From positions 57,727 to 121,726 of the forward strand of contig CAZXWO010000001.1 of the NCBI GenBank assembly GCA_964644565.1: DNA of 64,000 bases. The letters are read 5' to 3'. The notes below the pieces were generated by a model. It saw only the letters and a list, made by a program, of their open reading frames with translations. It was not told the DNA's origin and searched no databases. This document shows positions 1-64,000 of this stretch, one piece after another. This DNA comes from an uncultured Thermoplasmata archaeon. Its GTDB lineage: Archaea > Thermoplasmatota > Thermoplasmata > UBA10834. Within the stretch, counting starts at the first letter, position 1; the number at the start of each line of letters is the position of its first letter. A program made the position numbers and the translations under genes.

Positions 1-509
1 AAGTACACCCCCGCGCAGAGGCCGCCCAGGAACGCGAGCAGGTCGCCCATCAGCGAGTCGCCGCCCACCCTGTAGTCGTTCAGGGATATGATGCACACCC
101 CTGCGAACGCCACGACTATCCCCACCGCCGCGACCCTGCGGACGTGCTCCTTCATCAGGAAGTGGGACACCGCGGCGACGAATATCGGGTGAGAGGTGAC
201 GAGTATGACCGAGGTCGACACGAGGGTGAGGCCCAGGGACGTGATCCAGAGCCCGAAGTGCAGGGACAGGGCGACGCCGCTGAGGATGACGAGGGCCCAC
301 TCGCCCCTGCGGAAGGACAGGATGGCCCTCACGCCCCCGTAGTGGATCAGGAAGGGGAGCAGGATGAGGCATGTGATGCCGAGGCGGTAGGAGGCTATCA
401 CGAACGGGGCGCTCTCGCTCCACTTGATGAATATGGACGCGAACGATATGGACACCATGGCCACGCCGATCGCGGCATACGCCTTCGTGTGCTCCCCCGG
501 CGAACGCAT
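1..509 (-). CDS. DMT/EamA family transporter, 3' end runs off the window
   Basis: Not in the ORF track because it is open at the edge. My translation from ATG 509 reads MRSPGEHTKAYAAIGVAMVSISFASIFIKWSESAPFVIASYRLGIT...SLHFGLWITSLGLTLVSTSVILVTSHPIFVA, typical EamA helices. Confidence 0.9.
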   Translation of the reverse strand, partial: MRSPGEHTKAYAAIGVAMVSISFASIFIKWSESAPFVIASYRLGITCLILLPFLIHYGGVRAILSFRRGEWALVILSGVALSLHFGLWITSLGLTLVSTSVILVTSHPIFVAAVSHFLMKEHVRRVAAVGIVVAFAGVCIISLNDYRVGGDSLMGDLLAFLGGLCAGVY

Positions 510-536
510 CGCACCACCGCGGCCCCAGGCCCGGGC

Positions 537-1037
537 TCAGTAAATGGTCACGCCTTTGACGCCCCTCGACTGGCGTATCAGAGGTATCAGCTCGGCAGGG
601 ACCTGGCTCTCCGTGACTATGAACAGCTTAGGCTCCTCGGAGGTCATCGGGTCGTCGACTATGGCCTGCCTTATGCTTATCTGGGACTTCGAGAGGATCT
701 CGGCGACGGACGAGATTATGCCTGGTTCGTGGGCGTCGGTCGGGACGATCTCGATGGCGCTCCAGCCCATGGCGGAGGCCGCGTTCTTCAGGTGGTTGGT
801 CGGCTGCAGCTGGGAGAAGAACTTCAGGAGGGTGGGGTCGTTCCTGATCGTGTCCAGGGTCGACTTGACGACCCTCCTGTCCACGCCCGCGGCCCTCGCG
901 AGCGAGGAGTCGGCGATCCTGACGTCCCCGCAGAACACGTGCTCCTTCTCGATCCGGAGGCCGTACCTCAGGAGGTACCTGGCGACCTTGGCCTGAGAGG
1001 GGTACTTCTCGAAGTAGTTCGATATCCTGTCCCACAT
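537..1037 (-). CDS. Predicted regulator of amino acid metabolism (HTH plus ACT domain, COG2150-like)
   Basis: HTH-like IADSSLARAAGVDRRVVKST; ACT-like C-terminus (EPGIISSVAEILSKSQISIRQAIV); divergent from the amino acid operon. Confidence 0.85.
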   Translation of the reverse strand: MWDRISNYFEKYPSQAKVARYLLRYGLRIEKEHVFCGDVRIADSSLARAAGVDRRVVKSTLDTIRNDPTLLKFFSQLQPTNHLKNAASAMGWSAIEIVPTDAHEPGIISSVAEILSKSQISIRQAIVDDPMTSEEPKLFIVTESQVPAELIPLIRQSRGVKGVTIY

Positions 1038-1066
1038 GACAATCGATGACTACATGTGTACAGTAA

Positions 1067-1091
1067 TACATTAATATTGTCACTTAATGTA
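1067..1091. promoter_or_regulatory. Palindromic candidate operator TACATTAA-N9-TTAATGTA
   Basis: Perfect 8-bp inverted repeat (1067-1074 and 1084-1091) in the AT-rich gap between the regulator and the operon. Confidence 0.5.
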
Positions 1092-1121
1092 CGCCTTCGC
1101 ACTGCCAAAGCGTAGCAAGGG

Positions 1122-1129
1122 ACTTATAC
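1122..1129 (+). promoter_or_regulatory. Archaeal TATA box of the aro operon
   Basis: ACTTATAC preceded by purine-rich CAAGGG (BRE-like), about 60 nt upstream of ATG 1186. Confidence 0.5.
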
Positions 1130-1185
1130 GTCCAGCACCATCGCAAAGGCATTGACACATCGTAGCACGGCAATTCGACGGTGAA

Positions 1186-1974
1186 ATGATGACGGGAAAG
1201 ACGATTCGGATGAGGCGGGTCTTGGACCAGGAGACTGGGAGGACCGTCATTGTGCCCATGGACCACGGGATATCCCTGGGGCCGGTCAAGGGCATAGAGG
1301 ACATTGGCAGCACTGTTGACAAGCTCGCCGAAGGCGGCGCCTCGGCGATAGTCATTCACAAGGGCCTCGTCCCGTTCGCAGGGCCGTCCGTCGGGTCCAG
1401 GCTCGGCCTGATAGTGCACATATCGGCCAGCACGTCCATGTCGGCCGACCCGAACCTGAAGGTGCTGGTGGCCAGGGCGGACGACGCCGCGGCCATCGGG
1501 GCCGACGCCGTCTCGATCCACTGCAACCTCGGCAACGAGAACGAGGACAGGATGGTGGCCGACTTCGGCTCCGTGGCGGACAGGTGCAGGGAGCTGGGCA
1601 TGCCCCTCCTGGCCATGTGCTACCCCAGGGGCAAGAACGTCAAGAGCTCGTTCGACGTCGAGGCCATCAAGCACTGCGCGAGGCTCTCCGCGGAGCTCGG
1701 GGCGGACATCGTCAAGACGAGCTACACCGGCTCCGTCGACACGTTCAAGGAGGTCGTGAGGGGCACCCCCATACCCGTCGTGATAGCGGGCGGGCCCAAG
1801 ATGGGGTCGGACTCCGAGCTCCTCACCATGGTGAGCGAGGCCATGCAGGCCGGCGCCAAGGGCGTGTCCATAGGCAGGAACGTCTTCCAGCACGACGACA
1901 TCGTCGGCATCACAAGGGCCATACGAAGGGTGGTCTTCGAGGGCGTGCCCCCGGGAGAGGCGTATAGGCGGTGA
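1186..1974 (+). CDS. aroA': 2-amino-3,7-dideoxy-D-threo-hept-6-ulosonate synthase (class I aldolase, DhnA family)
   Basis: VPMDHG motif, Schiff-base ADIVKTSY, IAGGPK, GRNVFQH; directly upstream of DHQ synthase II. Confidence 0.9.
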   Translation: MMTGKTIRMRRVLDQETGRTVIVPMDHGISLGPVKGIEDIGSTVDKLAEGGASAIVIHKGLVPFAGPSVGSRLGLIVHISASTSMSADPNLKVLVARADDAAAIGADAVSIHCNLGNENEDRMVADFGSVADRCRELGMPLLAMCYPRGKNVKSSFDVEAIKHCARLSAELGADIVKTSYTGSVDTFKEVVRGTPIPVVIAGGPKMGSDSELLTMVSEAMQAGAKGVSIGRNVFQHDDIVGITRAIRRVVFEGVPPGEAYRR

Positions 1975-3011
1975 ATGCCCTGATCGACCGCAAGGTGTGG
2001 GTCGGGGCCATCCACCAGCCGAGCGGCGAATCCAGGAAGAAGGTCGTGCTCGCCGCCCTTGAGAACGGCTTCGACACGGTGGTACTCGACAAGAAGGACC
2101 GCGACCTGGCCAAGCTCGGCAGGTTCAGGTCCATCATCCTGGACGGCGCGGACTTCCTGGAGGACGGCGAGAGGATCGGGCGCCTCGTCGAGGTCAGCAG
2201 GAAGGCCGACGAGGTCGCCGCGAAGAGGGCCGCCGAGAGGTCGCAGCACGTGGTGGTCTCGGCCAAGGACTGGAAGGTCATCCCGCTCGAGAACCTCATA
2301 GTGCACTTCCAGGGCACCGGGGCCAAGCTGATGATGCTGGCCAGGACCGCCGAGGAGGCCAAGCTGTTCTTCGAGACGATGGAGAAGGGGGCCGACGGGG
2401 TCCTCTTCGTGCCGTCGAGGCTGGAGGAGCTGGGCAAGCTGCGTAAGATCCTGGAGGAGGGCGCCCCGAGGCTGCGGATGCAGGAGGGGAAGATCACAGT
2501 CCTGAGGCAGCTCGGCCTCGGTGACAGGGTGTGCATAGACACATGCTCGATGCTCAGCGTGGGCGAGGGCATGCTCATCGGCAACCAGTCCTCCTGCATG
2601 TTCCTGATCCACTCGGAGTCGCTCGAGTCGGAGTACGCCGCGTCGAGGCCCTTCAGGGTCAACGCCGGGCCGGTGCACGCGTACATACTCATGCCGGACG
2701 GCACGACCAGGTACCTCTCGGAGCTGCAGGGAGGGGACGAGGCGCTGGTCGTGGGCGCGGACGGCCACACCAGGAAGGTCGTGGTGGGGAGGACCAAGGT
2801 CGAGAGGAGGCCCCTCCTGCTCATAGAGGCGGACGTGGACGGCGAGCGCTTCTCGACCATCGTCCAGAACGCCGAGACCATAAGGGTCTACTCCAGGGGC
2901 AAGGTCGTCTCCGTCTCCAGGCTCAAGCTCGGCGACCCCATCACACTCAAGACAGAGAAGGGCGGGAGGCACTTCGGGATGCGGGTGGAGGAGACCATCC
3001 GGGAGAAGTGA
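1971..3011 (+). CDS. aroB': 3-dehydroquinate synthase II
   Basis: DWKVIPLENL, GDRVCIDTC, FRVNAGPVHAY, RHFGM motifs; GTGA overlap with the upstream stop. Confidence 0.95.
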   Translation: MNALIDRKVWVGAIHQPSGESRKKVVLAALENGFDTVVLDKKDRDLAKLGRFRSIILDGADFLEDGERIGRLVEVSRKADEVAAKRAAERSQHVVVSAKDWKVIPLENLIVHFQGTGAKLMMLARTAEEAKLFFETMEKGADGVLFVPSRLEELGKLRKILEEGAPRLRMQEGKITVLRQLGLGDRVCIDTCSMLSVGEGMLIGNQSSCMFLIHSESLESEYAASRPFRVNAGPVHAYILMPDGTTRYLSELQGGDEALVVGADGHTRKVVVGRTKVERRPLLLIEADVDGERFSTIVQNAETIRVYSRGKVVSVSRLKLGDPITLKTEKGGRHFGMRVEETIREK

Positions 3012-3014
3012 TGC

Positions 3015-4502
3015 ATGACATACATCGTCGCCTCCCTCGTCGAGAGGGGGGCCTCGGGAGTCTCTCGCTCGTCACATGAGGCGTTCAGGCACGGGGCGGA
3101 CCTGGTGGAGGTCCGCCTGGACCACATGGCACTCCGGAAGGTCGACGCGGAGGCGCTGTCGGAGGTCAGGGAGGCCGTAAGGGGGCCCGCGGTCGCGACC
3201 CTGAGGTCCTCGGGTGAGGGCGGCCGGTCGAGGCTCAGGGGGGCCGCCAGGGAGAAGGCCCTCAGGGCGGTGCTCGGCGCGGGGTTCGAGTACGTGGACC
3301 TCGAGCTCGGCACGGACGCGAGGCTCCTCGGGGAGCTCCGCCGCAGGAAGCACCGGCCGGCCGTCATAGCGTCGTCCCACCTCAGGGCGCCGGCGGCCCC
3401 GAAGGAGGTCGAGAGGGCCCTGGCCAGGGCGTGCAGGGCGGGCGACTTCGGCAAGGTCGCGATGCCCTGCGAGGACGCCGGACAGGCGATCATGCTAGCG
3501 TCCCTCGGCATGAGGCGGTCAGCCGCCGGGGACAGGTTCGCGCTCATTGGCATGGGCGACCAGGGGCAGCTCACCAGGGTCTGCGCGAGGCAGATGGGCT
3601 CCTCGATGGTCTACTGCAGCCTCGAGGGGAGGCCCGCGGCGCCAGGCCAGCTGGACCTCCCGACCCAGGCCTCGCTCGAGAGGGAGGGGAGGCTCGTCCT
3701 GGGCCTCCTCGGCCACCCGGTGACACACTCCGTCTCCAAGCCCATGCAGGAGGCCGCCCTCCGCGGCGCGGGCATCACGGGCATATACCTGAACCTCGAC
3801 GTGCCCCCCGCGGCGCTGACCGGGGACGCGCTCGACACGCTCAGGCGCCTCGGCCTCTCCGGGATCAACGTGACCGTCCCGCACAAGGAGAAGGTGCGGG
3901 CGATGTGCGACGAGCTCGACCCGGAGGCCGAGTCCACCGGCGCTGTCAACACCGTGGTCTTCGGGCGGAAGAAGGTGTACGGTAAAAACACAGATGTGAT
4001 AGGATTCACAACCGCGATTGAACAAAAAACAGAGATAGGCCCCGACACCGAGGCGCTCATAGTCGGCGCCGGCGGGGCGGCCCGGGCAGCCGCCGTCGGC
4101 CTCGGGCGCGCGGGAGCGCACGTGACCGTCGCGGCGAGGGACAGGGCCAAGGGGGAGAAGGTGGCGGCGGAGCTCGGCATCGAGGCCGTCACGACCGACT
4201 CGCTCAGGCGCGCGGGGAGGCGCTTCGACATCATAGTCAACTGCACCCCTGCGGGCACGAAGGGCGTCGGCGGGACCGTCCCCGTCCCGTCGGGCATGTT
4301 CAAGAGGGGGGTCCTGTACTTCGACATGGTCTACAACCCCCCTGTCACCAGGGCGATGAAGGCGGCCGCGTCCAGGAAGGCCCGGACGGCCAACGGGCTG
4401 GAGATGCTCGTGGGCCAGGGGGCCGCGTCGTTCAGGGCCTGGACGGGCGCGGAGCCCGACCTTGGTGTCATGAGGACGGCGGCCAGGAGGGCGCTCCGAT
4501 GA
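3015..4502 (+). CDS. aroE: Fused type I 3-dehydroquinate dehydratase and shikimate dehydrogenase (AroD-AroE)
   Basis: N-terminal DHQase I (DLVEVRLD, YVDLE, SSH); C-terminal GHPVTHSVS, NVTVPHK, GAVNT, NTDVIG, GAGGAARA, DMVYNP. Confidence 0.95.
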   Translation: MTYIVASLVERGASGVSRSSHEAFRHGADLVEVRLDHMALRKVDAEALSEVREAVRGPAVATLRSSGEGGRSRLRGAAREKALRAVLGAGFEYVDLELGTDARLLGELRRRKHRPAVIASSHLRAPAAPKEVERALARACRAGDFGKVAMPCEDAGQAIMLASLGMRRSAAGDRFALIGMGDQGQLTRVCARQMGSSMVYCSLEGRPAAPGQLDLPTQASLEREGRLVLGLLGHPVTHSVSKPMQEAALRGAGITGIYLNLDVPPAALTGDALDTLRRLGLSGINVTVPHKEKVRAMCDELDPEAESTGAVNTVVFGRKKVYGKNTDVIGFTTAIEQKTEIGPDTEALIVGAGGAARAAAVGLGRAGAHVTVAARDRAKGEKVAAELGIEAVTTDSLRRAGRRFDIIVNCTPAGTKGVGGTVPVPSGMFKRGVLYFDMVYNPPVTRAMKAAASRKARTANGLEMLVGQGAASFRAWTGAEPDLGVMRTAARRALR

Positions 4503-5368
4503 TCGGGAGGGCGGCCTGCAGGGGCGCGGCGACCATCGTGAACGCCATACCCACAGGCAGGGGGGCGGCCTTCGGCATCACCCTCGAGACGGACGCCGAG
4601 GTCACTATACTGGACGAGGCCGGGGGCATCGTATGCCCCGGGCCCGGGGAGGGGGCGGAGCTCGTCGCCCATTGCGTGGGATCGACCCTCAGGGGCACTC
4701 CCCTCGAGGGGCGCGGAGCCCGCGTCGCGCTGAGGTCCGACATCCCGATCTCGCGGGGCCTGAAGAGCAGCAGCGCGGCCTCGAACGCGGTGGTGCTCGC
4801 TACGACCAGGGCCGCCCAGGCCAGCGTAGACGACCTGCGGGTCCTGGGGACGGCCGTGGATGCGTCGGTCAAGGCGGGCGTCACCATCACAGGGGCGTTC
4901 GACGACGCGGCCGCGTGCTACTTCGGGGGTGCCGTGGTCACCGACAACTCCGAGAGGCGGGTCATCGCGAGGGGCAGGATGGACCCATCGCTCTCCGTGC
5001 TGATACACGTCCCTGGAAGGAGGATCTCGAAGGCGTCCGTCAGGGGCCTCGACTTCGGGCCGGCGAGGCCAGACTCCGAGAGGGCCCTCAAGCTCGCCAT
5101 CGCCGGCGAGTTCGCCAAGGCGATGGAGCTCAACTCGCGCGCCTGCTCGAAGGTCCTCGGGCTCAGCGAGGAGGTCGCGGAGCTGGCGAGGGAGAACGGC
5201 GCGGTCGCCGCCGGCATATCGGGGACCGGCCCGGCGACCGTCGTGCTGGCCCGGAGGGATGACGAGGCGATGCTCGCCAGGGTCATGGAGGCCAGGTCCG
5301 ACGGGGTGGTGCTCAGGGCGGCCATCAACGACACGCCCGCGACGGAGGTGGTCCCACGGCTATTCTGA
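4499..5368 (+). CDS. aroK: Archaeal shikimate kinase (GHMP family)
   Basis: TIVNAIPTGRGAAFGI, PISRGLKSSSAASNA, TGAFDDA, SGTGP. Confidence 0.95.
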   Translation: MIGRAACRGAATIVNAIPTGRGAAFGITLETDAEVTILDEAGGIVCPGPGEGAELVAHCVGSTLRGTPLEGRGARVALRSDIPISRGLKSSSAASNAVVLATTRAAQASVDDLRVLGTAVDASVKAGVTITGAFDDAAACYFGGAVVTDNSERRVIARGRMDPSLSVLIHVPGRRISKASVRGLDFGPARPDSERALKLAIAGEFAKAMELNSRACSKVLGLSEEVAELARENGAVAAGISGTGPATVVLARRDDEAMLARVMEARSDGVVLRAAINDTPATEVVPRLF

Positions 5369-6627
5369 TCAAGTCGTCCACGGCGAGGGGGACGGTCGCT
5401 GCCTCCCCGTCCAAGTCCTACACCCACAGGGCCATGGTCCTCGGGGCGCTCACATACGGGCCGTTCGTCCTGAAGAGGCCTCTGATGTCAGAGGACACGA
5501 GGGCCACGCTGGACGCCCTCCACCTCATGGGCGCGTCCGTCCGGGGCAGCGCGGCATCGGTGGACATCCACTGCGACGAGCTGAGCCAGGCCGCCGCCGT
5601 CATAGACGCGAGGAACTCCGGGACGACCATGAGGCTCATGACCGGGGTCGCCTCGCTCCTCCCCTCGACCACGACGCTCACGGGGGACGGGAGCCTGGTC
5701 AAGAGACCGATGGCGCCCCTGGCCGACGCCCTGACGCAGCTGGGCGCGAAGGTGTCATACGTGGGCCAGGCGGGCAGGCCGCCTCTGAAGGTGACGGGGC
5801 CGATAAGGGGCGCCGAGACCGTGATCGCGGGCGACGTGAGCTCGCAGTTCGTCTCCTCCCTGCTGATAGCGTGCACGCAGAAGCCCGACGACACCTTCAT
5901 ACGCATCGGCGGGCAGGTGATATCCAGGCCGTACATCGACATGACCCTGGACGCCCTGCGCGCCTTCGGAGGCGACGCGCGGGAGTCGGGGGATGGGTTC
6001 TCGGTCGAGGGCGGCCAGCGCCTGGAGAGGGCCGAGTACACCGTGCCCGGGGACTACTCCTCGGCGGCGTTCGTGCTCGCGGCCGGGGCCATCACCTCGG
6101 GCGACGTGACGGTCATGAACCTCGACAGCGGCTCCCCGCAGGGCGACAGGGCGATAGTCCAGCACCTCAGGGACTTCGGGGCGGAGGTCAGGACGACCGC
6201 CGACTCCGTGCGCGTCTCCGGGGGCAGGCTGGTGGGGTTGGAGATCGACGTCAGGGACACGCCGGACCTCTTCCCCGTGCTCGCGGTCCTCGGGGCCGCC
6301 GCCGACGGCACGACGGTCCTCAAGGGGGGCACCAACCTCCGGTACAAGGAGAGCGACAGGATAGCCACGACCTCCGCCTTCCTGAGGGCCATGGGCGCCC
6401 GGGTCAAGCCCACCGAGGACGGGTGCGTGGTGTCCGGCGGAGCGAAGCTCCACGGGGCGGACGTGGACACCCACGGAGACCATAGGATTCTTATGGCGGC
6501 AGCACTTGCTGGACTGGTATCGACCTCGGGCACCAGGATAGAGGACGATTCGTCGTACAAGGTATCCTACCCCGGGTTCCTGAGGGACATGCACCAACTG
6601 GGCTGCCGCTTGGAGGTGAGGAGATGA
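5356..6627 (+). CDS. aroA: 3-phosphoshikimate 1-carboxyvinyltransferase (EPSP synthase); start probably near-cognate ACG at 5356 (first ATG is 5434)
   Basis: PSKSYTHRA lies upstream of the first ATG; NSGTTMR, SSQFVSSLL, KESDRI and DHRI motifs present. Confidence 0.93.
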   Translation, partial: TAILIKSSTARGTVAASPSKSYTHRAMVLGALTYGPFVLKRPLMSEDTRATLDALHLMGASVRGSAASVDIHCDELSQAAAVIDARNSGTTMRLMTGVASLLPSTTTLTGDGSLVKRPMAPLADALTQLGAKVSYVGQAGRPPLKVTGPIRGAETVIAGDVSSQFVSSLLIACTQKPDDTFIRIGGQVISRPYIDMTLDALRAFGGDARESGDGFSVEGGQRLERAEYTVPGDYSSAAFVLAAGAITSGDVTVMNLDSGSPQGDRAIVQHLRDFGAEVRTTADSVRVSGGRLVGLEIDVRDTPDLFPVLAVLGAAADGTTVLKGGTNLRYKESDRIATTSAFLRAMGARVKPTEDGCVVSGGAKLHGADVDTHGDHRILMAAALAGLVSTSGTRIEDDSSYKVSYPGFLRDMHQLGCRLEVRR

Positions 6628-7700
6628 ACGAGTTCGGGACGAGGTACAGGGTAGGCATATTCGGGTCCAGCCACGGCCCCTGCGTCGGGGCCAAGGTGGA
6701 CGGTTGCCCCCCCGGCACGAAGGTCTCCGAGGCGGTCATCCAGGTCGAGCTCGACAGGCGTTCCCCCGGCAAGGGGGTCATCACGTCCCCCAGGGCCGAG
6801 AGGGACAGGCTCGAGGTCATATCCGGCATCGTGGACGGGAAGGCGACCGGCGCGACCATCGTCGGGCTGGTGAGGAACAAGGACTTCGACTCGTCCGCGT
6901 ACGATTCATTCCGCAGGGTCCCCAGGCCGGGGCACGCCGACTACCCGGCCATGGTGAAGTACAAGGGACACCACGACCACCGCGGCGGCGGGCAGTTCTC
7001 CGGCCGGATGACGGCAGGGCTCGTCATCGCCGGGGCGATAGCGAGGCAGGTCCTCGACAAGAGGGACGTGCGCGTCCTGGCCCAGACGGTCCAGATAGGG
7101 TCCGTCCGCATGGAGAAGGAAGTCCCGTTCAGCATCGCCGAGAAGGTGGCGAGGGCGAACGCGGTCGGGTGCGCCGACAGGGACACCGCCGAGCTCATGA
7201 AGGACGAGATCGTCAGGGCCCACGAGGAGAAGGACTCCGTCGGCGGCGTCGTGAGGTGCACGGTCCTCGGCGCCCCCGTGGGCGTGGGCGAGCCGTTCTT
7301 CGGGTCTGTGGAGAGCGCCATCTCCGCGATGATGTTCTCGATACCCGGCGTCAAGGGGGTCGAGTTCGGCTCCGGCTTCCGCGCAGCCTCGATGAGGGGC
7401 AGCGACCACAACGACCCGTACTCGGTCAGGCACGGGAGGATAGTCACCAGGACGAACAACGCCGGCGGCGTCCTGGGAGGACTCTCCACCGGCATGCCGA
7501 TAGACTTCAGGGTCGCCTTCAAACCCACTTCTTCCATAGCGAGGCCGCAGATGAGCGTGGACATCGCGAAGAAGGTGTCCGTGGAGCTCGAGGTCAAGGG
7601 GAGGCACGACCCGTGCATCGTCCCCAGGGCCGTCCCGGTGGTCGAGAACTCGGCCGCCTCCGTGGTGCTGGACCTGATGCTCCAGGGGGGGTTCGCATGA
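6624..7700 (+). CDS. aroC: Chorismate synthase
   Basis: PRPGHAD, GGGQFSGRMT, FKPTSSI, GRHDPCIVPRA. Confidence 0.97.
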   Translation: MNEFGTRYRVGIFGSSHGPCVGAKVDGCPPGTKVSEAVIQVELDRRSPGKGVITSPRAERDRLEVISGIVDGKATGATIVGLVRNKDFDSSAYDSFRRVPRPGHADYPAMVKYKGHHDHRGGGQFSGRMTAGLVIAGAIARQVLDKRDVRVLAQTVQIGSVRMEKEVPFSIAEKVARANAVGCADRDTAELMKDEIVRAHEEKDSVGGVVRCTVLGAPVGVGEPFFGSVESAISAMMFSIPGVKGVEFGSGFRAASMRGSDHNDPYSVRHGRIVTRTNNAGGVLGGLSTGMPIDFRVAFKPTSSIARPQMSVDIAKKVSVELEVKGRHDPCIVPRAVPVVENSAASVVLDLMLQGGFA

Positions 7701-8779
7701 CGAACGAGGAGCTGGACGCCCTCAGGGCGGAGATAGACAGGATCGACCGGGAGCTGGTGAAGCTGATCTCCAGGCGCACCGACGTGGCGAGGGAGATAGG
7801 CCTCACCAAGAGGAAGGACGGGCTGAAGGTCCGGGACGTCCAGAGGGAGAGGAAGGTCGTCGAGAAGATGGCCTCGCTCGCGGGCTCGCTCGGGGCGGAC
7901 AAGAAGCTCGCCAAGGAGGCCGCGAGGCTGCTGATAGCCGACGCGGTCGCGGTCCAGAGGGAGCGGGACGAGCTGCCGCTGGAGGGCGAGAAGGTGCTCG
8001 TCGTCGGCGGCGCCGGGAGAATGGGCGGATGGACATGCAGGTTCATGTCCAACAGGGGCGCCAAGGTCAAGGTCTGGGACCCGAGGGGCAAGCGCAGGGG
8101 CTACCCAAACGCGAAGGCCCTCGGGCCTGCCGTCGCCGAGGCGGACATCATCGTCCTCGCGAGCCCGCTGGGGGCGTGCCCGGAGGAGCTCAGGGCGGTC
8201 ATCGCAGCCCGCCCGAAGGGGCTCGTGATGGACCTGTGCAGCATCAAGTCACACATATCCAGCATCATGAGGATGGCCGCCGCGGACGGCGTGCCGGTTG
8301 CGAGCGTACATCCGATGTTCGGCCCGAGGGCGCCATCGCCCAAGGGCCTGAAAGTCATCATCTGCGACTGCGGCAGCAGGGAGGCGACGGCCCGCGCCAA
8401 GGGGATCTTCGGCGACGCGGGCGCAGAGATCGTCGAGCTGTACCTGGAGGAGCACGACAGGATGATGGCATACATACTGGGCCTGTCGCACCTCACGGCC
8501 CTCATGTTCGGCACGGCCCTCAGGTCCTCCGGGAAGAAGGCCTCCGAGCTGAGGGAGATGCAGGGGACCACCTTCGCGAGGCTGGCCGAGCTGGCCGAGG
8601 AGGTCTCGGGCGAGAGCAGGAGGGTCTACCACGACATACAGGCCCTGAACCCGCACACCAAGGAGATGGCCGAGGCGGCGGAGCAGGCCCTGCGCGAGCT
8701 CAGGGAGGCCTCGTCATCGGCCGACCACCTCATGTTCGCAAACCTGATGGATTCGACCAAGGAACACATGGAGACGTGA
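7697..8779 (+). CDS. tyrA: Chorismate mutase / prephenate dehydrogenase fusion
   Basis: ATG 7697 (ATGA overlap); CM segment LRAEIDRIDRELVKLISRR, then GGAGRMG, DLCSIK, SVHPMFGP, EHDRMMA. Confidence 0.92.
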   Translation: MTNEELDALRAEIDRIDRELVKLISRRTDVAREIGLTKRKDGLKVRDVQRERKVVEKMASLAGSLGADKKLAKEAARLLIADAVAVQRERDELPLEGEKVLVVGGAGRMGGWTCRFMSNRGAKVKVWDPRGKRRGYPNAKALGPAVAEADIIVLASPLGACPEELRAVIAARPKGLVMDLCSIKSHISSIMRMAAADGVPVASVHPMFGPRAPSPKGLKVIICDCGSREATARAKGIFGDAGAEIVELYLEEHDRMMAYILGLSHLTALMFGTALRSSGKKASELREMQGTTFARLAELAEEVSGESRRVYHDIQALNPHTKEMAEAAEQALRELREASSSADHLMFANLMDSTKEHMET

Positions 8780-9852
8780 CCAAGATGACCAAGAAGAGAG
8801 CGGCCATACTCGGCTCGAGCGGCATGATCGGGCAGAGGTTCTCGCACATGCTCGACGGACACCCCTACTTCGACGTGGTGGCCTACTGCGCCTCGGACAG
8901 GTCCGGGGGGAAGAGGCTGTCCGACGTCTGGAAGCTGCCGGACGTGGAGCTCGACCCGAGCCTCGGCTCCAAGGCCATAGTCGGCACCGACGCCAAGGGG
9001 CTCGCCAAGGAGGGCGTGGAGGTCGTGTTCAGCGGCCTACCCTCGGACGTCGCGGGCCCGGTGGAGGACTCGTGCGCCGACGAGGGCATGGCCGTCTACT
9101 CGAACGCGGCATCGCACAGGACGGACCCCGACACGCCCATACTCCTCCCGGAGATCAACCCGGACCACCTCGCGGCCGTGGAGGCGCAGAGGCAGCGGAG
9201 GAGGAAGGGGGGCTACATAGTCACGAACGCGAACTGCTCCGTGACCGGCCTCGCCCTGGGGCTCAAGCCCCTGGTCGACGCGTTCAGGTTCACGGACGTC
9301 TATGTCGCGACCTACCAGGCGCTCTCGGGCGCCGGCCACCCCGGTGTGCCCTCGCTTGACATACTCGGAAACGTCCTCCCGTTCATCAGGGGCGAGGAGG
9401 AGAAGATGACCTCCGAGGGCAGGAAGATCCTCGGGGGCTACAGCAACGGGAGGTTCGTCGACTCCCCCATCCACATAGAGGCGAGCTGCGCCCGGGTCTC
9501 GACCAGGGACGGGCACCTCGAGGCCGTGTTCATCAACCACAAGGACATGCCCGACGCCGACAGGATAACCAAGGTCTTCGCGGACTTCAGGGGGAGGCCG
9601 CAGGAGCTCGGGCTCCCCAGCGCGCCCTTGAGGCCCATAATAGTGAGGAGGGAGCAGGACAGGCCGCAGCCGAGGCTGGACTCGTCCGCAGGGGAGCCGG
9701 CGAGGGCGAAGGGCATGGCCGTGACCGTCGGCCGGGTCCGGACGGGCAGGGACAAGCTGAGGTTCTACCTCCTGGTGCACAACACGATCAGAGGGGGCGC
9801 CGGCGGCTCGGTGCTCAACGCGGAGCTCGCGTACAGGGAGGGACTGATCTGA
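8776..9852 (+). CDS. asd: Aspartate-semialdehyde dehydrogenase (start GTG 8776 or ATG 8785)
   Basis: GSSGMIGQ, catalytic NANCS, YQALSGAG, HNTIRGGAG. Confidence 0.95.
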   Translation: MTKMTKKRAAILGSSGMIGQRFSHMLDGHPYFDVVAYCASDRSGGKRLSDVWKLPDVELDPSLGSKAIVGTDAKGLAKEGVEVVFSGLPSDVAGPVEDSCADEGMAVYSNAASHRTDPDTPILLPEINPDHLAAVEAQRQRRRKGGYIVTNANCSVTGLALGLKPLVDAFRFTDVYVATYQALSGAGHPGVPSLDILGNVLPFIRGEEEKMTSEGRKILGGYSNGRFVDSPIHIEASCARVSTRDGHLEAVFINHKDMPDADRITKVFADFRGRPQELGLPSAPLRPIIVRREQDRPQPRLDSSAGEPARAKGMAVTVGRVRTGRDKLRFYLLVHNTIRGGAGGSVLNAELAYREGLI

Positions 9853-11048
9853 CCTCGAAGCCGAAGAAGCCGCAGGCCAAGGGCAAGAGCTACGAGGACA
9901 TACGCCGCAGGATCGCGAACGGCGACGTCGTGGTCATGACGGCGGACGAGTTCAAGGCGTTCGTGAAGGCCAACGGCGTCAAGAAGGCCGCCCAGGAGGT
10001 CGACGTCGTGACGACCGGCACGTTCGGCGCCATGTGCTCGTCGGGCGCGTACATCAACTTCGGGCACTCGGAACCTCCGATCAAGATGCAGAAGATCTGG
10101 CTCGACGGGATCCCGGCCCAGGCCGGGCTCGCCGCCGTCGACGGCTACATAGGGGCGACGTCGCTCGATGAGACCAACAACATGACCCGCGGCGGCGCCC
10201 ACGTCATAGAGGACCTCGTCCGGGGCAGGGCCGTCAGGCTGAGGGCGACAGGGTACGGCACGGACTGCTACCCGAGGAAGGAGATCGACACCTACGTCAG
10301 CCTCAGGACGGTGAACCAGGCGGTCCTGATGAACGTCAGGAACGCATACCAGAACTACGGGGTGGCGACCAACTCGTCCCCCAAGACGCTGTACACCTAC
10401 ATGGGGAAGCTGCTCCCGGAGTTCGGGAACGCGACCTTCAGCAGCGCCGGCGAGCTGTCGCCGCTCCTGAACGACCCCTACTACAGGACCATCGGCATCG
10501 GCACGCGGATCTTCCTCGGTGGCACGCAGGGGTACGTCATGTGGGAGGGGACCCAGTTCTACCCGGGAGCGCCCAGGACCCCCAACGGCGTCCCCAAGAG
10601 GCCCGCGGGGACCCTCGCGGTCATAGGCGACCTCAAACAGATGAACCCCGAGTTCGTCAAGGGGCTCACCTTCACTAGGTACGGCACCTCGCTCGGCATC
10701 GGCATAGGCGTCCCGATCCCGATCCTCGACGAGGACATGGCCAGGTGCTGCGCGGTCACCAACAGCGACATCCTCGCCACCGTGCTCGACTACGGCCACG
10801 CCACGAGGTCGAGGCCGGTCCTGAGGGAGGTGTCGTACTCCGACCTGAGGTCCGGCGAGATAGAGATAAAGGGCAAGAAGGTGCCGACCTCCTCGCTGTC
10901 GAGCCTGTACAAGGCGCGCAAGGTCTCGGAGGTCCTCAAGAGCTGGATACTCAAGGGGGAGTTCACGTTACAGGAGCCCGTCCAGAACCTCCCGAGGGAC
11001 AGGCAGCTGAAGACTCTCGACGTCAGGACCGAGAAGGAGGCGACCTGA
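9849..11048 (+). CDS. L-aspartate semialdehyde sulfurtransferase / homocysteine biosynthesis protein (DUF39, MA1821/MJ0100 family) without CBS domains; probable CTG start at 9849
   Basis: VDVVTTGTFGAMCSSG with the conserved Cys, GLAAVDGYIG, TYMGKLLP; the homologous N-terminal helix KSYEDIRRRIANG precedes the track start at 9930. Confidence 0.9.
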   Translation: MTSKPKKPQAKGKSYEDIRRRIANGDVVVMTADEFKAFVKANGVKKAAQEVDVVTTGTFGAMCSSGAYINFGHSEPPIKMQKIWLDGIPAQAGLAAVDGYIGATSLDETNNMTRGGAHVIEDLVRGRAVRLRATGYGTDCYPRKEIDTYVSLRTVNQAVLMNVRNAYQNYGVATNSSPKTLYTYMGKLLPEFGNATFSSAGELSPLLNDPYYRTIGIGTRIFLGGTQGYVMWEGTQFYPGAPRTPNGVPKRPAGTLAVIGDLKQMNPEFVKGLTFTRYGTSLGIGIGVPIPILDEDMARCCAVTNSDILATVLDYGHATRSRPVLREVSYSDLRSGEIEIKGKKVPTSSLSSLYKARKVSEVLKSWILKGEFTLQEPVQNLPRDRQLKTLDVRTEKEAT

Positions 11049-11049
11049 G

Positions 11050-11451
11050 ATGAGGACGAAGGTAGTGCTCACGTTCCGGCCTGAGGCGTCGAACCAGCCG
11101 ATCACCCACAACCTGATCGCCAAACACCACCTCCTGGTGAACATACTCAGGGCGGAGATAGACGAGGTGGGGGGCAAGATGGTGCTCGAGCTCACCGGGA
11201 AGGCCGACGACATCAGGGGCGGCATAGACTACCTCAAGTCCAACCAGGTCGGGGTCCGGCCCATAAAGGAGGGCGTGAGGAGGGACGACGACGCCTGCAC
11301 GCACTGCGGGATGTGCGTCTCCATATGCCCGACCAAGGCCCTCACGATGGACCCAAAGACGGGGAAGGTGAGCTTCGACGAGGAGAGGTGCGTGGCCTGC
11401 GGGGTCTGCATAGACGCCTGCCCGCCGCGTGCGATGGAGATACTGATCTGA
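11050..11451 (+). CDS. NIL-domain 2x[4Fe-4S] ferredoxin (MA1822/MJ0099 family)
   Basis: NIL domain (LVNILRAEI) plus two CxxCxxCxxxCP motifs. Confidence 0.92.
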   Translation: MRTKVVLTFRPEASNQPITHNLIAKHHLLVNILRAEIDEVGGKMVLELTGKADDIRGGIDYLKSNQVGVRPIKEGVRRDDDACTHCGMCVSICPTKALTMDPKTGKVSFDEERCVACGVCIDACPPRAMEILI

Positions 11452-11452
11452 G

Positions 11453-12226
11453 ATGGCTTTCGTGCACGCGAAGGTGGAGATCGCCGAGACGGCAGCGACC
11501 ATAGCAGCCGAAGGCAGGTTCATCGAGGCCGCGGTCGACGCCATCAAGGCCGCTAGGAGGGAGGTCGAGAGGCAGGTCCGCAGGGACCAGTTCTTCCTCG
11601 CCACGATGGAGCCCTACACCCCGGACGGCGCGGGCCCTACGGTGCGGCGCATGTGCGAGGCAGCCGAGCTGGCTGGCGTCGGCCCGATGGCCGCGGTCGC
11701 CGGCGCGGTCGCCCAGGCCGGGCTCGAGGCGATGGTCGCACGGGGGTGCACCCACGGATGGGTGGACAACGGGGGCGACGTCGCGCTGGTGCTGGACAGG
11801 CCCGCCACCATGGAGGTGTTCCACGACCCGGGCGCGGGGAGCGCGTTCGGGCTGCGCCTGGAGCCGACGGGGGGCGTCCTCGGCGTCTGCACGTCCAGCG
11901 GGAGGCTCGGCCACTCCGTCAGCCTCGGCGACTCCGACGTGGCCATCGCCCTGGCGGACTCCGCCGTACTCGCGGACGCCCTCGCGACCGCGATAGGGAA
12001 CAGGGTGCGCGGGCCGCCGTCGCTGTCCACGTGCTTCGACCCGTTCAAGGGGGTCCCGGGTCTGCTCGGCGGGCTCGCCATGGTGGACGGCGAGGTCGCG
12101 GTGCACGGGCACCTGCCTGAGCTCGTCGAGGTGGAGCACAGCCCAGAGAGGCTGACCGTCCACTCGGGGATGCCGCCGAAGTGCTACTCGTGTCCGTCTC
12201 ATTCCGCTCAAGAGGTGAGGACTTGA
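11453..12226 (+). CDS. UPF0280 / ApbE-like protein (MA1715-like sulfur trafficking)
   Basis: VGPMAAVAGAVA, DNGGDVA, GVCTSSG, ADALATAIGN. Confidence 0.88.
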   Translation: MAFVHAKVEIAETAATIAAEGRFIEAAVDAIKAARREVERQVRRDQFFLATMEPYTPDGAGPTVRRMCEAAELAGVGPMAAVAGAVAQAGLEAMVARGCTHGWVDNGGDVALVLDRPATMEVFHDPGAGSAFGLRLEPTGGVLGVCTSSGRLGHSVSLGDSDVAIALADSAVLADALATAIGNRVRGPPSLSTCFDPFKGVPGLLGGLAMVDGEVAVHGHLPELVEVEHSPERLTVHSGMPPKCYSCPSHSAQEVRT

Positions 12227-13605
12227 AGATAATGAAGTTCGGAGGGACGTGCCTCGGGACCGAGGACGCCCTGGACAGGGTTTCGAGAGTGACGAGGTCG
12301 GAGAAGGACCAGAAGGTCGTCGTCGTGTCTGCGGCCTCCGGGGTGACCAACGCCCTGAAGGACTTCGTGTCCAAGCCGCGGCAGGAGAGGGAGATCGACG
12401 ACTTCCTGCTCGCGCTCAGGATGAGGCACATCGAGATGCTCCCGAGGACCGAGGGCGACGCCAGGATGGAGTCCCTCAACATGATCGAGGAGAAGATCAC
12501 GAAGCTGGAGAGGCTCCTCTACGGGGTCACGTACACCGAGGAGCTCACCCCGAGGACGAAGGACCTCATACTCAGCTTCGGCGAGAGGCTCTCCGCGGTC
12601 GTGCTCGCGTCCAGGCTCTCGAGCGACGGCGCGGACGCCGTCCCGATGGAGACGGACGCGCTTGGGTTCATCACAAGCGAGCAGCACGGGAACGCGGTCG
12701 CACTGCTCGACCTGTGCGAGATCAACATGGGCCCGACCCTCAGGAGCGCGGTGGACAAGGGCATACTCCCGGTCGTCACGGGCTTCTTCGGGATCACCCA
12801 GGACGGGCACGTGACCACGGTCGGCCGCAGCGGGACCGACTACACGGCCGCCGTGCTCGCCTACTCCACGAACGCCAAGCCCATCGAGATCTGGAAGGAG
12901 GTGGACGGGTTCATGAGCGCCGACCCGAAGCTCGTCAAGGACGCGTTCATGATCGACAGGCTCTCCTACGAGGAGGCCGCGGAGCTCGCATACTTCGGCG
13001 CCCAGGTCCTCCACGCGAGGGCGGTCCAGCCCGCCAGGCTCAAGGGGATAGAGATCACGATCAAGAACCTCTACACCCCGGAGTCGCCCGGCACGACCAT
13101 AGGCAACGGGAAGATGACGCGCAAGGACGTCATCAAGAGCGTGTCCTACGTACCGAAGATCGCCACGCTCAAGGTGTACGACACGGGCGCCGGCTACAAG
13201 TCCGGCTTCCTCGCGGACATCACCAACTGCCTCTCCGAGGAGGAGGTCAACATCTTCTCCGCCACGACCTCCCAGACGTGCGTCGCCGTGCTCATAGACG
13301 AGCAGCAGATACCCCAGGCGAAGAGGGCCATCAAGGGGGTAATAGGCGGCGTCGGCGAGAGCTTCGAGATCAAGCCCGGGGTCGCGCTGGTGTGCACCGT
13401 GGGGGAGGGCCTCGGGTACACCGAGGGCGTCGCGGCGAGGGTGTTCAAGGCGGTCGCGGAGAGCAAGGTCAACGTGGAGCTCATATCAGCGGGCGCCTCG
13501 ACCGTCGCCTACCACTTCACCGTGGACCACAAGGACCTCAAGAAGACCATCACGGCCATACACAGGGAGTTCTTCGGCCCGCCCAGCGGGAAGGGCGGGG
13601 AGTGA
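12223..13605 (+). CDS. lysC: Aspartate kinase with two ACT domains (TTG start)
   Basis: MKFGGT, SFGERLS, GRSGTDYTAA, DGFMSADP, SYEEAAELAYFGAQVLH; GAGGTG 5 nt before TTG 12223. Confidence 0.95.
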   Translation: MKIMKFGGTCLGTEDALDRVSRVTRSEKDQKVVVVSAASGVTNALKDFVSKPRQEREIDDFLLALRMRHIEMLPRTEGDARMESLNMIEEKITKLERLLYGVTYTEELTPRTKDLILSFGERLSAVVLASRLSSDGADAVPMETDALGFITSEQHGNAVALLDLCEINMGPTLRSAVDKGILPVVTGFFGITQDGHVTTVGRSGTDYTAAVLAYSTNAKPIEIWKEVDGFMSADPKLVKDAFMIDRLSYEEAAELAYFGAQVLHARAVQPARLKGIEITIKNLYTPESPGTTIGNGKMTRKDVIKSVSYVPKIATLKVYDTGAGYKSGFLADITNCLSEEEVNIFSATTSQTCVAVLIDEQQIPQAKRAIKGVIGGVGESFEIKPGVALVCTVGEGLGYTEGVAARVFKAVAESKVNVELISAGASTVAYHFTVDHKDLKKTITAIHREFFGPPSGKGGE

Positions 13606-13608
13606 GGC

Positions 13609-15552
13609 TCACATCATCCTGACGAACGTGGAGTTGAAGGCCGAGTTCTGGCCGTACCTCTGGACGTAGTCGGTCGTGAGGAAGTTCGCGCTCGCGCCCC
13701 CGCTCAGCTTCGGCCACAGGGCGGAGTAGGCCACGAGCACGCCGCGCGGGACCGTGTCCGACAGCTCGCACTTCACCTCCCAATCGCCCAGCTCGTTGGA
13801 CAGCGTCACCATCGAGCCGTCCTCGACCCCTTCGGCCTTCGCGTCCTTCGGGTTCACGTGGACCACGGGCTTGATGTCCTGCCACCTCTGGTGGTACTGG
13901 GACCTGATCAGGAACTTGTGGACCGGCGTGAGGAGCATGTAGGGCAGATTGCTGGTGACCTGGACGTGCGACGGGAGCCCGCCCAGACCCTCCGCCTCGG
14001 CCGCCGCCGAGTACAGCTCTATCTTCTTCGACGGGGTGGGATAGGCCCTCCTGTCCGGCACCTTCAGCCTGAGGAAGCCCTTCTTGGTGATGTCCTCGAA
14101 CCTGCCCTCGACGGACTTGTTCTTGGAGACCAGGTTCTTCGCGACCTTCTCGTCCTCCTCGAACAGCTCCTTCTGGGTCAGCCGCATCGCCGAGGCGAGG
14201 GCCCTGAAGGTGTCGCTGTTGCTCCTCGCGTCGCCGATGGGCTCGATGGCCTTCTCGTTCACGGAGAGGCAGCTGTGGAAGTACGAGGTGTTGATGTCGT
14301 AGTGCTCGAAGAAGCTCGTGGCGGGGAGGACGATGTCGGCGTAGTCCGCGGTGTCCGTCTGGAACAGGTCGTGGACCACCGTGTACATGTCCTCCCTCGA
14401 GAACCCCTTGCGCACGAGGGTCTGGTTGGGCAGGGTCGCGAGCGGGTTGGAGTTGTACACGAACATCATCTTGACCTTGCCGGACTGGAGGGTGCGCCCG
14501 ATGTCCACCATGTTGTACAGGGTCTGCTTCCTGGTCCGGAGGGACGTGCCCTCCAGGTAGTCCATGTCGAAGTCGCCCAGGTCCGTGGAGTAGAAGAAGC
14601 CCCTGTTCTCCCCTATGAGCGCGGGGAGAGTGCCGATGGCCCTGACCATCTCGCCCCCGTTCCTCTGCCTCTGCATCCCGTAGCCGATCATGATGCAGTT
14701 CGGCCTGAGGGAGACATAGTCGCCGATGAAGTCCTCGATCTGCCGGGTGGTCAGGCCGGTGAGCTTCGATATGGTGGTCATGTCGAACTTGCCGGCGACC
14801 CCTGCGAGCCTGTCGAGACCTGTGGCGTTTCGGTCCAGGAAGATCTCGTTGCACAGCCTGTTCTGGATGAGGTGGTTCATTATTCCGAGCGCGAGCGCGG
14901 AGTCCGTCGCCGGCTTGATCTGTAGGTGTATCCCTATCTCGGCCGTAGGCGTCCGCACCGGGTCTATGACATAGATTTTCGCGCCCCTCTTGGCGGCGCG
15001 CTTCAGCATCTCGAACCCGTGGGGGCTGCTCCACGCGACGTTCATGCCCCACACGACGATGAGCCTGCACTTCTCGATCTCCTCCGGCAGCATCCCGAGG
15101 TTCGACCCCCACACTATCTGCAGGGCCTTGTCGCCGGCCCGTGAGCATATCGTGTGCGAGACCCTGGATGCGCCTATGGCGTTGAAGAACCTGCTCGGGA
15201 AGTACCTCTGGACGAGGCCCATAGTGCCCGCGTAGTCGAACTGGAGTATGGACTCGGGTCCGTGCCCCTCGGAGGTCTCCTTGACCTTCAAAGCGACCTC
15301 CTTCAGGGCGTCGTTCCAGGTGATCTTCTCGAACTCGCCCGAGCCCTTCTCGCCCACCCTCCTCATCGGATGAAGGAGCCTCTGCTTTGAGTACACGTAC
15401 GGCGACAGGTTCCGGCCCTTCGGGCACAGCATGTCCCCGGTGAACGGGTGCTTGCTGTTCGGCTCAGCCCCGTGCAGGCGGCCGTCCTTGACCCTGGTCA
15501 CCATAGAACAGGTGTCGTAGCAGTCCCTCGGACAGGTGTTGAAGACGTACAG
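13609..15552 (-). CDS. Molybdopterin-dependent oxidoreductase (MopB superfamily) with N-terminal 4Fe-4S motif; probable CTG start at 15552
   Basis: CPRDCYDTC...CPKG motif, partly upstream of the track ATG at 15504; HDLFQTDTADYADIVLPA; C-terminal molybdopterin dinucleotide-binding domain. Confidence 0.9.
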   Translation of the reverse strand: MYVFNTCPRDCYDTCSMVTRVKDGRLHGAEPNSKHPFTGDMLCPKGRNLSPYVYSKQRLLHPMRRVGEKGSGEFEKITWNDALKEVALKVKETSEGHGPESILQFDYAGTMGLVQRYFPSRFFNAIGASRVSHTICSRAGDKALQIVWGSNLGMLPEEIEKCRLIVVWGMNVAWSSPHGFEMLKRAAKRGAKIYVIDPVRTPTAEIGIHLQIKPATDSALALGIMNHLIQNRLCNEIFLDRNATGLDRLAGVAGKFDMTTISKLTGLTTRQIEDFIGDYVSLRPNCIMIGYGMQRQRNGGEMVRAIGTLPALIGENRGFFYSTDLGDFDMDYLEGTSLRTRKQTLYNMVDIGRTLQSGKVKMMFVYNSNPLATLPNQTLVRKGFSREDMYTVVHDLFQTDTADYADIVLPATSFFEHYDINTSYFHSCLSVNEKAIEPIGDARSNSDTFRALASAMRLTQKELFEEDEKVAKNLVSKNKSVEGRFEDITKKGFLRLKVPDRRAYPTPSKKIELYSAAAEAEGLGGLPSHVQVTSNLPYMLLTPVHKFLIRSQYHQRWQDIKPVVHVNPKDAKAEGVEDGSMVTLSNELGDWEVKCELSDTVPRGVLVAYSALWPKLSGGASANFLTTDYVQRYGQNSAFNSTFVRMM

Positions 15553-15639
15553 AGAAGCCCCTCCGGCAGTCCGTGATGCTGGCTGCAGTCGCGGGAGTAA
15601 TACAATCTACGAGCATTTAAGCGTGGCCCTGTGGGCCCC

Positions 15640-16428
15640 TCAGCCTGAGAAGGATGCAGAGCACATGCTCCCGTCGGTTGGCTCATAGACGAGGACGACC
15701 GTGTAATCGGTGGTCGCACTGAAGGAGGGCGATGAGGTCAGGACGAAGTAGTCCCCCCCGTTCAGGTAACCGTTCCCCGCGATGTCCGTGACCGTGAGGG
15801 ACACCTCCAGGGTGCCAAGCGTCTCAGACGCGTAGTTCTCCACCATCACCCCCACCCCCGTCAAGTCCTCGGAGGCTACATGCCATGACACCCCACCATT
15901 GCCGTCGTTGACCACGAAGGTGACATCGGACCATCGTACCTCATCTGCTGTGACGGCCATGAACGAGAACTTCACACCGTCGAGGACCCGCGTACTGTAC
16001 ACGGTCGTCAACGGGGTCGTCACTTCTCCCCCCGAGAAGCCCAGGACCATGACGTACAAAGCCGCCGCCAGGCCCACACTGAGGAGGATGGAGACTATGC
16101 CCAGTATGAGGCAAATCTTCCCGACGCGCTTGTACTCGGGGTCGTCCTTGGCCATGAACACGATGCCTATGATCACCCCGGCGATCCAGACGAAGATCGA
16201 GGCGAGGTAGAGCAGGACCTTCATCCCGGTGCTCAAAGACGCCGCGGCGGGGGCCGCGGGCGCTGCCCTGAAGTCGTGGCCGCAGTACGGACATACGTTC
16301 GCGCCGAAGTCGATCGACCGGCCGCACGACACGCAGTACCTCACGCTCGCGCTCATGTCGCCGCCGCACGACGCGCAAACGCTCGCCCCTTGATGGTTCT
16401 CGACGCCACACTTCGGACACTTCGCCAC
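15640..16428 (-). CDS. Double zinc-ribbon membrane protein with a C-terminal archaeal pilin-like domain
   Basis: GTG 16428 after GGAGGG; CxxC pairs (CPKC, CASC, CVSC, CPYC); hydrophobic helices ending LAAALYVMVLGF; beta-rich acidic tail. Confidence 0.75.
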   Translation of the reverse strand: MAKCPKCGVENHQGASVCASCGGDMSASVRYCVSCGRSIDFGANVCPYCGHDFRAAPAAPAAASLSTGMKVLLYLASIFVWIAGVIIGIVFMAKDDPEYKRVGKICLILGIVSILLSVGLAAALYVMVLGFSGGEVTTPLTTVYSTRVLDGVKFSFMAVTADEVRWSDVTFVVNDGNGGVSWHVASEDLTGVGVMVENYASETLGTLEVSLTVTDIAGNGYLNGGDYFVLTSSPSFSATTDYTVVLVYEPTDGSMCSASFSG

Positions 16429-16448
16429 TCCAGCACCCCCCTCCATGC

Positions 16449-16850
16449 TCACCAGCCCAGGACCATCACGTACAGGATAGCCGCCAGCACGGTCGGCATC
16501 ATGAAGAGGCACACCGCTCCGAGCACGAGGCATATCGTGCCCGCGGACTTGTGCTCCTCGTCGGTCCTCCCGAGGTACATCGCACCGACCGCTATCCCGA
16601 ATATTGGTATGAGGAGCGAGCAGGCGTAGAGCAGGACCTTCTTCCAGGCGGGGATCGGGTCGTGGTGTACGGCGAACTCGGCCGCCTCGCCCTGCGACCA
16701 GAGACAGTATGGGCATGACGATGCCTCCCACCCGATGCCCCTGCCGCACGAAGGGCATATCCTGGTCCGATTGTGCACCGAGTTGGAGCCCGAGAGCCCC
16801 TCACCAGCCAAGGCGCTTACGTTGCCCGTGGAACTGGACACCTTCGCCAC
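16449..16850 (-). CDS. Zinc-ribbon membrane protein, short paralogue of the downstream gene
   Basis: CPSC and CPYC; KVLLYACSLL...GTICLVLG...LAAILYVMVLG mirrors the neighbour. Confidence 0.75.
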   Translation of the reverse strand: MAKVSSSTGNVSALAGEGLSGSNSVHNRTRICPSCGRGIGWEASSCPYCLWSQGEAAEFAVHHDPIPAWKKVLLYACSLLIPIFGIAVGAMYLGRTDEEHKSAGTICLVLGAVCLFMMPTVLAAILYVMVLGW

Positions 16851-16893
16851 TTCTCCGAGGACGTCCGAGCGCTCACGAGGGTAAAAAACCTAT

Positions 16894-17424
16894 CTAAGGT
16901 AGGCCGCCGGGCCCGCCTCGGGGGACCCTCTCGCCGATGACCCTGTAGTCCCCCCAGTACAGGAGGGCGTCCGCCTTGTCGTACGACTCCTCCCTGCGCG
17001 CGGCCACGACCTCCCCTATGAACCACACGTGGTCGCCCGTCTCGACCTCGTTGACCTTGACGCACTCGAGGTTCACCGGGCACTCCGCGACGAGGGGCGA
17101 GGATATCCTGCTGGCCTTCTCCCTGGTCAGCCCCGCCGCCTGGAACTTGTCCACGCGCCTGCCGGACTTAGACCCGCAGGCCTCGACCGCCTTGAGCTGC
17201 GCCTTCGTGGGGACGTTGATTGCGAAGTCCTTGCCCTTCTGGAGCAGGCCGTAGCTGAACCTCTTCGGCGCCACGCCGATGCCCACGAGCGGCGGCTTGA
17301 ACGAGAACACGTGGCACAGCGCGAGGGTTATGATGTTGTCCTTCTCCCCGCCGACGCTGCATAGGACGACCGGGAAGCCCGAGAACGCGTCTGTGCCGTC
17401 TTCGGCGGAGATGTCCTTCTTCAC
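16894..17424 (-). CDS. Flavin reductase-like FMN-binding protein
   Basis: KDFAINVP, CGSKSGRRVDKF, ECPVNLEC, GDHVWFIGEV. Confidence 0.9.
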   Translation of the reverse strand: MKKDISAEDGTDAFSGFPVVLCSVGGEKDNIITLALCHVFSFKPPLVGIGVAPKRFSYGLLQKGKDFAINVPTKAQLKAVEACGSKSGRRVDKFQAAGLTREKASRISSPLVAECPVNLECVKVNEVETGDHVWFIGEVVAARREESYDKADALLYWGDYRVIGERVPRGGPGGLP

Positions 17425-17466
17425 GGAGTGTCACCCCTGCGGAGGCCGCCCAGGCGGGCTCCGGCC

Positions 17467-17850
17467 TCATTCGCCCAGGAGCTTCTTGTAGTCCTCGGCC
17501 GACATGAGCTCCGACAGGTCGTCGGGGTTGCTCATCTCGACCGCGGCGATCCAGCCCTGGCCGTACGGATCCTTGTTCAGGAGCTCCGGGGAGTCGACCA
17601 GCTTGTCGTTCTTCTCCTTGACGGCCCCGCTCACGGGCGAGAACACCTCGGAGACCGTCTTGACGGACTCCACGTTGCCGAGGACGGTGGCCTTGGCCAC
17701 TTCCTTCCCGACGCTCGGCAGTTCAACGAACACTATCTCGGTCAGTTCGGCCTGAGCGTGGTCGGTGATGCCCACGCGTGCGAGGTTACCCTCGACCTTC
17801 ACCCACTCATGGTCCTTCGTGTACTTGAGGTCCGGCAAGACGACAGACAT
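17467..17850 (-). CDS. gcvH: Glycine cleavage system H protein (lipoyl carrier)
   Basis: KYTKDHEW, GITDHAQ, lipoyl-Lys ESVKTVSEV, NKDPYGQGW; start ATG 17850. Confidence 0.95.
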   Translation of the reverse strand: MSVVLPDLKYTKDHEWVKVEGNLARVGITDHAQAELTEIVFVELPSVGKEVAKATVLGNVESVKTVSEVFSPVSGAVKEKNDKLVDSPELLNKDPYGQGWIAAVEMSNPDDLSELMSAEDYKKLLGE

Positions 17851-17993
17851 GACTGGCCTCCTGTTACTCTCCGCTCTGATTAGCATATCGCGATTTATAA
17901 CTTCGCCATTGACCCGCCGCCGCGTCCGGCCAGGCATGTTATCGGAAGGGTTATCTACGCTAAGTCCGTTGATGCGCCAGGGAGAGGTTTCTC

Positions 17994-19112
17994 ATGAGGA
18001 CGGAATCGGTCAAGTTCTTGGAAGAGCTCACGAACTGCTTCGGCCCATCTGGGTTCGAGAAGGTCCCTGCGAGGATCGTGAAGGAGTACGTGTCGAGGTA
18101 CAGCGACTCGACGAGCACCGACAAGCTCGGCTCGTTCCTGTTCACCAAGAGGGGCAGCGCGGACAAGCCCGTGATACTCATGCCCGGGCACATCGACGAG
18201 GTCGGGTTCATCGTGTCGTCGGTGAACAAGAACGGCTTCCTGACGTTCCACCCGCTGGGCGGGTGGTTCGACCAGGTGCTGCTGGGGCAGAGGGTCAAGG
18301 TCAGGACCGTGAAGGGGATAGTGCCAGGCATAATCGCGGCCAAACCCCCGCACCTGCTCCCCCCTGAGGAGCGGACCAAGGTCGTCACCAAGGACAAGAT
18401 GTTCATCGACATAGGCGCCTCCAACGAGGACGAGGCCAAGGAGATGGGCGTCAGGATAGGCAACCCGATCATCCCCGACTCGTGCTTCTCGACGATGCAG
18501 AAGAGGGTCTTCAAGGATGGCAAGAGGAAGGGCACGGACACGATCGCCGTCGGGAAGGCCTTCGACGACAGGATCGGGACGTTCATCGCCGCCGAGGTCG
18601 TGAGGATACTGAAGGAGGAGAAGATCAAGCACCCGAACACGGTCGTAGGCGCGGCGACGACACAGGAGGAGGTGGGACTGAGGGGCGCGAGGACCACGGC
18701 CCACGTCGTCAACCCGGACGTCTGCCTCACGCTCGAGGTCGACATCGCGGGGGACGTGCCCGGCATCGAGGCCAGCGAGGCGCCGACGAAGATGGGGTAC
18801 GGCCCGTCCATCACCACCTACGACTCGTCGATGATACCCAACCAGGAGCTGCTCGAGTTCGTCCTAGACGTGGCGAAGAAGTCGAAGATACCCTACCAGC
18901 TCTCGCAGATCGCCAGGGGCGGGACGGACGCGGGCATCATACACATCTCCAACGCAGGGTGCCCGAGCCTGGTGGTCGGGATACCCACGAGGCACATACA
19001 CGCCCACGCGGGCCTGCTCAGCATGACCGACACAGAGAACGCGATCAAGCTCCTGGTCGAGGTCGTCAAGAGGCTCGACAAGAAGACCGCGGACAGCTTC
19101 ACGGCCATCTGA
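17994..19112 (+). CDS. M42 family metallo-aminopeptidase (TET-like)
   Basis: GHIDEVG, KAFDDRIG, TQEEVGLRGA, GGTDAG, PTRHIH. Confidence 0.93.
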   Translation: MRTESVKFLEELTNCFGPSGFEKVPARIVKEYVSRYSDSTSTDKLGSFLFTKRGSADKPVILMPGHIDEVGFIVSSVNKNGFLTFHPLGGWFDQVLLGQRVKVRTVKGIVPGIIAAKPPHLLPPEERTKVVTKDKMFIDIGASNEDEAKEMGVRIGNPIIPDSCFSTMQKRVFKDGKRKGTDTIAVGKAFDDRIGTFIAAEVVRILKEEKIKHPNTVVGAATTQEEVGLRGARTTAHVVNPDVCLTLEVDIAGDVPGIEASEAPTKMGYGPSITTYDSSMIPNQELLEFVLDVAKKSKIPYQLSQIARGGTDAGIIHISNAGCPSLVVGIPTRHIHAHAGLLSMTDTENAIKLLVEVVKRLDKKTADSFTAI

Positions 19113-19121
19113 GGCGCAGGG

Positions 19122-19715
19122 GTGCACCGAGCGATGGACGGAGCCCTCGACCCCGCCCTCCGCAAGGAGCTCGGGGAGGCCAAGGCGGCGCTGGCCCGGC
19201 ACGGGATAGTCATAATGAGGGGCGTGGAGAACGAGCTCGAGCCGGCCGTCATGGTCGCCGTCAGGGACTCCCTCGCGTCCTCTCCAGGAAAGCTCAGGGC
19301 CATGAGCGACGACGACCTCGACGCGTTCATGGGGAGGGTGAGGAAGGCCGCGACCAAGTCCGCCAAGGACCTCTCGGAGCTGCACACGCACCTCCTGGCG
19401 AAGCTCGGCACCGAGTACATAGGCGACCTCGTCAAGGAGCTCGACGGCGTAGACCAGCTGTTCAGGTGGGAGAGGGTCGCCAAGGCGGCGGCGCCTGTGG
19501 ACGTCCTCCTAGAGGAGAAGGGGTTCAGGCCGGTCTCCATGTCCGGGCCGCGCGACGTCTCCGACTCGTTCGCGGTGGAGCTCGAGGAGAAGTGGCCCGC
19601 CGCCTTCAAGCGGTTCAAGGGCCTCGCCGAGGAGGCGTCGAAGAGGCTGGGGGAGGAGGCGACCGCCCCCAAGGGCGCGGGCAAAGGGCCCAAGAAGAAG
19701 GCCAGGAAGAGGTGA
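19122..19715 (+). CDS. Hypothetical alpha-helical protein with a basic C-terminal tail
   Basis: Host-like codon usage; fills the gap between the M42 peptidase and dcd; no motif recognised. Confidence 0.7.
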   Translation: MHRAMDGALDPALRKELGEAKAALARHGIVIMRGVENELEPAVMVAVRDSLASSPGKLRAMSDDDLDAFMGRVRKAATKSAKDLSELHTHLLAKLGTEYIGDLVKELDGVDQLFRWERVAKAAAPVDVLLEEKGFRPVSMSGPRDVSDSFAVELEEKWPAAFKRFKGLAEEASKRLGEEATAPKGAGKGPKKKARKR

Positions 19716-19719
19716 CGGG

Positions 19720-20229
19720 ATGGCTGTGCTCTCCGACGGCGACATATTGGCCAGGCTCGAGTCCGGCTCCCTCAGGATCGGCGCCTTCACCGAGGAGAAC
19801 CTGACCCCCAACGGCTACGACGTCACGGCATGCGAGGTCTGGGTCCCCTCCTCGGACTCCAGGACGAAGGAGGGGGTCGCGCGCGTGCCCGGGGGCGCAT
19901 GGTTCACCGTCGGCACCTCGGAGTACCTCGAACTGCCCCCCGACCTGGTGGGCGAGATATGGATCAGGACGAGCTGGGTGAGGAAAGGGATACTGTCCTC
20001 TTTCGGGAGAATCGATGCCGGTTTCCACGGAAACCTCACCTTTTCCGCAATCAACGCTTCTCAGTCGCCCGTGGACATAGCGATAGGCGACCGGTTCGCG
20101 CAGGTCGTGTTCGAGGAGCTGTCGTCCCGGCCCCTGAAGACCTACAGCGAGAGGTCGGGGAACTACCACGGGCAGAGGGGGATCACCCTCGAACCTGTGC
20201 GTCAGAGGAAGGACAGGTCGAACGCGTAG
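19720..20229 (+). CDS. dcd: dCTP deaminase / trimeric dUTPase family
   Basis: TPNGYDV, IRTSWVRKG, GRIDAGFHGNLT, YHGQRGIT. Confidence 0.88.
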   Translation: MAVLSDGDILARLESGSLRIGAFTEENLTPNGYDVTACEVWVPSSDSRTKEGVARVPGGAWFTVGTSEYLELPPDLVGEIWIRTSWVRKGILSSFGRIDAGFHGNLTFSAINASQSPVDIAIGDRFAQVVFEELSSRPLKTYSERSGNYHGQRGITLEPVRQRKDRSNA

Positions 20230-21206
20230 AAGCTCATCGTCGGGCTGTAGCTCTTGACCTTGCGGCGGCCGAGCTCCTTCATGACCCGGCCCCTCCTCAC
20301 GGCCTCGTCGGCGATCATCCCGAACCTCGCGTCCAGCTCCGAGTCCTCCATGATCTCGTAGAAGTGGACGACGCCCCCCGGCCTGAGGGCGCCTATGGCC
20401 TCGGGCAGAAAGTCCCTCGCGTTGTGGGGGAGGTTCATGATTATCCTGTCCGCCGGGCCGAGCTTCGGGACCTCCTCCCTGGCGTCGCCGAGCACGGGTA
20501 TCACCGTCGTCACCTTGTTGAGGGCTATGTTCTCACGCATGTACCTGATGGCCTCCGGGTTCGTGTCCACGGCGTACACGGCCTTGGGCTGCCTCGTCCT
20601 TGCGATCATTATGGAGAAGGGGCCTATGCCGGCGAACATGTCGACCACGACCTCGCCCGGCTGGACCTGCCTCGCGACCGTGTCGCGCTCGGTCGCCAGC
20701 CTCGGGGAGAAGAACACGTTCCTGACGTCCATCTTGAAGACCAGGCCGTACTCCCTGTGGGTCGTCTCGGTCGTGTCGTCGCCTGCGACCACCCTGAGGT
20801 CGCGGGTCCTGTACTCCTCCTTCACGCCCGAGTCCACGCATACCGTCCTCACCGCGCTCTGGACGGTCATTATGGCCTTGCCGATCTGCCCAGCGTAGGG
20901 GAGGACCTCCTCGCTCATCTTGACGAGGGCGACAGAGCCCAGGACGTCGTAGGACGACGGCAGCTTGGACCTCAGGCCGTCGGGCACGTCCACCAGTAGC
21001 CTGTAGTCCTTCACCTGCTCCTGGAGTTCGTCGAAGGACATCGTCTCAATCGGGTAGCACAGGTCCACCCTCTGCGTGATCGGGAGGTAGACGCTCTTCG
21101 CGTCCGACCTGACCTGGAGCCCCTTCCTGAGGATGCCCTTCTCGAGCAGCCTCTTCCGGACGGGCTCGGCCTTCTTCTTCGGGACCACCACACAGAGAGA
21201 GTCCAT
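20202..21206 (-). CDS. trm5: Trm5/Met-10+ family tRNA methyltransferase
   Basis: SSYDVLGSVA, FFSPRLATER, DMFAGIGPFS, DRIIMNLP; convergent 28-nt overlap with dcd. Confidence 0.85.
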   Translation of the reverse strand: MDSLCVVVPKKKAEPVRKRLLEKGILRKGLQVRSDAKSVYLPITQRVDLCYPIETMSFDELQEQVKDYRLLVDVPDGLRSKLPSSYDVLGSVALVKMSEEVLPYAGQIGKAIMTVQSAVRTVCVDSGVKEEYRTRDLRVVAGDDTTETTHREYGLVFKMDVRNVFFSPRLATERDTVARQVQPGEVVVDMFAGIGPFSIMIARTRQPKAVYAVDTNPEAIRYMRENIALNKVTTVIPVLGDAREEVPKLGPADRIIMNLPHNARDFLPEAIGALRPGGVVHFYEIMEDSELDARFGMIADEAVRRGRVMKELGRRKVKSYSPTMSFYAFDLSFL

Positions 21207-21300
21207 CGGGGCCTAATCGCAGTCCTCGATAGATAACCCAATCGGACGGCAGCGCTGTCGCTGGGGGCGACGATGGATGTTGCCCACGAGGGCCCGGGTG

Positions 21301-22698
21301 TCACTCCCAGTCGTCCTTCCGGAGCGGCAGCCCCAGGTCGGACATCTTCCTCTTGTAGTCCCTCACGACCCTGAGGTACTCCTTGCACGGGCGCCTGCGC
21401 TCCGGGTCCCAGACTTCGTAGAGCGTCTTGCCCAGCGGCGGGTCCGCGAGCCTCTTCTCGTAGGACTGCACCAGCTTGAGCACCATCTGGTTGGCGTCGG
21501 CGAGGCCCATCCCCGCGACCGCGTGCCCAACCTCCGCGGATATCCTGGGCTCCACGGGCGTGGTCCTGTCCTCCTCCTTGTTCGACGCGACGCCTAGCGA
21601 CTCTATGTGCATCCCGGCCGTGACGGCCGCCGTGACGGAGGCGGTCGTCTCGTAGAGGCACATCGGCGTGCTCGGCCCCGCGGAGGTGTAGTTGAGGTTC
21701 ACGGTCAGCAGGTGGGTGTTCCTAGACACCGCCTGGCCCGTGACGCTGATCAGCCACAACAGCTCCCTGCAGCTGCTCGACACGTACCTCAGGTGCAGCG
21801 GGAACGGGAGAAGCCAGCTCGACTGGTAGGTCAGGACGCCCATCATGTGGTGGGCCACGTTGGAGACGGTGGTCCCCTCCGGCCCGCCCGCGTACCCGCC
21901 CATCATCGGGCCGAAGCACATGCCTATGGCGCCGCCAAGCCCCAGGGCCACCGTGACCTTGTTCAGCCTGGCGAAGTCGACCTTCATGGGGTCCATGCAG
22001 CAGATCATGTACCCGTCCGACTGGCGGAGGCCGTACCTGGGGTGGAGCGCCCCGGCGAGAGCGATGTCAGACTCCGCCGTGGAGAGCGTGTTCATGACGG
22101 GGATGCCCCGCCGGCCGACCCGGTTGCACGCCTCCCTGAACAGCACGGCGTTCCTCTGCGCCCCCAGGACCTCCAGGGGGGACGCGGGCCGTATCCTCAT
22201 CCCCCCGACCCTGGTGAGGGCGGGGGTGGTGATGGCGTTCGTCTCCGGGATCTCGGCGTAGCCCTCGACGAGGGTGAGGAAGGACCTGTCGCTGGAGCAG
22301 GCGCCGCCGCCCGCGCCGAGCAGGCACCAGGGCGGGGACTTGTCCCCCACGGACCGGGTCTTCATCAGCTTCCGGTCCATGCCCTCGCCGAACCACAGCT
22401 CGTTCGGGGCGAACTTGAGGGCGTTGCGCACCTCCGCCTCCGTGTACGATATCACCCTGTTAGTGTTCGTGCAGTAAGCGCCCACGTCCACGACCAGGTC
22501 GAAGGCGGCCTTGAACACGTCGTCCGCGAGCGACGGGTCGTCTGGGATGGGCGTCGATGGGTCGAACTTGATGTCGTACTCCTTCACCTTCTCCTGGACC
22601 TTGCTGGCGAAGAGCCTCAGCTGGTAGTCGGACTCGCTCATCGGCTTGCCCTCGAGGGCCTTCTGCATGACATCCAGTATCTGGACCATGTGTGTCAC
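21301..22698 (-). CDS. mtmB: Monomethylamine:corrinoid methyltransferase (MtmB) family protein, pyrrolysine-free
   Basis: Colinear with MtmB as I recall it (YCTNTNRVISYTE, RSVGDK, SPLEVL, GGYAGGPE, AGPSTPMCLYE); uninterrupted 465-aa frame with no in-frame TAG. Confidence 0.88.
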   Translation of the reverse strand: MTHMVQILDVMQKALEGKPMSESDYQLRLFASKVQEKVKEYDIKFDPSTPIPDDPSLADDVFKAAFDLVVDVGAYCTNTNRVISYTEAEVRNALKFAPNELWFGEGMDRKLMKTRSVGDKSPPWCLLGAGGGACSSDRSFLTLVEGYAEIPETNAITTPALTRVGGMRIRPASPLEVLGAQRNAVLFREACNRVGRRGIPVMNTLSTAESDIALAGALHPRYGLRQSDGYMICCMDPMKVDFARLNKVTVALGLGGAIGMCFGPMMGGYAGGPEGTTVSNVAHHMMGVLTYQSSWLLPFPLHLRYVSSSCRELLWLISVTGQAVSRNTHLLTVNLNYTSAGPSTPMCLYETTASVTAAVTAGMHIESLGVASNKEEDRTTPVEPRISAEVGHAVAGMGLADANQMVLKLVQSYEKRLADPPLGKTLYEVWDPERRRPCKEYLRVVRDYKRKMSDLGLPLRKDDWE

Positions 22699-23342
22699 CG
22701 CCCCTTGGCGAACTTGTTGGCGAGCTTCACCGCGGAGACCGCGTCCTTGCCCCAGCCGTCCGCCCCTATCTCCTTCGCCCAGTCCTGCGTGGTCGGGCCG
22801 CCCCCGACGAGGAACGCGCGCTTCCGCCTCTCCCCCGAGGCGCTCAGGTAGTCGACGATGTCCTTCTGAGAGCCTATCGTGCTGGACATCAGCGCCGACG
22901 CGCCTATGACTTTGGCGTTCCTCGACTTCGCCTCGTCCACGAACACGGAGGTCTTGACGTTCACGCCGAGGTCCACGACGCTGAACCCTCCTGCCATCAG
23001 CAGGCTCGCGACGATGTTCTTGCCGATCTCGTGCACGTCCCCCTGGACCGTGCCTATGACGACGGTCGCCTTGGAGGTCTTCTGCCCCTTCGGCACGAGT
23101 GGCAGGAGCAGGTCGAGCGCCGACTTCATAGCGTCGCCCGCGAGCATGAGTTCGGGGAGGTAGAGCTCCATCCTCTCGAACTTCTCACCGACCTGCTCGA
23201 TGGCAGGCACCAGACCCTTCTCAATGGCCTGCAAAGGGTCCACCTTGGCCTGGATGGCCGCCTTCGCAGCAGACACAGCGGCTGCGGAATCGCACTTCAG
23301 TATCGAGTCCTGCAACTGCTTCAGCACCTTGTCAGCGCTCAC
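22695..23342 (-). CDS. Methyltransferase cognate corrinoid protein (MtmC/MtbC-like)
   Basis: B12-binding GDVHEIGKNIV, YLPELMLAG, GASALM, VGGGP; GTG 23342 after AAGGAGGGA. Confidence 0.93.
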   Translation of the reverse strand: MSADKVLKQLQDSILKCDSAAAVSAAKAAIQAKVDPLQAIEKGLVPAIEQVGEKFERMELYLPELMLAGDAMKSALDLLLPLVPKGQKTSKATVVIGTVQGDVHEIGKNIVASLLMAGGFSVVDLGVNVKTSVFVDEAKSRNAKVIGASALMSSTIGSQKDIVDYLSASGERRKRAFLVGGGPTTQDWAKEIGADGWGKDAVSAVKLANKFAKGR

Positions 23343-23515
23343 AGATATCTCCCTCCTTGAGACGAATGGCCGCTCCCCACGGGCGGCGAACAGTCCCCGG
23401 AGGGGCAATGGTCTAGGCATTTAAGACGCTATTCAGGAACGCTTAAGATGCTTTGCCATGGGGCAGGGCGGGAAACTCAGAAAAGTAAATCAACGATGGA
23501 GGGATTCGATAGGCC

Positions 23516-24307
23516 GTGACCGCCGAGGAGGGGGAGCGCGGGAGCCTGGTTTTCGTCGGGCTCGGACTGGACGACGAGCGGGGGATGACCCTGAGGGGCC
23601 TCCAGGAGGCGAAGGCCGCCGACCTCGTCTTCGCCGAGTTCTACACCTCCGCGCTCCGGCAGGGGTCGATCGAGCGCCTCGAGGCCGTGCTCGGCAAGCC
23701 CATCAAGGTGCTGGGCAGGCGGGACGTCGAGGACGCACAGGTGATCCTGGACGCCTGCAGGGGGAACAAGGTCGTGCTCCTGGTGGCAGGGGACCCGATG
23801 GCCGCGACCACGCACGTGGACCTCAGGATCCGGGCGCACTCCGCAGGGGCCAGCACGTCCGTCATCCACGGCCCGTCCGTGTTCACGTCCGCCGCCGGGC
23901 TGCTTGGGCTCCAGCACTACAAGTTCGGCAGGACGACCACGCTGCCCTTCCCCCAGGAGGGGTACTCTCCCACTAGCCCGTACGACGTCGTGTGCGAGAA
24001 CGTGTCCAGGCGCCTGCATACTCTCGTCCTCCTGGACATAGACGCCGAGAACTCCCGATACATGACCGCGAACGAGGGGCTGCGCCTCCTCATGGAGATG
24101 GAGAAGAGGGTCGGCCGCGGGGTCCTCACCGGCGACACCGTGGTGGCAGTCGTCGCGAGGGCCGGTTCCGACGACGCGGTCGTGAGGGCCGGCCCGCTGT
24201 CCAAGCTCGTCGACACGGAGTTCGGGCCACCGCTGCACTCCATCGTGGTCCCAGGCAAGCTGCACTTCATGGAGGAAGAGGCCCTGAAGACGTTCGCAGG
24301 GCTCTGA
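23516..24307 (+). CDS. dph5: Diphthine synthase
   Basis: VGLGL, AEFYTS, GDPMAATTH, YKFGRTTT, HTLVLLDI, GPPLHSIVVPGKLHFME. Confidence 0.96.
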   Translation: MTAEEGERGSLVFVGLGLDDERGMTLRGLQEAKAADLVFAEFYTSALRQGSIERLEAVLGKPIKVLGRRDVEDAQVILDACRGNKVVLLVAGDPMAATTHVDLRIRAHSAGASTSVIHGPSVFTSAAGLLGLQHYKFGRTTTLPFPQEGYSPTSPYDVVCENVSRRLHTLVLLDIDAENSRYMTANEGLRLLMEMEKRVGRGVLTGDTVVAVVARAGSDDAVVRAGPLSKLVDTEFGPPLHSIVVPGKLHFMEEEALKTFAGL

Positions 24308-24329
24308 CGGCCTGGGCCGCGCCCTGCGG

Positions 24330-24878
24330 CTAGCCCCGCCCTTCAGACATGGGGAGCACCTCGACCGCGACCTCGTTCCTCCGGAGGAACCCTGGGACGA
24401 ACGGGGGGTTGTACCTCATCAGGAACGGCTCTCCCCTCGGGGCGAGCCCGGACCGCTTGACGGCCGCGAGCAGCGAGGAGTAACGTTCGGCGACCGACCG
24501 CTCGCCCGTGCGGCCGCGGAACCTGATGACCGCGAGCTCCCGGCCCGGGAGGACCTCGATCTCAACCCTGGAATCGACCGGTTCCGGCACTCCGTGAGGG
24601 GGATAGGACGACGGGAGCACGAATGAGAACGACCGGGGACGGGAGACGACCGGCACCGTCATCGGGATCCGCTCGGTCCCTTGCGTCCCGGACACCACCG
24701 GGGCCGTCATCGGGACCTTCTCCCTTCGCCTGTTGCCCCCCGAGATGTAATCCAAGAGGACCCTGAAGGCGTCGTCGTCGCTCATTCCCCTGACAGTGGC
24801 CAGCTGCATGAGCGGGTACCGCCTGATCTCCAGCACGCCCTCCGACCGGAGGACCTCATAAGCCGTAGATTCCACCAT
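24330..24878 (-). CDS. SOUL heme-binding protein
   Basis: AFRVLLDYISGGN, PMTAPV, YNPPFVPGFLRRNEV. Confidence 0.9.
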   Translation of the reverse strand: MVESTAYEVLRSEGVLEIRRYPLMQLATVRGMSDDDAFRVLLDYISGGNRRREKVPMTAPVVSGTQGTERIPMTVPVVSRPRSFSFVLPSSYPPHGVPEPVDSRVEIEVLPGRELAVIRFRGRTGERSVAERYSSLLAAVKRSGLAPRGEPFLMRYNPPFVPGFLRRNEVAVEVLPMSEGRG

Positions 24879-24977
24879 CGGCCGCGCTATTGTCGGTCCG
24901 CACGGATTAAGCGTTCGACGTATGAGACTGGTGCGACACGCCCCCTAGCAGCGGGTCGGTCCTCGAGGGGGGCCTTG

Positions 24978-25178
24978 TCAGGGGGCCGCCATGGTCACCA
25001 CAGCCGACCCGCCTATCAGGTCCGAGCAGTCGTAAGCGGGGTAGTCCTTCCACGCCTCGAGGTGCCCCGAGACGATGCCTGTCGCCCAGGCCTCCAGCGT
25101 CAAGGCGCCCGCGTCCTCCGGGACTGTGAAGGTGAACTCCGCCCCGACACCGCTGGCGCAAGGTTCATGACGCCGCAC
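24978..25178 (-). pseudogene. Possible gene remnant or small protein of about 66 aa
   Basis: Frame reads GVGAEFTFTVPEDAGALTLEAWATGIVSGHLEAWKDYPAYDCSDLIGGSAVVTM with host-like codons, but only a weak GTG start with no RBS. Confidence 0.3.
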
Positions 25179-25202
25179 TCGATGCCCGTCACAGTGATCC
25201 CG

Positions 25203-25706
25203 ATGGAAATCTTGGATGCGATCAAGAGCAGGAGGTCTGTGAGGAACTACTCGGACCGCACGGTCCCCGAGGAAGTGTTGACGAGGATCCTCGAGGCGGG
25301 GAGGATAGCGCCGTCCGCCAACAACCGCCAGCCTTGGCACTTCGTGGTGGTCCAAGACCCCGAGAGGAGGAAGGCCCTCGCCGACGGCAGGTGGGCGGGC
25401 TTCCTCAAGGAGTGCCCCGTCGTCATAGCCGGTTGCGGGGACAAGAAGAGGTCGCCCGAGTGGTACGCGGTCGATGTGACAATCGCCCTGCAGAACATGG
25501 TCACCCAGGCGACCGCAGAGGGAATCGGCACTTGCTGGATAGGCAGCTTCGACGAGGCGACGGTCAAGAAGGCCTTGGACGTGCCGGAGCACTTCTCCGT
25601 CGTCGCGATGCTCGCCGTCGGCTACGCCTCGGAAAAGCCCAAGGCGGAGCGCAAGGCGAGGCCGATGGGTGAGGTCATCAGCAGGGACCGGTTCGGCCCA
25701 GGCTGA
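25203..25706 (+). CDS. Nitroreductase family protein
   Basis: LDAIKSRRSVRNYS, APSANNRQPWHF, GTCWIGSF. Confidence 0.93.
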   Translation: MEILDAIKSRRSVRNYSDRTVPEEVLTRILEAGRIAPSANNRQPWHFVVVQDPERRKALADGRWAGFLKECPVVIAGCGDKKRSPEWYAVDVTIALQNMVTQATAEGIGTCWIGSFDEATVKKALDVPEHFSVVAMLAVGYASEKPKAERKARPMGEVISRDRFGPG

Positions 25707-25712
25707 GAGAGG

Positions 25713-25900
25713 AGCTCAGTCGCACTGTGGAATGAAAATTGGAGTGACCCTCGGCGGCTTTCGCCGCCCGGATTCCCACAGAACCTCATTGCACGACCAG
25801 ATAAAAGCCGGTTGTGGTGCATTGTTGAAACTGTCCGCGGCCCCGCAACGTGGGCGAGGAGCGGACGTGCAGCGGTTCGGAGCTACATTCATATCCCTCC
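25713..25900 (-). ncRNA. Candidate structured RNA resembling an IS200/IS605 right-end (omegaRNA-like) remnant
   Basis: Six helices visible on the minus strand, including GGCGGC-GAAA-GCCGCC followed by GAGGGTCAC; TATATAAC at 25928-25921 could drive it. Confidence 0.4.
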
Positions 25901-25943
25901 TCGACGTGGTAGTTAACACCGTTATATACGGGAGGTGACGGAC

Positions 25944-26438
25944 ATGGAGAGACTCACGAAGGAACAGTACGTGTGGGTGGCCGCCAGATTAGCGCTCGGA
26001 TGGACTTTCCTCTGGGCGTTCCTGGACAAGGCCTTCGGGCTTGGCTATGCGACCCAGACGGAGGACGCCTGGGTCAACGGCGGCTCCCCCACGACCGGGT
26101 TCTTGACCTATGCCACGAACGGGCCGCTGAGCGGACTCTACGAGGGGCTGGCGGGGAACGCCGCGGTCGACGCGGTGTTCATGGCCGCGCTCCTGCTGCT
26201 GGGGGCCGCCCTCATACTGGGCGTCGCAAACAGGGTTGCGGGATACGGGGGTGCGCTGCTGATGCTCCTGATGTGGGCGTCCAGGCTGCCCCCCGAGAAC
26301 AACCCGGTGATAGACGACCACATAGTCTACCTGATAGTGCTGCTCGGGATCTCGGTCGTCCTGCCGGGCAGGTGGCTCGGGCTGGGCAAGTGGTGGTCTG
26401 AACAGCCGCTGGTCAAGCGCTTCCCGATACTGCAGTGA
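25944..26438 (+). CDS. DoxX family membrane protein (DoxD/TQO small-subunit-like)
   Basis: ARLALGWTFLWAFLDK, AWVNGGSPT, NPVIDDHIVY; GGAGGTG before ATG 25944. Confidence 0.88.
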   Translation: MERLTKEQYVWVAARLALGWTFLWAFLDKAFGLGYATQTEDAWVNGGSPTTGFLTYATNGPLSGLYEGLAGNAAVDAVFMAALLLLGAALILGVANRVAGYGGALLMLLMWASRLPPENNPVIDDHIVYLIVLLGISVVLPGRWLGLGKWWSEQPLVKRFPILQ

Positions 26439-26477
26439 CCGGGCGAGACCTCTTCCCGTTCCATCAGAGGCCGCGCC

Positions 26478-27395
26478 TCAGGCCTTGCGGCACAGCACCA
26501 GGCTCAACCTTATGCGGTCCCCGAGGGTGGGGTCTGCGTATGAGCCGAAGACGATGGACGCGGAGGGCACCCGGGCGCCGACCGACGACACGATGCCGTC
26601 CATCTCCCTGTCCCAGGGGTCCGACGACGAGTAGACGGCCACCGCGCACCGCACCTGCGACGTGTCGAAGCCGAACCACGGGGAGCTGAAGGCCTCCGAC
26701 ACGCACCTCTCGACGCGGCCGTCCCCGCGGCCGATGCCGAGGCCGAAGCTGCCTGCGCTCGCGTCCCCTATCGCCCTCCTGAGCCGAGGGACCCCCTCCT
26801 TCGGCACGGCGGCGCAGATGTCGATGACCGGACGGACCATTATCCCGTTCATGAGCTGGAACGCACGGGACATCGGCATGTGGGGGGCCAAGGTCGATAG
26901 CTGGTCGTTCCCGAAATCGATGCAGAGGGTCGCGGTGCCCCTGAGCTCGCTGAGAATCCTCGCGGCGAAGTCCCTCCTGCGGGCGCTCTCCGCCGAGAAC
27001 GGGGTGGCCACGAGCACCACGTCCAGGGCGTTCCTCGCCTGGGCGACCTCCGAGAAGACCATGGCCCCCAGGGAGCCGCTCACCCCGCCGAGCCCGCACA
27101 TGAGGAAGGCGATGTCCGTGTTGTTGAACACGTCGACTATCTCGTGCCCCGCGACGGACGGGAGGTGCTTCACGACCTCCTTGTCGGACGAGTAGATGCC
27201 CACCAGCCGGTCCTGCCCTATGAGGACCCTCCTGTCGCTGGACACCCTCTCCAGGTCGGAACTCGATGTGGACACCGCGACCTTGGGGAACGGGACGCCC
27301 TCTATCATGTTGCACCCGGCGCTCCCCAGGCCGAAGACCTTGGCCCGCACCGACTGGACATCATCGGGAGGGGAGAACCTCAGGACCTCGGGCAT
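26478..27395 (-). CDS. Divergent FtsZ/tubulin-family protein
   Basis: VFGLGSAGCN, degenerate signature CGLGGVSGSLG, ATPFSAESARR; short, with no C-terminal tail. Confidence 0.8.
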   Translation of the reverse strand: MPEVLRFSPPDDVQSVRAKVFGLGSAGCNMIEGVPFPKVAVSTSSSDLERVSSDRRVLIGQDRLVGIYSSDKEVVKHLPSVAGHEIVDVFNNTDIAFLMCGLGGVSGSLGAMVFSEVAQARNALDVVLVATPFSAESARRRDFAARILSELRGTATLCIDFGNDQLSTLAPHMPMSRAFQLMNGIMVRPVIDICAAVPKEGVPRLRRAIGDASAGSFGLGIGRGDGRVERCVSEAFSSPWFGFDTSQVRCAVAVYSSSDPWDREMDGIVSSVGARVPSASIVFGSYADPTLGDRIRLSLVLCRKA

Positions 27396-27491
27396 CGGTG
27401 CCGACTATTACCGTCCCCGAATTTAACCTTTCATGGTACGGCGATTCTCCACGGGCCATCCATCAGCCTTTAAGTAATCGAAGTCGTATCA

Positions 27492-27572
27492 GCGGTCCAG
27501 CGGCAGTCAGATGCTGCTCCGGGGGGCGTCGCGGAGGCGTTCGGCGGCTGCCGCGCCGCATCGATGGACCGC
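27492..27572 (+). promoter_or_regulatory. Long stem-loop in the 5' leader of the antiporter gene
   Basis: GCGGTCCA/TGGACCGC and GCGGCAG/CTGCCGC are perfect nested inverted repeats just downstream of a TTTAAG TATA-like box. Confidence 0.45.
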
Positions 27573-27595
27573 CCTGTGCGGCCGGTGATTGGACC

Positions 27596-29422
27596 ATGGC
27601 AGACCTGCAGACCGATTTCGTAATGAGCATGGCTTTGGTCATAGCGGTGGCTGCCATCATCATCCTCCTCTTCCACAGGCTGCGCCAGCCCCTGGTCCTG
27701 GGCTACCTCGTCGCAGGCATCCTCGTCGGGCCCTTCGTCGTCGGCTCGCGCGACTATGTGGAGCTCCTCGCGAGGCTCGGGATCATACTCCTCACGTTCT
27801 CCATCGGCCTCGAGTTCAACCTCAAGAAGCTGCGGGCGATCGGCGCGACTGTGATCGTGGCGGCAACGATAGAGATACTCCTGATGATCGGGTTCGGTTT
27901 CCAGCTCGGCCTCGGGCTGGGCTGGACGGCCCTCGAGGCGACCCTGCTCGGGGCGGTCCTCTCGGTCGGGTCCACGCTGATAATCGTGAGGGCGCTCCGG
28001 GAGTACGGTGGCCTCGACAACGACCGGGCCAAACTCGTCGTCGGGCTCCTCATCGTGGAGGACTTCGCCGCCGTCCTCATCCTCGCTGCGGTCTCCGGCC
28101 TGGTCTCCTCCGGCGGCGTGAACCCGGAGCAGCTGGGCCTCCTGCTGGTCAAGATGGGGCTCTTCGTCTCCGCCGCGCTCGTGTTCGGACTGGCGGTCGT
28201 GCCCAGGCTCGTCGACTACGTCGGCAGGCAGCGCTCCGGGGAGCTCCTCGTCGTCACGGTCCTGGGCCTCTGCTTCGCCATGTCGGCATTCGCGATCCTG
28301 ATAGGTTTCTCCGAGGCCATCGGCGCGTTCGTCATGGGCGTCCTGGTCTCCGAGTCGAAGTTCATATCGGACGTCGTCAGGAAGGTCGAGCCCGTGAGGG
28401 ACGTCTTCGGGGCCATCTTCTTCATCGCGATAGGGATGCTCGTCGACCTCAGCCTGTTCACCGACATCTCGCACTTCATCATACCGGTGGTCGTGGTCCT
28501 GGTGGTTTTCGTGCTGGCCAAGATGTTCTCATGCACCCTGTCCACGTTCGCCGCCGGGTTCGGCGCGAGGAACGCCCTGGGTGCAGGCCTCGGGATGATC
28601 GCCATAGGCGAGTTCTCGCTGATGATAGCGTCGGTGGCGGCCGGCAACGAGAGCATCAGGCCCGAGATATACCCCATAATCGTCGTCGTGACGACCGCGA
28701 CCGCGCTGGTGGTCTCGTACAGCATCAAGTCCACGGACCGGGTCATCGACTCCGTCGCCTCGAGGACGCCCAGGCCGATGCTGCTCTTGGCGTCCTACCT
28801 GAACCTCGTGATGAGGAACCTGCGCAGGAGGTCCGGGTCGTCTCGTCCCATATCGAACGAGATGAGGAACAACATATCCAGCCTCTTCGTCAACCTGGTG
28901 GTCGTGATATCCGTGATAGTCGCCCTCGGGAGCGTGTTCCCCAGGGCGGGCGAGTACGCGGACCTCGTAGGCGGCAGCGAGGACATGTTGATACTGCTAG
29001 TCGTCACCGTCGCCCTGGTCCTGATCGTCCCCGCGATGTACAACGTATGGTCGAGGACGATCAGGTTCGTCGAGGTCTCGACCAGCGAGGCGATGCTCAC
29101 CACGAAGTCCGGGGAGACCGTGGGGTACCACGCGACATCCAAGGCGCTCAAGTGGGCCATCCTCGGCCTCTACGTGGCCGTGGGCTTCGTCATAGTCTCC
29201 CCGATGCTGCACTCGGTGCTGCAGGAGAATGTGCTGTACATCGCGATCGCCGTGGCGGTGGTCTTCCTCGTCGTGGTCGCCCTCTGGAACTCGGTCCAGA
29301 CCATCAACAGCAAGATGTGCGAGGTGTTCGAGCACAGGGAGCTGGCGGAGGACAGCGGCTCGTCCAAGGAGCTGGCGGAGATCAGCGAGATCATCTCGGC
29401 GATGGAGCGTGAGCGGACTTGA
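27596..29422 (+). CDS. Cation:proton antiporter (CPA2/Kef-type) with extra C-terminal TM segments
   Basis: QPLVLGYLVAGILVGP, FSIGLEF, GLLIVEDFAAV, GAFVMG, MIAIGEFSL. Confidence 0.92.
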   Translation: MADLQTDFVMSMALVIAVAAIIILLFHRLRQPLVLGYLVAGILVGPFVVGSRDYVELLARLGIILLTFSIGLEFNLKKLRAIGATVIVAATIEILLMIGFGFQLGLGLGWTALEATLLGAVLSVGSTLIIVRALREYGGLDNDRAKLVVGLLIVEDFAAVLILAAVSGLVSSGGVNPEQLGLLLVKMGLFVSAALVFGLAVVPRLVDYVGRQRSGELLVVTVLGLCFAMSAFAILIGFSEAIGAFVMGVLVSESKFISDVVRKVEPVRDVFGAIFFIAIGMLVDLSLFTDISHFIIPVVVVLVVFVLAKMFSCTLSTFAAGFGARNALGAGLGMIAIGEFSLMIASVAAGNESIRPEIYPIIVVVTTATALVVSYSIKSTDRVIDSVASRTPRPMLLLASYLNLVMRNLRRRSGSSRPISNEMRNNISSLFVNLVVVISVIVALGSVFPRAGEYADLVGGSEDMLILLVVTVALVLIVPAMYNVWSRTIRFVEVSTSEAMLTTKSGETVGYHATSKALKWAILGLYVAVGFVIVSPMLHSVLQENVLYIAIAVAVVFLVVVALWNSVQTINSKMCEVFEHRELAEDSGSSKELAEISEIISAMERERT

Positions 29423-30531
29423 GGGTGCTCCACGTCTCCGACACCCACCTCGGGTACAGCGCCTTCTCCCGGCTCGACCCCGTCGAGGGCATCAACCAGC
29501 GGGAGTCCGACTTCTACGACGCCTTCAGGCAGGCGGTGGACCTGGCCGTCAACCTCAGGCCGGACGTGCTCATCCACGCAGGGGACCTGTTCGACACCGT
29601 CAGGCCGCAGAACAGGGCCATTGACTTCGCCCTCAGGCAGATCATCCGGCTCTCGGAGGCGGGGATAGAGACCGTGCTGATATCCGGGAACCACTCGACG
29701 CCCCGGATCAGGGAGACCGGCTCCATATTCAGGATATTCGAGCACCTCCCCCACATACACTCGGTGCACGAGCCAGGGGTCGCGAAGGTGGTCGTCGGTG
29801 ACCTGACGGTCCACGCCGTCCCGCACTCCGTGACCCCGCCGCTGCACGAGGTCGTGCAGGACGCGGTGCCGTCGAAGGCCACCAGGTTCAACCTGCTCGT
29901 GCTGCACGCGGGCATCCTCGGCTCGAAGACCTACAAGATGGACGAGTTCAGCGAGCAGGAGGTGCCCATGTCCGCCGTCTCGGAGGCCTTCGACTACGTC
30001 GCACTCGGGCACTACCACGAGTTCTCGGAGGTCCGGCCCCGCGTGTTCTACTCCGGCTCCACCGAGAGGCTCGGGTTCGGGGAGGTGGGCCAGACCAAGG
30101 GGGTGGTCGAGGCGGACCTCGTGACGGGCAAGGCGAAGCTGCACGAGCTGAGGACCAGGGGCATGGTGGACATCGAGCCCATCGACGCGTCGAAGCTCTC
30201 CTCCTCCGAGATACTGGAGGAGGCGCGGCGCAGGCTCAGCTCCGCCGACATAGACGACCTGATCGTGAGGCTCGTGGTGAAGGACGTCCGCAAGGACGCG
30301 TACAGCACCCTCGAGGTCCCGGCCATCAAGCGCCTCGGCTCGCGGGCCATGCACTTCGAGCTCAGGATCGACAGGATGGAGGAGGAGGGGAAGAAGGCCA
30401 CGGGCGACATCCACATAGGTTCCCTGGCCCACGAGTACCAGGTCTACGTCTCGTCCTCTGACAGGCCGGAGGAGGAGAGGAGGAGGCTCATCGCGGCCGG
30501 GCTCCCGTACTTCGCGGAGGACGAGGGATGA
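29419..30531 (+). CDS. mre11: DNA double-strand break repair nuclease Mre11 (SbcD-like)
   Basis: SDTHLG, HAGDLFD, SGNHS, YVALGHYH, YSGSTE. Confidence 0.93.
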   Translation: MRVLHVSDTHLGYSAFSRLDPVEGINQRESDFYDAFRQAVDLAVNLRPDVLIHAGDLFDTVRPQNRAIDFALRQIIRLSEAGIETVLISGNHSTPRIRETGSIFRIFEHLPHIHSVHEPGVAKVVVGDLTVHAVPHSVTPPLHEVVQDAVPSKATRFNLLVLHAGILGSKTYKMDEFSEQEVPMSAVSEAFDYVALGHYHEFSEVRPRVFYSGSTERLGFGEVGQTKGVVEADLVTGKAKLHELRTRGMVDIEPIDASKLSSSEILEEARRRLSSADIDDLIVRLVVKDVRKDAYSTLEVPAIKRLGSRAMHFELRIDRMEEEGKKATGDIHIGSLAHEYQVYVSSSDRPEEERRRLIAAGLPYFAEDEG

Positions 30532-32948
30532 GGCTCTCGTACCTCGAGCTCAGGAACTACAGGAGGTTCAGGGACGTCAAGGTCCAGTTCCCGGACGGCA
30601 TCGTGGGGATCATAGGTTCCAACGGCTCCGGCAAGACCACACTCATCGAGGGCATCGCCTGGGCGCTGTTCGGCAACACGGACGAGGTCGTGAGGACCTC
30701 CAGGGAGAGCATCAAGAGGGCCGGGGCCGGGACATCGGAGTCCTGCGGGGCGGTCCTGGAGTTCGAGCTCGGGGGCGCGGGCTACAGGATCGAGCGCGAG
30801 ATGGGGGGCAAGAGCCTGACCATGAAGGCGTCGCTCAGGACCGGGGACACCGTCCTGGCCGAGGGGGACAAGCCCGTCAAGAAGGCGGTCGAGAAGCTCA
30901 TCGGCATGGACCACAAGTCGTTCTTCACCTCCGTGTTCGCGAGGCAGAAGGAGCTCAACGCGCTCCAGAACGTCGCCGCCGGCGAGAGGAAGAAGGCGGT
31001 CCTCAGGATGCTCAGGATAGACGGCATTGACGACGTCATCGCGAAGGTGCGCGACGACAGGAGGACCGTCGAGAACAAGATCAAGGGGGCCGAGGGCATG
31101 CTCCTGGACGAGGACGGCAGGGACCGGGAGGCCATCATCAAGGGGAGGCTGCCGGAGCTGCAGAAGGCGCTCGGCGAGGCCGAGACCCTCCTGAAGGCCG
31201 CCGAGGAGGCCGAGGCCGCGGCGAGCAGGGCGTTCGAGGAGGCCAGGAAGCAGAAGGACGCGCTCAAGAAGGACGCCGACGCGCACGACGCCGCGGCGAA
31301 GGACCTGCACGCGAAACGGTCGGCGGCGGCCCAGCTGGAACAGCAGGCCCAGAGGCTGGACAAGAGGGCGCAGGAGGCGAGGGCCAAGCTCTCGCGGCTC
31401 CCCGAGCTGGAGTCGGCCGAGCGCGCCTGGTCGGAGGCCGCCTCCGCGGCCGAGAAGCTCGAGGAGGAGCGCAGGAAGGACGACAGGGCCAAGCACATCG
31501 CGGAGGACCTCAGGGCCGACGGGGCCGCGTCCGAGGGGCTCAGGAAGGAGCTGGCCGGGGCGGAGAAGGCTGCGGCCGGGGAGGACCTGGAGGCGCAGAA
31601 GAAGGCGCTCGAGGCCTCGAGGCTCGATTCGGAGCGGGCCAGGGCGGACATCTCCGACAATCTCGGCGAGCTGCGCGCGAGGATGCGCGAGAGGCTCGCG
31701 GCGGAGGCCCGGGACCGCGCCAGGCTCGAGGAGATACTCAGGTTGGGGAAGGACGGTAAGTGCCCCACGTGCGAGCGGCGCCTGGACGAGGCCTACGACC
31801 TCCTCGCGGCCAAGCTCCGGGGCGATGCCGACACCGCCAAGGCCGAGGCCCAGGAGGCGGCGGCCAGGACGGAGGAGCTCCAGAACCAGCTCAGGGGCCT
31901 CGACAAGAGGGACGAGGCGCTCAAGAAGAAGGCGGCCAGGGTCGAGCAGGAGGCGGACCGGCGCAGGAGGGCGGAGGAGGCGGCGAAGGGGCTGAAGAGG
32001 CAGCTCGCCCAGCTCGAGGCGAGGGCCGAGGCCAAGTCGAAGGAGCTCTCCGCGCTGGGCAAGGTCTCCTTCTCCAAGGAGGCCTACGACCTGGCACGTT
32101 CGGAGAGGGACCGGCTCAAGCCGCTCCACGAGGAGTTCCTGAAGCTCAGGGCGACCGGGGAGGAGCTCGCCCGGATAGAGGCCGACCAGCGCGACGTGGG
32201 GGAGAAGGCCGCGAAGCTCGGGCTGGAGGCCGAGGCCCTCTCCCGGCTGACGAAGGAGCTTGAACCCAAGAAGGCCGAATATGAGAAGGTCCACAAGCTA
32301 GTTGACGAGAAAATGGACATCATGAACAGGGCCAAGGACGAGGCGCGCTCGAGGTCCAGGAAGCGCGACGAGGCAAAGGGCGCCCTGCAGTTCGCGGACA
32401 AGGAGCTCGCGAACATCGAGAGGGCGAAGAAGAGCATCGAGGAGGAGAGGCTGAGGAAGTTGGAGCTCGCGTCCCTCGAGGAGGTCATGGTGTCCTTCAA
32501 GGACGACCTCATAGGGAGGGTGAGGCCCACCCTGAGCGAGCTGACGTCGCACATGCTGAAGCTCACCACGGGCGGGAGGTACAGCCGAGTCGAGATCGAC
32601 GAGGGCTACGAGATGCAGGTGGACGACGAGGGCGCCCTGCACCCCGTGGGCAGGTTCTCCGGCGGCGAGGCCGACCTCGCGAACCTCGCGCTGCGGCTGG
32701 CGATCTCCAGGATAATAGCCGAGCGCACGGGCGCGAACCCGATCAACTTCCTCATCCTGGACGAGATATTCGGGTCCCTGGACCCGGAGAGGAAGAGGAG
32801 CGTCATGACGGCCCTGGCCGGGCTGTCCGCGCAGTTCAGGCAGATATTCCTCATCACCCACATTGAGGACATCAAGGACCTCATGGGCTACGTGATGAGG
32901 GTGCAGCAGGCGGAGGACGGGACCAGCACGGTGACCCTCGCGTCGTAG
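30528..32948 (+). CDS. rad50: DNA double-strand break repair ATPase Rad50
   Basis: Walker A GSNGSGKT, coiled coil with CPTC zinc hook, FSGGE signature, ILDE Walker B, ITH. Confidence 0.95.
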   Translation: MRLSYLELRNYRRFRDVKVQFPDGIVGIIGSNGSGKTTLIEGIAWALFGNTDEVVRTSRESIKRAGAGTSESCGAVLEFELGGAGYRIEREMGGKSLTMKASLRTGDTVLAEGDKPVKKAVEKLIGMDHKSFFTSVFARQKELNALQNVAAGERKKAVLRMLRIDGIDDVIAKVRDDRRTVENKIKGAEGMLLDEDGRDREAIIKGRLPELQKALGEAETLLKAAEEAEAAASRAFEEARKQKDALKKDADAHDAAAKDLHAKRSAAAQLEQQAQRLDKRAQEARAKLSRLPELESAERAWSEAASAAEKLEEERRKDDRAKHIAEDLRADGAASEGLRKELAGAEKAAAGEDLEAQKKALEASRLDSERARADISDNLGELRARMRERLAAEARDRARLEEILRLGKDGKCPTCERRLDEAYDLLAAKLRGDADTAKAEAQEAAARTEELQNQLRGLDKRDEALKKKAARVEQEADRRRRAEEAAKGLKRQLAQLEARAEAKSKELSALGKVSFSKEAYDLARSERDRLKPLHEEFLKLRATGEELARIEADQRDVGEKAAKLGLEAEALSRLTKELEPKKAEYEKVHKLVDEKMDIMNRAKDEARSRSRKRDEAKGALQFADKELANIERAKKSIEEERLRKLELASLEEVMVSFKDDLIGRVRPTLSELTSHMLKLTTGGRYSRVEIDEGYEMQVDDEGALHPVGRFSGGEADLANLALRLAISRIIAERTGANPINFLILDEIFGSLDPERKRSVMTALAGLSAQFRQIFLITHIEDIKDLMGYVMRVQQAEDGTSTVTLAS

Positions 32949-32950
32949 CG

Positions 32951-33844
32951 TCAGTCGAACCCGCCGAGGGTCATCTGGTCCTGTATGACCACGTCCCTGG
33001 CCTCGTGGGGGATTCCCAGGATGTCCATCATCTGGAACGCGTTCCTGACCGCCTTCGACCTGCCGTGGTTGTTGAAATATATCCTGGCCTTCTCGCAGTT
33101 GGAGACCATCTCGCCCAGGCGCTGCTCCCACTCGGAGAGCTGCTCGTGTGTGTAGAGGTAGTCGTAACGGTTGAGCCTGTAGTCGTCCTCGGCCTCGTCC
33201 TTGTACCAGATGTCGTAGTTGCGCCCGTGGAACCTTACGTAGGCGTGCTTGGCGGTCAGGGAGCGCGTTATCGGGAAGCCGGGGCCGTCGACGATCGTGT
33301 TGGCCACCTTGAACTCCTGCAGCACCTCGATCGCGTCCGACGCCAGCTCGTTTCCCTTCTCGTTGAGCCAGGACCTGTGCCTGAACTCCACGGCGTAGTC
33401 GTACTTGTCGGTGCCGAGCATCTGGAACAGCGCCCTGAGCTTGCCAAGGCTCTCCCGCCCCTCGAGCCTGAAGTAGGGGGACATCTGTATCAGGACGCCC
33501 CCCAGGAGGCCGGCCTCGGCGAGAGGCGTCACGCAGATGGCCTCGAAGCTGGACGCCTGGGCCGCGGCGGTATCGGGGGAGTCCTTCAGTATCGAGTCGT
33601 GGGTGACTATCTGCGGGAGCTTGACGGAGAACTCGAAGCCGAGCCTCTGCCGGCCCTTCTCGATCCACGATTTGACCATGAACTCGTTGGGGACCCGGTA
33701 GAAGGTGGAGTTGATCTCGACCGTGGGGAAGTACTTGGAGTAGTATGCGAACCAGTCCCCCTTCCGGTTCGCCAGCTCCGTCGGGTAGAAGCGCCCTACC
33801 CAGTCGTCGTAAGACCACCCCGAGCAGCCGACGAGTGCGGCCAT
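32951..33844 (-). CDS. DUF72 family protein
   Basis: VGCSGWSYDDW, TVEINSTFY, FSVKLP, YAVEFRH, YVRFHGRN, YFNNH. Confidence 0.93.
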   Translation of the reverse strand: MAALVGCSGWSYDDWVGRFYPTELANRKGDWFAYYSKYFPTVEINSTFYRVPNEFMVKSWIEKGRQRLGFEFSVKLPQIVTHDSILKDSPDTAAAQASSFEAICVTPLAEAGLLGGVLIQMSPYFRLEGRESLGKLRALFQMLGTDKYDYAVEFRHRSWLNEKGNELASDAIEVLQEFKVANTIVDGPGFPITRSLTAKHAYVRFHGRNYDIWYKDEAEDDYRLNRYDYLYTHEQLSEWEQRLGEMVSNCEKARIYFNNHGRSKAVRNAFQMMDILGIPHEARDVVIQDQMTLGGFD

Positions 33845-33895
33845 CGACGTTTATAGATGACTTAAGGCTATAAAAATGATTGCGAGGCCCCATCG

Positions 33896-34163
33896 GGCAT
33901 GCCAGCGGCCCCGCGCCAGTGCGCCCGGGCGGCCGGTCCGAGGGGGCAAACCGATATATCCCAGGAGCCTCGTAACCATACACTGCCTGGAAACAAAATG
34001 CTGCGGACCCGATGATGCAGTGTTCCGACACCAGGCGACAGTGCGCCATGAATGGGTCCCTCTATGAACCACCGGTGTGACACCGAGGCGTGTGTAGGGG
34101 ACAACGTGGCGTGCGACAAAACCCCCCAGGAGGGTCAGGGCGGCGAGAGTGCTTGAGCATGCC
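33896..34163 (+). ncRNA. Candidate ~270-nt structured ncRNA of unknown family
   Basis: Closing helix GGCATGC/GCATGCC, at least eight internal helices, a 6-bp pseudoknot and A-rich joiners; fills a gap with no credible ORF. Confidence 0.55.
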
Positions 34164-34176
34164 ATGAACCGCGCTG

Positions 34177-34884
34177 TTACACCTGGGGGACACCCTTCTG
34201 CGTCCGCTTCGGCCTGGCGAGCCTCGAGAGCCACGCCTCGGCGTCGTCGTACATGGAGAACTCCTTCTCCCTCTCCCTGAACTCCTTCGTGTGGTGCAGC
34301 CTGCGGGTCGGGGTCCCCTTCGGGTCGAGCACGCCGTGGAGGAGCTCGTGGTAGACGACGAACTCCAGGACGTACCTCGGGACCTTCTCCGAGTCGAGCG
34401 CGCGGTTGGCGGCCAGGATGTCCAGGGGTTCGAAGTAGAAGCCCAGCCTCACGGACGGCGACTCCTTCGCCCAGGCGAGGTCCGGGCGCCTTATGGAGCC
34501 GTTGAAGTAGCACGAGTTGACGTAGTCGAAGACGGCGCCGAGGTCGCGGCACGCACCCACCGGCCTGAAGGACAGGTTCCTGGCCCTGCTGACGTAGACG
34601 CCCTTCTTGGGCGCCCACATCTCCCGAGAGCGCGCGTGGTCCAGGTACCTCTCGGCCATCCCCTCCGGGCACCTCTTCCCGTAGACGCGGCAGAGGAGGT
34701 ACCAGGCGAGAGCCTCGGTCACCGGCCCCGGGGAGGCGTCCATGTAGTCGCTGATGCGGAAGGAGAGGGTGCTCCGCCTCTTCCGCCAGGTATGCTTCAG
34801 CTCGCTGTAGGGGTGGTACTCGGCGGAGACCCGGTCGGCTGAGAGCTGCTTCCCGACCTGCCTGAAGACGCCCTCTAGGTCCAC
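34177..34884 (-). CDS. SprT-like / M48-type zinc metalloprotease domain protein
   Basis: VVYHELLH (HExxH) plus HHTKEFRERE; FDYVNSCYFNG resembles the SprT N-terminal motif. Confidence 0.82.
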   Translation of the reverse strand: MDLEGVFRQVGKQLSADRVSAEYHPYSELKHTWRKRRSTLSFRISDYMDASPGPVTEALAWYLLCRVYGKRCPEGMAERYLDHARSREMWAPKKGVYVSRARNLSFRPVGACRDLGAVFDYVNSCYFNGSIRRPDLAWAKESPSVRLGFYFEPLDILAANRALDSEKVPRYVLEFVVYHELLHGVLDPKGTPTRRLHHTKEFREREKEFSMYDDAEAWLSRLARPKRTQKGVPQV

Positions 34885-34951
34885 GCCGCGAGTATGGCGA
34901 AACCTGCATTATATTGTTGACCTCTCAGGGTAGCCGTGAGGTCGCAGTCGG

Positions 34952-36052
34952 ATGGCGCATGAGGAGGGACGGGCCGCACCCGCCACCCACATCGCCCGCA
35001 TCGCGGTCATGCTCTCCATTTCTGCCCTGATCGTCCCGGGGGTCCTGCCAGCGGGGTTCGCAGCAGGCGCCGAGGCGGCGGACGCGGAGCTCGTCGGCTC
35101 CCTGGACCCGGGCAGGATGACAGAGACCATATCGACGCTCCAGGGATTCGGGTCGAGGGAGTTCCACCTCGAGTCGGCCCGGCAGGCCGCCGAGTTCCTC
35201 CATGACTCCTTCGAGGGGATGGGCATCGACGTCGAGCACCAGTACTTCATGGTCGACGATACCCAGGTCTCGAACGTCGTAGCGACGATCCCGGGCACCG
35301 AGGACGGCGCCGGCAGGTACCTCTTCGGGGCGCATTACGACTCCGAGAACTCGGGGGCCCATGACCTGTCGACGGCCGAGAACCTCTCCGCCCCGGGCGC
35401 GGACGACGACGCCTCGGGGGTCGCTGCGGTGCTGGAGATGGCCAGGGTCCTGAAGGGGGCGGGCCTGCCGTGGACCGTCGTGTTCGTCATGTTCGGGGCC
35501 GAGGAGTACGGGTACGACAACTCCGGAGGGTGCAAAGGGAGCGAATACTTCACGGAGGCCGAGGTCGCCCTCGGGCACAACTACTCCGGGACGGCGGTCC
35601 TGGACATGGTCGGCTACCGGGCCGGAGGCGAGAACAGGGCGGTGCTCGTGGTCGACGGGGACGGGGACGTTCTCGCCGAGTCGACGGTCGACGCGGTGGA
35701 CACATTCGGCATCCAGCTCTCCCTGGAGCTCCTGGTCAGGCCCATGATCACATTCAGCGATCACGCATCGTTCTGGGCGCACGGCATCCCGAGCATGCTG
35801 GTCATCGAGGAGCTGGACGAGGACTACTTCCCCGTGAACCCCGCCTACCACACCGGCCTGGACACCATCGACATCCTGGCCATGGACCAGGTGGAGGCGG
35901 TCGCGGAGGCGCTCCTCGGGGGGCTGCTCACATTGGACGACGGGGACGACAGGGCCCTGCTGGTTTTCGGGACAGTTATAATGTCCGCCCTGATAGTCTC
36001 GGTCGCATTGCTCGTTCACTTTCGCAGAAGGCGAGGCGGGTTGGCTAGATGA
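34952..36052 (+). CDS. M28 family peptidase with signal peptide and C-terminal membrane anchor
   Basis: GAHYDS, PGADDDASG, FGAEE, SDHASF, YHT; hydrophobic termini. Confidence 0.9.
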   Translation: MAHEEGRAAPATHIARIAVMLSISALIVPGVLPAGFAAGAEAADAELVGSLDPGRMTETISTLQGFGSREFHLESARQAAEFLHDSFEGMGIDVEHQYFMVDDTQVSNVVATIPGTEDGAGRYLFGAHYDSENSGAHDLSTAENLSAPGADDDASGVAAVLEMARVLKGAGLPWTVVFVMFGAEEYGYDNSGGCKGSEYFTEAEVALGHNYSGTAVLDMVGYRAGGENRAVLVVDGDGDVLAESTVDAVDTFGIQLSLELLVRPMITFSDHASFWAHGIPSMLVIEELDEDYFPVNPAYHTGLDTIDILAMDQVEAVAEALLGGLLTLDDGDDRALLVFGTVIMSALIVSVALLVHFRRRRGGLAR

Positions 36053-36504
36053 CAGGTGACGGGAAGAAGGGGACCAAGAGGGAGTACCCGGAGGCGCCGC
36101 TCGTCGGCGTCGGCACGGTGACCATCAAGGGCGGCAAGATACTGCTCATAAGGCGCGCCTTCGAGCCCGGGGCGGGCAAGTGGAGCATCCCCGGGGGGCT
36201 CGTCGAGGTCGGCGAGAAGCTGTCCGAGGCGGCGGCCAGGGAGACCGAGGAGGAGACCGGGGTCAAGGTCGAGGTCCTCGAGCTCATCAACGTGTTCGAC
36301 ATGATAGACCGGGACGAGAGCGGCAGGGCGAAGTACCACTACGTCCTCGTGGACTTCCTCTCGAAGCCCGTAGGGGGCAAGGAGAGGGTCAGCGACGAGG
36401 TCACGGACATCAGGTGGGTCACCTTCGAGGAGGCCAGGACGATGGACCTCACCAGGACGGCCAGGAAGGCCCTCGAGGAGCTCTTCGGCGGGGCCGTCGC
36501 CTAG
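36049..36504 (+). CDS. NUDIX hydrolase
   Basis: Nudix box GGLVEVGEKLSEAAARETEEETG. Confidence 0.93.
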   Translation: MTGDGKKGTKREYPEAPLVGVGTVTIKGGKILLIRRAFEPGAGKWSIPGGLVEVGEKLSEAAARETEEETGVKVEVLELINVFDMIDRDESGRAKYHYVLVDFLSKPVGGKERVSDEVTDIRWVTFEEARTMDLTRTARKALEELFGGAVA

Positions 36505-38792
36505 GACGTCCTGCCTGGCGGCATGAACAGGGGGAAGGACACCGTCCCTGGTTGGAGGGTCTTCCCGACGTTGGTGGTCTTCAGGACCAGCACCGGCACG
36601 TCCACGGACCTGATTATCCTGTCGAAGGATGCGCCGAACAGCGTCCTCTCTATCGCGGTCTGCGGGCCCGCACCCATCACGAGGAGGTCGAACTTGACCG
36701 TCTCCTGCTGGACGGCGCTGACGAGCGACTTCGAACGCAGGTACCTGACCTCGTGGGCGACGTTCGCGCGGGCGCATATCTTCCCCAGCCTCTCGGCGTT
36801 GCCCTTCGCGAGGGCCACCTGCCTGTCCTCGGTTATGACCGCCAATATCTCGACCGACGCGCCGTACTCCTTGGCCAGCGGGAGTGCCAGCAGCAGCGCC
36901 TTCCTCGTCTCATAGTACTTGCCGGAGACCACGAGGATCTTCTCGATGTTCTTGCTCAACCTCTTCGTCTTGATGATCGCAACGTCGCACGGGGCCCGCC
37001 TCACGACCTCGTCCAGGTTCCTCCCGAGTATCGTCCTGCCGCGCCTCTTGGTGCCCTTCCACCCCAGGACCAGGAGGTTGGCCGCCTCGTGCTTGATCTG
37101 GTCCAGTATGGCCCCCGGGACATAGTACGACACGGAGACCACCGGCCTGACGTTGACGGTGGACGGCGCGACCTTGACCGCTTTCTTGAGACCCTGGGCA
37201 ATCTCGTCGACGTAGTCCTTGCTGATCGCCTCCAGCGGCATCGCCCTCGGCACCTCCACCACGTTGTTCACGGTCAGGTCGCCCTTGAAGTACCTGGCGA
37301 TTATCCCCGCCGTCTCCACGAGCCTGAGGTCGCCCAGGTCGCCGAGGGCGAGGAACACCCTGTACCTGTCGATCTGCTCCTTCGGGAGGGGCTTCTGCGG
37401 GACCCTCCTCCTCTCGACTATGGACTGGTACTCCTCGGAGGGCCTGGCGAACGCTGAAAGACCCAGCCCGACGGCGACCCATACCGCCGTGATGTACCAT
37501 GCCACGGGCATGAACAGGTACAGGTACCCCGCGATCGCCACGCTGCACAGGATGCCCATGACAGGGAAGAGCGGGAACAGGGGCGTCTTGAACCCGATGT
37601 CTATCTTCGTCAGCCTCCGCCTCAGCTTGATGGCGGCGGCGTTCGCGAGGGTGAAGAGGAGGAGGAACATTATGGAGGTCGAGGCCACGACGACCTCGAG
37701 CGGGAAGAAGAAGGCCATGAAGAGCATGATGAGGCCCGTCACGAGTATCGCGTTGTGCGGCACCCTCCTCTTCTTGTGTATCGAGCCGAACATCCTGGGG
37801 AGGGACCTGTCCCTGCCCATGGCGAAGCTCACCCTGGAGGATGAGAACACCGTTGCGTTAAGCGCGGCCATGGCGGACAGGACACCGCCGAATATGACCA
37901 GCGGGGCGCCGAAGTACGGGATCAACCTCTCCGACACCGATATGACCGCGTTCTCGCCCTCACCACCGATCCAGTCGGGAGAGAAGTTGGCCAGGCAGGC
38001 GAAGGCGACACCGAGGTACAGGGCCGCCGCGACCGCCACAGAGATGAATATCGCCCTGGGGACGTTCTTCTTCGGGTTCTTGACCTCCTCCCCGCACTGC
38101 ACGATTATCTCGTAACCCTCGAAGGCGATGAAGGTGAACCCCATGACCATGAACACGTCGGTCAGCCCCTTGTCCTCGGGGAATATGGGGTCGAAGCTGT
38201 CGAGTATGTCCACCCCCTTCACGTCGAGGGCGTAGAGCACGGCGAACGCGATGAAGAAGGTGACGATCATGATCTGGATGAGCGTGATCATGTCGCTGGC
38301 CTTGCCGGTCGCTCCCACGCCCGCGTAGTTGACGACGAGGAAGAACAGTATCGCCGCGGTCGCGAAGACCTTCACGACCATCCCGTCCTCGAGGCCGAAG
38401 AAGTCCAACTGGAAATAGCCCATGAACGCCAGCATCGCGTAGCCCATGCCGAGGCCGTAGTAGCTGCACGCGACGGTGTGCCCGAACCATGACATCCACC
38501 CTGACAGGAACGCGGCGGGGTGCCTCAGGCCCTTCTTGGCCCAGAGATAACCGCCCCCCGCCTCAGGGAAGGTCGACCCCAGTTCGGCGTAGGTCCCGGC
38601 CGTGAACAGGGTGGCCAACGCGTTCAGCACGAACACGAGCATGACCGCTGACCCGACCTCCCTCGTCGCGACGCCGATCAGCACGAAGATGCTGGTGCCG
38701 ATCATGGCACCGACGCCGATCATAGTCACGTCGAAAAGGCCGAGGTCACGTCGAAGGGTGACGGTGACTGCGTGGCCGGCAGGATTCGACAT
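36501..38792 (-). CDS. APC family amino acid permease with C-terminal universal stress protein domains
   Basis: GVGAMIGTSIF, PEAGGGY, FEGYE, SSRVSFAMGRD; USP segments (RRAPCDVAI, GASFDRIIRSVDVPVLV). Confidence 0.93.
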   Translation of the reverse strand: MSNPAGHAVTVTLRRDLGLFDVTMIGVGAMIGTSIFVLIGVATREVGSAVMLVFVLNALATLFTAGTYAELGSTFPEAGGGYLWAKKGLRHPAAFLSGWMSWFGHTVACSYYGLGMGYAMLAFMGYFQLDFFGLEDGMVVKVFATAAILFFLVVNYAGVGATGKASDMITLIQIMIVTFFIAFAVLYALDVKGVDILDSFDPIFPEDKGLTDVFMVMGFTFIAFEGYEIIVQCGEEVKNPKKNVPRAIFISVAVAAALYLGVAFACLANFSPDWIGGEGENAVISVSERLIPYFGAPLVIFGGVLSAMAALNATVFSSSRVSFAMGRDRSLPRMFGSIHKKRRVPHNAILVTGLIMLFMAFFFPLEVVVASTSIMFLLLFTLANAAAIKLRRRLTKIDIGFKTPLFPLFPVMGILCSVAIAGYLYLFMPVAWYITAVWVAVGLGLSAFARPSEEYQSIVERRRVPQKPLPKEQIDRYRVFLALGDLGDLRLVETAGIIARYFKGDLTVNNVVEVPRAMPLEAISKDYVDEIAQGLKKAVKVAPSTVNVRPVVSVSYYVPGAILDQIKHEAANLLVLGWKGTKRRGRTILGRNLDEVVRRAPCDVAIIKTKRLSKNIEKILVVSGKYYETRKALLLALPLAKEYGASVEILAVITEDRQVALAKGNAERLGKICARANVAHEVRYLRSKSLVSAVQQETVKFDLLVMGAGPQTAIERTLFGASFDRIIRSVDVPVLVLKTTNVGKTLQPGTVSFPLFMPPGRTS

Positions 38793-38965
38793 CTGGGTCC
38801 TTGGGATTACACGGGCGCCGTATAAGTCTTTGCGGTGAGCGTTCGTGAACGGGCCGCCACTGGAGTAGCGTCGGGGTCACTGGCCTGGGTGTCCGAACGG
38901 CGCCCTGGCACTAAACGGCATTATATATACTTTTATATCGCGGCTCGACGTTCTCGTGAACCGCA

Positions 38966-40654
38966 TTGGCCAACACCCTCTTCCTACGACTAACAGAGAG
39001 CATCCTAGACGAGGTCTTGAGCTGGGACCCGACCCAGGCCACCCAGCTCGGGTGGCGCAAGTACGACGCCGTGCTTAAGGACCTGTCCGCTGAGGCATAC
39101 GCCCGCCAGCGGACGAGGATGAGGGAGTTCGTCGAGAGGCTCGAGGGGTTCGGGGACCACGAGCTGTCCGAAGAGGAGATCATCGACAGGGACCTCGCGA
39201 TACAGCTCTTCCGGATGAGGATATTCGAGGCCGAGGAACTCAGGATCCATGAGCGCATGGCACTCGCGACCGAGGACCTCGGGAGCGCCCTCTTCTTCCT
39301 CTTCACGAGGGACGACAGCCCCCTCGAGAGCAGGATAGACTCCATCACCTCCAGGCTCGAGAAGGTCCCTGAGTACCTCGAGCGGTCGAAGTCGTCGCTC
39401 ACCTCGCCGTGCAGGCTGTGGACCGAGATAGCCCTGGAGACGGGGAGGGCGCTCGGGTCGTTCCTGGACACGATCGAGTCGCACGCGGTCAGCATGTTCG
39501 GCAGGACGGACAGGACTGCCAGGCTCTCTTCCGCCGTCAAGGGGGCCAAGGAGGCCCTGGACGGTTACAACAGGTGGCTGGAGGAGGACATGCTCCCCAC
39601 CTCGTCCACCGACACACACGTGTCCGCCGACGTCTTCGAGCGGTACATGAAGCTGAAGGGCTTCGACATCACGCCGGACGAGGCGCTGAAGGTCGGCGAG
39701 GCGCACCTCTTGAAGACCCGCGACCGGATGGCGTGGACCGCGGGGAAGGTCGTCAAGTCCGGCTCCATCCAGGAGGCGCTCGAACTGATGAAGTCCATGC
39801 ACCCCGCCGACTTCGACGAGGTCCTGGCATGCTACAGGAACGACATCCAGAGGGCGCGGGACTTCCTCACCGAACGGGACCTGGCCACGGTGCCGGACGG
39901 GGAGAACCTCAGGGTCATAGAGACGCCGGTCTTCATGCGGCACATCGCCCCCTTCGCCGCGCAGTACGAGCCTGGCAAGTTCACCGGGGACCGCACCGGG
40001 CTGTTCCTGGTGACCCCGAACGACGACCCTGACGCGCTCAAGGACCACTGTTACGCGCTCATCTCCAACACGGCGGTGCACGAGGGGTACCCCGGCCACC
40101 ACCTGCAGGGGATATGCGCGAACACCCACCCCTCCGCGGTGAGGGTGCTGGTCACCTCCATGGACTTCGGGGAGGGCTGGGCGCTCTACTGCGAGGAGCT
40201 CATGCTCGAGCAGGGGTTCAACGACTCGTTCGAGGGCAGGCTCGCCCAGCTCAGCGACCTGATGTTCAGGGTCGTCAGGGTGATGGCGGACGTGAAGCTC
40301 TCGAGGGGGGAGATCGCCCCCGAGGAGGTCGCGGAGATGCTCGTGCGCGAGACGGGCATGCAGCGGGCGGCTGCCCTGAGCGAAGCGAAGAGCTACACCT
40401 ACTGCCCGACCTACTACCTGTCGTACTTCATAGGGAAGCTCGGGCTCCTCCAGCTGCTGGAGGACGTCAAGAGGGCCATGGGCAGCCGGTTCTCGATCAA
40501 GCTCTTCCACGACACGCTCCTGTACGCCGGCTGCCTGCCGATACCGTTCATGCGGCGTGAGATGGCAATGCGCCTCAGGCAGGAGTACGGGATAGAGCTC
40601 GGCGGCCCGAGGGAGCGGCTGGTCGAATACGCTCTCAGAGAGGCGGCCCGCTGA
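38966..40654 (+). CDS. DUF885 family protein (putative metallopeptidase-like)
   Basis: VHEGYPGHHLQ, EGWALYCE, PTYYLSYFIG. Confidence 0.9.
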   Translation: MANTLFLRLTESILDEVLSWDPTQATQLGWRKYDAVLKDLSAEAYARQRTRMREFVERLEGFGDHELSEEEIIDRDLAIQLFRMRIFEAEELRIHERMALATEDLGSALFFLFTRDDSPLESRIDSITSRLEKVPEYLERSKSSLTSPCRLWTEIALETGRALGSFLDTIESHAVSMFGRTDRTARLSSAVKGAKEALDGYNRWLEEDMLPTSSTDTHVSADVFERYMKLKGFDITPDEALKVGEAHLLKTRDRMAWTAGKVVKSGSIQEALELMKSMHPADFDEVLACYRNDIQRARDFLTERDLATVPDGENLRVIETPVFMRHIAPFAAQYEPGKFTGDRTGLFLVTPNDDPDALKDHCYALISNTAVHEGYPGHHLQGICANTHPSAVRVLVTSMDFGEGWALYCEELMLEQGFNDSFEGRLAQLSDLMFRVVRVMADVKLSRGEIAPEEVAEMLVRETGMQRAAALSEAKSYTYCPTYYLSYFIGKLGLLQLLEDVKRAMGSRFSIKLFHDTLLYAGCLPIPFMRREMAMRLRQEYGIELGGPRERLVEYALREAAR

Positions 40655-40665
40655 ACGCGGGGCCC

Positions 40666-43600
40666 TCACGACTCCTTCGTGAGGATGTCGACCCACTCCT
40701 CCTCGCGGATCTCCTCCTCGGTGACCCACGAGCCGGGCTCGAACTCGTCCGACATGAACTTCAGGAGCATGCCCTCGACGCCCTTGACCGACTTCATCGT
40801 CCCGTTCCAGCGCTCGAGCCTCTCCCCGTACCGCTCCTCCACGTCCCTGAGGAGCATCGGTATGGCCTCGAAGACGCCCTTGGGGGGCCATCCCGAGTAG
40901 ATCATGGCCACGTACACGGACTTGCCCTTCTCTATCAGGACGTTCTTGTCTCCTATCTCGAGCTTCTTCAGCCCGACCTCTCCCGCCTGGAAGGAGTCGC
41001 GGACGAACTCCTGCACGGCGGTGAACATCGCGCTGACGACGTCCTTGTCGATGCTCATGTTCTCCTGCCTGGTGACGTGCGCCACGAGCCTGCCGTCGTT
41101 GTGAATCAGGAAGAGGTTCTCGAGGGCGTAGGGCCTCGGCAGCCTGCTGGCCGCGAAGAAGCCGGCCACGCCCGCCGCCAGGACGACGAGCGGGAGGCTG
41201 TACGGGTAGCCGATGGTGTCCGCGGTCGTCTTCTTGAGCGCGATGGTGAATGTGACCGAGTTGGAGCGCGCCCCCTCCTCGTCCTCGACGTATATCGTGA
41301 CGGATATCTCGTCCAGGTCCCCGGGCATGCTCACGTAGAGGTACTCCCCGACCGCGGAGACGAGCGCCGCGGGGGTCGCGGTGACGTTCAGCTGCATCTC
41401 CGGGGTTTCCTTGTCGGAGAAGTACTGTATGACCATCATCTGGAAGTTGCGCGGCCAGCCGGCCAGCTCCTTGTCCCCTATCGGCGCGACGACCGGCGCG
41501 TCGTTCACGGGAGTGACGACCACCGTGACGCTCCATGAGGCCCAGGCGAGGTGCGAGTCCAGGCACTTGAACTCCACCACCTCGTAACCCGACCAGTCGG
41601 CCTCGGCCGAGAAGTTCACGGAGCCGTCCTCGTAGATCGTGACCCTGACCTTCTCGTCCTCGCTCCCGAACTTCACCATGTAGTCGTGCTCGGTGTCGTC
41701 GACGTCGTAGAAGAGCATGTCCAGGTCGAGCGTCCCGTTCAGGTAGCCGTCCTCAGGGAAGGAGATGATGTCCGGGTACGGGACCGGGCTGACGACCGCG
41801 GGGGGGTAGTTGTCGCTCACGGTGACCGTGAAGTTCCCCCAGTTCCCCTCGCCCTCCGGGTCCACGACCCACATCTCCACATCGACGTTGTAGGACCCGG
41901 CATAGGCGCCCCCCGACAGGTCCGCCGGGAACATGAGGAGGATGTCGCCTCCGGAGTACGTGACGTAGGGGCTGTCGAATGCGAAAGTGAGCTCCGCGAA
42001 GGAGTGGTCCGGGTCGCTGACGTACAGCCCCGCGTCGAGCCTGTACTCGACATCGTAGCGTACATGGATCGCGCCGGGGGACGACACCGAGGGCGCGTCG
42101 TTGACGGGGATGACCGTGACTGTCACCGTGTCGGTCTTGAAGGCGCCCGTGGGGTCCACCGCGGTGAAGGTGCCGTCCGTGACGCCGGACCACTCGTACG
42201 GCGCGGACAGCCTGACCTCGTGCGTCGTCTTGTTGATGTCGACGACTATGTTCAGGAAGCCCGTCTTGTAGATGAGTATGTCCTCGTCGACGTCCTCGAA
42301 GTAGTCGTCCAGGTCGAAGACCAGCCTGTACATCTCACCCTCCAGGAGGTCGGGGATGTCTGGCAGTTCGGTCGTCAGGTCCGGGGGCGTGTCGTCCGTC
42401 ACCCAGACGACGATGCTGAGGTACGCGGAGTTGGTCGAATCGGCCGCCATGCTCGAGGGGGCGTCCGTGAGGGTGACCTTCATCGTCTCGAAGTAGCTCT
42501 CGGTCCCGTCCTTCTCCGTGAAGAGGAAGGAGGCTATGAACCCGTCGAACACGACCGATCCCCATTCCGAGGAGGTGACGTACATGGACAGCTCCTCGGG
42601 GGGGTTGTCGACGTCCGACACGTAGTAAGCGAAGTCGAAGGAGTAGAGCATGTCGAACTTGACGTAGTACTCCGTCGGGGGCGAGTGCACGAACACTGGC
42701 CGGTCGTTGACCGGCTGTATGCTCACCACGACGTCCTGGTACGTCGAGTAGCCAGCGAGGTCCCTCACCCAGAGCCTGAAGGTGTCGGTGCCGAACTTGT
42801 CCGGCTGGGTCATGAACAGGACCATGGCCGTCGAGGCCGGGTCGAACGTGACGATGTACAGGGAGTTGTCCACGCCATCCACGTACCACCTGAGGCCCGA
42901 GGTGCCGTTCACGTGGTTCCAGTAGGACGCGAGGCTAAGGGACCACGATGTGTCCTCGTTGGCTATCTGGGCGGGGATCGTGCTCAGCCACGGCCCGTTC
43001 AGGGCGTTCGTCACCGTGACCTGGACGGACGCGCTCAGCAGCCCGGCCGAGACGGTGACGACGCCGGCCTCCGGGATGAACCCAGCGGTGTACAGGACCG
43101 ACGAGCCCGTCCCGGTTATGTGCCCGGAGGTGTTGGTGAACCATATCGGGCTCGAGAGCGGCACGACGTTGTCGTACGAGTCGTATCCCACGGCCGTGAT
43201 CGTGATCGACTGCCCTTCCTTGATGGTGATGGGGCCCGCCGGGACCAGCTCGATCCTGTAGAGGCTGCCTGCGGCCACCGTCACGTCGACGGAGACGTTC
43301 GCTCCCGAGGCCGGGTCCTCGCACCCCACGGTCGCCGTGCCCGCCGAGTCGACGTGGAGCGTCGCGGTGAATCCTGTTGCGTCCAGGGTGCCTATGTCGC
43401 CGTCGAGGGACCACTCCGGGGTCCAGCTGTGGTTCTCATGGCCCAGGGAGTCGTAGCCAGTGACGGTGAACAGCTCCGAGCCGCCGAGGTCGATGTCGAG
43501 CGGGCCCGTCGGGTCGATGGATATCGACACCACGGGGCCGGCGAAGACCGCGACCTGGTCGCTCCAGCCGTAGTGGCCGTTGGAGGAGGCCCTTATGACG

Positions 43601-44859
43601 ATCACATCCTCGCTGACGTCGTACACCTGGTCTGTGATCGTCACGGTCCCGCCCTCGGTCCCGTCGAACTCCACGGTGGAGTTGGACAGCGGCTCCGTCT
43701 TGGGGGTCACCATGTCGATGTCGAAAGGCTCCAGGACAACCGTGCCACGCCAGTTCGTTATGACCGCGTCGAGGGAGTCGAGCGCCGTCACCGTCATCTC
43801 GAAGTCGACGCCGGCGGTCACGGAGGCCGGGGCGGTCACCTGGAAGTGGTCCACGGCGACGACCGATACGGACACGTTCATCCACGTGGGCGAACCGTGG
43901 GCGTCGCTCCCGTTGACCGTGACGGTGTAGGTCCCGCTGCCGAGCGGCCCTACCGCGTGCGAGAAGACCACCCACGACGAGTCCGCCGACGGATCTACGG
44001 CGGCCGTCGACATCGCTGACCTGGGCAACACGACCGTGCCGTTGGAGCTGTATGCCACCGTGCACTCCGCAGGGGCGGTCTCGTACGTGCCGAACGGGTT
44101 GGTCACGTTGGCGACGACGACGATTGGCTCGGTGTCAGAGAACGTGTCCCGTTGTGTGCCTTCGGTGTCCTCCGTCCTCACCTCGGATACCGACACGAAG
44201 TCCAGCACCGGGACCGTGATGTAGGAGTCGAAGTAGTCGTCGTCGTACAGGACCAGGAGGCCGTCGTTGAGCGAATCTCCCCTCATTATCGTCAGGACGA
44301 GCCGGTGCCCGTCGAGGAGGGTGTAGTTCACGGACGGGACCGTGAGATTGTAAGGCTTGAACGCGGAGAAGAAGGGGCCCAGTAGCGGGGTGCTCGCGGT
44401 GCCGATCGTCGTCCACGAATCTGGGGTGGCCCACTGTCCAGGGGCGATGTCTGAGAGCGTGACAGTCATTACGGACGCGGACTCGTTGTCCCTGGACGCC
44501 GCCCACACGCGGAAGTCCACGTCACCGGATATCCTCACGTCCTGGTTGACCTCCGGGTCGAGCGCCCAGAAGTGCCGCCACCTGGCCGAGGGCAGGTTCT
44601 TCCTGATCGTGACCCCCAGGAGCCCGTCCCCGTCGTAGTCGAGGTCTCCCGGGTTCTGAGGATCCGACGTGTTGAGCCAATCGTAGTCGCTGATGGTCGT
44701 CGGCACTCCCTCGTGCATCCGGAAGATCTTGGACCAGGACGGCAGCGACTCCGCCGCCACCGGGGCGGTCGCGGAGTCGAGGAGCGGTATGACCGACGAG
44801 GCGACGATCAGGACCGCGAGCAGGACCGCAGGTGAGCCGCTCCGAACCCGAGCGGGCAT
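40666..44859 (-). CDS. Large cell-surface protein: signal peptide, Ig/cadherin-like repeats, one TM helix and a cytoplasmic longin/roadblock-like domain (start uncertain: 44859, 44886 or 44895)
   Basis: Hydrophobic N-terminus; repeated PVND(A/R)P motifs; TM SLPLVVLAAGVAGFFAA; then LENLFLIHNDGRLV...VVSAMFTAVQEFVRDSF. Confidence 0.85.
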   Translation of the reverse strand: MPARVRSGSPAVLLAVLIVASSVIPLLDSATAPVAAESLPSWSKIFRMHEGVPTTISDYDWLNTSDPQNPGDLDYDGDGLLGVTIRKNLPSARWRHFWALDPEVNQDVRISGDVDFRVWAASRDNESASVMTVTLSDIAPGQWATPDSWTTIGTASTPLLGPFFSAFKPYNLTVPSVNYTLLDGHRLVLTIMRGDSLNDGLLVLYDDDYFDSYITVPVLDFVSVSEVRTEDTEGTQRDTFSDTEPIVVVANVTNPFGTYETAPAECTVAYSSNGTVVLPRSAMSTAAVDPSADSSWVVFSHAVGPLGSGTYTVTVNGSDAHGSPTWMNVSVSVVAVDHFQVTAPASVTAGVDFEMTVTALDSLDAVITNWRGTVVLEPFDIDMVTPKTEPLSNSTVEFDGTEGGTVTITDQVYDVSEDVIVIRASSNGHYGWSDQVAVFAGPVVSISIDPTGPLDIDLGGSELFTVTGYDSLGHENHSWTPEWSLDGDIGTLDATGFTATLHVDSAGTATVGCEDPASGANVSVDVTVAAGSLYRIELVPAGPITIKEGQSITITAVGYDSYDNVVPLSSPIWFTNTSGHITGTGSSVLYTAGFIPEAGVVTVSAGLLSASVQVTVTNALNGPWLSTIPAQIANEDTSWSLSLASYWNHVNGTSGLRWYVDGVDNSLYIVTFDPASTAMVLFMTQPDKFGTDTFRLWVRDLAGYSTYQDVVVSIQPVNDRPVFVHSPPTEYYVKFDMLYSFDFAYYVSDVDNPPEELSMYVTSSEWGSVVFDGFIASFLFTEKDGTESYFETMKVTLTDAPSSMAADSTNSAYLSIVVWVTDDTPPDLTTELPDIPDLLEGEMYRLVFDLDDYFEDVDEDILIYKTGFLNIVVDINKTTHEVRLSAPYEWSGVTDGTFTAVDPTGAFKTDTVTVTVIPVNDAPSVSSPGAIHVRYDVEYRLDAGLYVSDPDHSFAELTFAFDSPYVTYSGGDILLMFPADLSGGAYAGSYNVDVEMWVVDPEGEGNWGNFTVTVSDNYPPAVVSPVPYPDIISFPEDGYLNGTLDLDMLFYDVDDTEHDYMVKFGSEDEKVRVTIYEDGSVNFSAEADWSGYEVVEFKCLDSHLAWASWSVTVVVTPVNDAPVVAPIGDKELAGWPRNFQMMVIQYFSDKETPEMQLNVTATPAALVSAVGEYLYVSMPGDLDEISVTIYVEDEEGARSNSVTFTIALKKTTADTIGYPYSLPLVVLAAGVAGFFAASRLPRPYALENLFLIHNDGRLVAHVTRQENMSIDKDVVSAMFTAVQEFVRDSFQAGEVGLKKLEIGDKNVLIEKGKSVYVAMIYSGWPPKGVFEAIPMLLRDVEERYGERLERWNGTMKSVKGVEGMLLKFMSDEFEPGSWVTEEEIREEEWVDILTKES

Positions 44860-44990
44860 GCTGTCCCCTGCGTGAACCTCCTTCATGCGCCTCAACGGCC
44901 CCTCATGCGATATGCAATTTGATTCATAGCCGTTGCTGGGCTTATAAGCATTCTCAGTTTGTTATCAGGGCTGGTAATGGGTACTGGCGC

Positions 44991-45533
44991 CTACTTGGAG
45001 CCCATCTTCTCCGAGACCGCCAGGCCGAGGGCCTTGAAGACCTCGTCCACGTTCTGCCCCGTCTTGGCGCTGGTCATGAAGGCCTTGGACTTGTACTTCG
45101 CGGCCAGCTCCTGGAGCTCGGACTCCTTTATGACGCGCTCGTTCTCCATGTCGGCCTTGTTCCCCGCGAACACAATGGGGACGTCCCCAGCGACGTCGGT
45201 CAGGGCCTTTATCCAGTACCTGAGCTCCTCGAGGGTCTCCTTGTTGGTCAGGTCGCACACCGCGATGGCGCCGTGGGCGCCGAAGAAGTACGCCTCGCGG
45301 AGCAGCTCCCTGAAGCCCTTCTGGCCCATGATGTCCCAGACGAGCATCATGACCTTCACGTTGACGCCCTGGTCGTTGACCTCGACGATCTTCTTGGTGA
45401 CCTTCGTGCCGATGGTCGCAATGTACCTGTCGTCGAAGACGTCCAGCACGAACCTCTTTATGAGGCTGGTCTTGCCGACGCCCGCGTCTCCGATGAAGCA
45501 TATCTTGACTTTCATTAGGTCATCGTCGCTCAT
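44991..45533 (-). CDS. Rab-like small GTPase
   Basis: G1 GDAGVGKTS, G2 ATIG, G3 WDIMGQ, G4 GNKAD, G5 TSAK; no C-terminal Cys lipidation motif. Confidence 0.92.
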   Translation of the reverse strand: MSDDDLMKVKICFIGDAGVGKTSLIKRFVLDVFDDRYIATIGTKVTKKIVEVNDQGVNVKVMMLVWDIMGQKGFRELLREAYFFGAHGAIAVCDLTNKETLEELRYWIKALTDVAGDVPIVFAGNKADMENERVIKESELQELAAKYKSKAFMTSAKTGQNVDEVFKALGLAVSEKMGSK

Positions 45534-45722
45534 AAGGTCCTCTCCATTCTGGGAGGCTCAAGCATGTTCTTCGGGTAAATAAACTCTGCCCCTCTTAAGC
45601 CTTTGGTAAATGCCTGGCTGGCCGCCATCCGTCTGGCGACGCCTCCTCAGGACTGACCACATGCATGGAATCCGCCGCAAGAGTGATAACCCATGGAGCG
45701 CTACAGGGGGACGAGGTGAGAG

Positions 45723-45821
45723 ATGATGGACAATGTGAGGACAGACGAGTCCTCGATCGACTATCTGAAACTCTTCGACGACTTCACGGATGAAGCCGAC
45801 GGCGATTTCTCAGAGAAGTGA
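45723..45821 (+). CDS. Putative 32-aa acidic small protein
   Basis: GAGGTG RBS then MMDNVRTDESSIDYLKLFDDFTDEADGDFSEK; mostly G/C-ending codons; below the track cutoff. Confidence 0.45.
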   Translation: MMDNVRTDESSIDYLKLFDDFTDEADGDFSEK

Positions 45822-45877
45822 ACGAGAGCTTGTGCCGTTCCCGCGGCCCGGCCGCGATGACTATATCACGGAGCTAG

Positions 45878-46666
45878 ATGGTTCCGTGCATGATGGATGC
45901 GGACGGGCTGCTCAAACTTTTTAGGGTTTCTGTCAAGGAGTGCATAGCCAGCTCCCGCTCCGTCGCGGTCGCGTACTCGGGCGGGGTGGACAGCGCTGTG
46001 GTCGAGAGGGTCGCCAGGGAGTTCGCGGCGACCACGGGCTACACGTGCGCCGTCCGGGGCTCCCACGACCACGCGCGCGCGCCCCTGATGGCGGCGGAGA
46101 GCGGCGTCGATCTTAGGTTGGTCGACCTGGACAGGCATGGGCTCGTCGAGCTCGTCGGGAAGGCCTGCCGCGTACTGGGCACGGACGACCCCCTGAGGGT
46201 CGCCTACTCCGTGCCGATCATCTGCGTCATCAACGCGTGCGAGGAGGCCGTCCTCCTGGTGGGCAGCGGGGCGGACGAGCTCTTCGGGGGGTATGCGAAG
46301 TACCTGGACCACGAGGACCCGGAGTCCGCGATGGCCTCTGATATCAAAAAGATGCAGATTGAGAACGAACTCCTGAGAAAATATGCCAAATCGGTGGGAA
46401 AGGAACTGGGGGCCCCGTTCGTCTCTGAGGCCCTCGTATCGTTCGCCAGAGGACTCCCCACGGCCCGGAAGCTCGGTGGCGGGGAGCGCAAGATCGTCCT
46501 CAGGGAGGCGGCCAAGGCACTGGGCGTCCTGTCGCACGACGCCCCCAAGAAGGCGGCGCAGTACAGCTCCGGCGTCATGAGGGAGATGAGGCGGATGTCC
46601 AAGGAGGAGGGCAAGGAGCTCCGGGCGTGGACGGCGGAGGCGGCCAAGGGCCGCAGAATCCCTTAA
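45878..46666 (+). CDS. Asparagine synthase C-terminal (PP-loop) domain protein without a glutaminase domain
   Basis: AYSGGVDS, GSGADELFGGY, KIVLREAA, KKAAQYSSG. Confidence 0.88.
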   Translation: MVPCMMDADGLLKLFRVSVKECIASSRSVAVAYSGGVDSAVVERVAREFAATTGYTCAVRGSHDHARAPLMAAESGVDLRLVDLDRHGLVELVGKACRVLGTDDPLRVAYSVPIICVINACEEAVLLVGSGADELFGGYAKYLDHEDPESAMASDIKKMQIENELLRKYAKSVGKELGAPFVSEALVSFARGLPTARKLGGGERKIVLREAAKALGVLSHDAPKKAAQYSSGVMREMRRMSKEEGKELRAWTAEAAKGRRIP

Positions 46667-46690
46667 TACAGGATTCCATTCAACCCCTGC

Positions 46691-47998
46691 ATGTCCTATT
46701 CCCAGATTGTCGACTGGATGTTCAACCTCGAGAGGTTCGGCATCAAGCTCGGCCTGGACAACATGAGGGAGTTCTCGAGAAGGATAGGGGACCCGCACCT
46801 CGGCTTCAGGTCCGTCCACGTCACCGGCACCAACGGGAAGGGCTCCGTGTGCACCTTCGTCTCGGAGATGCTCAGGCAGCACGGGCTCAAGGTCGGTCTG
46901 TACACCTCTCCCCACCTCGTCGATTTCAGGGAGAGGATCAGGGTCGACGGGAGGATGATCCCCCAGAGGGACGTCGTGAGGCTGGGGGAGGAGCTGCGCG
47001 TGCACATGGAGGACATGGCCGCGCAGGGCAAAGACAGGCAGCTGACGTTCTTCGAGTTCACGACCGGCCTTGCGTTCAGGTACTTCAAGGACAGGGGAGT
47101 CGACTTCGTCGTCGCGGAGGTCGGCATGGGGGGAAGGCTCGACGCGACGAACATCATCCAGCCGGACGTGGCGGCCATCACGAGGATAGGATTGGAGCAC
47201 ACGGACTACCTCGGGAAGACTATCAAGGACATCGCCTACGAGAAGGCGGGCATAATCAAGGGCGGGTGCAGGGTCGTCACCTGCGAGCGGGACCCCGAGG
47301 TCCTCAGACTGTTCGCGGACACCTGCAGGGACCGGGGCTGCGAGATGATGAGGGCTGGCGAGCATTTCGACGTCTCGAACATCGCCCAGAGCCTCTCAGG
47401 GACGCGGTTCGACTACTCTGGAGCGGCGGAGCTCACGGGCCTGCGCACGAGGCTCCTGGGCGGCTACCAGGCCGAGAACGCCGCCACCGCTATAGCCATG
47501 GTCGAGGCGCTGGCCGAGAAGGGCGTCAGCGTGACCGAGGAGGAGGTCCGGAGGGCATTGGTGAAGGCGAGGTGGCCCGGACGGCTGGACATCGTGTCCA
47601 GGCGGCCCATGCTCATGTTCGACGGAAGCCACAACCCGGACGGGGCGAGGACGACCGGAAGGACCCTGGCAGAGCTGGGGATGACGCCCATAACTTTCGT
47701 GCTGGGGTGCATGAAGGACAAGGACGCCGGCGCCATCGTCCGCGAGCTCGCCCCCCATGCCGCGATGATCGTCGTCACACAGGTCCAGAACAAGCGGGCA
47801 ATGGAGGCCGAGGCGCTCGCCGAGGTCGTGCGGAGGGAGTTCGCAGGACCGGTCGAGGTGGTCCCGGCCTCAGGTGACGCCATAGACAGGGCGCTCCTCG
47901 GACCTAGGGGCAAGGGCGTCTGCGTGATAGGCTCGCTCTATCTCGTCGGAGAGGCTATCCAGTGGGGCAGAGACAGGAGGAAAGGCCTCGATGACTGA
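46691..47998 (+). CDS. folC: Folylpolyglutamate synthase / dihydrofolate synthase
   Basis: HVTGTNGKGS, YTSPHL, EVGMGGRLDATN, WPGR, DGSHNP, GSLYLVG. Confidence 0.96.
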   Translation: MSYSQIVDWMFNLERFGIKLGLDNMREFSRRIGDPHLGFRSVHVTGTNGKGSVCTFVSEMLRQHGLKVGLYTSPHLVDFRERIRVDGRMIPQRDVVRLGEELRVHMEDMAAQGKDRQLTFFEFTTGLAFRYFKDRGVDFVVAEVGMGGRLDATNIIQPDVAAITRIGLEHTDYLGKTIKDIAYEKAGIIKGGCRVVTCERDPEVLRLFADTCRDRGCEMMRAGEHFDVSNIAQSLSGTRFDYSGAAELTGLRTRLLGGYQAENAATAIAMVEALAEKGVSVTEEEVRRALVKARWPGRLDIVSRRPMLMFDGSHNPDGARTTGRTLAELGMTPITFVLGCMKDKDAGAIVRELAPHAAMIVVTQVQNKRAMEAEALAEVVRREFAGPVEVVPASGDAIDRALLGPRGKGVCVIGSLYLVGEAIQWGRDRRKGLDD

Positions 47999-48008
47999 GC
48001 GCATAAGG

Positions 48009-48015
48009 TATAAAT
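48009..48015 (+). promoter_or_regulatory. TATA box of tRNA-Gly
   Basis: TATAAAT about 30 nt upstream of the mature tRNA 5' end. Confidence 0.6.
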
Positions 48016-48045
48016 GGCTCCTCGATATTGGAGGCGTGCCTAGAT

Positions 48046-48122
48046 GCGGCCGTAGTGTAGACTGGTTATCACTTTAGCTTGCCAAGCTAAAAACTCGGGT
48101 TCAAATCCCGACGGCCGCACCA
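48046..48122 (+). tRNA. tRNA-Gly (GCC), encoded CCA, no intron
   Basis: Acceptor GCGGCCG/CGGCCGC, anticodon arm TTAGC-TTGCCAA-GCTAA, T arm TCGGG-TTCAAAT-CCCGA, 3' ACCA. Confidence 0.98.
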
Positions 48123-48154
48123 CGGTTCTCTTGAGGAACGGCCATAGGGGCGGT

Positions 48155-48694
48155 ATGCCGCAGGAAGACCGAAATATGGAAGACACCCCTTCGACAACCG
48201 CCATGAAGGAGGAACTCGAATGCCCCAGATGCAGGGCTAGAAATGAGGCATCTGCACGTTTCTGTAGTCAGTGCGGACTAGTCTACATGCACTGTCCGAA
48301 GTGCGACACTCTGAATCCCGAGGCAGTTGAGTTCTGCATAGAATGTGGCGAGAGGATACAGTCTAGCAAGACTTCTGCCAAATATGGAGATAACGTCGAC
48401 AAGGAACCATACGTCATCTGGGAAGGGTTTCCATTTGCCTGGCTTGAGAGAAGGATGCAGACAAAGAGGCAGTTCTTCTTGTCTCTTGGGATCTACATCT
48501 TTTGTGTCTTCACGATGGTTACGGTATTCATGATCGACGTCGTGCCCGCCGCCCTGCAGGGAGATCCAGGGGCTGGTGCTGCCATATGTTGCTTGAGCTC
48601 CGCTTTTGTCGTGATTGGCTGGCTCTTCTCTATGTATTGGTGGGTCGGTAGACGGGAAGCAGAAGAGGAGCAGAAGAACAGATGGCAAGACTGA
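48155..48694 (+). CDS. Double zinc-ribbon membrane protein (cassette 1 gene)
   Basis: CPRC, CSQC, CPKC and CIEC plus two TM helices; many A/T-ending codons unlike the host; start uncertain (48131, 48155 or 48176). Confidence 0.75.
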   Translation: MPQEDRNMEDTPSTTAMKEELECPRCRARNEASARFCSQCGLVYMHCPKCDTLNPEAVEFCIECGERIQSSKTSAKYGDNVDKEPYVIWEGFPFAWLERRMQTKRQFFLSLGIYIFCVFTMVTVFMIDVVPAALQGDPGAGAAICCLSSAFVVIGWLFSMYWWVGRREAEEEQKNRWQD

Positions 48695-48775
48695 AATGAG
48701 TTCTCAGAAGGCCACAGGAGAAGAAGATGAGAAAGGGGTTTAGGTCCAGTCGATTCCCCGTCTTGATTGAAACCA

Positions 48776-48846
48776 GAAAAAGGGAGACTGGCTCGCCTTG
48801 GGTGTGAGGCCCGACGGCCGCACGTCCATTCCTCTTTGGAGAAGGC
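48776..48846 (+). repeat. att-like element A carrying a 14-bp copy of the tRNA-Gly 3' end (48810-48823)
   Basis: CCCGACGGCCGCAC is identical to 48107-48120; flanks are homologous to element B. Confidence 0.85.
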
Positions 48847-48934
48847 CGCAGGGGCATAGGACCAAGAGGGAGCCCTTTGTTGTTAGAGAAGAAGAGGCAG
48901 ATTAGCATTTAAGACCATCAAGTCGATTCAGGAA

Positions 48935-49519
48935 GTGGCACCGATGCGCAGCAAACAGGTCTTCTTGGTTGCAGGAGTTGCACTTGCCGTCGCAGGATTC
49001 ATTGTGATGGACTACTCCCATGTTCCTCTGGAACGAACAGAAACGCGCACTTTGTCATCTACGCCAGACGTCATAGACTCCACGGCAACAACGCCAGTTG
49101 GATTCTGGGTTGTGTCGAAGTTCTCCTTGTGGATTGAAGGACAGCTCTGGGGCAGTTGGAGTGCGGATATCCCTGCGGGCATAGACGAGTTTGACATCCT
49201 TTGGCTCATCATCGATCAGTCGACATACGACAACTACTGGCTGCCTGGATACTCTGAGGGTGTTCTTATGATTCACCATGGCTTCAACGATTCTGTCTCG
49301 GAGATCGGTTCTGTTCATCTCCCCACCTCAGGCAACTACTACCTCATCATTGAGAGCTTGGTCCCGATCCCTGAGCAGTTCGACGTCACAATTGACTGCG
49401 GAGTCGATGGGTTGAATCTCAGATTACTCTTACCGGGAGTCATAACCATCCTGGTGGCCGCTGCGTTGTTTATGACGGGCAGCGTCACGTCCGGAAGTCT
49501 GCCTCGGAAGAAACCATAG
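48935..49519 (+). CDS. Hypothetical membrane-anchored protein (cassette 2 gene)
   Basis: N- and C-terminal hydrophobic helices around a beta-rich domain; atypical A/T-rich codons. Confidence 0.75.
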   Translation: MAPMRSKQVFLVAGVALAVAGFIVMDYSHVPLERTETRTLSSTPDVIDSTATTPVGFWVVSKFSLWIEGQLWGSWSADIPAGIDEFDILWLIIDQSTYDNYWLPGYSEGVLMIHHGFNDSVSEIGSVHLPTSGNYYLIIESLVPIPEQFDVTIDCGVDGLNLRLLLPGVITILVAAALFMTGSVTSGSLPRKKP

Positions 49520-49601
49520 AACTGAAGAGAAGAACAAAGAGGTTGATTCCGGCGGAAGCCCCGAGTTGGCCTCAAGGACCTGACAAACTAGCTCCCCAGT
49601 A

Positions 49602-49623
49602 GTTCAAATCCCCTTCGGTCCAC
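49602..49623 (+). repeat. tRNA 3'-end-like remnant (T-loop plus acceptor strand) of a different tRNA
   Basis: GTTCAAATCCCCTTCGGTCCAC, inside the 8-bp inverted repeat CAAAGAGG (49535-42) / CCTCTTTG (49628-35). Confidence 0.5.
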
Positions 49624-49645
49624 ACTTCCTCTTTGACCGAAATCC

Positions 49646-49716
49646 GAAAGAAGGAGGCTGGCTCACGGAGGATTCTTGGCCCGACGGCCGCACGGTCTCC
49701 TCTTCTGGGAAAGGCA
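49646..49716 (+). repeat. att-like element B carrying a 14-bp copy of the tRNA-Gly 3' end (49680-49693)
   Basis: 17-bp identity with element A (GGCCCGACGGCCGCACG) plus a 16/19 match upstream at the same 870-bp offset. Confidence 0.85.
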
Positions 49717-49746
49717 GATAGGGAGAGTATGTGATACAGAGACACG

Positions 49747-50775
49747 GTGGGTGGTCTCATCAGGCCTGCAATCTCTGGATACGCAGCCATGGAAGTGGGA
49801 CAGAAGCTCGTGCAATTCAGTTATGAGCCTCCGGAATTGAAGGATCGAGAGATTCGAGTCTCCGTCACCCACTGTGGTCTCTGCTACAGTGACATCTTCG
49901 CGGTCGACGATCAATACGGCATCACCGTCTTCCCGTTCGTGCCCGGTCACGAGATTGTCGGCCACGTGTCCGAAATCGGCCCCTCGGCATCCGGACTCAA
50001 GGAAGGGGACCGGGTCGGCATTGGCTGGCAGGGCCGTTCTTGCATGAAGTGCGAATGGTGCCTCCGGGGAGACGAACACCTCTGCGAGGACGTCAAGAAG
50101 AACGGAGTCTGGATGCCCTACGGTGGCTTCTCGTCCTCGGTCACGGCAGACAGCCGCTTCGCCTACGTCCTACCCCCCTCCATGCCCTCCGAGTTCGCTG
50201 CGGTGCTCCTATGCGCAGGGATTGCCGTCTACGCCCCACTCCAATCCTGCGCGACCGGACATGGGCAGAAGGTCGGCGTCGTTGGCGTGGGCGGCCTCGG
50301 CCATCTTGCCATCCAATTCGCGCATGCGCTCGGTTTCGATGTCACCGCCATCTCGTCGTCGCCAGACAAGGAGGAACAGGCGTCCGCCTTCGGCGCGGAC
50401 CACTTCCTGCACGTACGAGACAAGAGCAGCTACAGTAAAGTGGCGTCCAGCTTCGACATGCTCCTCTTCACCGGCCACACCAGTCTCGACTGGGTTCCGC
50501 TGCAGCGCACTCTAAGGAACAACGGTAGGTTGGTCATGGTTGGCTTCTCTCCGACCCTCGTGGCGTTCGAGTCCGTGGACCTCGTGGTACACCAGCAGTC
50601 GGTGACAGGCTCCTTCATCGGCAGCCCGAAGTTGATGAAGGAGATGCTCAGATTCGCGCAGGAGCATGGCATCAAACCACAGGTCGAGCTCATGCCGATG
50701 TCGCGAGTGAACGAGGCGATCCGCAGGATCAAGGAGGGCAAGGCCCGCTACCGGATAGTGCTCGTCAACGAGTGA
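49747..50775 (+). CDS. Zinc-dependent NAD(P)H alcohol dehydrogenase / aldehyde reductase (Ahr/AdhP-like, CAD family)
   Basis: CGLCYSD, PGHEIVG, structural-Zn CMKCEWC...C, GVGGLGHLAIQFA, KARYRIVL. Confidence 0.93.
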   Translation: MGGLIRPAISGYAAMEVGQKLVQFSYEPPELKDREIRVSVTHCGLCYSDIFAVDDQYGITVFPFVPGHEIVGHVSEIGPSASGLKEGDRVGIGWQGRSCMKCEWCLRGDEHLCEDVKKNGVWMPYGGFSSSVTADSRFAYVLPPSMPSEFAAVLLCAGIAVYAPLQSCATGHGQKVGVVGVGGLGHLAIQFAHALGFDVTAISSSPDKEEQASAFGADHFLHVRDKSSYSKVASSFDMLLFTGHTSLDWVPLQRTLRNNGRLVMVGFSPTLVAFESVDLVVHQQSVTGSFIGSPKLMKEMLRFAQEHGIKPQVELMPMSRVNEAIRRIKEGKARYRIVLVNE

Positions 50776-50885
50776 GAACCCCGGACATCAGCCGTGCACA
50801 CGGACGACCCCGTCATGGTCGGAACCGACCCGACGGAACCCGCGGCGAGCGAAAAGAGATATGCAGGGAGGCCGATGACCGGCAG

Positions 50886-51152
50886 ATGCGGTCCGGCAAG
50901 CCCTGGCTCCCCAAGAAGTGGCACAAGGGGGATCTGTACGCCCTGGCGTTCCTGCTGCTCGGCCTCGTGATGGTGCTCTCAGTGGCGGCCACCGGGCTGA
51001 GGTATGCCACTTGGACGCTGTGGATCGCCGTGCCCATGATCATGTTCAGCCTTGCATACATATTCCTGGTCAGCGCGCTACCCATCTTCCTGGGCCCGAG
51101 GTCCGGCGGCGAACCTGGAGAAGGGGAGACCACGGAGGAGGGCCGCGAATGA
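50886..51152 (+). CDS. Small two-TM membrane protein
   Basis: Two hydrophobic helices and an acidic tail; ATGA-coupled to the next ORF; start uncertain. Confidence 0.6.
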   Translation: MRSGKPWLPKKWHKGDLYALAFLLLGLVMVLSVAATGLRYATWTLWIAVPMIMFSLAYIFLVSALPIFLGPRSGGEPGEGETTEEGRE

Positions 51153-51346
51153 AGCGGGGTTGGCTCGGCCTGACATTCCCTTTCGCGCTGGTGATTGTCC
51201 TTGGCCTGATCTGCCTCCTGCTCGCCTTCATCGTATGGTCACCAGAGGGTTGGATGACCATGCAGAGCAACCTGGTGGCGCTCGGGGTGGTGCTGATCCT
51301 GTTCGGGTCGGTTGCCATCGCCTTCCTGAGGCTCAGGGCATCGTGA
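51149..51346 (+). CDS. Small two-TM membrane protein (65 aa)
   Basis: GGAGG upstream; ATG 51149 overlaps the previous stop; MKRGWLGLTFPFALVIVLG...LFGSVAIAFLRLRAS. Confidence 0.6.
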   Translation: MKRGWLGLTFPFALVIVLGLICLLLAFIVWSPEGWMTMQSNLVALGVVLILFGSVAIAFLRLRAS

Positions 51347-51417
51347 CTGCCATCCCCCTCCCCGACGTGCCAAACATTTAACCCGAACACGCACATGCCG
51401 GCGCCGGGGTAGACAGG

Positions 51418-52548
51418 ATGAAGGTCGAGCTTTTCGAAATGGAACGGATGCAGTCGATGTACGAGCGGGTCGTTGACTACGAGCTCTCGGAGAGCGGCGT
51501 GCACGCGCTGAGGATCAGTGAGCTGCTTGGCGGAGGCGGAGCGCCGAAGGAGTTCCTGGAGCTCCCGCTTGGCTACCCACACGCCGACGGGACCCCGGGG
51601 CTGAGGGCCGCGGTCGCCGCCACGTACGATGGGGCTGCCACGGAGAACGTCTTCGTCACGAACGGCTCCTCCGAGGCCAACTTCATCGCCGCATGGCACC
51701 TGTTCGAGAAGGGGGACGAGATCGCCCTCATGACGCCCAACTACGCCCAGATGTGGGGGCTCGCGAAGACCTGGGGGGTGAAGATCAAGCCGCTCTGGCT
51801 CAGGGAGGAACTGGGCTGGCAGTTCGACCCTGAGGACCTCAAGAAGGTCGTCACTAAGAAGACGAAGGTCATCCAGGTCTGCAACCCGAACAACCCCACT
51901 GGGGCCATCATGGGGAGCAAGCAGCGCAAGGCGCTCATGGACGCGGCCAGGGACTCAGGCGCGTGGCTCCTCTCCGATGAGGTCTACCTCGGCGCGGAGA
52001 GGGAGGCGCCGCTGACGGAGTCGCTCTGGAGCGACTACGAGAGGACGCTCATCACCAACGGCCTGAGCAAGGCGTACGGCCTGCCCGGGCTCCGCATCGG
52101 ATGGCTCGTGGGACAGCCCGAGGTGCTGGCGCGCGTGAAGCACCACCATGACTACCTCACCCTCACGCCCGCGGCGCCGTCGGACCGGCTGGCCACGTTG
52201 GCCCTCGAGCCGAAGAAGAGGAAGTGGATCTTCGACAGGACCAGGTCGATACTGCGGAAGAACTACCCGGTCCTGAAGGAGTGGATGGACGCGCACGGGG
52301 AGCTGTTCTCCCACGTGCCGCCCGCTGCAGGGGCCATATGCTACGTCAGGTACAACATGAAGATCAATTCGACCTTGCTCGCGGAGCGCCTCAGGAAGGA
52401 GAAGTCCGTCCTGATGGTCCCCGGGGATCACTTCGGCATGGACGGCTACATGAGGATAGGCACGGGCCCGCCGAAGGAGTACCTGCACGCGGGCCTGGAC
52501 AGGGTGGACGAGCTGCTGAGGGAGCTCCGGACAGGCAAGAAGAGCTGA
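51418..52548 (+). CDS. PLP-dependent aminotransferase class I/II
   Basis: CNPNNPTG, LSDEVY, NGLSKAYGLPGLRIGW. Confidence 0.93.
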   Translation: MKVELFEMERMQSMYERVVDYELSESGVHALRISELLGGGGAPKEFLELPLGYPHADGTPGLRAAVAATYDGAATENVFVTNGSSEANFIAAWHLFEKGDEIALMTPNYAQMWGLAKTWGVKIKPLWLREELGWQFDPEDLKKVVTKKTKVIQVCNPNNPTGAIMGSKQRKALMDAARDSGAWLLSDEVYLGAEREAPLTESLWSDYERTLITNGLSKAYGLPGLRIGWLVGQPEVLARVKHHHDYLTLTPAAPSDRLATLALEPKKRKWIFDRTRSILRKNYPVLKEWMDAHGELFSHVPPAAGAICYVRYNMKINSTLLAERLRKEKSVLMVPGDHFGMDGYMRIGTGPPKEYLHAGLDRVDELLRELRTGKKS

Positions 52549-52634
52549 GGGGCGGGACGGGGCAACCTTTTTGACGCCCGACGCAGAATCACCCGCGGAG
52601 AGGCCATCAGCCTCGGACTGGGGAGCGTCACCAC

Positions 52635-53819
52635 ATGCAGTACCGTGAGTTCGGGAAGACCGGATGGAAGGTCTCTGCGCTCGGGTTCGGCGCGATGCGC
52701 CTGCCGACCTTCGGCGACCAACCGATGACTAAGAGGATCAGGGAGGCCGAGGCCGTCGGCATGGTCCGACACGCCATCGACCGCGGCGTGAACTACGTGG
52801 ACACCGCCTACGGCTACCACGAGCAGAAGGGCGAGGACCTCGTCGGCAAGGCGCTCAGGGGCGGGTACAGGGACAGGGTCAAGGTCGCAACGAAGTCCCC
52901 GGTCTGGCTCATCAAGAAGAAGACGGACTTCGACAGGCTCCTGGGCAAGCAGATGAAGAGGCTTAGGACCGATCACGTCGACTTCTACCTCTTCCACGCC
53001 CTCAACAAGAACGCGTGGGAGAAGACGGTCCTGAAGTACGGCCTCCTCAAGAGGGCCGAGAAGGCGATCGCGGACGGCAGGATCGGCGGCATAGGGTTCT
53101 CGTTCCACGACGACCTCAAGGCGTTCAAGCAGATAGTCGACGGCTACGACGACTGGGTCCTCGCGCAGATACAGTACAACTACCTGGACACGGAGAACCA
53201 GGCCGGGACGAAGGGGCTCAGGTACGCTGCGTCGAAGAGGATCCCGGTGGTGATTATGGAGCCGCTGCTGGGCGGGAGGCTCGCGAACCCCCCGAGGCAG
53301 GTCCGGGAGATGATGAAGCTGCGCGGCAGGAAGGTCGTCCCTTACGAACTGGCGCTCAGATGGGTCTGGGACCAACCAGAGGTGGCCACCGTCCTGAGCG
53401 GCATGAGCACCATGAACCAGGTCCGCGGGAACCTGAGGGCGGCGGGCAGATCTGGCGTCGGGACGCTGAGGGCCGAGGAGAGGAGGCTCATAGAACGCGT
53501 GGCTAAGAAGTACCGGACGATGGCGGTAATACCCTGCACCAAGTGCAACTACTGCATGCCGTGCCCGCACGGGGTGGCCATACCGACCAACTTCGAGGAG
53601 TACAACGACGCGTACGTCCACGGCGACCTGAAGAACGCCAGGAGGACCTACGAGAAGTTCTTCAACCCGAAGAAGAGGGCCAGCGCCTGCAAGCACTGCA
53701 GGGAGTGCGAGAAGAAGTGCCCCCAGAAGCTCCCCATAAGCGACCTGATGGCAGAGGTGCACGCCGTGCTCGGCGAGGGCAAGCCGTTCGACCCGGGCGT
53801 CACGCGAAGGAAGTCATGA
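52635..53819 (+). CDS. Aldo/keto reductase with a C-terminal 4Fe-4S domain
   Basis: LGFGAMRLP, NYVDTAYGY, IMEPLLGG, CTKCNYCMPCP and CKHCRECEKKCP. Confidence 0.93.
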   Translation: MQYREFGKTGWKVSALGFGAMRLPTFGDQPMTKRIREAEAVGMVRHAIDRGVNYVDTAYGYHEQKGEDLVGKALRGGYRDRVKVATKSPVWLIKKKTDFDRLLGKQMKRLRTDHVDFYLFHALNKNAWEKTVLKYGLLKRAEKAIADGRIGGIGFSFHDDLKAFKQIVDGYDDWVLAQIQYNYLDTENQAGTKGLRYAASKRIPVVIMEPLLGGRLANPPRQVREMMKLRGRKVVPYELALRWVWDQPEVATVLSGMSTMNQVRGNLRAAGRSGVGTLRAEERRLIERVAKKYRTMAVIPCTKCNYCMPCPHGVAIPTNFEEYNDAYVHGDLKNARRTYEKFFNPKKRASACKHCRECEKKCPQKLPISDLMAEVHAVLGEGKPFDPGVTRRKS

Positions 53820-54678
53820 CGATCCCTGCGATGACCGCCAGGATGAGGGCCATGTCCAGCCGGGTCATCTTTTCCTTCAGGAACAGGCGCGCCCCGATGA
53901 TCGTCACAATCGGATAGGCGGATATCAGGGGGAACACGACGGAGGCCGAGCCCACCGATATCGCCGACGTCTCGGCGAAGTACGCGAGCTGCCACAGCTC
54001 CGCGACGACTATCGCGAGGATCACGGGAGCCGTCCACCTTGGCAGGAACACGCGCCACGTGGCCTTCCTGTGCCTCAGGTACGCGAACGCTATCGGGGGG
54101 AGTATCAGCGGATAGACGCCCAGGTAGGCGATGAGGGGCAGGCCGTCCAGGGCCATCTTGATGAAGATCCCCCCGACGCCCCATATCGCGAACGTCGCGA
54201 GGCTGAGCAGGAGGGAGGAGCGCGAGAAGCCCACCCCGCCGCTGTCCTTGCCGTGCGAATGGGACAGGACGACCATGCTGGCGATGATCACCACGACCCC
54301 TGCCGCGTTGACCCAGCTCAGCTCCTCGCCAAGCAGCGTCACGGCGAGCACGACCGTCACGGCGGGGAAGGCCGCGGTGATGCTCCCCACCATGCTCACG
54401 TCCCCTTTCTCGAGGGCCTCCAGGTAGATGTAGTACCCGCCCCTGGCGGTCGATGCGCCGATGAGGGCGTACACGACGTACTCCAGGTGGTCGAGGTACT
54501 CCCCCCATAGGACGACGGCACCAGCGAGGATGAAGACGTACACGGGGATTGATGCGAGGAAGTTGAGCGCCACCATCGACTCTGCGTTCAGCGAGCCCAC
54601 TGCGAACTTCGCTATGACCTGGGTGAGGCCGTACACCGCCAGCGCTGTGAGCGCGAATGCTATCGAGGCGTCTATCAT
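53800..54678 (-). CDS. DMT/EamA family transporter
   Basis: Two EamA repeats (YLEALEKGDVSMVGSITAAFP; SVVFPLISAYPIVTII...FLKEK). Confidence 0.9.
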   Translation of the reverse strand: MIDASIAFALTALAVYGLTQVIAKFAVGSLNAESMVALNFLASIPVYVFILAGAVVLWGEYLDHLEYVVYALIGASTARGGYYIYLEALEKGDVSMVGSITAAFPAVTVVLAVTLLGEELSWVNAAGVVVIIASMVVLSHSHGKDSGGVGFSRSSLLLSLATFAIWGVGGIFIKMALDGLPLIAYLGVYPLILPPIAFAYLRHRKATWRVFLPRWTAPVILAIVVAELWQLAYFAETSAISVGSASVVFPLISAYPIVTIIGARLFLKEKMTRLDMALILAVIAGIVMTSFA

Positions 54679-54700
54679 GGCGCTCCTCTGCCTGGGCGCG

Positions 54701-54982
54701 TCACTTCTGGTCTATGATCTGGATGATGTGCCAGCCGAACTGGGTCTTCACGGGCCCGACGACGTCGCCCTTCTTTCCGTTGAAGGCCGCGGTCTCGAAC
54801 TCCTTGACCATCATGTTCCTTCCGAACCAGCCGAGGTCGCCGCCCTGCTTGCCGGACGGGCACTCCGAGTGCTTCTTCGCGAGGTCACCGAAGGAATCCC
54901 CGCCCCTCACCTTGATGAGGAGGTCCTTCGCGAGGTTCTCTGACTTGACCAGTATGTGCGCCGCGTGTATCTTGTTCGCCAT
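54701..54982 (-). CDS. ppiC: Parvulin-type peptidyl-prolyl isomerase (single domain, Par10-like)
   Basis: AAHILVK, FGDLAKKHSECPS, GGDLGWF, MVKEFE, VKTQFGWHII. Confidence 0.93.
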   Translation of the reverse strand: MANKIHAAHILVKSENLAKDLLIKVRGGDSFGDLAKKHSECPSGKQGGDLGWFGRNMMVKEFETAAFNGKKGDVVGPVKTQFGWHIIQIIDQK

Positions 54983-55027
54983 GGCGGTCAATCGGGAGGC
55001 ACCCATATCAATGTTTTCAACTCGAAC

Positions 55028-56458
55028 CTAGCCGGCAGAGCGCTCGAACTGGGCTATGATGGCGTCCCCCTTCGAGACCACATCTCTGTCGATTGCGGGC
55101 ACCCTGTGCTCGGCCAGCAGCCTGCGTGCGATCTCCTTGGCCTCGGGCACCATCGCCCTCGACATCGTGGCCTCCCACTTGGCGAAGGTGGTGTCCTTGA
55201 ATATCAGCTCGGACTTGAAGTTCCTCGCCGTGTGCGGGTTCGTTATGAAGGTGTTCCCGTGGCCGACCTTCCTCACCACGTCCAGCGCGATGGTCTCCTT
55301 GCTCACGGTGTACCTCTTCATGAAGTGCCTCACGCTCTCCCACAGCGTCGACTCAATGACGGCCTGGTCGAAGGAGGCGCCCTTCACGGCGTCCAGCCCC
55401 CCGATCCCCGACACGAGGTCGGAGTTGCCCATGGTGCTGAGACAGAGGCCCATCGTCTCGGTGAAGGTGTGGGGCACGCCCGGGTCGGCGGTGTCGTTGA
55501 CGCCCCAGTCGCCGACCATTGAAGGCAGCGAGTACCTCCTAGACATCTGCCCCAGCGACGCGGCGATGAGGCACTGCTCGACGGTCATGTAGTTAATCGA
55601 ACCGGTCCTCATGTTTATGGGCGCGGACGAGGAACAGTAGACGTGCGGCGCGCCCGGAGCCGATGTCTGGGTTATGACGAGGCTGGCCAGGTTCTCCGTG
55701 TTGGCGTTGCATATCGTCCCTGCCATGGTTATCGGCGCGGAGCCGCCCGACAGGGACATCGACATGGACATCACGGGGATGCCGGCCTTGGACAGCTCGA
55801 CCATCCCCTCGACGATCCCGGTCTCGTACGCCAGCGGGGCTATCGAGCAGCAGATGACCGAGAACAGGGGGCGCTTCCTGAGCTCCTCCTTCCCGCCCGC
55901 GACCAGCGATGCCAGCTCGACCTGCGCCCTCGCGTCCTCGGCGCTCAGGATCGAGACGCCGTTCACGTGCTTCGTCGTGTTCTGCATCGCGGTCCAGAGC
56001 TCGTGGAGGCTGTGGGACGCCTGGTTGACCTCGGTCGCGGTGAGGGTGGTCCATACGAAGTCCACGCCCTTCAGCGCGTCGGCGAGCCTGATGAAGTCGG
56101 CGATGTCCTTCCTGGTGGACGGCCTCTTCTCGCCCGTGTCCATGTCCCGTATGTAGACGCCCAGACCGGTGGTCGCGGCGTACGGGGGGCCGTCGACTGG
56201 CACCGTCAGGTCGTTCCTAGGGTCGCGTGCGCACATCTTGAACGACCTTGGTGCTTTCTTCAGCGCCTCGTCGACCAGGTCCTCCGGTATCCTGGCGACC
56301 ATCTTCGTCTCGTCGACCGCCGCTCCGGCGCCCTCGAGTGTCTTGAGTATCGGACGGCTGGGTATGTGCACGCCGATCTCACGGAGGCACTCGAGGCTCT
56401 GGGAGTGCACTAGGTCCATCTCATCCCTGCTCAGGAACACGAATCTTCCGACTGCCAT
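55028..56458 (-). CDS. mttB: Trimethylamine methyltransferase (MttB) superfamily protein, pyrrolysine-free
   Basis: LREIGV, EALKKAP, GGSAPITMAG, NTENLASLV, PGAPHVY; no in-frame TAG; ATG 56458 after GGAGGGA. Confidence 0.88.
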   Translation of the reverse strand: MAVGRFVFLSRDEMDLVHSQSLECLREIGVHIPSRPILKTLEGAGAAVDETKMVARIPEDLVDEALKKAPRSFKMCARDPRNDLTVPVDGPPYAATTGLGVYIRDMDTGEKRPSTRKDIADFIRLADALKGVDFVWTTLTATEVNQASHSLHELWTAMQNTTKHVNGVSILSAEDARAQVELASLVAGGKEELRKRPLFSVICCSIAPLAYETGIVEGMVELSKAGIPVMSMSMSLSGGSAPITMAGTICNANTENLASLVITQTSAPGAPHVYCSSSAPINMRTGSINYMTVEQCLIAASLGQMSRRYSLPSMVGDWGVNDTADPGVPHTFTETMGLCLSTMGNSDLVSGIGGLDAVKGASFDQAVIESTLWESVRHFMKRYTVSKETIALDVVRKVGHGNTFITNPHTARNFKSELIFKDTTFAKWEATMSRAMVPEAKEIARRLLAEHRVPAIDRDVVSKGDAIIAQFERSAG

Positions 56459-56578
56459 GCTGCTCTTCCCTCCTGGACGGGTTCCCCACCGAAGGTCCCG
56501 ATGTCCTGAGGGGGCATGACGCAGGACGGATATCAACCTCTTTCCCGAAGGCTTAAGGAAGTTCCGGTCGGCGCGGGC

Positions 56579-57205
56579 TCACCGCTTCCTCAGGAGGACC
56601 TTGAGGACCTCCCTCTTGCCGGCCGTCGCCCCGAAGACCACGCGCCTGACGGAGCCGACCTCGGTCACTACCTCCAGCCCTGGGAACAGCGAACCGACCT
56701 CCCCCTCCAGGAAGTAGTGGGTCATGATCCCGTCGCCGCGGAGGTAGGACGAGGGCTCTACCTCCTCCCCCTTGCCGAACCTCATGTCGGCCCGCCCGAA
56801 GGCCTCGACGTAGAGGTGGCCGCCCCGGACGAGGGCCTTGGAGAGCTGCTCCGCTGCCGCCGCGCGCTCCCTCTCCACCATGTGGGAGAGGGTGTGGACG
56901 CAGGTGACTGCACCGTATTTTTCTGGTGCAAAAGGCATGTTGCGCAGGTTGCATTCTACCAATTCTACAACTCCATCAGGGTCGCGCTGGGACCTGAGGG
57001 AGTTGAGCGCCTCCCTGGAGAAGTCGCAGGCCACGACCTCGCACAGGCGCGCGAGCGCCTCCGCGGTCTTGCCGTCCCCGCACCCCGCGTCCAGGACCAG
57101 CATGCCCCTCTTCAGGTGCGGCGTCAGCAGGGAGAGGTCGCCCGTGCCGCCGTAGTGGAGGCCCCTCTTGGAGTACAACCTCTGCCAGGCCTCCCTCGCC
57201 CTCAT
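56579..57205 (-). CDS. Class I SAM-dependent methyltransferase
   Basis: VLDAGCGDGK, ACDFSREAL; start uncertain (57205-57232). Confidence 0.85.
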   Translation of the reverse strand: MRAREAWQRLYSKRGLHYGGTGDLSLLTPHLKRGMLVLDAGCGDGKTAEALARLCEVVACDFSREALNSLRSQRDPDGVVELVECNLRNMPFAPEKYGAVTCVHTLSHMVERERAAAAEQLSKALVRGGHLYVEAFGRADMRFGKGEEVEPSSYLRGDGIMTHYFLEGEVGSLFPGLEVVTEVGSVRRVVFGATAGKREVLKVLLRKR

Positions 57206-57309
57206 CGCCCTAGTAGCTGCCATCACTAGCACCGCTGCGCCTGAGGGCCATATGGATTAAAATACTAATAAAGAAGTAACTCGCCGCGTCCGAGAGAACA
57301 AGGAAGACT

Positions 57310-58713
57310 GTGAACATGGACTTTCAATCGCTCACCAAGAGCCAGGAGATCCTCAGGGCAGTAGCCGACATGGAGTGGGAGGAGCCCACGCCAGTGCAGG
57401 AGCAGAGCATACCGATCGCCATGGCGGGGGACGACCTCATGGCGCAGGCGCAGACTGGGACCGGCAAGACCGGCGCCTTCGCGATACCGATACTGAGCAG
57501 GATGCCCGCGAACAAGAGGATACATGTGCTCGCCCTCGTCCCCACGAGGGAACTGGCGATGCAGGTCGCGGAGGACTTCGACGACCTCGCCAAGTACACC
57601 GGGCACAAGACCGTCGCGATCTACGGCGGCCAGTCCATCAACGTCCAGGTCACCAAGATAAGGAAGGGCGTCGAGATAGTGGTCGGGACGCCAGGGAGGC
57701 TCATGGACCTCATGCGCCGGGGGGAGCTGTCGTTCGACGGCGTCTCCGTGGTCGTGCTGGACGAGGCCGACCGGATGCTGGACATGGGGTTCATAGACGA
57801 CATCGAGTGGATCCTCCAGAGGGTCCCCGGGCAGCGGCAGACCATGCTCTTCTCCGCGACCCTCCCCGAGGCGATAAGGGAGCTCGCACAGAGGTACATG
57901 AGGGACCCCAAGAGCGTCATCATCAGCCAGGACACCCTGACGGTCGACAACGCGGAGCAGAGCTACATCAACGTCGGCCGGAAGAACAAGCTGTGGGCGC
58001 TCTGCAGGATACTCGACACCGAGAAACCCCCGCTCACGCTCGTGTTCTGCTCGACCAAGAGGATGGTCGACATGCTGGTCAGCAAGATGAGGGCGTACGG
58101 CTACTCCGCCGACGGAATACACGGGGACATGTCCCAGGCCGCCAGGGAGAAGGTCATGGACCGGTTCAAGCACGGCAAGCTCAAGATACTCGTCGCCACC
58201 GATGTCGCCGCCAGGGGCCTGGACATCGAGGGCATAACCCACGTGGTCAACTACGACATCCCCGAGAACCCGGAGGACTACGTCCACAGGATCGGGAGGA
58301 CCGCCAGGGCCGGCAAGACCGGGAAGGCCATCACCTTCGTCTCAAAGGAGGAGCAGTACCTCGTCAAGCAGATCGAGAACTTCGGCAGGACGACCATCCA
58401 GATGGACGACGTTCCGGACGGCTCCGGCAGGGACACGGTGAAGAGACAGCTGGACCTCGACGAGTACGCGGACGTCTTCGGCATGGTCCCCTTCAGGATG
58501 AACATAGGCAAGGAGGACGGCGTCGACATGCTCAGCCTGATCAAGTTCATCACGAGGAAGGCCAACATCTCGGAGCACCTCATCGGGGACGTCGCGGTCG
58601 GCAGGAACAGCAGCGACGTACGCCTCCACAAGAGCATCGCGTTCTACGCGATGAAGGACCTCGAGAGGTGCAGCGTCCAGGGCAAGCACGTGAAGATTGA
58701 CCTGATAAGGTGA
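57310..58713 (+). CDS. DEAD-box RNA helicase with a DbpA-type RNA-binding domain
   Basis: Q motif PTPVQ, AQTGTGKT, PTRELA, DEAD, SAT, ARGLD, HRIGRTAR. Confidence 0.96.
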   Translation: MNMDFQSLTKSQEILRAVADMEWEEPTPVQEQSIPIAMAGDDLMAQAQTGTGKTGAFAIPILSRMPANKRIHVLALVPTRELAMQVAEDFDDLAKYTGHKTVAIYGGQSINVQVTKIRKGVEIVVGTPGRLMDLMRRGELSFDGVSVVVLDEADRMLDMGFIDDIEWILQRVPGQRQTMLFSATLPEAIRELAQRYMRDPKSVIISQDTLTVDNAEQSYINVGRKNKLWALCRILDTEKPPLTLVFCSTKRMVDMLVSKMRAYGYSADGIHGDMSQAAREKVMDRFKHGKLKILVATDVAARGLDIEGITHVVNYDIPENPEDYVHRIGRTARAGKTGKAITFVSKEEQYLVKQIENFGRTTIQMDDVPDGSGRDTVKRQLDLDEYADVFGMVPFRMNIGKEDGVDMLSLIKFITRKANISEHLIGDVAVGRNSSDVRLHKSIAFYAMKDLERCSVQGKHVKIDLIR

Positions 58714-58714
58714 C

Positions 58715-58993
58715 CTAGGCGCTCAGGGCCTTGTTTATCTCGTCCGCCCTGATGTGGCCCACGACCTTCACGTCGCACTTCGCGATGCCCTCGACCGTCA
58801 GGACCTGGTCCCGGATCGCGAGGGCCAGCTCGACGCCCACGGGGCAGAACGGGCTCGTCGGCATGAAGGTGAGGCTGACGGAGTCCTCCCCGACGACGAT
58901 GTCGGATATGAGGCCCATCTCGTATACGCTCACGCCCGTGTGGGGGTCCAGCACGCTCCTCAGGGCCTCGACCACGAAGTCCTTACGGTCCAT
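58715..58993 (-). CDS. DUF59 / SufT-like Fe-S cluster assembly protein
   Basis: LRSVLDPHTGVSVYEMGLI, PTSPFCP. Confidence 0.88.
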   Translation of the reverse strand: MDRKDFVVEALRSVLDPHTGVSVYEMGLISDIVVGEDSVSLTFMPTSPFCPVGVELALAIRDQVLTVEGIAKCDVKVVGHIRADEINKALSA

Positions 58994-59047
58994 GTCCAGA
59001 TGAGAACACCCTAAGGGTATTATAAGCTGTCGAGTTTCGGGCACCGC

Positions 59048-61666
59048 TCACTTGTAGAGCAGCACCGCCAGGCTTGCGACGCACACCGACTCCAGCTCGC
59101 CCCTCTCGGAGCTCACGGTCTTCTCCACCTCGTAGAACTCCGGAGTGAGCTCCACCTTCCTGCCGCCCTCCAGCTCGATGGTCAGGCCCTTCTCCAGTCC
59201 CGCCAGCTGCTCGGGCGACAGGAAGGTCATCCTCTCGGAGATGGCCTTCGCTTCCCGCTTGAACGCGGGGCCGAGTTTGGAGTGGACAGGCTTCACCCTG
59301 GAGACAGACTCCTGCAGCGCGACCTTCTCCAGCACGTCCAGCCTCTCCGCCTTCAGGGTCGCCTTGACGTCTCCCTCCGACCCGGAGATGAGCTCCGAGG
59401 CCTTCGCCCCCACGACCTCGACCCTCGTTACTGGTGCGTTCAGGGACATGCCCTTGGCGGCCTTCCAGGCCCTCACCGCTGCGACTATGTCCCTCACGGC
59501 CTCGCCCCTGCGCTCCGCGGCCTCGTCCATGGGTGGCGCCTCCGGCCACGGGGACACGTGGATGCTCACCGGCGTCTCGTGCTGCCTGAAGTTGTGCTGG
59601 TAGGAGTCCTCGGCCACGTGAGGCATGAACACCGACAGCATCTTGAGGAGGCCGAGTCCGACCGTGTAGAGGGTGTACCTCGCGCCGCCGTCGTCCTCCG
59701 CATAGGCCCTGTGCTTCGCGAGCTCGATGTAGTGGTCCGCGAACTCGTGCCAGAGGAAGTCCTGGACGAGCGCCATCGCGCGGTCGAACTCGTAGGCCTC
59801 GCACCTCTCCTCGACGTCCCTGACGAGCCTCCCGAACCTGCTGAGTATCCACGCGTCGACCGGGTGCATCGACCCCGGCCTCGAGGGCCTCTCCTTGCAC
59901 GCGCTCCCCACCATCCGCATGACGTTCCAGGCCTTCGTCGCGAGCCTGTTACCCCTCACCAGCTCCTGCTCCTTGAAGGCGTGGTCCATGCCCAGGGAGC
60001 ACGTCGCGGCGTAGTAGCGCATCGCGTCCCCGCCGTACTTGTCCAGGAGGGGCATCGGGTCTATGACGTTCCCGGCCGAGGTGTGCATGGGGCGGCCGTC
60101 GGGCGCCATGATGAACCCGTGGATCATGACCTCGTCCCACGGCTTCCTTCCGGTGAGGTGGAGCTCCCTGAGGATAGTGTAGTAGGCCCAAGTCCGGATG
60201 ATGTCGTGGCTCTGCGGCCTCATGGACATGGGGTAGAGACGCTCGAACATCTTCATGTCCCGCTCCCAGAAGGTGTTGTACAGCGGGGATATGCTCGAGT
60301 CCATCCAGGTGTCGAAGACGTCCGTGGAGCCGACGTAACTCCCGCCGCAGGCGCACTTGGCCTTCGACGGGGCCTTCACGGTCGGGTCGACGTAGCAGTC
60401 CTTCTCCTCGGCGAGGAGGACGTCGCCGCACCTGTCGCACTCCCAGAGCGGGATGGCCGTCGCGAAGTACCTCTGCCTCGAGACCACCCAGTCCCATGCC
60501 AGGGACTCGACCCAGTCCTTGATCCTGACCTTCATGAACTCGGGCTTCCAGACGATCTCGTCGACCTTCTGGAGGACCTGCTCCTTGAACTCGACCGACT
60601 TGACGAACCACTGCGGGACCTTGAGGAACTCTATGGGGGTGCTGCACCTCCAGCATGTCCCGAGGTTCTGCTCCAGAGGCTCCTGCCTCACGAGGAGCCC
60701 CTGGGACCTCATGTCCTCGATTATGGCCTTCCTCGCGTCGACGACCGTCATGCCGGCGTACCTGCCGGCGAGCTCGGTCATCTTGCCGTCCTCGTCTATG
60801 CCCTTCTCCAGCGGGAGCTCGTACTTCATGATGCGCTCCAGGTCGTCCTTGTCGCCTATGGAGCAGACCATGAGCGTGCCGGTGCCGAACTCCGGGTCGA
60901 CCTTCGCGTCCGCGATGACCTTGACCCTCCTGCCGAAGACCGGGGTCACGAGTTCCTTGCCGACCAGCCAGCCCTTGTCCTTGTCGTCCGGGTGCACCGC
61001 GACCAGCAGGCACGTGCAGAGGAGCTCCGGCCTGGTCGTGGCGATGAGGACCTCCTTGCCGGTCTCCGCCTCCTTGAACGTGATGTAGTTGAGCCTGGTC
61101 GTCCTGTGCTCGTAGTCCACCTCGGCGTCAGCCAGGGCGGTCCTGCACCTGGTGCACCAGTTGATGGGGAAGTGCCCCTTGTACACGAGGCCGTTCTTGA
61201 ACATGCGTATGAAAGATATCTGCGTGAGCCTGCGGTAGTAGTGGGCGTCGGTCTGGTAGTATATGCTCGGGTCCATGCTCTGGCCCAGCATCTCGAACTG
61301 CTTTGTCATCTCGGCGATGTACTTCTCCGCGAACTCCGCGCACATCTTGACGAACTGCTGCCTAGGGACGTCCGTGGCCTTGACGCCGTGCACCTTCTCC
61401 ACGCGGACCTCGACCGGCGTGCCGTTGGTATCGAAGCAGAGGGGGTAGAACACGTTGAACCCCTTCAGGCGCTTGTACCTGGCTGCGAAGTCTATGACCG
61501 TGTAGCCGTAGGCGTGTCCCAGGTGCAGGTTCCCTGACGCGTAGCGCGGAGGGTTGTCTATGCTGTAGACCTTCTTCTGCGAGGTACGGTCGAAGCGGTG
61601 AATGCCCCACTCCTTCCACTTGCCCTGCCACTTCGCCTCGTTCTCTCGCCAATCGTACTGGGCCAT
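59048..61666 (-). CDS. valS: Valine--tRNA ligase
   Basis: DNPPRYASGNLHLGH (HIGH), WVVSRQR, DVFDTWMDSS, RPQSHDIIRTW, KMSKS variant PMHTS. Confidence 0.96.
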   Translation of the reverse strand: MAQYDWRENEAKWQGKWKEWGIHRFDRTSQKKVYSIDNPPRYASGNLHLGHAYGYTVIDFAARYKRLKGFNVFYPLCFDTNGTPVEVRVEKVHGVKATDVPRQQFVKMCAEFAEKYIAEMTKQFEMLGQSMDPSIYYQTDAHYYRRLTQISFIRMFKNGLVYKGHFPINWCTRCRTALADAEVDYEHRTTRLNYITFKEAETGKEVLIATTRPELLCTCLLVAVHPDDKDKGWLVGKELVTPVFGRRVKVIADAKVDPEFGTGTLMVCSIGDKDDLERIMKYELPLEKGIDEDGKMTELAGRYAGMTVVDARKAIIEDMRSQGLLVRQEPLEQNLGTCWRCSTPIEFLKVPQWFVKSVEFKEQVLQKVDEIVWKPEFMKVRIKDWVESLAWDWVVSRQRYFATAIPLWECDRCGDVLLAEEKDCYVDPTVKAPSKAKCACGGSYVGSTDVFDTWMDSSISPLYNTFWERDMKMFERLYPMSMRPQSHDIIRTWAYYTILRELHLTGRKPWDEVMIHGFIMAPDGRPMHTSAGNVIDPMPLLDKYGGDAMRYYAATCSLGMDHAFKEQELVRGNRLATKAWNVMRMVGSACKERPSRPGSMHPVDAWILSRFGRLVRDVEERCEAYEFDRAMALVQDFLWHEFADHYIELAKHRAYAEDDGGARYTLYTVGLGLLKMLSVFMPHVAEDSYQHNFRQHETPVSIHVSPWPEAPPMDEAAERRGEAVRDIVAAVRAWKAAKGMSLNAPVTRVEVVGAKASELISGSEGDVKATLKAERLDVLEKVALQESVSRVKPVHSKLGPAFKREAKAISERMTFLSPEQLAGLEKGLTIELEGGRKVELTPEFYEVEKTVSSERGELESVCVASLAVLLYK

Positions 61667-61712
61667 CCAACCCTGGGCAGAAGAGTAAGTGTAGATAAAA
61701 CTGTTGGGTTGG

Positions 61713-62255
61713 TCACTTCCGGGGGCGCTTCTTCCGGAAGACGTTGGCTTGGATGAGGTCCTCCGCCTCCGGGGTCATGGGCCCGCGCCACTTGTCGAGG
61801 GTGAACAGGCCCTCCTGGAGGCACCTCACGAGGACCGCCATCTGGTGGGCGCAGAAGTAGCCCTTCTCCCTGTGCTCGACGCACTCGCACGATGTGTCGA
61901 CGTCCTCGTTCGTCTGGTTGACGAACCTGATGTGGTACACCTCGTACCCGTCCGACCTCCGGAGCGAGAAGACCGCGTTGACGATCGTGTCGTCGCTCTT
62001 CGGGTCGAGGTCGATGATCTTCCTCCCGCCGGCGAGCTTGATCGCCTTCGCCATGTTCTCGACGAAGTAGATCTCCTCCTGGGCGGAGCAGAAGTCCTCG
62101 AGCACCTTGCGGTCGAGGTTGTCGAGCACGTACCCGACGAGGTCCTCCTTCACCAGGTTCGACCACCCGGTGAGCTTCTTGGCGTCGCACAGGTTCTTGA
62201 GGCTGGCTACCGTGAGCCTCGAGACCCTCAGGTCGAGGGGCAAGTCCTTTCTCAT
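61713..62255 (-). CDS. Hypothetical protein with an N-terminal helical domain and a SWIM-type zinc finger
   Basis: SCECVEH...FCAHQMAV matches CxC...CxH. Confidence 0.7.
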   Translation of the reverse strand: MRKDLPLDLRVSRLTVASLKNLCDAKKLTGWSNLVKEDLVGYVLDNLDRKVLEDFCSAQEEIYFVENMAKAIKLAGGRKIIDLDPKSDDTIVNAVFSLRRSDGYEVYHIRFVNQTNEDVDTSCECVEHREKGYFCAHQMAVLVRCLQEGLFTLDKWRGPMTPEAEDLIQANVFRKKRPRK

Positions 62256-62314
62256 ATCCCATCCCTTGTTGGAGTGGATGAGGCTCGTCGTTTAAGAAAG
62301 TAGCGACAGCGGGG

Positions 62315-63661
62315 TCAGAGGCCCTCGTCCGCGGGCTTCCCCCGCCTGCGCATGACCAGGATGTGGTCCCTCTCGATCCTGCTGTCGTTCCAGCGCGGTA
62401 TGTCCAGGTGCCTGTTGATCACGTCGTACACGTACTCGCCCTCCAGCTCGAACCCGCACTTGTCGGCGATGCGGGCCAGGATGCGGTAGGTCGGTATGCG
62501 CACCTTCCTGAAAGTGTTCTCGCCGACGACCACGCAGTACCTGCCGTTCCTCCTGAGGACCCTGTTGACCTCGCAGAAGTTCCGGCGCATGTCGTCGAAG
62601 TACTTGTACACGATGTAGGCGCTCTTCTTCTCCTTCTCGATGAGCTCGTCCATCACCTGCCTCAACTCAGGGACGGACGTCCTGGGCTCCCACGGCCTGT
62701 ACTCCGACAGGTACGCCCTGGACGTCCCCACGACCTGCCCGTCGAGCTTGGCCATGTCCGGCATGAGGTCCAGCCAGAACATCTCGAGCTTGTGGACGCT
62801 GACGTAGTGCACCGCGCTCGCGTATGGGGGGGAGGTGACAGCCAGGTCCACCGACGAGTCGTCCAGGGCTATCTCCCTGGCGTCCTTCCCCACTATCTCC
62901 ACCGAGGGGGCGTCCCTGTACTGCTTCGCCACGTTCTTGGAGATCCGCCACAGCTCCTCCGCGTCGAGCATCCTGCTCCGCACGGTGTTCTCGAACTTGG
63001 ACAGGACGTCGAAGGAGGTCTTCCCCTGCTCGTCCAGCTTCTTCCGGAACGTGGTGACCTCCGGTATGAGGGAATCGGAATCGGAGTTGGACATCTTCCT
63101 GATGATGGAGGAGAAGCAGATCTTGAAGAAGTCCTGCTGGTCGCCCCTGCGCATGGCCCATACGTGCTTCTTGACCGTGGCCAGGTCCGCGAGCACCTCC
63201 GGCCTGAACCAGTGGTCCCTGTTGGGTATCTCCGGGACCAGTGACGAGTTGTCGTCGCGGTCCGCGGCTATGTCGGAGAGGAGCGCGTCCCCGGCCTCCC
63301 GGAGCCTCTTCGGGTCCAGCGGGGTCGTCTTGACCTTCGCGATCATCCTGGCGAGGGGGTGGATGTCCACGCCGTAGCTGTGCCTCCCGAGGATGTACGA
63401 CTCCAGCAGGGTGGTGCCGGAGCCCATGAACGGGTCCAGGACCTCGTCCCCGACCTTCGAGTACGACTGGATGCAGAAACCCGGTATCTGGGGTATGAAC
63501 TTCGCGGGGTACCTGTGGATGCCGTGGGTGGCGTAGCTGACCTGTTTGCCGATGTACTTGCCGAACTCGCCTGACAGGTCCACGGGCCTCGCGAGGCCTC
63601 GTCTATCGGGCGGGTCTCCCCGGGAGTCCAAGGACATGACGGTTCTTTCTCTCCTGTTCAC
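62315..63661 (-). CDS. Site-specific DNA methyltransferase (N4-cytosine type, SPPY)
   Basis: HRYPAKF, VLDPFMGSGTT, VTSPPY, VVGEN. Confidence 0.88.
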   Translation of the reverse strand: MNRRERTVMSLDSRGDPPDRRGLARPVDLSGEFGKYIGKQVSYATHGIHRYPAKFIPQIPGFCIQSYSKVGDEVLDPFMGSGTTLLESYILGRHSYGVDIHPLARMIAKVKTTPLDPKRLREAGDALLSDIAADRDDNSSLVPEIPNRDHWFRPEVLADLATVKKHVWAMRRGDQQDFFKICFSSIIRKMSNSDSDSLIPEVTTFRKKLDEQGKTSFDVLSKFENTVRSRMLDAEELWRISKNVAKQYRDAPSVEIVGKDAREIALDDSSVDLAVTSPPYASAVHYVSVHKLEMFWLDLMPDMAKLDGQVVGTSRAYLSEYRPWEPRTSVPELRQVMDELIEKEKKSAYIVYKYFDDMRRNFCEVNRVLRRNGRYCVVVGENTFRKVRIPTYRILARIADKCGFELEGEYVYDVINRHLDIPRWNDSRIERDHILVMRRRGKPADEGL

Positions 63662-64000
63662 AGCCCCTCGAGGGCCTCCAAGCCGGCCCCCGAGACCAAT
63701 CTGGTCACCGCGAGAACGACGTTCTCCTTCTTAACCCTGCGCTGCTCCGAGCTGTCCCGGTCCCTTATCGTGACGGTCCCGTCGTCCTTCGTCTGATAGT
63801 CCACGGTGATGCAGCAAGGGGTCCCGACCTCGTCCATCCGCGCGTATCTCCGCCCGATCGAGCCAGCGTCGTCGAGGTACGCGTGCATCCCGGCGGCCGA
63901 CAGCGACGCGTGGATCCCCGAGGCTATGTCGCCCAGGCCGTCCTTCGCCATGAGCGGGAAAACTCCGGCCTTGTACGGGGCCACGAGCCCCTTCAGCCTG
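63658..64000 (-). CDS. glyS: Glycine--tRNA ligase (archaeal/eukaryotic alpha2 type), C-terminal anticodon-binding domain; 5' part outside the window
   Basis: APYKAGVFPL, GSIGRRYARMDEVGTPCCITVDYQT, VTIRDRDS. Confidence 0.9.
   Translation of the reverse strand, partial: RLKGLVAPYKAGVFPLMAKDGLGDIASGIHASLSAAGMHAYLDDAGSIGRRYARMDEVGTPCCITVDYQTKDDGTVTIRDRDSSEQRRVKKENVVLAVTRLVSGAGLEALEGL

What the first reader, a model, noticed from the sequence alone, without database searches (positions are those of the whole stretch)
21301..23342. Pyrrolysine-free MtmB (Met at position 202) coupled to a corrinoid protein: unknown methyl donor
Established: methanogen MtmB uses Pyl202 (amber codon) and acidic residues Glu205, Glu229 and Glu259 for methylamine. 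Seen: the aligned codon is ATG (22095-22093; GIPV-M-NTL versus GMGV-O-GPE), falling at residue 202 from GTG 22698. By eye the Glu229 and Glu259 regions are replaced (DGYMICCMDP; GMCFGPM). The gene overlaps a corrinoid protein gene via GTGA. Inference: a corrinoid methyltransferase for a non-methylamine substrate. Pyl-free MttB homologues have known substrates, but I know of none assigned for Pyl-free MtmB. The MtmB comparison is from memory.
Basis: partly seen in the sequence, partly recalled or inferred. Interest (0 to 1): 0.65.

Follow-up and report, generated by a model that had tools for sequence, protein, structure and literature searches.

The report
Pyrrolysine-free MtmB homologue with corrinoid partner
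An uncultured, non-methanogenic Thermoplasmata archaeon carries an intact relative of the methanogen monomethylamine methyltransferase that has methionine instead of pyrrolysine and sits directly behind its cobalamin-protein partner; it belongs to a known but almost uncharacterised enzyme group, and its methyl donor is still unknown.

Summary
ORF 21301-22698(-) is a full-length MtmB-family protein (Pfam 300 bits). Its model superposes on M. barkeri MtmB (TM 0.94). Pyl202 aligns with Met (ATG 22095-22093), and Glu205/229/259 align with Ser/Met/Cys. The real start is probably ATG 22689, which makes the Met residue 199. The gene lies 5 nt behind a DxHxxG corrinoid-protein gene (22695-23342).

The genome shows no MCR, PylS, tRNA-Pyl or MtaA/MtbA, and TAG makes up 23% of stops. 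It does hold 14 MttB paralogues, two RamA/AcsV-like activases, two methyl-H4F:corrinoid methyltransferases and a CODH/ACS cluster.

The most likely role is the substrate-specific first methyltransferase of an H4F-linked, Wood-Ljungdahl-coupled methylotrophy system. It probably does not use monomethylamine.

MtqB (tetramethylammonium/choline) was characterised in 2026. This protein is not an MtqB orthologue: it is 28-32% identical to the probable MtqB group and falls in a separate clade.

It defines an order-wide, tightly conserved subfamily with its own invariant Cys/Met/aromatic pocket (C122, M199, Y227, M228, C230, C231, M257, C258). The substrate remains unknown.

Verdict: new member of a known kind, moderate interest.

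The parts
21301..22689 (-). Pyl-free MtmB-family methyltransferase gene (462 aa from ATG 22689; the alternative GTG start at 22698 gives 465 aa)
   Evidence: Pfam PF05369 300.8 bits, full length. 1L2Q E 3e-70. AF2 model TM 0.94 to 1L2Q. 121 homologues at 73-93% identity.
22093..22095 (-). ATG codon for Met199 (Met202 from the GTG start), aligned with pyrrolysine 202 of M. barkeri MtmB
   Evidence: Met is 99% conserved in the 121-sequence clade.
21997..22011 (-). Codons for Y227-M228-I229-C230-C231, the end of barrel strand 226-231. M228 aligns with Glu229 of MtmB. C230 and C231 are clade-specific invariants.
   Evidence: The paralogue in relative G192 has A/S at 230/231.
21916..21921 (-). Codons for M257-C258, the end of strand 254-259. 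C258 aligns with Glu259 of MtmB.
   Evidence: The paralogue has Asp here.
22324..22329 (-). Codons for W121-C122, clade-specific invariants at the start of strand 122-125
22695..23342 (-). Cognate corrinoid (cobalamin-binding) protein gene, 215 aa, GTG start
   Evidence: Pfam B12-binding_2 69 bits plus B12-binding 83 bits. NCBIfam MtgC, pyl_corrinoid and MtbC models all score below their cut-offs. DxHxxG = GDVHEIG. A 71%-identical orthologue lies directly upstream of the MtmB-like gene in G192.
23352..23357 (-). AGGAGG Shine-Dalgarno-like motif 9 nt upstream of the corrinoid gene's GTG
   Evidence: Read from the sequence.
22690..22699 (-). Gene junction: GGTGA (SD-like, contains the corrinoid gene's TGA stop) followed by a 5-nt spacer before ATG 22689. 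This implies tight translational coupling.
   Evidence: The same 5-7 nt spacing occurs in L013 and L012.
55028..56536 (-). One of 14 non-Pyl MttB-superfamily paralogues of the genome. It belongs to the same methylotrophy repertoire but not to this operon.
   Evidence: blastp 53% identity to the contig C8 MttB. ORF listed.

Best explanation
The two genes encode the substrate-specific methyltransferase (MT1) and the dedicated corrinoid carrier of a three-component, cobalamin-dependent methyl-transfer system in a non-methanogenic Thermoplasmata archaeon.

The proposed steps are:
1. The MtmB-like TIM barrel binds a methyl donor in the central pocket that pyrrolysine fills in true MtmB. It passes the methyl group to Co(I) of the corrinoid protein. 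(Inferred from homology and gene coupling.)
2. The methyl-Co(III) protein is then demethylated by a pterin-binding methyl-H4F:corrinoid methyltransferase. It is not demethylated by an MtaA/MtbA-type CoM methyltransferase. The candidate is contig C54 6555-7445 in this genome; its 81%-identical orthologue in a closed relative lies 1.5 kb from an MttB-MttB-corrinoid operon.
3. Methyl-H4F feeds the bacterial-type CODH/ACS (Wood-Ljungdahl) module or is oxidised.
4. A RamA/AcsV-like activase (contig C22) re-reduces inactive Co(II).

The donor is not monomethylamine activated through pyrrolysine. Pyl and the three glutamates are replaced by an invariant, clade-specific pocket: Met199, Ser203, Tyr227, Met228, Cys230, Cys231, Met257 and Cys258, with Trp121, Cys122 and Trp292.

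The donor class I think most likely is an already-activated cationic 'onium' methyl compound, meaning a quaternary amine or possibly a sulfonium. Such donors need no Pyl adduct and are typically held by aromatic and sulfur side chains, as docked for MtqB.

Shown: homology, fold, residue replacements, gene coupling, conservation, and genomic presence or absence of partners. Inferred: direction of transfer, identity of MT2 and activase, and substrate class. My odds are about 0.75 for the general MT1/corrinoid/H4F scheme and about 0.45 for an onium substrate.
For: Family and fold:
- Membership and fold are established.
- The active-site replacements are seen in three alignments.

Conservation:
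- In 121 homologues (73-93% identity) Cys122/230/231/258, Met199/232/257, Trp121/292 and Tyr227 are at least 98% invariant. These residues are rare (0-9%) at the same columns in the rest of the family.
- The gene is present in 12/12 genomes of the genus, 12/13 other genomes of the family and 3/3 of the order. It is absent from 12 other families of the class, except one Pyl-MtmB carrier.
- The corrinoid->MtmB pair is conserved with a 5-7 nt spacer. In CP070748.1 it extends to MttB-MttB-corrinoid-MtmB.

Absences:
- No MCR. No PylS above cut-off. No tRNA-CUA. TAG is 23% of stops, against under 5% in Pyl users (PMC12180501).
- No URO-D/MtaA in G000. No MtbA homologue by tblastn in G000 or in the closed 1.70-Mb relative.

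Partners present:
- Two proteins pass the NCBIfam NF005719 cut-off for methyl-H4F:corrinoid/Fe-S protein methyltransferase. One lies in the acs cluster and one lies elsewhere.
- There are two AcsV/RamA-like activases.
- CODH/ACS plus CFeSP lie on contig C12.
- All of these have orthologues in the closed relative. There the second pterin methyltransferase lies next to a methyltransferase/corrinoid operon.

Analogy with MtqB:
- The probable MtqB group of Methanococcoides also carries Cys at the positions equivalent to 231 and 259.
- MtqB uses tetramethylammonium/choline, with sulfur and aromatic residues around the docked ligand (PMC13044021).

Specificity positions:
- The within-order paralogue differs exactly at 230/231/258 (A/S/D). 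This is what specificity-determining pocket positions would look like.
Against:
- The substrate class rests on analogy. The protein is only 28-32% identical to the probable MtqB group and is not its sister (AU p 0.046). The shared cysteines are therefore convergent at best.
- My identification of 'type B' as MtqB is itself inferred. It rests on a patchy 4/13 distribution, a position always behind a corrinoid gene whose best model is MtbC, and 77% identity between two species.
- A cluster of four clade-specific cysteines could equally mark a metal or thiolate site, and quaternary-amine enzymes do not need one.
- The gene is a core gene flanked by housekeeping genes (Trm5-like, diphthine synthase). 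That is unusual for a niche catabolic enzyme.
- The MT2 candidate is not adjacent in this genome; contig C54 ends 15 bp beyond it.
- G000 is only 81% complete, although the closed relative gives the same picture.
Confidence: 0.6

Rival explanations
1. The clade-specific cysteines (C122, C230, C231, C258) form a metal (Zn) or thiolate site. This site would activate a neutral methyl donor whose leaving group needs a Lewis acid, such as methanol, methanethiol/dimethyl sulfide, a methoxylated aromatic or a halomethane. The enzyme would still be an MT1 loading the corrinoid protein, but with chemistry like MtaB or MtsA/B inside an MtmB barrel.
For: - Four invariant cysteines lie on three neighbouring barrel strands, at or next to the positions of Glu229/Glu259. 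They are rare elsewhere in the family.
- From established knowledge, Cys...Cys-Cys triads at strand ends of TIM barrels bind the catalytic zinc in MetH, BHMT and MtaB-type alkyl transferases.
- A non-Pyl MtmB-superfamily protein is the most induced protein on dichloromethane in strain DCMF (PMC9768040). Non-amine donors are therefore conceivable in this family.
- The genome already has 14 MttB paralogues for quaternary amines.
Against: - I had no model coordinates, so the Cys-Cys geometry is untested.
- By strand alternation, C230 and C258 should point into the barrel but C231 should not.
- The probable MtqB group shares two of these cysteines, and MtqB works on quaternary amines with no metal reported (PMC13044021).
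- There is no sequence match to any zinc methyltransferase family.
Confidence: 0.2
2. The protein works at the other end of the relay. [quoted passage not shown] Alternatively, the pair is a housekeeping methyl-corrinoid supply, for example for the archaeal core-MetE, which in vitro uses methylcobalamin rather than methyl-pterins.
For: - The gene is a core gene across the order (27 of 28 genomes).
- It is embedded among housekeeping genes in this genus.
- It has a cysteine-rich pocket.
- A short core-MetE homologue (PF01717, 60-79 bits) is present in 14/14 relatives. From my own knowledge (Schroeder and Thauer 1999; Deobald et al. 2020, not checked here), its physiological methyl donor in archaea is unsettled.
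Against: - Every characterised member of the MtmB and MttB barrels is an MT1 that loads the corrinoid.
- In CP070748.1 the gene shares an operon and a corrinoid protein with two MttB-type MT1 genes.
- A pterin-type methyltransferase alone could load a corrinoid protein from methyl-H4F.
- MetE is present, so the protein is not a replacement methionine synthase.
Confidence: 0.1
3. It is a true monomethylamine:corrinoid methyltransferase that manages without pyrrolysine, as the public annotations 'monomethylamine:corrinoid methyltransferase' imply.
For: - The family name and the annotations point this way.
- MtqB shows a trace of monomethylamine activity (PMC13044021).
- MAG studies read the gene as mtmB (PMC11264602).
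Against: - Pyl and all three nearby glutamates are replaced.
- There is no Pyl system.
- Monomethylamine is a poor methyl donor without formation of the Pyl adduct (established mechanism).
- NCBIfam has no model that accepts the protein.
Confidence: 0.05
4. It is a decaying relic of a Pyl-MtmB gene left after loss of methanogenesis, with no present function.
For: The lineage is related to Methanomassiliicoccales, which carry Pyl-MtmB. One same-class genome has two such genes.
Against: - The reading frame is intact.
- 207 of 462 positions are at least 98% invariant over 121 homologues.
- The gene is present in nearly every genome of the order.
- Coupling to a corrinoid gene is conserved.
- The clade is not sister to Pyl-MtmB in the tree.
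Confidence: 0.01

Closest known systems
MtqB/MtqC of Methanococcoides methylutens Q3c (tetramethylammonium/choline:corrinoid methyltransferase and its corrinoid protein; PMC13044021, 2026)
   Same: - Both are Pyl-free members of the MtmB family.
- In both, the gene lies directly behind its own corrinoid-protein gene.
- Both have a sulfur- and aromatic-rich pocket.
- The probable MtqB group (Methanococcoides 'type B') shares Cys at the positions equivalent to MtmB 231 and 259.
   Different: - Identity is only 28-32%.
- The two lie in separate, distant clades. Forcing them together costs 79 lnL units (AU p 0.046).
- The residue at the Pyl position differs (Met versus Val/Gln/Ile), and the surrounding residues differ too.
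- The host is a non-methanogen without MtbA/MtqA, so the methyl acceptor must be H4F rather than coenzyme M.
- I inferred which Methanococcoides paralogue is MtqB; I did not read it from an accession.
Monomethylamine methyltransferase MtmB of Methanosarcina barkeri (PDB 1L2Q/1NTH; Pfam PF05369)
   Same: - Same family and fold (300 bits; TM 0.94, rmsd 1.4 A, 33% identity).
- Same length.
- Same partnership with a DxHxxG corrinoid protein.
   Different: - There is no UAG/pyrrolysine; Met takes its place.
- Glu205/229/259 are replaced by Ser/Met/Cys.
- The genome has no Pyl machinery, no MtbA and no MCR.
Non-Pyl MttB-superfamily systems of anaerobic bacteria (MtgB glycine betaine, MtpB proline betaine, MtcB carnitine, MtyB gamma-butyrobetaine) with an H4F-forming MT2 and RamA-type activase
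   Same: - The system logic is the same: a Pyl-free barrel MT1, a cognate corrinoid protein, a pterin-binding MT2 and an activase, all feeding the Wood-Ljungdahl pathway.
- The same genome carries 14 such MttB paralogues.
   Different: - The barrel family is different (PF06253 versus PF05369). Foldseek TM to MttB/MtgB structures is only about 0.5.
Non-Pyl MtmB-superfamily protein Ga0180325_111810 of 'Ca. Formimonas warabiya' DCMF, the most induced protein on dichloromethane (PMC9768040)
   Same: Both are Pyl-free MtmB-family proteins in a Wood-Ljungdahl organism, with a role evidently other than monomethylamine use.
   Different: The DCMF protein is bacterial. Its sequence relation to this clade was not determined here, and its function is also unproven.

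Membership tests
MtmB family (Pfam PF05369) | Full-length match to the family profile above the curated cut-off | tested here: met
   300.8 bits against a cut-off of 25, profile positions 1-450/450.
MtmB family (Pfam PF05369) | TIM-barrel fold superposable on the solved MtmB structure | tested here: met
   AF2 model pLDDT 94.7. Foldseek to 1L2Q gives TM 0.94/0.95 and rmsd 1.4 A over 452 columns.
Canonical monomethylamine methyltransferase MtmB (Pyl enzyme) | In-frame UAG decoded as pyrrolysine at position 202 | tested here: not met
   The aligned codon is ATG and the ORF has no internal stop.
Canonical monomethylamine methyltransferase MtmB (Pyl enzyme) | Acidic residues Glu205, Glu229 and Glu259 around the pyrroline ring | tested here: not met
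   These positions are Ser203, Met228 and Cys258. The catalytic role of the glutamates is recalled from memory, not verified here.
Canonical monomethylamine methyltransferase MtmB (Pyl enzyme) | Host encodes pylS/pylT (and pylBCD) and avoids TAG as a stop | tested here: not met
   No PylS hit above cut-off: best 33 bits against 178. No tRNA with a CUA anticodon. TAG is 23% of 1100 stops. pylBCD were not searched. The genome is 81% complete.
Canonical monomethylamine methyltransferase MtmB (Pyl enzyme) | Methyl passed on to coenzyme M by MtbA, with MCR present | tested here: not met
   No URO-D family hit. No MCR alpha. No MtbA homologue by tblastn in G000 or in the closed relative.
Canonical monomethylamine methyltransferase MtmB (Pyl enzyme) | Monomethylamine-dependent methylation of the corrinoid | not testable with these tools
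   This needs an enzyme assay.
MtqB (tetramethylammonium/choline methyltransferase) | Orthology to M. methylutens MtqB (same clade; other Methanococcoides strains are 78-87% identical) | tested here: not met
   28-32% identity to the probable MtqB group. The clades are separate and AU p is 0.046 against a joint clade. All seven Methanosarcinaceae non-Pyl paralogues sampled are at most 30% identical by BLAST.
MtqB (tetramethylammonium/choline methyltransferase) | Gene directly downstream of its own corrinoid-protein gene | tested here: met
   The spacer is 5 nt. The same arrangement occurs in Methanococcoides type B loci.
MtqB (tetramethylammonium/choline methyltransferase) | Conserved Met and Cys plus aromatic residues lining the ligand pocket | tested here: inconclusive
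   Cys is shared at the equivalents of MtmB 231 and 259. Other pocket residues differ. The paper's residue numbering is not given in text (PMC13044021).
MtqB (tetramethylammonium/choline methyltransferase) | Cob(I)alamin methylation with tetramethylammonium or choline | not testable with these tools
   This needs an enzyme assay.
Three-component corrinoid methyltransferase system (MT1 / corrinoid protein / MT2 + reductive activase) | Cognate corrinoid protein with a cap domain and a DxHxxG Rossmann domain next to MT1 | tested here: met
   PF02607 plus PF02310, motif GDVHEIG. It scores below the cut-offs of all named NCBIfam corrinoid-protein models.
Three-component corrinoid methyltransferase system (MT1 / corrinoid protein / MT2 + reductive activase) | An MT2 able to unload the methyl-corrinoid | tested here: inconclusive
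   A second pterin-binding methyltransferase passes NF005719 (268 bits against 259) outside the acs cluster. Its 81% orthologue lies 1.5 kb from an MttB-MttB-corrinoid operon in the closed relative. The assignment to this particular corrinoid protein is inferred.
Three-component corrinoid methyltransferase system (MT1 / corrinoid protein / MT2 + reductive activase) | ATP-dependent reductive activase (RamA/RACo type) | tested here: met
   Two AcsV/RamA-like proteins are present, on contigs C12 and C22. They score 498-572 bits to the AcsV model (below its 800 cut-off) and 96-146 bits to the RamA model.
Zinc-thiol alkyl transferases (MetH Hcy domain, MtaA/MtbA, MtaB) | Sequence membership in one of those families | tested here: not met
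   Only PF05369 is found and there is no NCBIfam hit. The resemblance is limited to a Cys / Cys-Cys / Cys pattern at strand ends.

The most novel reading that the evidence does not exclude
In this order-wide subfamily the pyrrolysine/glutamate site of the MtmB barrel has been rebuilt into a cysteine-methionine site (C122, M199, M228, C230, C231, M257, C258). The site would bind a metal or act through thiolates. That would give the MtmB fold a second, Pyl-independent activation chemistry for a neutral or sulfur-, oxygen- or halogen-linked methyl donor, or for a thiol acceptor. The within-order paralogue (A230/S231/D258) would then be the amine-type counterpart.
Probability: 0.15. Interest if true: 0.7.

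Novelty: new member of a known kind. Interest (0 to 1): 0.4.

Why it matters
Pyl-free MtmB homologues number in the hundreds to thousands, and only one (MtqB) has a demonstrated substrate. This subfamily is present in essentially every genome of an abundant, uncultured sediment and soil Thermoplasmata order that has been proposed to live by methylotrophic acetogenesis.

Public annotation calls the gene a monomethylamine methyltransferase, which is almost certainly wrong. Metabolic reconstructions that credit these archaea with methylamine use therefore need correcting.

Identifying the substrate would do three things:
- It would say which methylated compound these archaea withdraw from the methanogen food web.
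- It would test whether the MtmB barrel, like the MttB barrel, has diversified across onium compounds.
- It would give a second anchor point for predicting function in the family.

The candidate H4F-forming MT2 found here also fills a gap noted in the literature for these MAGs, where the second methyltransferase was reported missing (PMC11264602).

Tried and rejected
A 4-sequence alignment around M. barkeri MtmB returned only Pyl-MtmB loci of Methanosarcinaceae. I used these as handles to reach Methanococcoides genomes.

2. Finding the MtqB sequence:
- The paper and its supplements hold no sequence or accession.
- Cluster look-ups gave no useful names.
- I considered the Methanosarcina T3 / Methanococcoides LMO-2 type. 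I rejected it as MtqB because it has no adjacent corrinoid gene.
- I considered the 535-bit 'type A'. I rejected it because it occurs in nearly all Methanococcoides genomes and lacks a corrinoid neighbour.
- I settled on 'type B' as the probable MtqB. This remains an inference.

3. I tested the idea that the pair replaces a missing methionine synthase. A core-MetE homologue is present in 14/14 relatives, so I rejected that form of the idea.

4. I tested the relic/pseudogene reading and rejected it on conservation.

5. I looked for a close link to Pyl-MtmB, prompted by short fragments starting at the Pyl position in the representative search. The fragments also carry Met or Gln at that site, so they are truncated non-Pyl relatives, not post-UAG pieces.

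7. I could not measure Cys-Cys distances because the structure tool returns no coordinates.

8. I could not establish the order name. 'Ca. Public names say only Thermoplasmata/Thermoplasmatota.


Full report
THE OBSERVATION

The minus-strand ORF 21301..22698 is open for 465 codons from a GTG. It matches the Pfam MtmB profile end to end: 300.8 bits, positions 1-450 of 450. It aligns over its whole length with the solved M. barkeri monomethylamine methyltransferase (1L2Q/1NTH, E 3e-70).

In that alignment the pyrrolysine (X202, 'GMGVXGPE') falls on Met in 'GIPVMNTL'. The codon at 22095-22093 is ATG. Two further L-INS-i alignments, with 131 and 147 family members, give the same register. They put Ser, Met and Cys opposite Glu205, Glu229 and Glu259.

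An AlphaFold2 model built on 73 sequences is confident (pLDDT 94.7, pTM 0.94). It superposes on 1L2Q with TM 0.94 and rmsd 1.4 A. The Met sits in strand 198-200. This matches the published description of Pyl202 as anchored on a strand inside the barrel (PMC9842639).

The upstream gene 22695..23342 encodes a 215-aa corrinoid protein. It has cap plus Rossmann B12 domains and a GDVHEIG (DxHxxG) motif. Its GTG start lies behind AGGAGG.

I make one correction. The GTGA overlap is in the DNA, but relatives are 460-462 aa and start MVQ(I/M)LDVM. ATG 22689 has GGTGA 5 nt upstream, and a 93%-identical relative has its two genes called 5 nt apart. The real protein therefore probably starts at 22689, and the Met is residue 199. 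I use that numbering below.

THE ORGANISM AND ITS METHYL-TRANSFER GENES

The window is part of a 1.78-Mb assembly of 94 contigs, 81% complete and about 65% GC. Public names of the closest homologues say Thermoplasmata/Thermoplasmatota archaeon.

The genome lacks the following:
- MCR alpha.
- A PylS hit above cut-off.
- A tRNA with a CUA anticodon.
- A URO-D-family MtaA/MtbA.

TAG ends 23% of 1100 confident ORFs. Pyl users keep TAG under about 5% and non-users run at about 17-18% (PMC12180501).

The genome contains the following:
- One MtmB-family gene.
- 14 MttB-superfamily paralogues, and two MtxC-type corrinoid proteins: this one, and one on contig C8 flanked by two MttB genes.
- Two AcsV/RamA-like activases and two pterin-binding proteins, both of which pass the NCBIfam cut-off for methyl-H4F:corrinoid/Fe-S protein methyltransferase.
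- On contig C12, a bacterial-type acs cluster. It comprises a 1380-aa CODH/ACS ORF, both CFeSP subunits, an activase and one of the pterin methyltransferases.

G000 is incomplete, so I rebuilt a closed relative from 85 pieces (CP070748.1, 1.698 Mb, 55.6% GC) and searched it with these proteins. It has orthologues of all of them and at least 20 MttB genes. It has three corrinoid proteins and two MtmB-like genes. It has no MtbA homologue.

In that genome the orthologue of the second pterin methyltransferase (81% identical) lies 1.5 kb from an MttB-MttB-corrinoid operon. Only a CorA-like gene lies between them. This makes it the best candidate for the H4F-forming MT2 that a MAG study of related archaea reported as missing (PMC11264602).

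PLACE IN THE FAMILY

Homologues at 73-93% identity are very numerous in metagenomes. In a search of 1.84 billion cluster representatives, the next nearest proteins are only 40% identical or less. That search gave 908 hits at E<=0.001.

In trees of 131-147 sequences the clade has full support and a long stem of 0.52. It sits in a well-supported group of 30 unlabelled representatives. Where names exist for these, they come from Bathyarchaeota, Thermoleophilia, Spirochaetota and Asgard archaea. This group is far from Pyl-MtmB.

Among relatives of the genome the gene occurs in 12/12 genomes of the genus, 12/13 others of the family and 3/3 of the order. It is absent from 12 other families of the class, apart from one genome with two Pyl-MtmB genes.

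The corrinoid->MtmB pair is conserved. In CP070748.1 it extends to MttB-MttB-corrinoid-MtmB.

THE POCKET

Over 121 clade members, 207 of 462 positions are at least 98% invariant. The invariant positions include Cys73, 122, 188, 230, 231 and 258, and Met199, 232, 257, 283 and 343.

Cys73 and Cys188 also occur elsewhere in the family (69% and 14% of other sequences, both including M. barkeri MtmB). By contrast, the following residues occur in 0-9% of other family members at those columns: Trp121, Cys122, Met199, Tyr227, Met228, Cys230, Cys231, Met232, Asp233, Met257, Cys258, His280, Met283 and Trp292.

In the model, C230/C231 end strand 226-231 and M257/C258 end strand 254-259. These are the strands that carry Glu229 and Glu259 in MtmB.

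A paralogue found in other genera of the family keeps W121, C122, M199, M228 and M257. At 230/231/258 it has Ala, Ser and Asp. These three positions therefore behave as specificity determinants.

COMPARISON WITH WHAT IS KNOWN

Kashyap et al. (PMC13044021, March 2026) showed that MtqB of Methanococcoides methylutens Q3c is a non-Pyl MtmB homologue. It methylates cob(I)alamin with tetramethylammonium and choline, with a trace of monomethylamine activity.

The paper gives no sequence, so I looked for MtqB in Methanococcoides genomes. One genome (sp. FTZ1) has two Pyl and five non-Pyl MtmB genes. Across 13 genomes of the genus, only one type ('B') fits MtqB on three counts:
- Its distribution is patchy (4/13 genomes).
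- It always lies directly behind a corrinoid gene whose best model is MtbC. [quoted passage not shown]
- Two species copies are 77% identical, comparable to the 78-87% between strains that the paper reports.

Our protein is 28-32% identical to type B, and at most 30% to the other Methanosarcinaceae non-Pyl types. The two groups lie in distant parts of the tree. Forcing them together costs 79 log-likelihood units (AU p 0.046, marginal, and tested after seeing the tree). The protein is therefore not an MtqB orthologue.

Three of the four type B proteins and our clade share Cys at the equivalents of MtmB 231 and 259. The paper describes sulfur and aromatic residues around the docked quaternary amines. 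I take this as a convergent resemblance that mildly favours a cationic methyl donor.

Another non-Pyl MtmB-superfamily protein is the most induced protein on dichloromethane in strain DCMF (PMC9768040). The family may therefore reach beyond amines.

MECHANISM AND RIVALS

The best-supported reading is an MT1/corrinoid pair of an H4F-linked methylotrophy system coupled to the Wood-Ljungdahl pathway. This parallels the MttB-superfamily systems of acetogens and fits the methylotrophic acetogenesis proposed for Ca. Gimiplasmatales MAGs (PMC11264602). The donor is not monomethylamine.

I give about 0.75 to this general scheme and about 0.45 to an onium (quaternary amine or sulfonium) donor.

The main rival (0.2) is that the four clade-specific cysteines form a metal or thiolate site for a neutral donor. 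I could not test this because no model coordinates are returned.

A role at the unloading end of the relay, or as a housekeeping methyl-corrinoid supply, gets 0.1. It is suggested by the gene's core status and its housekeeping neighbours. A core-MetE homologue is present in 14/14 relatives. That rules out the simple idea of a replacement methionine synthase, but it leaves open whether that enzyme draws on such a corrinoid protein.

True monomethylamine use gets 0.05. A decaying relic gets 0.01. Both are unlikely for the reasons given in the rivals section.

LIMITS

- There are no expression or biochemical data.
- The identity of MtqB among the Methanococcoides paralogues is inferred.
- The order name could not be verified.
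- The catalytic roles of Glu205/229/259 are recalled from the original MtmB structure papers and were not checked here.
- Earlier notes of this scan on look-alike genes in other genomes reached similar conclusions.

VERDICT

It is an uncharacterised, order-specific subfamily of a known enzyme kind. Its public annotation as a monomethylamine methyltransferase is probably wrong. It is a good but not exceptional target for biochemical characterisation.

Noticed in passing
window 55028-56536 (-): A 502-aa non-Pyl MttB-superfamily ORF, one of 14 paralogues in the genome (53% identical to the contig C8 copy). No corrinoid gene lies next to it; a small methyltransferase-like ORF lies downstream (56579-57232).
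   Followed up: partly
genome contig C12 21822-31816 (outside the window): A bacterial-type acs cluster in an archaeon. It holds an AcsE-like pterin methyltransferase, an AcsV/RACo-like activase, both CFeSP subunits and a single 1380-aa ORF that looks like a fused CODH/ACS. It is 77% identical over its full length in the closed relative.
   Followed up: partly
G192 (CP070748.1) 1327497-1328861 (-), read from loci L107-L191: A second MtmB-like paralogue, 65% identical to the window's protein. It keeps Met199, Trp121 and Cys122 but has Ala230, Ser231 and Asp258. Genera g2 and g4 of the family carry two copies, while the window's genus carries one.
   Followed up: partly
G192 209982-213015: A CorA-like (YGMNF motif) divalent-cation transporter gene lies between an MttB-MttB-corrinoid operon and the candidate H4F-forming MT2. 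CorA proteins can carry cobalt, which may be relevant to corrinoid supply.
   Followed up: no
Methanococcoides genomes G082, G013, G042, G052 (loci L095-L104): Methanococcoides sp. FTZ1 has five non-Pyl MtmB paralogues beside two Pyl ones. One type (about 535-545 bits to the Pfam model) occurs in nearly every genome of the genus with no adjacent corrinoid gene. Its function is unknown.
   Followed up: partly
window 47998-49747: G+C drops to 0.53 over 48-50 kb, against about 0.64 elsewhere. A tRNA lies at 48046-48119 and there is no long ORF up to 49747. This may be an integration scar or a non-coding stretch.
   Followed up: no
genome contig C12 10229-11884: A 552-aa protein has an N-terminal B12-binding domain (44 bits) that lacks the DxHxxG histidine motif (it reads GNCVHVAG). 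The remaining ~440 residues match no Pfam family.
   Followed up: no
genome contig C22 21745-26393: The second RamA/AcsV-like activase lies next to two tandem ~400-aa paralogues beginning MKAM(V/M)LGVGA(I/V)GSVTAEVLA (N-terminus looks Rossmann-like by eye; no domain search run). No methyltransferase is nearby.
   Followed up: no

What the first reader, a model, noticed from the sequence alone, without database searches (positions are those of the whole stretch)
33896..34163. Unannotated ~270-nt pseudoknotted RNA candidate
Seen: closing helix GGCATGC (33896-902) / GCATGCC (34157-63); CGGCC/GGCCG; CGAGG/CCTCG; CACTG-CCTGG (33981-90) / CCAGG-CGA-CAGTG (34031-43); GCTGC/GCAGT whose loop GGACCC (34005-10) can pair with GGGTCC (34054-59) as a pseudoknot; CGCCATG/CGTGGCG; CTCTA/TAGGG; CGGTG/CACCG; A-rich joiners (CAAAC, AAACAAAA, ACAAAA); and TATA-like elements at 33850-33876. 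It lacks the RNase P GAGGAAAGUCC, SRP helix-8, group I R/S and group II domain V hallmarks. Inference: a new or strongly diverged ribozyme-like or scaffold RNA beside the repair cluster.
Basis: partly seen in the sequence, partly recalled or inferred. Interest (0 to 1): 0.7.

Follow-up and report, generated by a model that had tools for sequence, protein, structure and literature searches.

The report
Three-hairpin H/ACA pseudouridylation guide RNA
The candidate is a real, expressed small RNA, but it is an ordinary archaeal box H/ACA guide RNA with three hairpins that direct pseudouridine formation in 23S rRNA; standard annotation misses it because the Rfam model was built from distant species.

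Summary
Window ~33984-34192 (+) encodes a three-hairpin box H/ACA guide sRNA. It is a diverged relative of Pab40/HgcG/Pf7/Afu4, in an uncultured Thermoplasmata MAG.

- **Rfam:** the only hit is HgcG, at 28 bits against a threshold of 77.
- **Anatomy:** each hairpin has a lower stem, an internal-loop pocket, an upper stem and an ACA box 14-15 nt below the pocket top. Hairpins 1 and 3 carry a K-loop and a K-turn.
- **Covariation:** in 27 homologues 91.6% of pair cells are paired and 21 of 53 pairs show compensatory changes (0/500 shuffles).
- **Targets:** hairpin 3's pocket matches 23S helix 69 (E. coli U1915, possibly also U1917; 0/300 shuffles). Hairpin 2 matches the A loop (U2555; 11/300). 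Hairpin 1 has no clear target.
- **Expression:** six metatranscriptomes hold only this stretch, not the flanking genes.
- **Machinery:** Cbf5 is in the genome. RNase P and SRP RNAs lie elsewhere.
- **Spread:** a model of hairpin 3 finds one match, rarely two, in 204 of 301 genomes of the class.

That stretch holds the sRNA's own BRE/TATA and a variable spacer.

Verdict: a new member of a known kind, of modest interest.

The parts
33942..33960 (+). Promoter of the sRNA: purine-rich BRE-like GGGGGCAAAC followed by TATA box GATATATC (33953-33960), about 24-30 nt upstream of hairpin 1
   Evidence: GGRAA(A/G)NNATATATC is conserved at the same distance in nearly all family relatives, while the sequence around it varies. 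The Rfam HgcG model also has an unstructured TATA-containing 5' part (model 1-57). The transcription start is inferred, not mapped.
33984..34040 (+). Hairpin 1. Lower stem 33984-90/34031-37; pocket 33991-97 (AAACAAA) and 34024-30 (UCCGACA); upper stem 33998-34004/34017-23; K-loop with sheared G34006.A34015 and A34007.G34014; ACA box 34038-40, 14 nt below the pocket top
   Evidence: Compensatory changes in lower and upper stems (helices 1-2). The 3' pocket strand UUCCGAC is nearly invariant in genera g1-g3 and family f2. No convincing rRNA target (211/300 shuffles).
34041..34118 (+). Hairpin 2. Lower stem 34041-50/34105-14; pocket 34051-58 (AAUGGGUC) and 34101-04 (ACAA); upper stem 34059-64/34095-100; apical stem 34073-77/34081-85; ACA box 34116-18, 15 nt below the pocket top
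   Evidence: Helices 3-5 covary. Pocket residues UGGG and ACAA are invariant in 27 sequences. The best 23S target in three relatives is the A loop, GGGGUUGU[U]CGCCCAUU (5+7 bp). The K-turn position has G.U instead of G.A in this family; it is a canonical GA in L028 and L029.
34123..34192 (+). Hairpin 3. Lower stem 34123-30/34182-89; pocket 34131-36 (AGGGUC) and 34176-80 (GUUAC); upper stem 34137-43/34169-75; K-turn (C34144-G-A34146 opposite bulge C34163-A-U then G34166-A-A34168); C-stem 34149-52/34157-60; ACA box 34190-92, 14 nt below the pocket top. This is a '10/5/9' fold
   Evidence: Helices 6-8 covary. The guide pairs with helix 69 of 23S, GGGGGUAAC[U]AUGACCCUCUU, as the single best site (score 36 against the next 26; 0/300 shuffles). 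A model of this hairpin alone finds one match, rarely two, in 204 of 301 class genomes.
33998..34203 (.). Stretch recovered as stand-alone short contigs in six metatranscriptome runs
   Evidence: contigs 34020-34203, 34031-34187, 34020-34188, 34008-34148, 34008-34152 and 33998-34139 at 95-100% identity, with almost nothing on the flanking genes. DNA metagenomes X6 and X12 also cover the flanking genes (X6 across the whole 901-nt stretch). Contigs carry no strand information.
33881..33941 (.). GC-rich variable spacer between the DUF72 promoter and the sRNA promoter; not part of the RNA as far as the evidence goes
Evidence: Variable in sequence and length even among same-genus relatives, and only about 20 nt long in genus g4. 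No metatranscriptome contig lies here. Small conserved islands (GTGCCAG, GCGCCAGT) are unexplained.
33849..33880 (.). Conserved pair of TATA-like elements (TTTATAGA ... GCTATAAAAATGATTG). The second, read on the minus strand, sits about 30 nt upstream of the DUF72 ATG (33844), so it is the likely promoter of a leaderless DUF72 mRNA
   Evidence: Conserved across genera g1-g4. DUF72 ORF 32951-33844(-) is confirmed by Pfam. The promoter role is inferred from spacing.

Best explanation
Window ~33984-34192 (+) is a box H/ACA guide sRNA made of three tandem guide hairpins, transcribed from its own BRE/TATA promoter at 33942-33960.

Inferred mechanism, by homology with the characterised P. abyssi, A. 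fulgidus and H. volcanii RNPs: each hairpin assembles with Cbf5, Nop10, Gar1 and L7Ae. L7Ae would bind the K-loop or K-turn, and Cbf5 the lower stem plus ACA box. The two strands of the internal loop would pair with 23S rRNA on either side of an unpaired U-N, placing that uridine in the Cbf5 active site for isomerisation to pseudouridine.

- Hairpin 3 guides the helix 69 uridine equivalent to E. coli U1915, possibly also U1917.
- Hairpin 2 most likely guides the A-loop uridine equivalent to E. coli U2555.
- Hairpin 1 is structurally intact but its substrate is unresolved.

Shown here: structure, conservation, guide-target complementarity, expression, and presence of Cbf5.
Inferred: RNP assembly and actual pseudouridine formation.
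For: - **Rfam:** the only hit in the region is HgcG/Pab40. It covers the whole structured part of the model (48-276), with E = 6.8e-6 in the local search. Relatives score 25-55 bits on the same model.
- **Covariation:** for the hand-drawn three-hairpin structure, 91.6% of cells are paired and 21 of 53 pairs change on both sides. No shuffle of 500 matches this, and slid controls give 30-49%. Frequent G.U pairs fit only the + strand.
- **Spacing:** ACA boxes lie 14, 15 and 14 nt below the pocket tops. Hairpins 1 and 3 have a 10-pair 'GA stem' with sheared G.A/A.G (sequence). This matches the 10/5/9 rule of PMC4652768.
- **Targets:** hairpin 3 matches helix 69 with 5+10 bp, the unique best site in 23S+16S of three relatives (0/300 shuffles). 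This is the same target as Pab40 motif 3 (U2016), Afu4.3 and the M. jannaschii homologue. Hairpin 2 matches the A loop with 5+7 bp and is the top hit in three 23S sequences (11/300). By my offset calculation this corresponds to P. abyssi position 2647, the site proposed for Afu4 motif 2.
- **Expression:** six metatranscriptome runs hold only this stretch.
- **Machinery:** Cbf5 is present in the genome at 382.6 bits. Nop10 is present in 24 of 25 relatives.
- **Spread:** a hairpin-3 model finds one match, rarely two, in 204 of 301 genomes of the class.
Against: - The Rfam score is far below the gathering threshold (28 against 77 bits).
- Hairpin 1 has no rRNA target better than shuffled guides.
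- Hairpin 2's K-turn position carries G.U instead of a sheared G.A in this family, so L7Ae binding there is uncertain.
- The MAG has no rRNA genes, so targets were read on relatives' rRNA.
- Nop10 was not found in this 81%-complete assembly. Gar1 and L7Ae were not searched.
- RNA contigs give neither strand nor true ends, and none reaches the first 14 nt of hairpin 1.
- No pseudouridine mapping exists for this lineage.
Confidence: 0.93

Rival explanations
1. One reading: one ~270-nt RNA (33896-34163) closed by GGCAUGC/GCAUGCC, with a GGACCC/GGGUCC pseudoknot, acting as a new ribozyme-like or scaffold RNA.
For: All the complementary segments exist. The pseudoknot pairing survives in 75% of cells, mostly through wobble pairs.
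Against: - The closing helix and both upstream helices are paired in only 48-66% of cells in the eight closest relatives, equal to shuffles.
- GCAUGCC 34157-63 is the C-stem and bulge of hairpin 3's K-turn.
- GGACCC is the K-loop of hairpin 1, and GGGUCC is the rRNA guide of hairpin 2.
- The 5' third is not conserved beyond the closest relatives, contains the sRNA's own TATA box, and is absent from metatranscriptome contigs.
- RNase P and SRP RNAs are elsewhere in the genome.
Confidence: 0.02
2. The H/ACA RNA is made as a longer precursor from the plus-strand TATA-like element at 33851-58 (start near 33880). The GC-rich spacer 33881-33941 would then be a transcribed 5' leader or a fourth, lineage-specific structured module.
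For: - The TTTATAGA element and the ATGATTG stretch about 25 nt downstream are conserved across four genera.
- Many close relatives can form a local hairpin ending in the conserved GUGCC (GGCAC...GUGCC in L006, L007, L009, L010).
- The MFE fold of the window pairs 33880-88 with 33967-75.
Against: - The spacer varies in sequence and length, and is nearly absent in genus g4.
- A separate BRE/TATA lies directly upstream of hairpin 1 in nearly all relatives.
- No ACA or K-turn motif is present there.
- No RNA contig covers it.
- The conserved TATA pair is explained by the divergent DUF72 promoter.
Confidence: 0.06
3. The conservation reflects something other than a guide RNA, for example a cis-regulatory element of the convergent HExxH (SprT-like) gene or a protein-binding DNA site.
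For: The RNA's 3' end overlaps the last codons and stop codon of the convergent ORF (34177-34884, -).
Against: - Compensatory base-pair changes.
- ACA and K-turn geometry.
- Specific rRNA complementarity.
- Stand-alone transcript contigs.
- Conservation across the class irrespective of neighbouring genes.
Confidence: 0.01

Closest known systems
Pab40 / HgcG (Rfam RF00064) / Pf7 / Pho40 of Pyrococcus, and the T. kodakarensis homologue
   Same: - Three tandem H/ACA motifs in one ~210-230-nt RNA with its own promoter.
- Motif 3 guides the helix 69 pseudouridine (P. abyssi U2016; PMC2377435).
- Motif 2 is the irregular one, with a large or branched apical part and a doubtful K-turn.
- It is the only Rfam family that matches.
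   Different: - The score is 28 bits against a gathering score of 77, and no genome of this family reaches the threshold.
- Hairpin 1's guide does not fit the site equivalent to P. abyssi U2588.
- Hairpin 2 fits the A loop (P. abyssi 2647 equivalent), not U1932.
- The host is a high-GC, uncultured Thermoplasmata lineage found in sediment and soil metagenomes, not a hyperthermophilic Thermococcales.
Afu4 of Archaeoglobus fulgidus (three-motif H/ACA sRNA)
   Same: Three motifs. Motif 3 targets helix 69 (L1970). Motif 2 was proposed to target A. fulgidus 2601, which is P. abyssi 2647. By my offset calculation that is the A-loop site hairpin 2 matches here.
   Different: PMC2377435 doubts the Afu4 motif 2 assignment on its structural rules.
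Haloferax volcanii sR-h45, stem-loop 2 (PMC7075261); eukaryotic snR191 / U19
   Same: These guide the universally conserved helix 69 pseudouridines (E. coli 1915/1917 equivalents). If the A34137-U34175 pair is kept, the target here would expose UAU between the two duplexes, so hairpin 3 might modify both uridines as SL2 does.
   Different: sR-h45 has two stem-loops separated by a 56-nt linker. Its other stem-loop guides Psi2605, a different site. Dual modification here is inference only.

Membership tests
Archaeal box H/ACA guide sRNA | Hairpin(s) with lower stem, large internal loop (pseudouridylation pocket) and upper stem | tested here: met
   Three such hairpins; 91.6% of cells paired; 21 of 53 pairs with compensatory changes; 0/500 shuffles.
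Archaeal box H/ACA guide sRNA | ACA (ANA) box immediately 3' of each hairpin, 14-16 nt from the top of the pocket | tested here: met
   ACA at 34038-40, 34116-18 and 34190-92, which is 14, 15 and 14 nt below the pocket tops. All three are conserved in genera g1-g3. The first is lost in g4.
Archaeal box H/ACA guide sRNA | K-turn or K-loop (L7Ae site) closing a ~10-pair 'GA stem' above the pocket | tested here: inconclusive
   Met by sequence for hairpin 1 (K-loop GGA...UGAU) and hairpin 3 (K-turn CGA / CAU-GAA), each with a 10-pair GA stem. Hairpin 2 has G.U where G.A is expected in this family, while L028 and L029 have a canonical GA. L7Ae binding was not testable.
Archaeal box H/ACA guide sRNA | Bipartite pocket complementarity to rRNA flanking an unpaired U-N | tested here: met
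   Hairpin 3: helix 69, 5+10 bp, 0/300 shuffles. Hairpin 2: A loop, 5+7 bp, 11/300. Hairpin 1: not met, 211/300. The rRNAs came from relatives G003, G004 and G018.
Archaeal box H/ACA guide sRNA | H/ACA RNP proteins encoded in the genome (Cbf5, Nop10, Gar1, L7Ae) | tested here: inconclusive
   Cbf5 is present at 382.6 bits against a cut-off of 238. Nop10 is absent from this 81%-complete MAG but present in 24 of 25 relatives. Gar1 and L7Ae were not searched.
Archaeal box H/ACA guide sRNA | Expressed as a small stable RNA | tested here: met
   Stand-alone contigs of 80-186 nt in six metatranscriptome runs, almost without the flanking genes. Strand and exact ends are not shown.
Archaeal box H/ACA guide sRNA | Pseudouridine actually formed at the predicted sites | not testable with these tools
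   Needs CMC or nanopore mapping, or in vitro reconstitution.
Rfam RF00064 HgcG (Pab40) | Covariance-model score at or above the gathering threshold (77 bits) | tested here: not met
   28.1 bits in the window; 25-55 bits in relatives. It is homologous in architecture, but outside the curated family as it stands.
Rfam RF00064 HgcG (Pab40) | Same three targets as Pab40 (23S U2588, U1932, U2016 in P. abyssi numbering) | tested here: inconclusive
   Motif 3 has the same target, helix 69. Motif 2 fits the Afu4-type site (P. abyssi 2647 equivalent) instead of 1932. Motif 1 does not fit the 2588-equivalent sequence GGCUUGC[U]ACUUCG.
   No match here. RNase P RNA is at C5:71646-71961 (187.7 bits) and SRP RNA at C38:4485-4795 (154.8 bits).

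The most novel reading that the evidence does not exclude
Hairpin 1 keeps every H/ACA hallmark and a nearly invariant 3' pocket strand (UUCCGAC) across three genera and a second family. Yet it has lost the Pab40-type target and has no canonical rRNA site.

Its only exact match, CCGAC with GUCGG, abuts the peptidyl-transferase-centre UU. By my offset calculation this corresponds to P. abyssi Psi2603, a residue that Cbf5 makes without a guide in Pyrococcus. Hairpin 1 could therefore be a lineage-specific guide (with a non-canonical 5' duplex) for a site that is guide-independent elsewhere, or it could act on a non-rRNA substrate.
Probability: 0.15. Interest if true: 0.45.

Novelty: new member of a known kind. 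Interest (0 to 1): 0.25.

Why it matters
The practical value is for annotation. The curated HgcG model, seeded from Pyrococcus, misses this RNA throughout Thermoplasmata. In that class a helix 69 guide hairpin is present in about two thirds of sampled genomes.

The alignment here could extend the Rfam family. It would allow prediction of rRNA pseudouridylation sites (helix 69 and the A loop) in uncultured archaea. It does not open a new kind of RNA biology.

Tried and rejected
- **Rfam:** the gathering-threshold scan of the whole window found only a tRNA.
- **Thermodynamics:** single-sequence folding gave no signal on either strand.
the closing helix, upstream helices and pseudoknot were tested on alignments and rejected.
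- **Own rRNA:** searches for 23S and 16S in the MAG found none, so relatives' rRNAs were used.
- **Hairpin 1 target:** strict, flexible and duplex-based scans of 16S and 23S gave nothing better than shuffled guides. The Pab40 motif 1 site (U2588 equivalent) does not fit. The GUCGG-UU-CUUCC site at the peptidyl-transferase centre fits only 5 bp on the 3' side plus a displaced GGAA(G), so it stays speculative.
- **Organism:** I first assumed Thermococcales. This was refuted by record titles naming Thermoplasmata MAGs, and no family genome reaches the HgcG threshold.
- **Second HgcG hit:** the weak match in the genome (C18:21342-21614, 15.6 bits) does not look like an H/ACA RNA by eye.
- **Neighbouring ORFs:** Pfam and NCBIfam gave no family for the convergent 235-aa ORF or the next 364-aa ORF.
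- **Literature:** a search for H/ACA RNAs in Thermoplasma found nothing specific.

Full report
**The observation**

The 296-nt stretch does not fold better than dinucleotide shuffles on either strand (z = -0.55 and +0.33). Thermodynamics alone therefore says nothing.

A gathering-threshold Rfam scan of the window finds only a tRNA at 48046-48119. A permissive scan of 33700-34350 gives a single match: window 33975-34197 (+) to RF00064 HgcG (Pab40). This is an archaeal H/ACA sRNA, and the match scores 28.1 bits (gathering score 77, E = 6.8e-6 for that small search), covering model positions 48-276. Model positions 1-57 are unstructured and carry the Pyrococcus promoter. The match therefore spans the whole structured RNA.

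**Organism and homologues**

The window is C1:57727-121726 of a 1.78-Mb, 94-contig, 81%-complete assembly. Loci encoding close relatives of the adjacent DUF72 protein all come from uncultured Thermoplasmata or Thermoplasmatota MAGs from sediment, soil and groundwater. The host is therefore not a Thermococcales.

BLAST of 33870-34200 against 40 relatives hits 27 genomes. The part 33977-34199 is conserved across the family and into a second family and beyond. The part 33870-33976 aligns only in the seven closest same-genus genomes. Relatives also hit HgcG at 25-55 bits, and none reaches 77.

**Anatomy**

The 27-sequence alignment shows three tandem hairpins. Each has a lower stem, a large internal loop, an upper stem and a 3' ACA.

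| Feature | Hairpin 1 | Hairpin 2 | Hairpin 3 |
|---|---|---|---|
| Lower stem | 33984-90 / 34031-37 | 34041-50 / 34105-14 | 34123-30 / 34182-89 |
| Upper stem | 33998-34004 / 34017-23 | 34059-64 / 34095-100 | 34137-43 / 34169-75 |
| Apical stem | none | 34073-77 / 34081-85 | C-stem 34149-52 / 34157-60 |
| L7Ae motif | K-loop, G34006.A34015 and A34007.G34014 | G.U where G.A is expected | K-turn, CGA 34144-46 opposite CAU-GAA 34163-68 |
| ACA box | 34038-40 | 34116-18 | 34190-92 |
| Pocket top to ACA | 14 nt | 15 nt | 14 nt |

Hairpins 1 and 3 have exactly ten positions in the 'GA stem'. This fits the 10/5/9 productive-fold rule of Toffano-Nioche et al. (PMC4652768).

On this structure, 91.6% of 1389 cells are standard pairs and 21 of 53 pairs change on both sides. 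No shuffle of 500 reaches the observed values, and slid controls give 30-49%. Many positions are G.U or U.G in most sequences, which only pair on the + strand.

Hairpin 2's K-turn position reads UGAA / GUGUG in this family, so it has G.U where a sheared G.A is expected. More distant homologues (L028, L029) have a canonical GA. This mirrors what Muller et al. report for Pab40 motif 2, whose K-turn carries a substitution and whose fold is ambiguous (PMC2377435).

**Targets**

The MAG has no 23S or 16S rRNA. I used the rRNAs of relatives G003 (89% identical to the window across this locus), G004 and G018.

- **Hairpin 3.** Under H/ACA geometry, its pocket has one outstanding site in 23S+16S: GGGGGUAAC[U]AUGACCCUCUU in helix 69. 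The pairing is 5 bp to GUUAC and 10 bp to AGGAGGGUCA. The score is 36 against 26 for the next-best site, and no shuffled guide of 300 does as well. The uridine corresponds to E. coli U1915. This is the target shown for Pab40 motif 3 (U2016) and proposed for Afu4.3 and the M. jannaschii homologue. If the first upper-stem pair is kept, the target exposes UAU. Both helix 69 uridines might then be modified, as in H. volcanii sR-h45 SL2 (PMC7075261). That is inference.
- **Hairpin 2.** Its best site in all three 23S sequences is the A loop, GGGGUUGU[U]CGCCCAUU. The pairing is ACAAC with GUUGU and AAUGGGU with GCCCAUU, and 11 of 300 shuffles do as well. My alignment to the E. coli sequence, written from memory, places this uridine at U2555. 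By an offset of about 50 nt it corresponds to P. abyssi 2647, the position equivalent to the site proposed for Afu4 motif 2. The pocket residues UGGG and ACAA are invariant in all 27 sequences. In genus g4 the wobble U becomes C, which pairs with the same target G.
- **Hairpin 1.** No site is better than chance (211/300). Its nearly invariant UUCCGAC pairs exactly only with GUCGG next to the peptidyl-transferase-centre UU. The 5' pocket strand varies among relatives. I leave its substrate open.

**Expression**

Six metatranscriptome runs from several studies contain near-identical stand-alone contigs. These cover 34020-34203, 34031-34187, 34020-34188, 34008-34148, 34008-34152 and 33998-34139. 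There is almost nothing on the DUF72 or HExxH genes. Two DNA metagenomes from another study also cover the flanking genes, one of them across the whole 901-nt stretch. One loose end carries a strain variant of hairpin 1's 5' strand, so hairpin 1 is transcribed. Contigs give no strand and no true ends.

**What lies upstream**

GGGGGCAAACCGATATATCC (33942-33961) is a BRE/TATA. It is conserved in nearly all relatives, with its TATA box 24-30 nt upstream of hairpin 1.

Positions 33849-33880 hold a conserved pair of TATA-like elements. The one at 33870-79, read on the minus strand, lies about 30 nt from the DUF72 ATG and fits a leaderless promoter.

The GC-rich stretch between them (33881-33941) varies in sequence and length, and shrinks to about 20 nt in genus g4. 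That is no better than shuffles. The pseudoknot joins hairpin 1's K-loop to hairpin 2's guide and shows one compensatory change. Its covariation is no better than shuffles.

**Context checks**

- Cbf5 is encoded in the genome.
- Nop10 is missing from this incomplete assembly but present in 24 of 25 relatives.
- RNase P RNA and SRP RNA are elsewhere in the genome.
- A covariance model of hairpin 3 alone finds one match, rarely two, in 204 of 301 genomes and 59 of 88 genera of the class.

**Verdict**

This is a real, conserved, expressed RNA of a known kind: a three-hairpin box H/ACA pseudouridylation guide related to Pab40 and Afu4. Annotation misses it because the Rfam seed is confined to Pyrococcus.

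Noticed in passing
window 34177-34195: The stop codon (TAA, complement of 34177-79) and last six codons (...KGVPQV*) of the convergent 235-aa ORF lie antisense inside hairpin 3's 3' guide, lower stem and ACA box. The ORF (34177-34884, -) has a YHELLH metalloprotease-like motif and no Pfam or NCBIfam hit. The same bases are therefore constrained by the guide RNA and by a protein C-terminus.
   Followed up: partly
window 33849-33880: TTTATAGATGACTTAAGGCTATAAAAATGATTG is a quasi-symmetric pair of TATA-like elements, conserved across four genera next to the DUF72 start. It may be a bidirectional or leaderless promoter arrangement.
   Followed up: partly
window 33897-33921: There are small conserved islands, (G/A)TGCCAG and GCGCCAGT, about 10 nt apart inside an otherwise variable GC-rich spacer. 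Several relatives can form a local hairpin GGCAC...GUGCC just before the first island. Function unknown; it may be a protein-binding site.
   Followed up: no
L023-L027 (genus g4), aligned to window 33984-34040: In genus g4 the first hairpin is replaced by an unrelated hairpin without an ACA box (AGC or AGU instead). Hairpins 2 and 3 are kept. So the first motif has turned over or been lost within the family.
   Followed up: no
L030-L033 (23S rRNA of G004, G006, G018, G003): The 23S rRNA matches span 2931, 3185, 3185 and 3626 nt, which suggests insertions or introns of about 250 and 700 nt in some relatives. All four carry CUUCGCCGUCGGUUCUUCC at the peptidyl-transferase centre, where E. coli has CACCUCGAUGUCGGCUCAUC.
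   Followed up: no
G029:C65:12542-12619 and 14178-14324: In one genome of another family of the class, the helix 69 guide hairpin lies about 1.6 kb from the Nop10 gene on the same contig.
   Followed up: no
G000 (whole assembly): The MAG lacks 16S rRNA, 23S rRNA and Nop10. This is consistent with its 81% completeness, so absences in this assembly should not be over-read.
   Followed up: yes

What the first reader, a model, noticed from the sequence alone, without database searches (positions are those of the whole stretch)
40666..45533. Candidate transmembrane signalling module: cadherin-like surface receptor with a longin/roadblock-like tail next to a Rab-like GTPase
Seen: a ~1400-aa secreted protein with PVNDAP Ig/cadherin-like repeats, one TM helix and a ~150-aa cytoplasmic domain (about 41130-40700: LENLFLIHNDGRLVAH...VVSAMFTAVQEFVRDSF...LKKLEIGDKNVLIEKG) lies directly downstream of, and co-oriented with, a small GTPase with Rab-like G1-G5 boxes and no lipidation motif. 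Established: longin and roadblock domains act as GEF/GAP platforms for small GTPases (MglB-MglA, DENN, TRAPP, Mon1-Ccz1, Ragulator). Inference: the tail has that fold and couples surface contact or Ca2+ sensing to GTPase switching, a eukaryote-like pairing outside Asgard archaea.
Basis: partly seen in the sequence, partly recalled or inferred. Interest (0 to 1): 0.7.

Follow-up and report, generated by a model that had tools for sequence, protein, structure and literature searches.

The report
Surface receptor with longin-like tail, Rab-like GTPase
An uncultured sediment archaeon (Thermoplasmata) encodes a giant cadherin-like surface protein whose short inner tail is predicted to have the longin fold that eukaryotes use to dock and control Rab switches; a Rab-like GTPase gene sits beside it, and the same tail-GTPase pairing recurs across archaea and bacteria, pointing to an untested membrane-to-GTPase signalling module outside eukaryotes and Asgard archaea.

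Summary
ORF 40666-44895 (-) encodes a 1409-aa surface protein: signal/anchor, acidic cadherin-like ectodomain, one TM helix, 160-aa cytoplasmic tail. A 180-aa Ras/Rab-like GTPase (44991-45533, -) lies about 100 nt upstream on the same strand.

The tail core (40753-41130) matches no Pfam, NCBIfam or PDB sequence. It nevertheless belongs to a large unnamed family (3787 clusters at 50% identity). AlphaFold2 (pLDDT 86) gives the order b-b-a-b-b-b-a-a. All top Foldseek hits are longin or roadblock domains (zeta-COP, sigma/mu-adaptin, Mon1-Ccz1, LAMTOR, MglB, TRAPP).

The link to the GTPase is strong:
- 13 of 16 orthologous loci keep the GTPase directly upstream.
- Other archaeal paralogues and 9 of 10 bacterial loci have it directly downstream.
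- In 151 Thermoplasmatota genomes, 26 of 27 domain-positive genomes hold all 26 strong Ras-like hits.

The bacterial loci fit the uncharacterised "Group 1 Rup" operons of Wuichet and Sogaard-Andersen (2014).

Most likely the juxtamembrane longin-like domain is the membrane docking and regulatory platform for the soluble GTPase. Binding, dimerisation, GEF versus GAP activity and signal direction are all untested. I rate it a new variant of a known kind (longin/roadblock platform plus small GTPase).

The parts
44991..45533 (-). Soluble Rab-like (Rup-type) small GTPase, 180 aa. Complete G1-G5 including the catalytic Gln (DIMGQ). No lipidation motif.
   Evidence: Pfam Ras 2.2e-38. Best PDB sequence hits are Rabs. 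Motifs located. Orthologues are 82-97% identical.
44896..44990 (-). Spacer between the GTPase and receptor genes. Contains a TATA-like CTTATAAG at 44941-44948, so the receptor may also have its own promoter.
   Evidence: Read directly from the sequence. Function not tested.
40666..44895 (-). Type-I single-pass surface protein, 1409 aa (probable start ATG 44886, giving 1406 aa).
   Evidence: ORF. More than 170 full-length orthologues of about 1400 aa in Thermoplasmata MAGs.
44779..44829 (-). N-terminal hydrophobic signal/anchor segment AVLLAVLIVASSVIPLL.
   Evidence: Translation. Assignment by inspection.
41221..42978 (-). Membrane-proximal half of the ectodomain (residues 640-1225). A chain of cadherin-like beta-sandwich domains with PVND[RA]P junction motifs at 42703-42711, 42097-42105 and 41500-41508.
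   Evidence: AF2 pLDDT 86.5. Foldseek top hits are protocadherin/cadherin ectodomains, E about 1e-22. Motifs located.
41146..41199 (-). Single transmembrane helix SLPLVVLAAGVAGFFAAS.
   Evidence: Translation. 61% identity among orthologues.
40753..41130 (-). Cytoplasmic juxtamembrane longin-like domain (residues 1256-1381), with order b1 b2 a1 b3 b4 b5 a2 a3. Family-wide invariant residues are G1268, M1290, A1293, Q1295 and G1335. Helix a1 (motif MFTAVQEFVRDSF) is the most conserved element.
   Evidence: AF2 pLDDT 85.9, pTM 0.78. Foldseek gives 34 hits at E<=1e-3, all longin/roadblock. 3787 family clusters. Conservation. 77% identity among orthologues against 42-53% for the ectodomain.
40672..40719 (-). 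Acidic C-terminal helix EEEIREEEWVDILTKE. Specific to the orthologous group and not part of the family core.
   Evidence: Predicted helix 144-159 of the tail. 59% identity among orthologues. Near-zero family-wide conservation.

Best explanation
The two genes encode a membrane receptor/adhesin and its dedicated small GTPase.

Anatomy. The receptor displays a long, acidic, glycosylation-rich ectodomain that ends in cadherin-like beta-sandwich domains. It crosses the membrane once. About six residues after the membrane it folds into a 130-aa domain of longin topology. The GTPase is soluble, has a complete Ras/Rab-type active site, and has no membrane anchor of its own.

Proposed mechanism. The juxtamembrane longin-like domain is the docking platform that brings the GTPase to the membrane and sets its nucleotide state. 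In all solved longin/roadblock platforms, two domains pair through b3/a1 and the GTPase sits on the face carrying the single helix a1. In this family that helix is by far the most conserved element. Clustering or a conformational change of the ectodomains (adhesion, ligand, possibly Ca2+) would then control whether a competent tail dimer forms, and hence whether the GTPase is recruited and switched. I consider GEF-like activation somewhat more likely than GAP activity.

Network. Most genomes carry several to many such receptors with different ectodomains but fewer GTPases. This suggests arrays of sensors converging on shared switches.

Shown here: gene structure, predicted folds, conservation pattern, genomic linkage and phyletic co-occurrence. 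Inferred: physical binding, dimerisation, orientation of the conserved face, direction of signalling, and GEF versus GAP.
For: Fold:
- The AF2 model of the tail has pLDDT 85.9 and pTM 0.78, with element order b-b-a-b-b-b-a-a.
- All 34 Foldseek hits at E<=1e-3 are longin or roadblock domains. Several come from complexes with their GTPases (Mon1-Ccz1-Ypt7, MglA-MglB, Arf1-coatomer, Ragulator-Rag). TM normalised to the query is 0.27-0.57.
- 9 of 73 family members give weak Robl_LC7 hits and one gives a weak Fuz_longin_1 hit.

Linkage:
- In the same genome, a 201-aa membrane protein made of two TM helices plus this domain lies directly upstream of a 275-aa Ras-like GTPase on contig C3.
- Orthologous loci: 13 of 16 have the GTPase 0-137 nt upstream.
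- Other archaeal members: 13 of 54 have an adjacent GTPase, in three orientations.
- Bacterial loci: 9 of 10 have the GTPase 9-35 nt downstream.

Phyletic profile in 151 Thermoplasmatota genomes:
- The domain occurs in 27 genomes and strong Ras hits (E<=1e-30) in 26; the overlap is 26.
- No genome has a strong Ras hit without the domain.

Selection:
- The tail core is 77% identical among orthologues and the GTPase 82-97%, against 42-53% for the ectodomain.
- Helix a1 is the most conserved element (3.1 bits against 1.6 for a2/a3). It is the helix of the canonical GTPase-binding top face and dimer interface (Levine et al. 2013, PMC3747258).

Dimer or heterodimer hints:
- Tandem two-domain proteins exist (P0144, P0147, P0149, P0154, P0170).
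- Loci exist with two domain genes next to one GTPase (L070; G027:C79).

The GTPase has no lipid anchor, so it needs a protein partner to act at the membrane.
Against:
- Homology to longin/roadblock rests on a predicted fold only. There is no Pfam, NCBIfam or PDB sequence match for the window's tail.
- The profile-profile comparison with canonical roadblock proteins of related genomes is insignificant (probability 3.9%).
- TM-scores are moderate.
- About three quarters of non-orthologous archaeal family members have no GTPase next to them (5 of 22 loci with full flanks).
- Two of the four to five copies in this genome (C4, C8) are orphans.
- No natural fusion of the domain with a GTPase was found.
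- Longin/roadblock platforms are usually not catalytic by themselves. A two-gene system may therefore lack the catalytic partner, or the tail may be only an anchor or effector.
- A TATA-like element between the genes means co-transcription is not certain.
Confidence: 0.65

Rival explanations
1. Off-switch model. The longin-like tail is a GAP or co-GAP. It stimulates hydrolysis either by repositioning the GTPase's own catalytic residues, as MglB does, or by supplying its invariant glutamine (Q1295 on helix a1) in trans.
For: MglB and the FLCN/NPRL2/C9orf72 longin complexes act as GAPs. The bacterial partner GTPases lack the G3 glutamine (WDVAGT, WDIAGE). Wuichet and Sogaard-Andersen reported the same for Group 1 Rup and postulated a glutamine supplied in trans. 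The domain has a glutamine that is invariant in 73 diverse archaeal and bacterial members. By helical periodicity this residue lies on the non-hydrophobic side of a1.
Against: The archaeal GTPases, including the one in the window, keep their own G3 glutamine, yet Q1295 is still invariant. Its exposure was not measured because no coordinates were available. Longin/roadblock platforms normally do not reach the nucleotide. The 2014 authors assigned the trans-glutamine to a different protein, the N-terminus of the output kinase.
Confidence: 0.2
2. Inside-out or effector model. The GTPase is upstream and the tail is its effector. The tail binds GTPase-GTP, as the SRX longin-like domain of SR-alpha binds SR-beta-GTP, and this controls clustering, localisation, turnover or adhesiveness of the surface protein.
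For: The longin-like SRX domain is a monomeric effector-type binder of a GTPase. Many receptors per GTPase (for example 12:1, 6:1 and 5:1 in G146, G077/G083 and G028) fit one switch controlling many surface proteins as well as they fit many sensors feeding one switch. No output component is encoded in the archaeal two-gene loci.
Against: In the bacterial homologues the operon continues into a histidine kinase or c-di-GMP enzyme. That argues for information flowing from the membrane protein through the GTPase to an output. There is no evidence either way in archaea.
Confidence: 0.2
3. Scaffold-only model. The tail is a juxtamembrane oligomerisation or membrane-binding module that never touches the GTPase. 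Adjacency would reflect co-regulation within a broader envelope or adhesion pathway, with other partners such as DUF835 proteins.
For: Most family members are not adjacent to a GTPase. The domain is fused to DUF835 in 8 of 148 representative proteins and in L064. No fusions to GTPases were found.
Against: There is near-perfect phyletic co-occurrence with Ras-like GTPases. Adjacency has been retained across archaea and bacteria in several gene orders. The fold is one whose recurrent role is to bind small GTPases. A DUF835 protein itself sits next to a paralogous GTPase in this genome.
Confidence: 0.1
4. Chance adjacency or a spurious ORF.
For: None found.
Against: Both ORFs have GC3 above 0.9, like other genes of this genome. 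There are hundreds of homologues. The pairing recurs far above the background of about 6 GTPase genes per 1.8 Mb.
Confidence: 0.01

Closest known systems
[quoted passage not shown]
   Same: The bacterial loci recovered with the tail profile have this description. An example is L080 from Halochromatium, with a 183-aa coiled-coil protein, a 647-aa protein carrying the domain then a TM helix then a weak OmpA match, a Ras-family GTPase lacking the G3 Gln, and a hybrid kinase. The domain is homologous to the window's tail (34-40% identity, tblastn E about 1e-21). It is cytoplasmic and juxtamembrane in both.
   Different: In the window the polarity is reversed: ectodomain, then TM, then the domain at the C-terminus. 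The outer part is cadherin-like rather than OmpA. The GTPase keeps its catalytic Gln. No coiled-coil gene or output gene is present. I could not compare directly with the 2014 paper's own proteins, so the match is to its description. No Rup system has been characterised experimentally.
Eukaryotic and Asgard longin-domain platforms (Mon1-Ccz1 for Rab7/Ypt7, TRAPP Bet5/Trs23 for Rab1, sigma/mu-adaptin and zeta-COP small chains, DENN, FLCN/NPRL)
   Same: Same predicted topology b-b-a-b-b-b-a-a and the best structural matches. The partner is a Rab-like GTPase. The conservation hot-spot is on helix a1, the top face used for GTPase binding and dimerisation.
   Different: There is no detectable sequence relationship. 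The domain is directly membrane-anchored as the tail of a surface protein. It occurs in non-Asgard archaea and in bacteria. No accessory catalytic subunits are evident.
MglA-MglB, and the actinobacterial conservon (CvnA sensor kinase, CvnB roadblock, CvnC, CvnD GTPase)
   Same: These are prokaryotic pairings of a roadblock-superfamily protein with a small GTPase. In the conservon they are coupled to a membrane sensor. MglB appears among the structural hits.
   Different: MglB and CvnB are soluble roadblock proteins with an N-terminal helix that match Pfam Robl_LC7. The tail lacks that helix and that match. The GTPases there are MglA-type, not Ras/Rab-type. This genome has two canonical roadblock genes elsewhere, not next to its Ras-like GTPases.
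SR-alpha SRX domain with SR-beta
   Same: A longin-like domain binds a small GTPase at a membrane. It shows that a single such domain can act as an effector-type binder.
   Different: In SR the GTPase is the membrane-anchored partner and the longin-like domain is soluble. Here it is the other way round. No homology is detectable.

Membership tests
Longin domain (SNARE-like fold) | Secondary-structure order b1-b2-a1-b3-b4-b5-a2-a3, with no helix before b1 | tested here: met
   DSSP of the AF2 model gives E8-16, E21-26, H35-54, E62-65, E68-74, E78-85, H90-112, H118-132. This is a prediction, not an experimental structure.
Longin domain (SNARE-like fold) | Structural similarity to solved longin domains | tested here: met
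   Top Foldseek hits are zeta-COP, sigma/mu-adaptin, Mon1, Ccz1 and Bet5/Trs23. E ranges from 2e-5 to 1e-3, probability 1.00, TM 0.42-0.57.
Longin domain (SNARE-like fold) | Match to a curated longin sequence family | tested here: not met
   The tail has no Pfam or NCBIfam hit at E<=1. Only 1 of 73 relatives gives Fuz_longin_1, at E=0.04.
Longin domain (SNARE-like fold) | Forms a b3/a1 dimer whose top face binds a small GTPase | not testable with these tools
   No multimer prediction was available. Indirect evidence only: a1 is the most conserved element, and tandem or paired domain genes exist.
Roadblock/LC7 (MglB-type) | An N-terminal helix precedes b1 (a-b-b-a-b-b-b) | tested here: not met
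   b1 starts 7 residues after the TM helix, and two helices follow b5 instead.
Roadblock/LC7 (MglB-type) | Sequence membership in Pfam Robl_LC7 | tested here: not met
   The window's tail has no hit. 9 of 73 relatives are sub-threshold, best E=0.0027. hhalign against roadblock proteins of related genomes gives probability 3.9%.
Group 1 Rup system | The Rup GTPase lacks the G3 glutamine | tested here: not met
   The window GTPase has DIMGQ. The bacterial loci L080 and L088 do lack it.
Group 1 Rup system | Neighbouring membrane protein with the unnamed domain followed by a TM helix and OmpA | tested here: not met
   The homologous domain is present. The architecture differs: ectodomain, TM, then the domain, with no OmpA.
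Group 1 Rup system | Coiled-coil protein and a kinase or c-di-GMP output gene in the operon | tested here: not met
   Only two co-oriented genes are present. The flanking genes are divergent or convergent.
Rab family | Ras-superfamily G1-G5 motifs with closest similarity to Rabs | tested here: met
   Pfam Ras 2e-38. All 60 listed PDB sequence hits are Rabs or Ypts.
Rab family | C-terminal cysteine prenylation motif | tested here: not met
   The protein ends ...AVSEKMGSK with no Cys.
Rab family | RabF1-F5 family motifs | tested here: inconclusive
   By eye there are only partial matches: IGTKV against IGVDF, and YFFGA against YYRGA. No formal classifier was run.
Cadherin-like surface protein | Tandem cadherin-type beta-sandwich domains | tested here: met
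   AF2 pLDDT 86.5. Top Foldseek hits are protocadherin and classical cadherin ectodomains. PVND[RA]P junction motifs are present.
Cadherin-like surface protein | Ca2+ binding at the domain junctions | not testable with these tools
   Only motif resemblance (PVNDAP, DxDxD) is available.

The most novel reading that the evidence does not exclude
Thermoplasmatota and several bacterial phyla possess a large, unnamed class of transmembrane receptors built on one principle. Interchangeable ectodomains (cadherin-like, CARDB, Ig-like, OmpA) sit on a common juxtamembrane longin-type domain. When brought together by ligand or contact, this domain forms the dimeric platform that directly activates a dedicated Rab-like GTPase, so the receptor itself is the GEF. 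If so, the longin-Rab regulatory logic of eukaryotic membrane traffic did not arise in Asgard archaea or eukaryotes. It would descend from, or have been acquired together with, such prokaryotic Rup-type receptor-GTPase modules.
Probability: 0.2. Interest if true: 0.85.

Novelty: new variant of a known kind. Interest (0 to 1): 0.68.

Why it matters
Small Ras/Rab-like GTPases of prokaryotes outside the MglA family have no known regulators or functions. Longin domains were long held to be absent from prokaryotes (Levine et al. 2013) and have since been discussed only for Asgard archaea.

This locus gives the unnamed 'unknown domain' of Rup operons a fold and a testable role. The family is very large and is fused to surface receptors in non-Asgard archaea. 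The system has only two components, which suits biochemistry: a soluble 160-aa tail and a 180-aa GTPase.

If binding and regulation are confirmed, it would be a simple prokaryotic receptor-to-small-GTPase pathway. It would also be a new data point on where the longin-Rab partnership of eukaryotic trafficking came from.

Tried and rejected
1. Sequence-family assignment of the tail failed. Pfam and NCBIfam gave no hit at E<=1. A PDB sequence-profile search gave nothing below E=0.16.

2. The profile-profile comparison with canonical roadblock proteins from related genomes gave probability 3.9%. Homology is therefore not demonstrable by sequence.

3. I searched for natural fusions of the domain with a GTPase (Rosetta stone). 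There were none among 269 family proteins. A search with a concatenated tail+GTPase query returned none in its top 120, which were all single-domain GTPase orthologues. This is inconclusive because only the top of the list is visible.

4. A word-indexed search with the tail alone returned only fragments of orthologues. The exhaustive representative search was needed to see the family.

5. The search for related loci with the diverse alignment A1 failed for lack of a conserved stretch. It worked with the 6-sequence alignment A2.

6. Transcript evidence: only DNA sediment metagenomes hold the locus, so co-transcription could not be checked.

7. Contig C60 looked like a third tail-GTPase pair. 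It is a near-duplicate of the C3 locus with the same flanking genes, and the domain gene carries an in-frame TGA. It is a strain variant or assembly duplicate, so I do not count it as independent.

8. Literature searches for later work on Rup systems, or for longin domains in Thermoplasmatota, found nothing relevant.

Solvent exposure of Q1295 and electrostatics of the two faces could not be computed.
Full report
**What is there**

On the minus strand of the window lie two co-oriented ORFs separated by about 100 nt: 44991-45533 (180 aa) and 40666-44895 (1409 aa from a TTG). The copy in the protein database starts at the ATG at 44886 and is 1406 aa. Both have third-position GC above 0.9, like the other genes of this 64% GC genome. 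The flanking genes are divergent (45878-46666, +) and convergent (38966-40654, +), so the unit is these two genes. The window is part of contig C1 of a 1.78-Mb, 81%-complete Thermoplasmata MAG. Near-identical DNA is found only in sediment metagenomes.

**The GTPase**

- It matches Pfam Ras at E=2.2e-38 and NCBIfam small_GTP.
- Its motifs are G1 GDAGVGKT (15-22), switch I ATIG (39-42), G3 DIMGQ (67-71, catalytic Gln present), G4 NKAD (125-128) and G5 SAK (155-157).
- The C-terminus is ...EKMGSK with no cysteine.
- By sequence, all 60 listed solved structures are Rabs or Ypts, with E from 1e-29 to 1e-25.
- It is therefore Rab-like in sequence, soluble and without a lipid anchor. It is not a bona fide Rab, because the prenylation motif is absent and the RabF motifs are only partial.
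- Orthologues in other MAGs are 82-97% identical.

**The surface protein**

- It begins with a hydrophobic segment (AVLLAVLIVASSVIPLL).
- A very acidic ectodomain of about 1200 aa follows (D+E 14.5%, K+R 3.8%), with 18 N-x-S/T sequons and three PVND[RA]P motifs spaced about 200 aa apart.
- It then has one TM helix (SLPLVVLAAGVAGFFAAS, residues 1233-1250) and a 160-aa tail.
- Sequence-family hits for the ectodomain are below threshold: Cadherin_4 E=0.014, Big_9, and tandem-95 repeat at 64 bits against a cut-off of 90.
- An AF2 model of residues 640-1225, built on 15 orthologues, has pLDDT 86.5 and is a string of beta-sandwich domains.
- Its best Foldseek matches are protocadherin and classical cadherin ectodomains, E 4e-22 to 1e-15.
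- 'Cadherin-like' is thus justified at fold level. Ca2+ binding remains only a motif resemblance.

**The tail**

It has no hit in Pfam or NCBIfam at E<=1. A profile of the family finds nothing in PDB sequences below E=0.16. It is nonetheless the most conserved part of the protein. Among 29 full-length orthologues the tail core is 77% identical, against 42-53% for the ectodomain.

An exhaustive search of 1.84 billion representative proteins found 3787 clusters at E<=1e-3 and 1526 at E<=1e-10. In these proteins the core of about 130 aa sits in several contexts:
- mostly at the C-terminus of large proteins (500-2400 aa);
- in small proteins of about 200 aa;
- in tandem pairs (P0144 and four similar clusters);
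- three times in giant proteins of 2170-2190 aa, alternating with CARDB domains.

AlphaFold2 with a 73-sequence alignment (the window's tail plus diverse archaeal and bacterial members) gives pLDDT 85.9 and pTM 0.78. The elements are b1 8-16, b2 21-26, a1 35-54, b3 62-65, b4 68-74, b5 78-85, a2 90-112, a3 118-132, plus an orthologue-specific acidic helix at 144-159. This is the longin order. There is no helix before b1, and two helices follow b5. Roadblock domains are the circular permutation with an N-terminal helix.

Foldseek against the PDB returns 34 matches at E<=1e-3, all from the longin/roadblock superfamily:
- zeta-COP, sigma- and mu-adaptin N-domains, Mon1 and Ccz1;
- LAMTOR2/3 and MglB;
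- TRAPP Bet5/Trs23 follows just below that cut-off, at E=1.1e-3.

TM normalised to the query is 0.27-0.57. Nine of 73 family members give weak Robl_LC7 hits (best E=0.0027) and one a weak Fuz_longin_1 hit. A profile-profile comparison with canonical roadblock proteins of related genomes is not significant, at 3.9% probability, although the register is topologically sensible. The fold assignment therefore rests on a confident prediction, not on demonstrable sequence homology.

**Where the conservation lies**

Over 63 non-orthologous members, helix a1 carries 3.1 bits per column. The strands carry 2.1-2.5 bits and a2/a3 carry 1.6 bits.
- Invariant residues are G1268 (b1-b2 hairpin), M1290, A1293 and Q1295 (a1), and G1335 (after b5).
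- Conserved in at least 80% of members are T1292, F1297, D1300, F1302, D1283, L1309, G1315, W1363 and G1365, among others.

In solved longin/roadblock platforms, the helix between b2 and b3 forms both the dimer contact and the 'top' face on which the GTPase sits. The opposite face, with two helices per domain, often faces membranes (Levine et al. 2013, PMC3747258). Here b1 starts about six residues after the TM helix. A geometry with a2/a3 towards the membrane and the conserved a1 towards the cytosol is therefore plausible. That is an inference.

**Is the pairing real?**

Same genome. The domain occurs in four to five genes and Ras-like GTPases in five to six. On contig C3, a 201-aa protein made of two TM helices plus the domain lies directly upstream of a 275-aa Ras-like GTPase. 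Contig C60 repeats that locus and is not independent. Two other large surface proteins with the tail (C4, 1109 aa; C8, 1649 aa) and three GTPases (C2, C30, C45) are unpaired.

Related loci. I examined 80 loci from one-genome-per-species contigs:
- Orthologous group: 13 of 16 loci have the GTPase 0-137 nt upstream on the same strand. The rest are truncated contigs.
- More distant relatives of the same arrangement (L028, L029, L032, L045, L050, L054, L086; tail 35-42% identical) keep it too.
- Other archaeal family members: 13 of 54 have an adjacent GTPase (5 of 22 loci with full flanks), either upstream or downstream.
- Bacterial loci (Gammaproteobacteria, Mariprofundaceae, Binatia, Thermodesulfobacteriota and a 'Deltaproteobacteria' MAG): 9 of 10 have the GTPase 9-35 nt downstream.

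Phyletic profile. In 151 genomes sampled evenly from the phylum:
- The domain is present in 27 genomes and strong Ras-family hits (E<=1e-30) in 26.
- All 26 strong-Ras genomes are domain-positive.
- The one domain-positive genome without Ras has only a weak domain hit (1e-15).
- Eighteen other genomes have a single weak Ras hit (1e-11 to 1e-24) and no domain.
- Both features are absent from most families of the window's own class and present together in about 15 families.
- Copy numbers reach 27 for the domain and 20 for the GTPase. Receptors often outnumber GTPases, for example 12:1, 6:1, 6:1 and 5:1.

These genomes are related, so the counts are not independent events. Even so, the combination excludes chance and argues for a direct functional link. 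It comprises gain and loss in step, several gene orders, and retention across two domains of life.

**Relation to known systems**

The bacterial loci fit the 'Group 1 Rup' neighbourhoods described by Wuichet and Sogaard-Andersen (PMC4316618). In L080 (Halochromatium) the order is:
- a 183-aa coiled-coil protein;
- a 647-aa protein with the domain, then a TM helix and a weak C-terminal OmpA match;
- a Ras-family GTPase whose G3 motif lacks the glutamine (WDVAGT);
- a hybrid histidine kinase.

JGI's annotation of tail fragments as 'OOP family OmpA-OmpF porin' probably reflects these bacterial relatives. The 2014 paper called the domain 'conserved, of unknown function, not matching Pfam'. I found no later characterisation.

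The archaeal system in the window is related but is not a member of that group. Its polarity is reversed, the outer part is cadherin-like, the GTPase keeps its glutamine, and there is no coiled-coil or output gene. It is also distinct from MglA-MglB and from the conservon. This genome has two canonical Robl_LC7 genes elsewhere, not adjacent to its Ras-like GTPases.

**Mechanism**

The best-supported reading is that the juxtamembrane longin-like domain is the membrane docking and regulatory platform of the soluble GTPase. This rests on four observations:
- the fold and the recurrent role of that fold;
- the location of conservation on the canonical GTPase-binding helix;
- the GTPase's lack of any membrane anchor;
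- the genomic and phyletic linkage.

Dimerisation is hinted at only by tandem-domain proteins and by loci with two domain genes beside one GTPase. The direction of signalling and the biochemical effect (GEF, GAP or effector) are open.

I lean to outside-in signalling with GEF-like activation. Single-pass receptors commonly signal by clustering, longin/roadblock platforms act as dimers and most are GEF platforms, and the bacterial operons end in an output enzyme.

A notable alternative is a GAP role using the invariant Q1295. The bacterial partner GTPases lack their own catalytic glutamine, and a glutamine supplied in trans was postulated in 2014. Against this, the archaeal GTPases have their own glutamine.

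**Caveats**

- No interaction was computed or measured.
- The fold is predicted, and sequence homology to longin or roadblock is not demonstrable.
- Most paralogues are not adjacent to a GTPase.
- No domain-GTPase fusion was found.
- A TATA-like element in the spacer leaves co-transcription open.

Earlier notes of this scan on orthologous loci in four other genomes reached the same reading. They are not independent evidence, but I re-derived each of their claims here.

**Verdict**

The system is a new variant of a known kind (longin/roadblock platform plus small GTPase). It is an unnamed, very large family of membrane-anchored longin-topology domains, here fused to a cadherin-like receptor in a non-Asgard archaeon.

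Noticed in passing
own genome, contig C45:5474-7047 (outside the window): A paralogous Ras-like GTPase (C45:6403-7047, -) lies directly upstream of a 310-aa protein with a V4R domain (Pfam 1.9e-11) and DUF835 (3.9e-29). V4R is the prokaryotic relative of TRAPP Bet3, so this is a second 'TRAPP-flavoured' GTPase pairing in the same genome.
   Followed up: partly
family members P0182, P0191, P0192, P0194, P0200, P0211, P0224, P0262; locus L064:3982-4851: DUF835 is fused to the longin-like domain in 8 of 148 representative proteins and in L064. This genome has 12 DUF835 copies, one at the C-terminus of a 1632-aa ORF (C5:28612-28986). DUF835 may be a third component or an alternative cytoplasmic module of the same network.
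   Followed up: partly
loci L080:7490-7957, L088:6530-6994 versus window 44991-45533: Bacterial partner GTPases lack the G3 catalytic glutamine (WDVAGT, WDIAGE), whereas the archaeal ones keep it (WDIMGQ). The longin-like domain has a glutamine that is invariant in both (Q1295, codon 41011-41013).
   Followed up: partly
own genome, contig C60:3231-5866 versus C3:74051-76740: C60 is a near-duplicate of the C3 tail-domain/GTPase locus with the same neighbours. The domain gene has an in-frame TGA and sits in a longer open frame. This is strain heterogeneity or an assembly duplicate in the MAG.
   Followed up: partly
window 44941-44948 (minus strand) and 45570-45580: TATA-like elements are present: CTTATAAG about 55 nt upstream of the receptor ATG, and GTTTATTTAC about 45 nt upstream of the GTPase ATG. 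The two genes may have separate promoters.
   Followed up: no
own genome C30:4761-6505: Another paralogous Ras-like GTPase lies divergently next to a 371-aa protein that looks coiled-coil. This recalls the coiled-coil gene of bacterial Rup operons.
   Followed up: no
loci L031, L033 (ORFs of about 2180 aa), protein P0122: Giant proteins carry three copies of the longin-like domain at 505-aa spacing, alternating with CARDB domains. This implies a multi-pass arrangement with three cytoplasmic platforms in one chain.
   Followed up: no
own genome C4:46175-46438 and C11:2996-3214: Two canonical Roadblock/LC7 genes are conserved in nearly all relatives, at two per genome. This includes lineages without the longin-like domain, so they form a separate system.
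   Followed up: no
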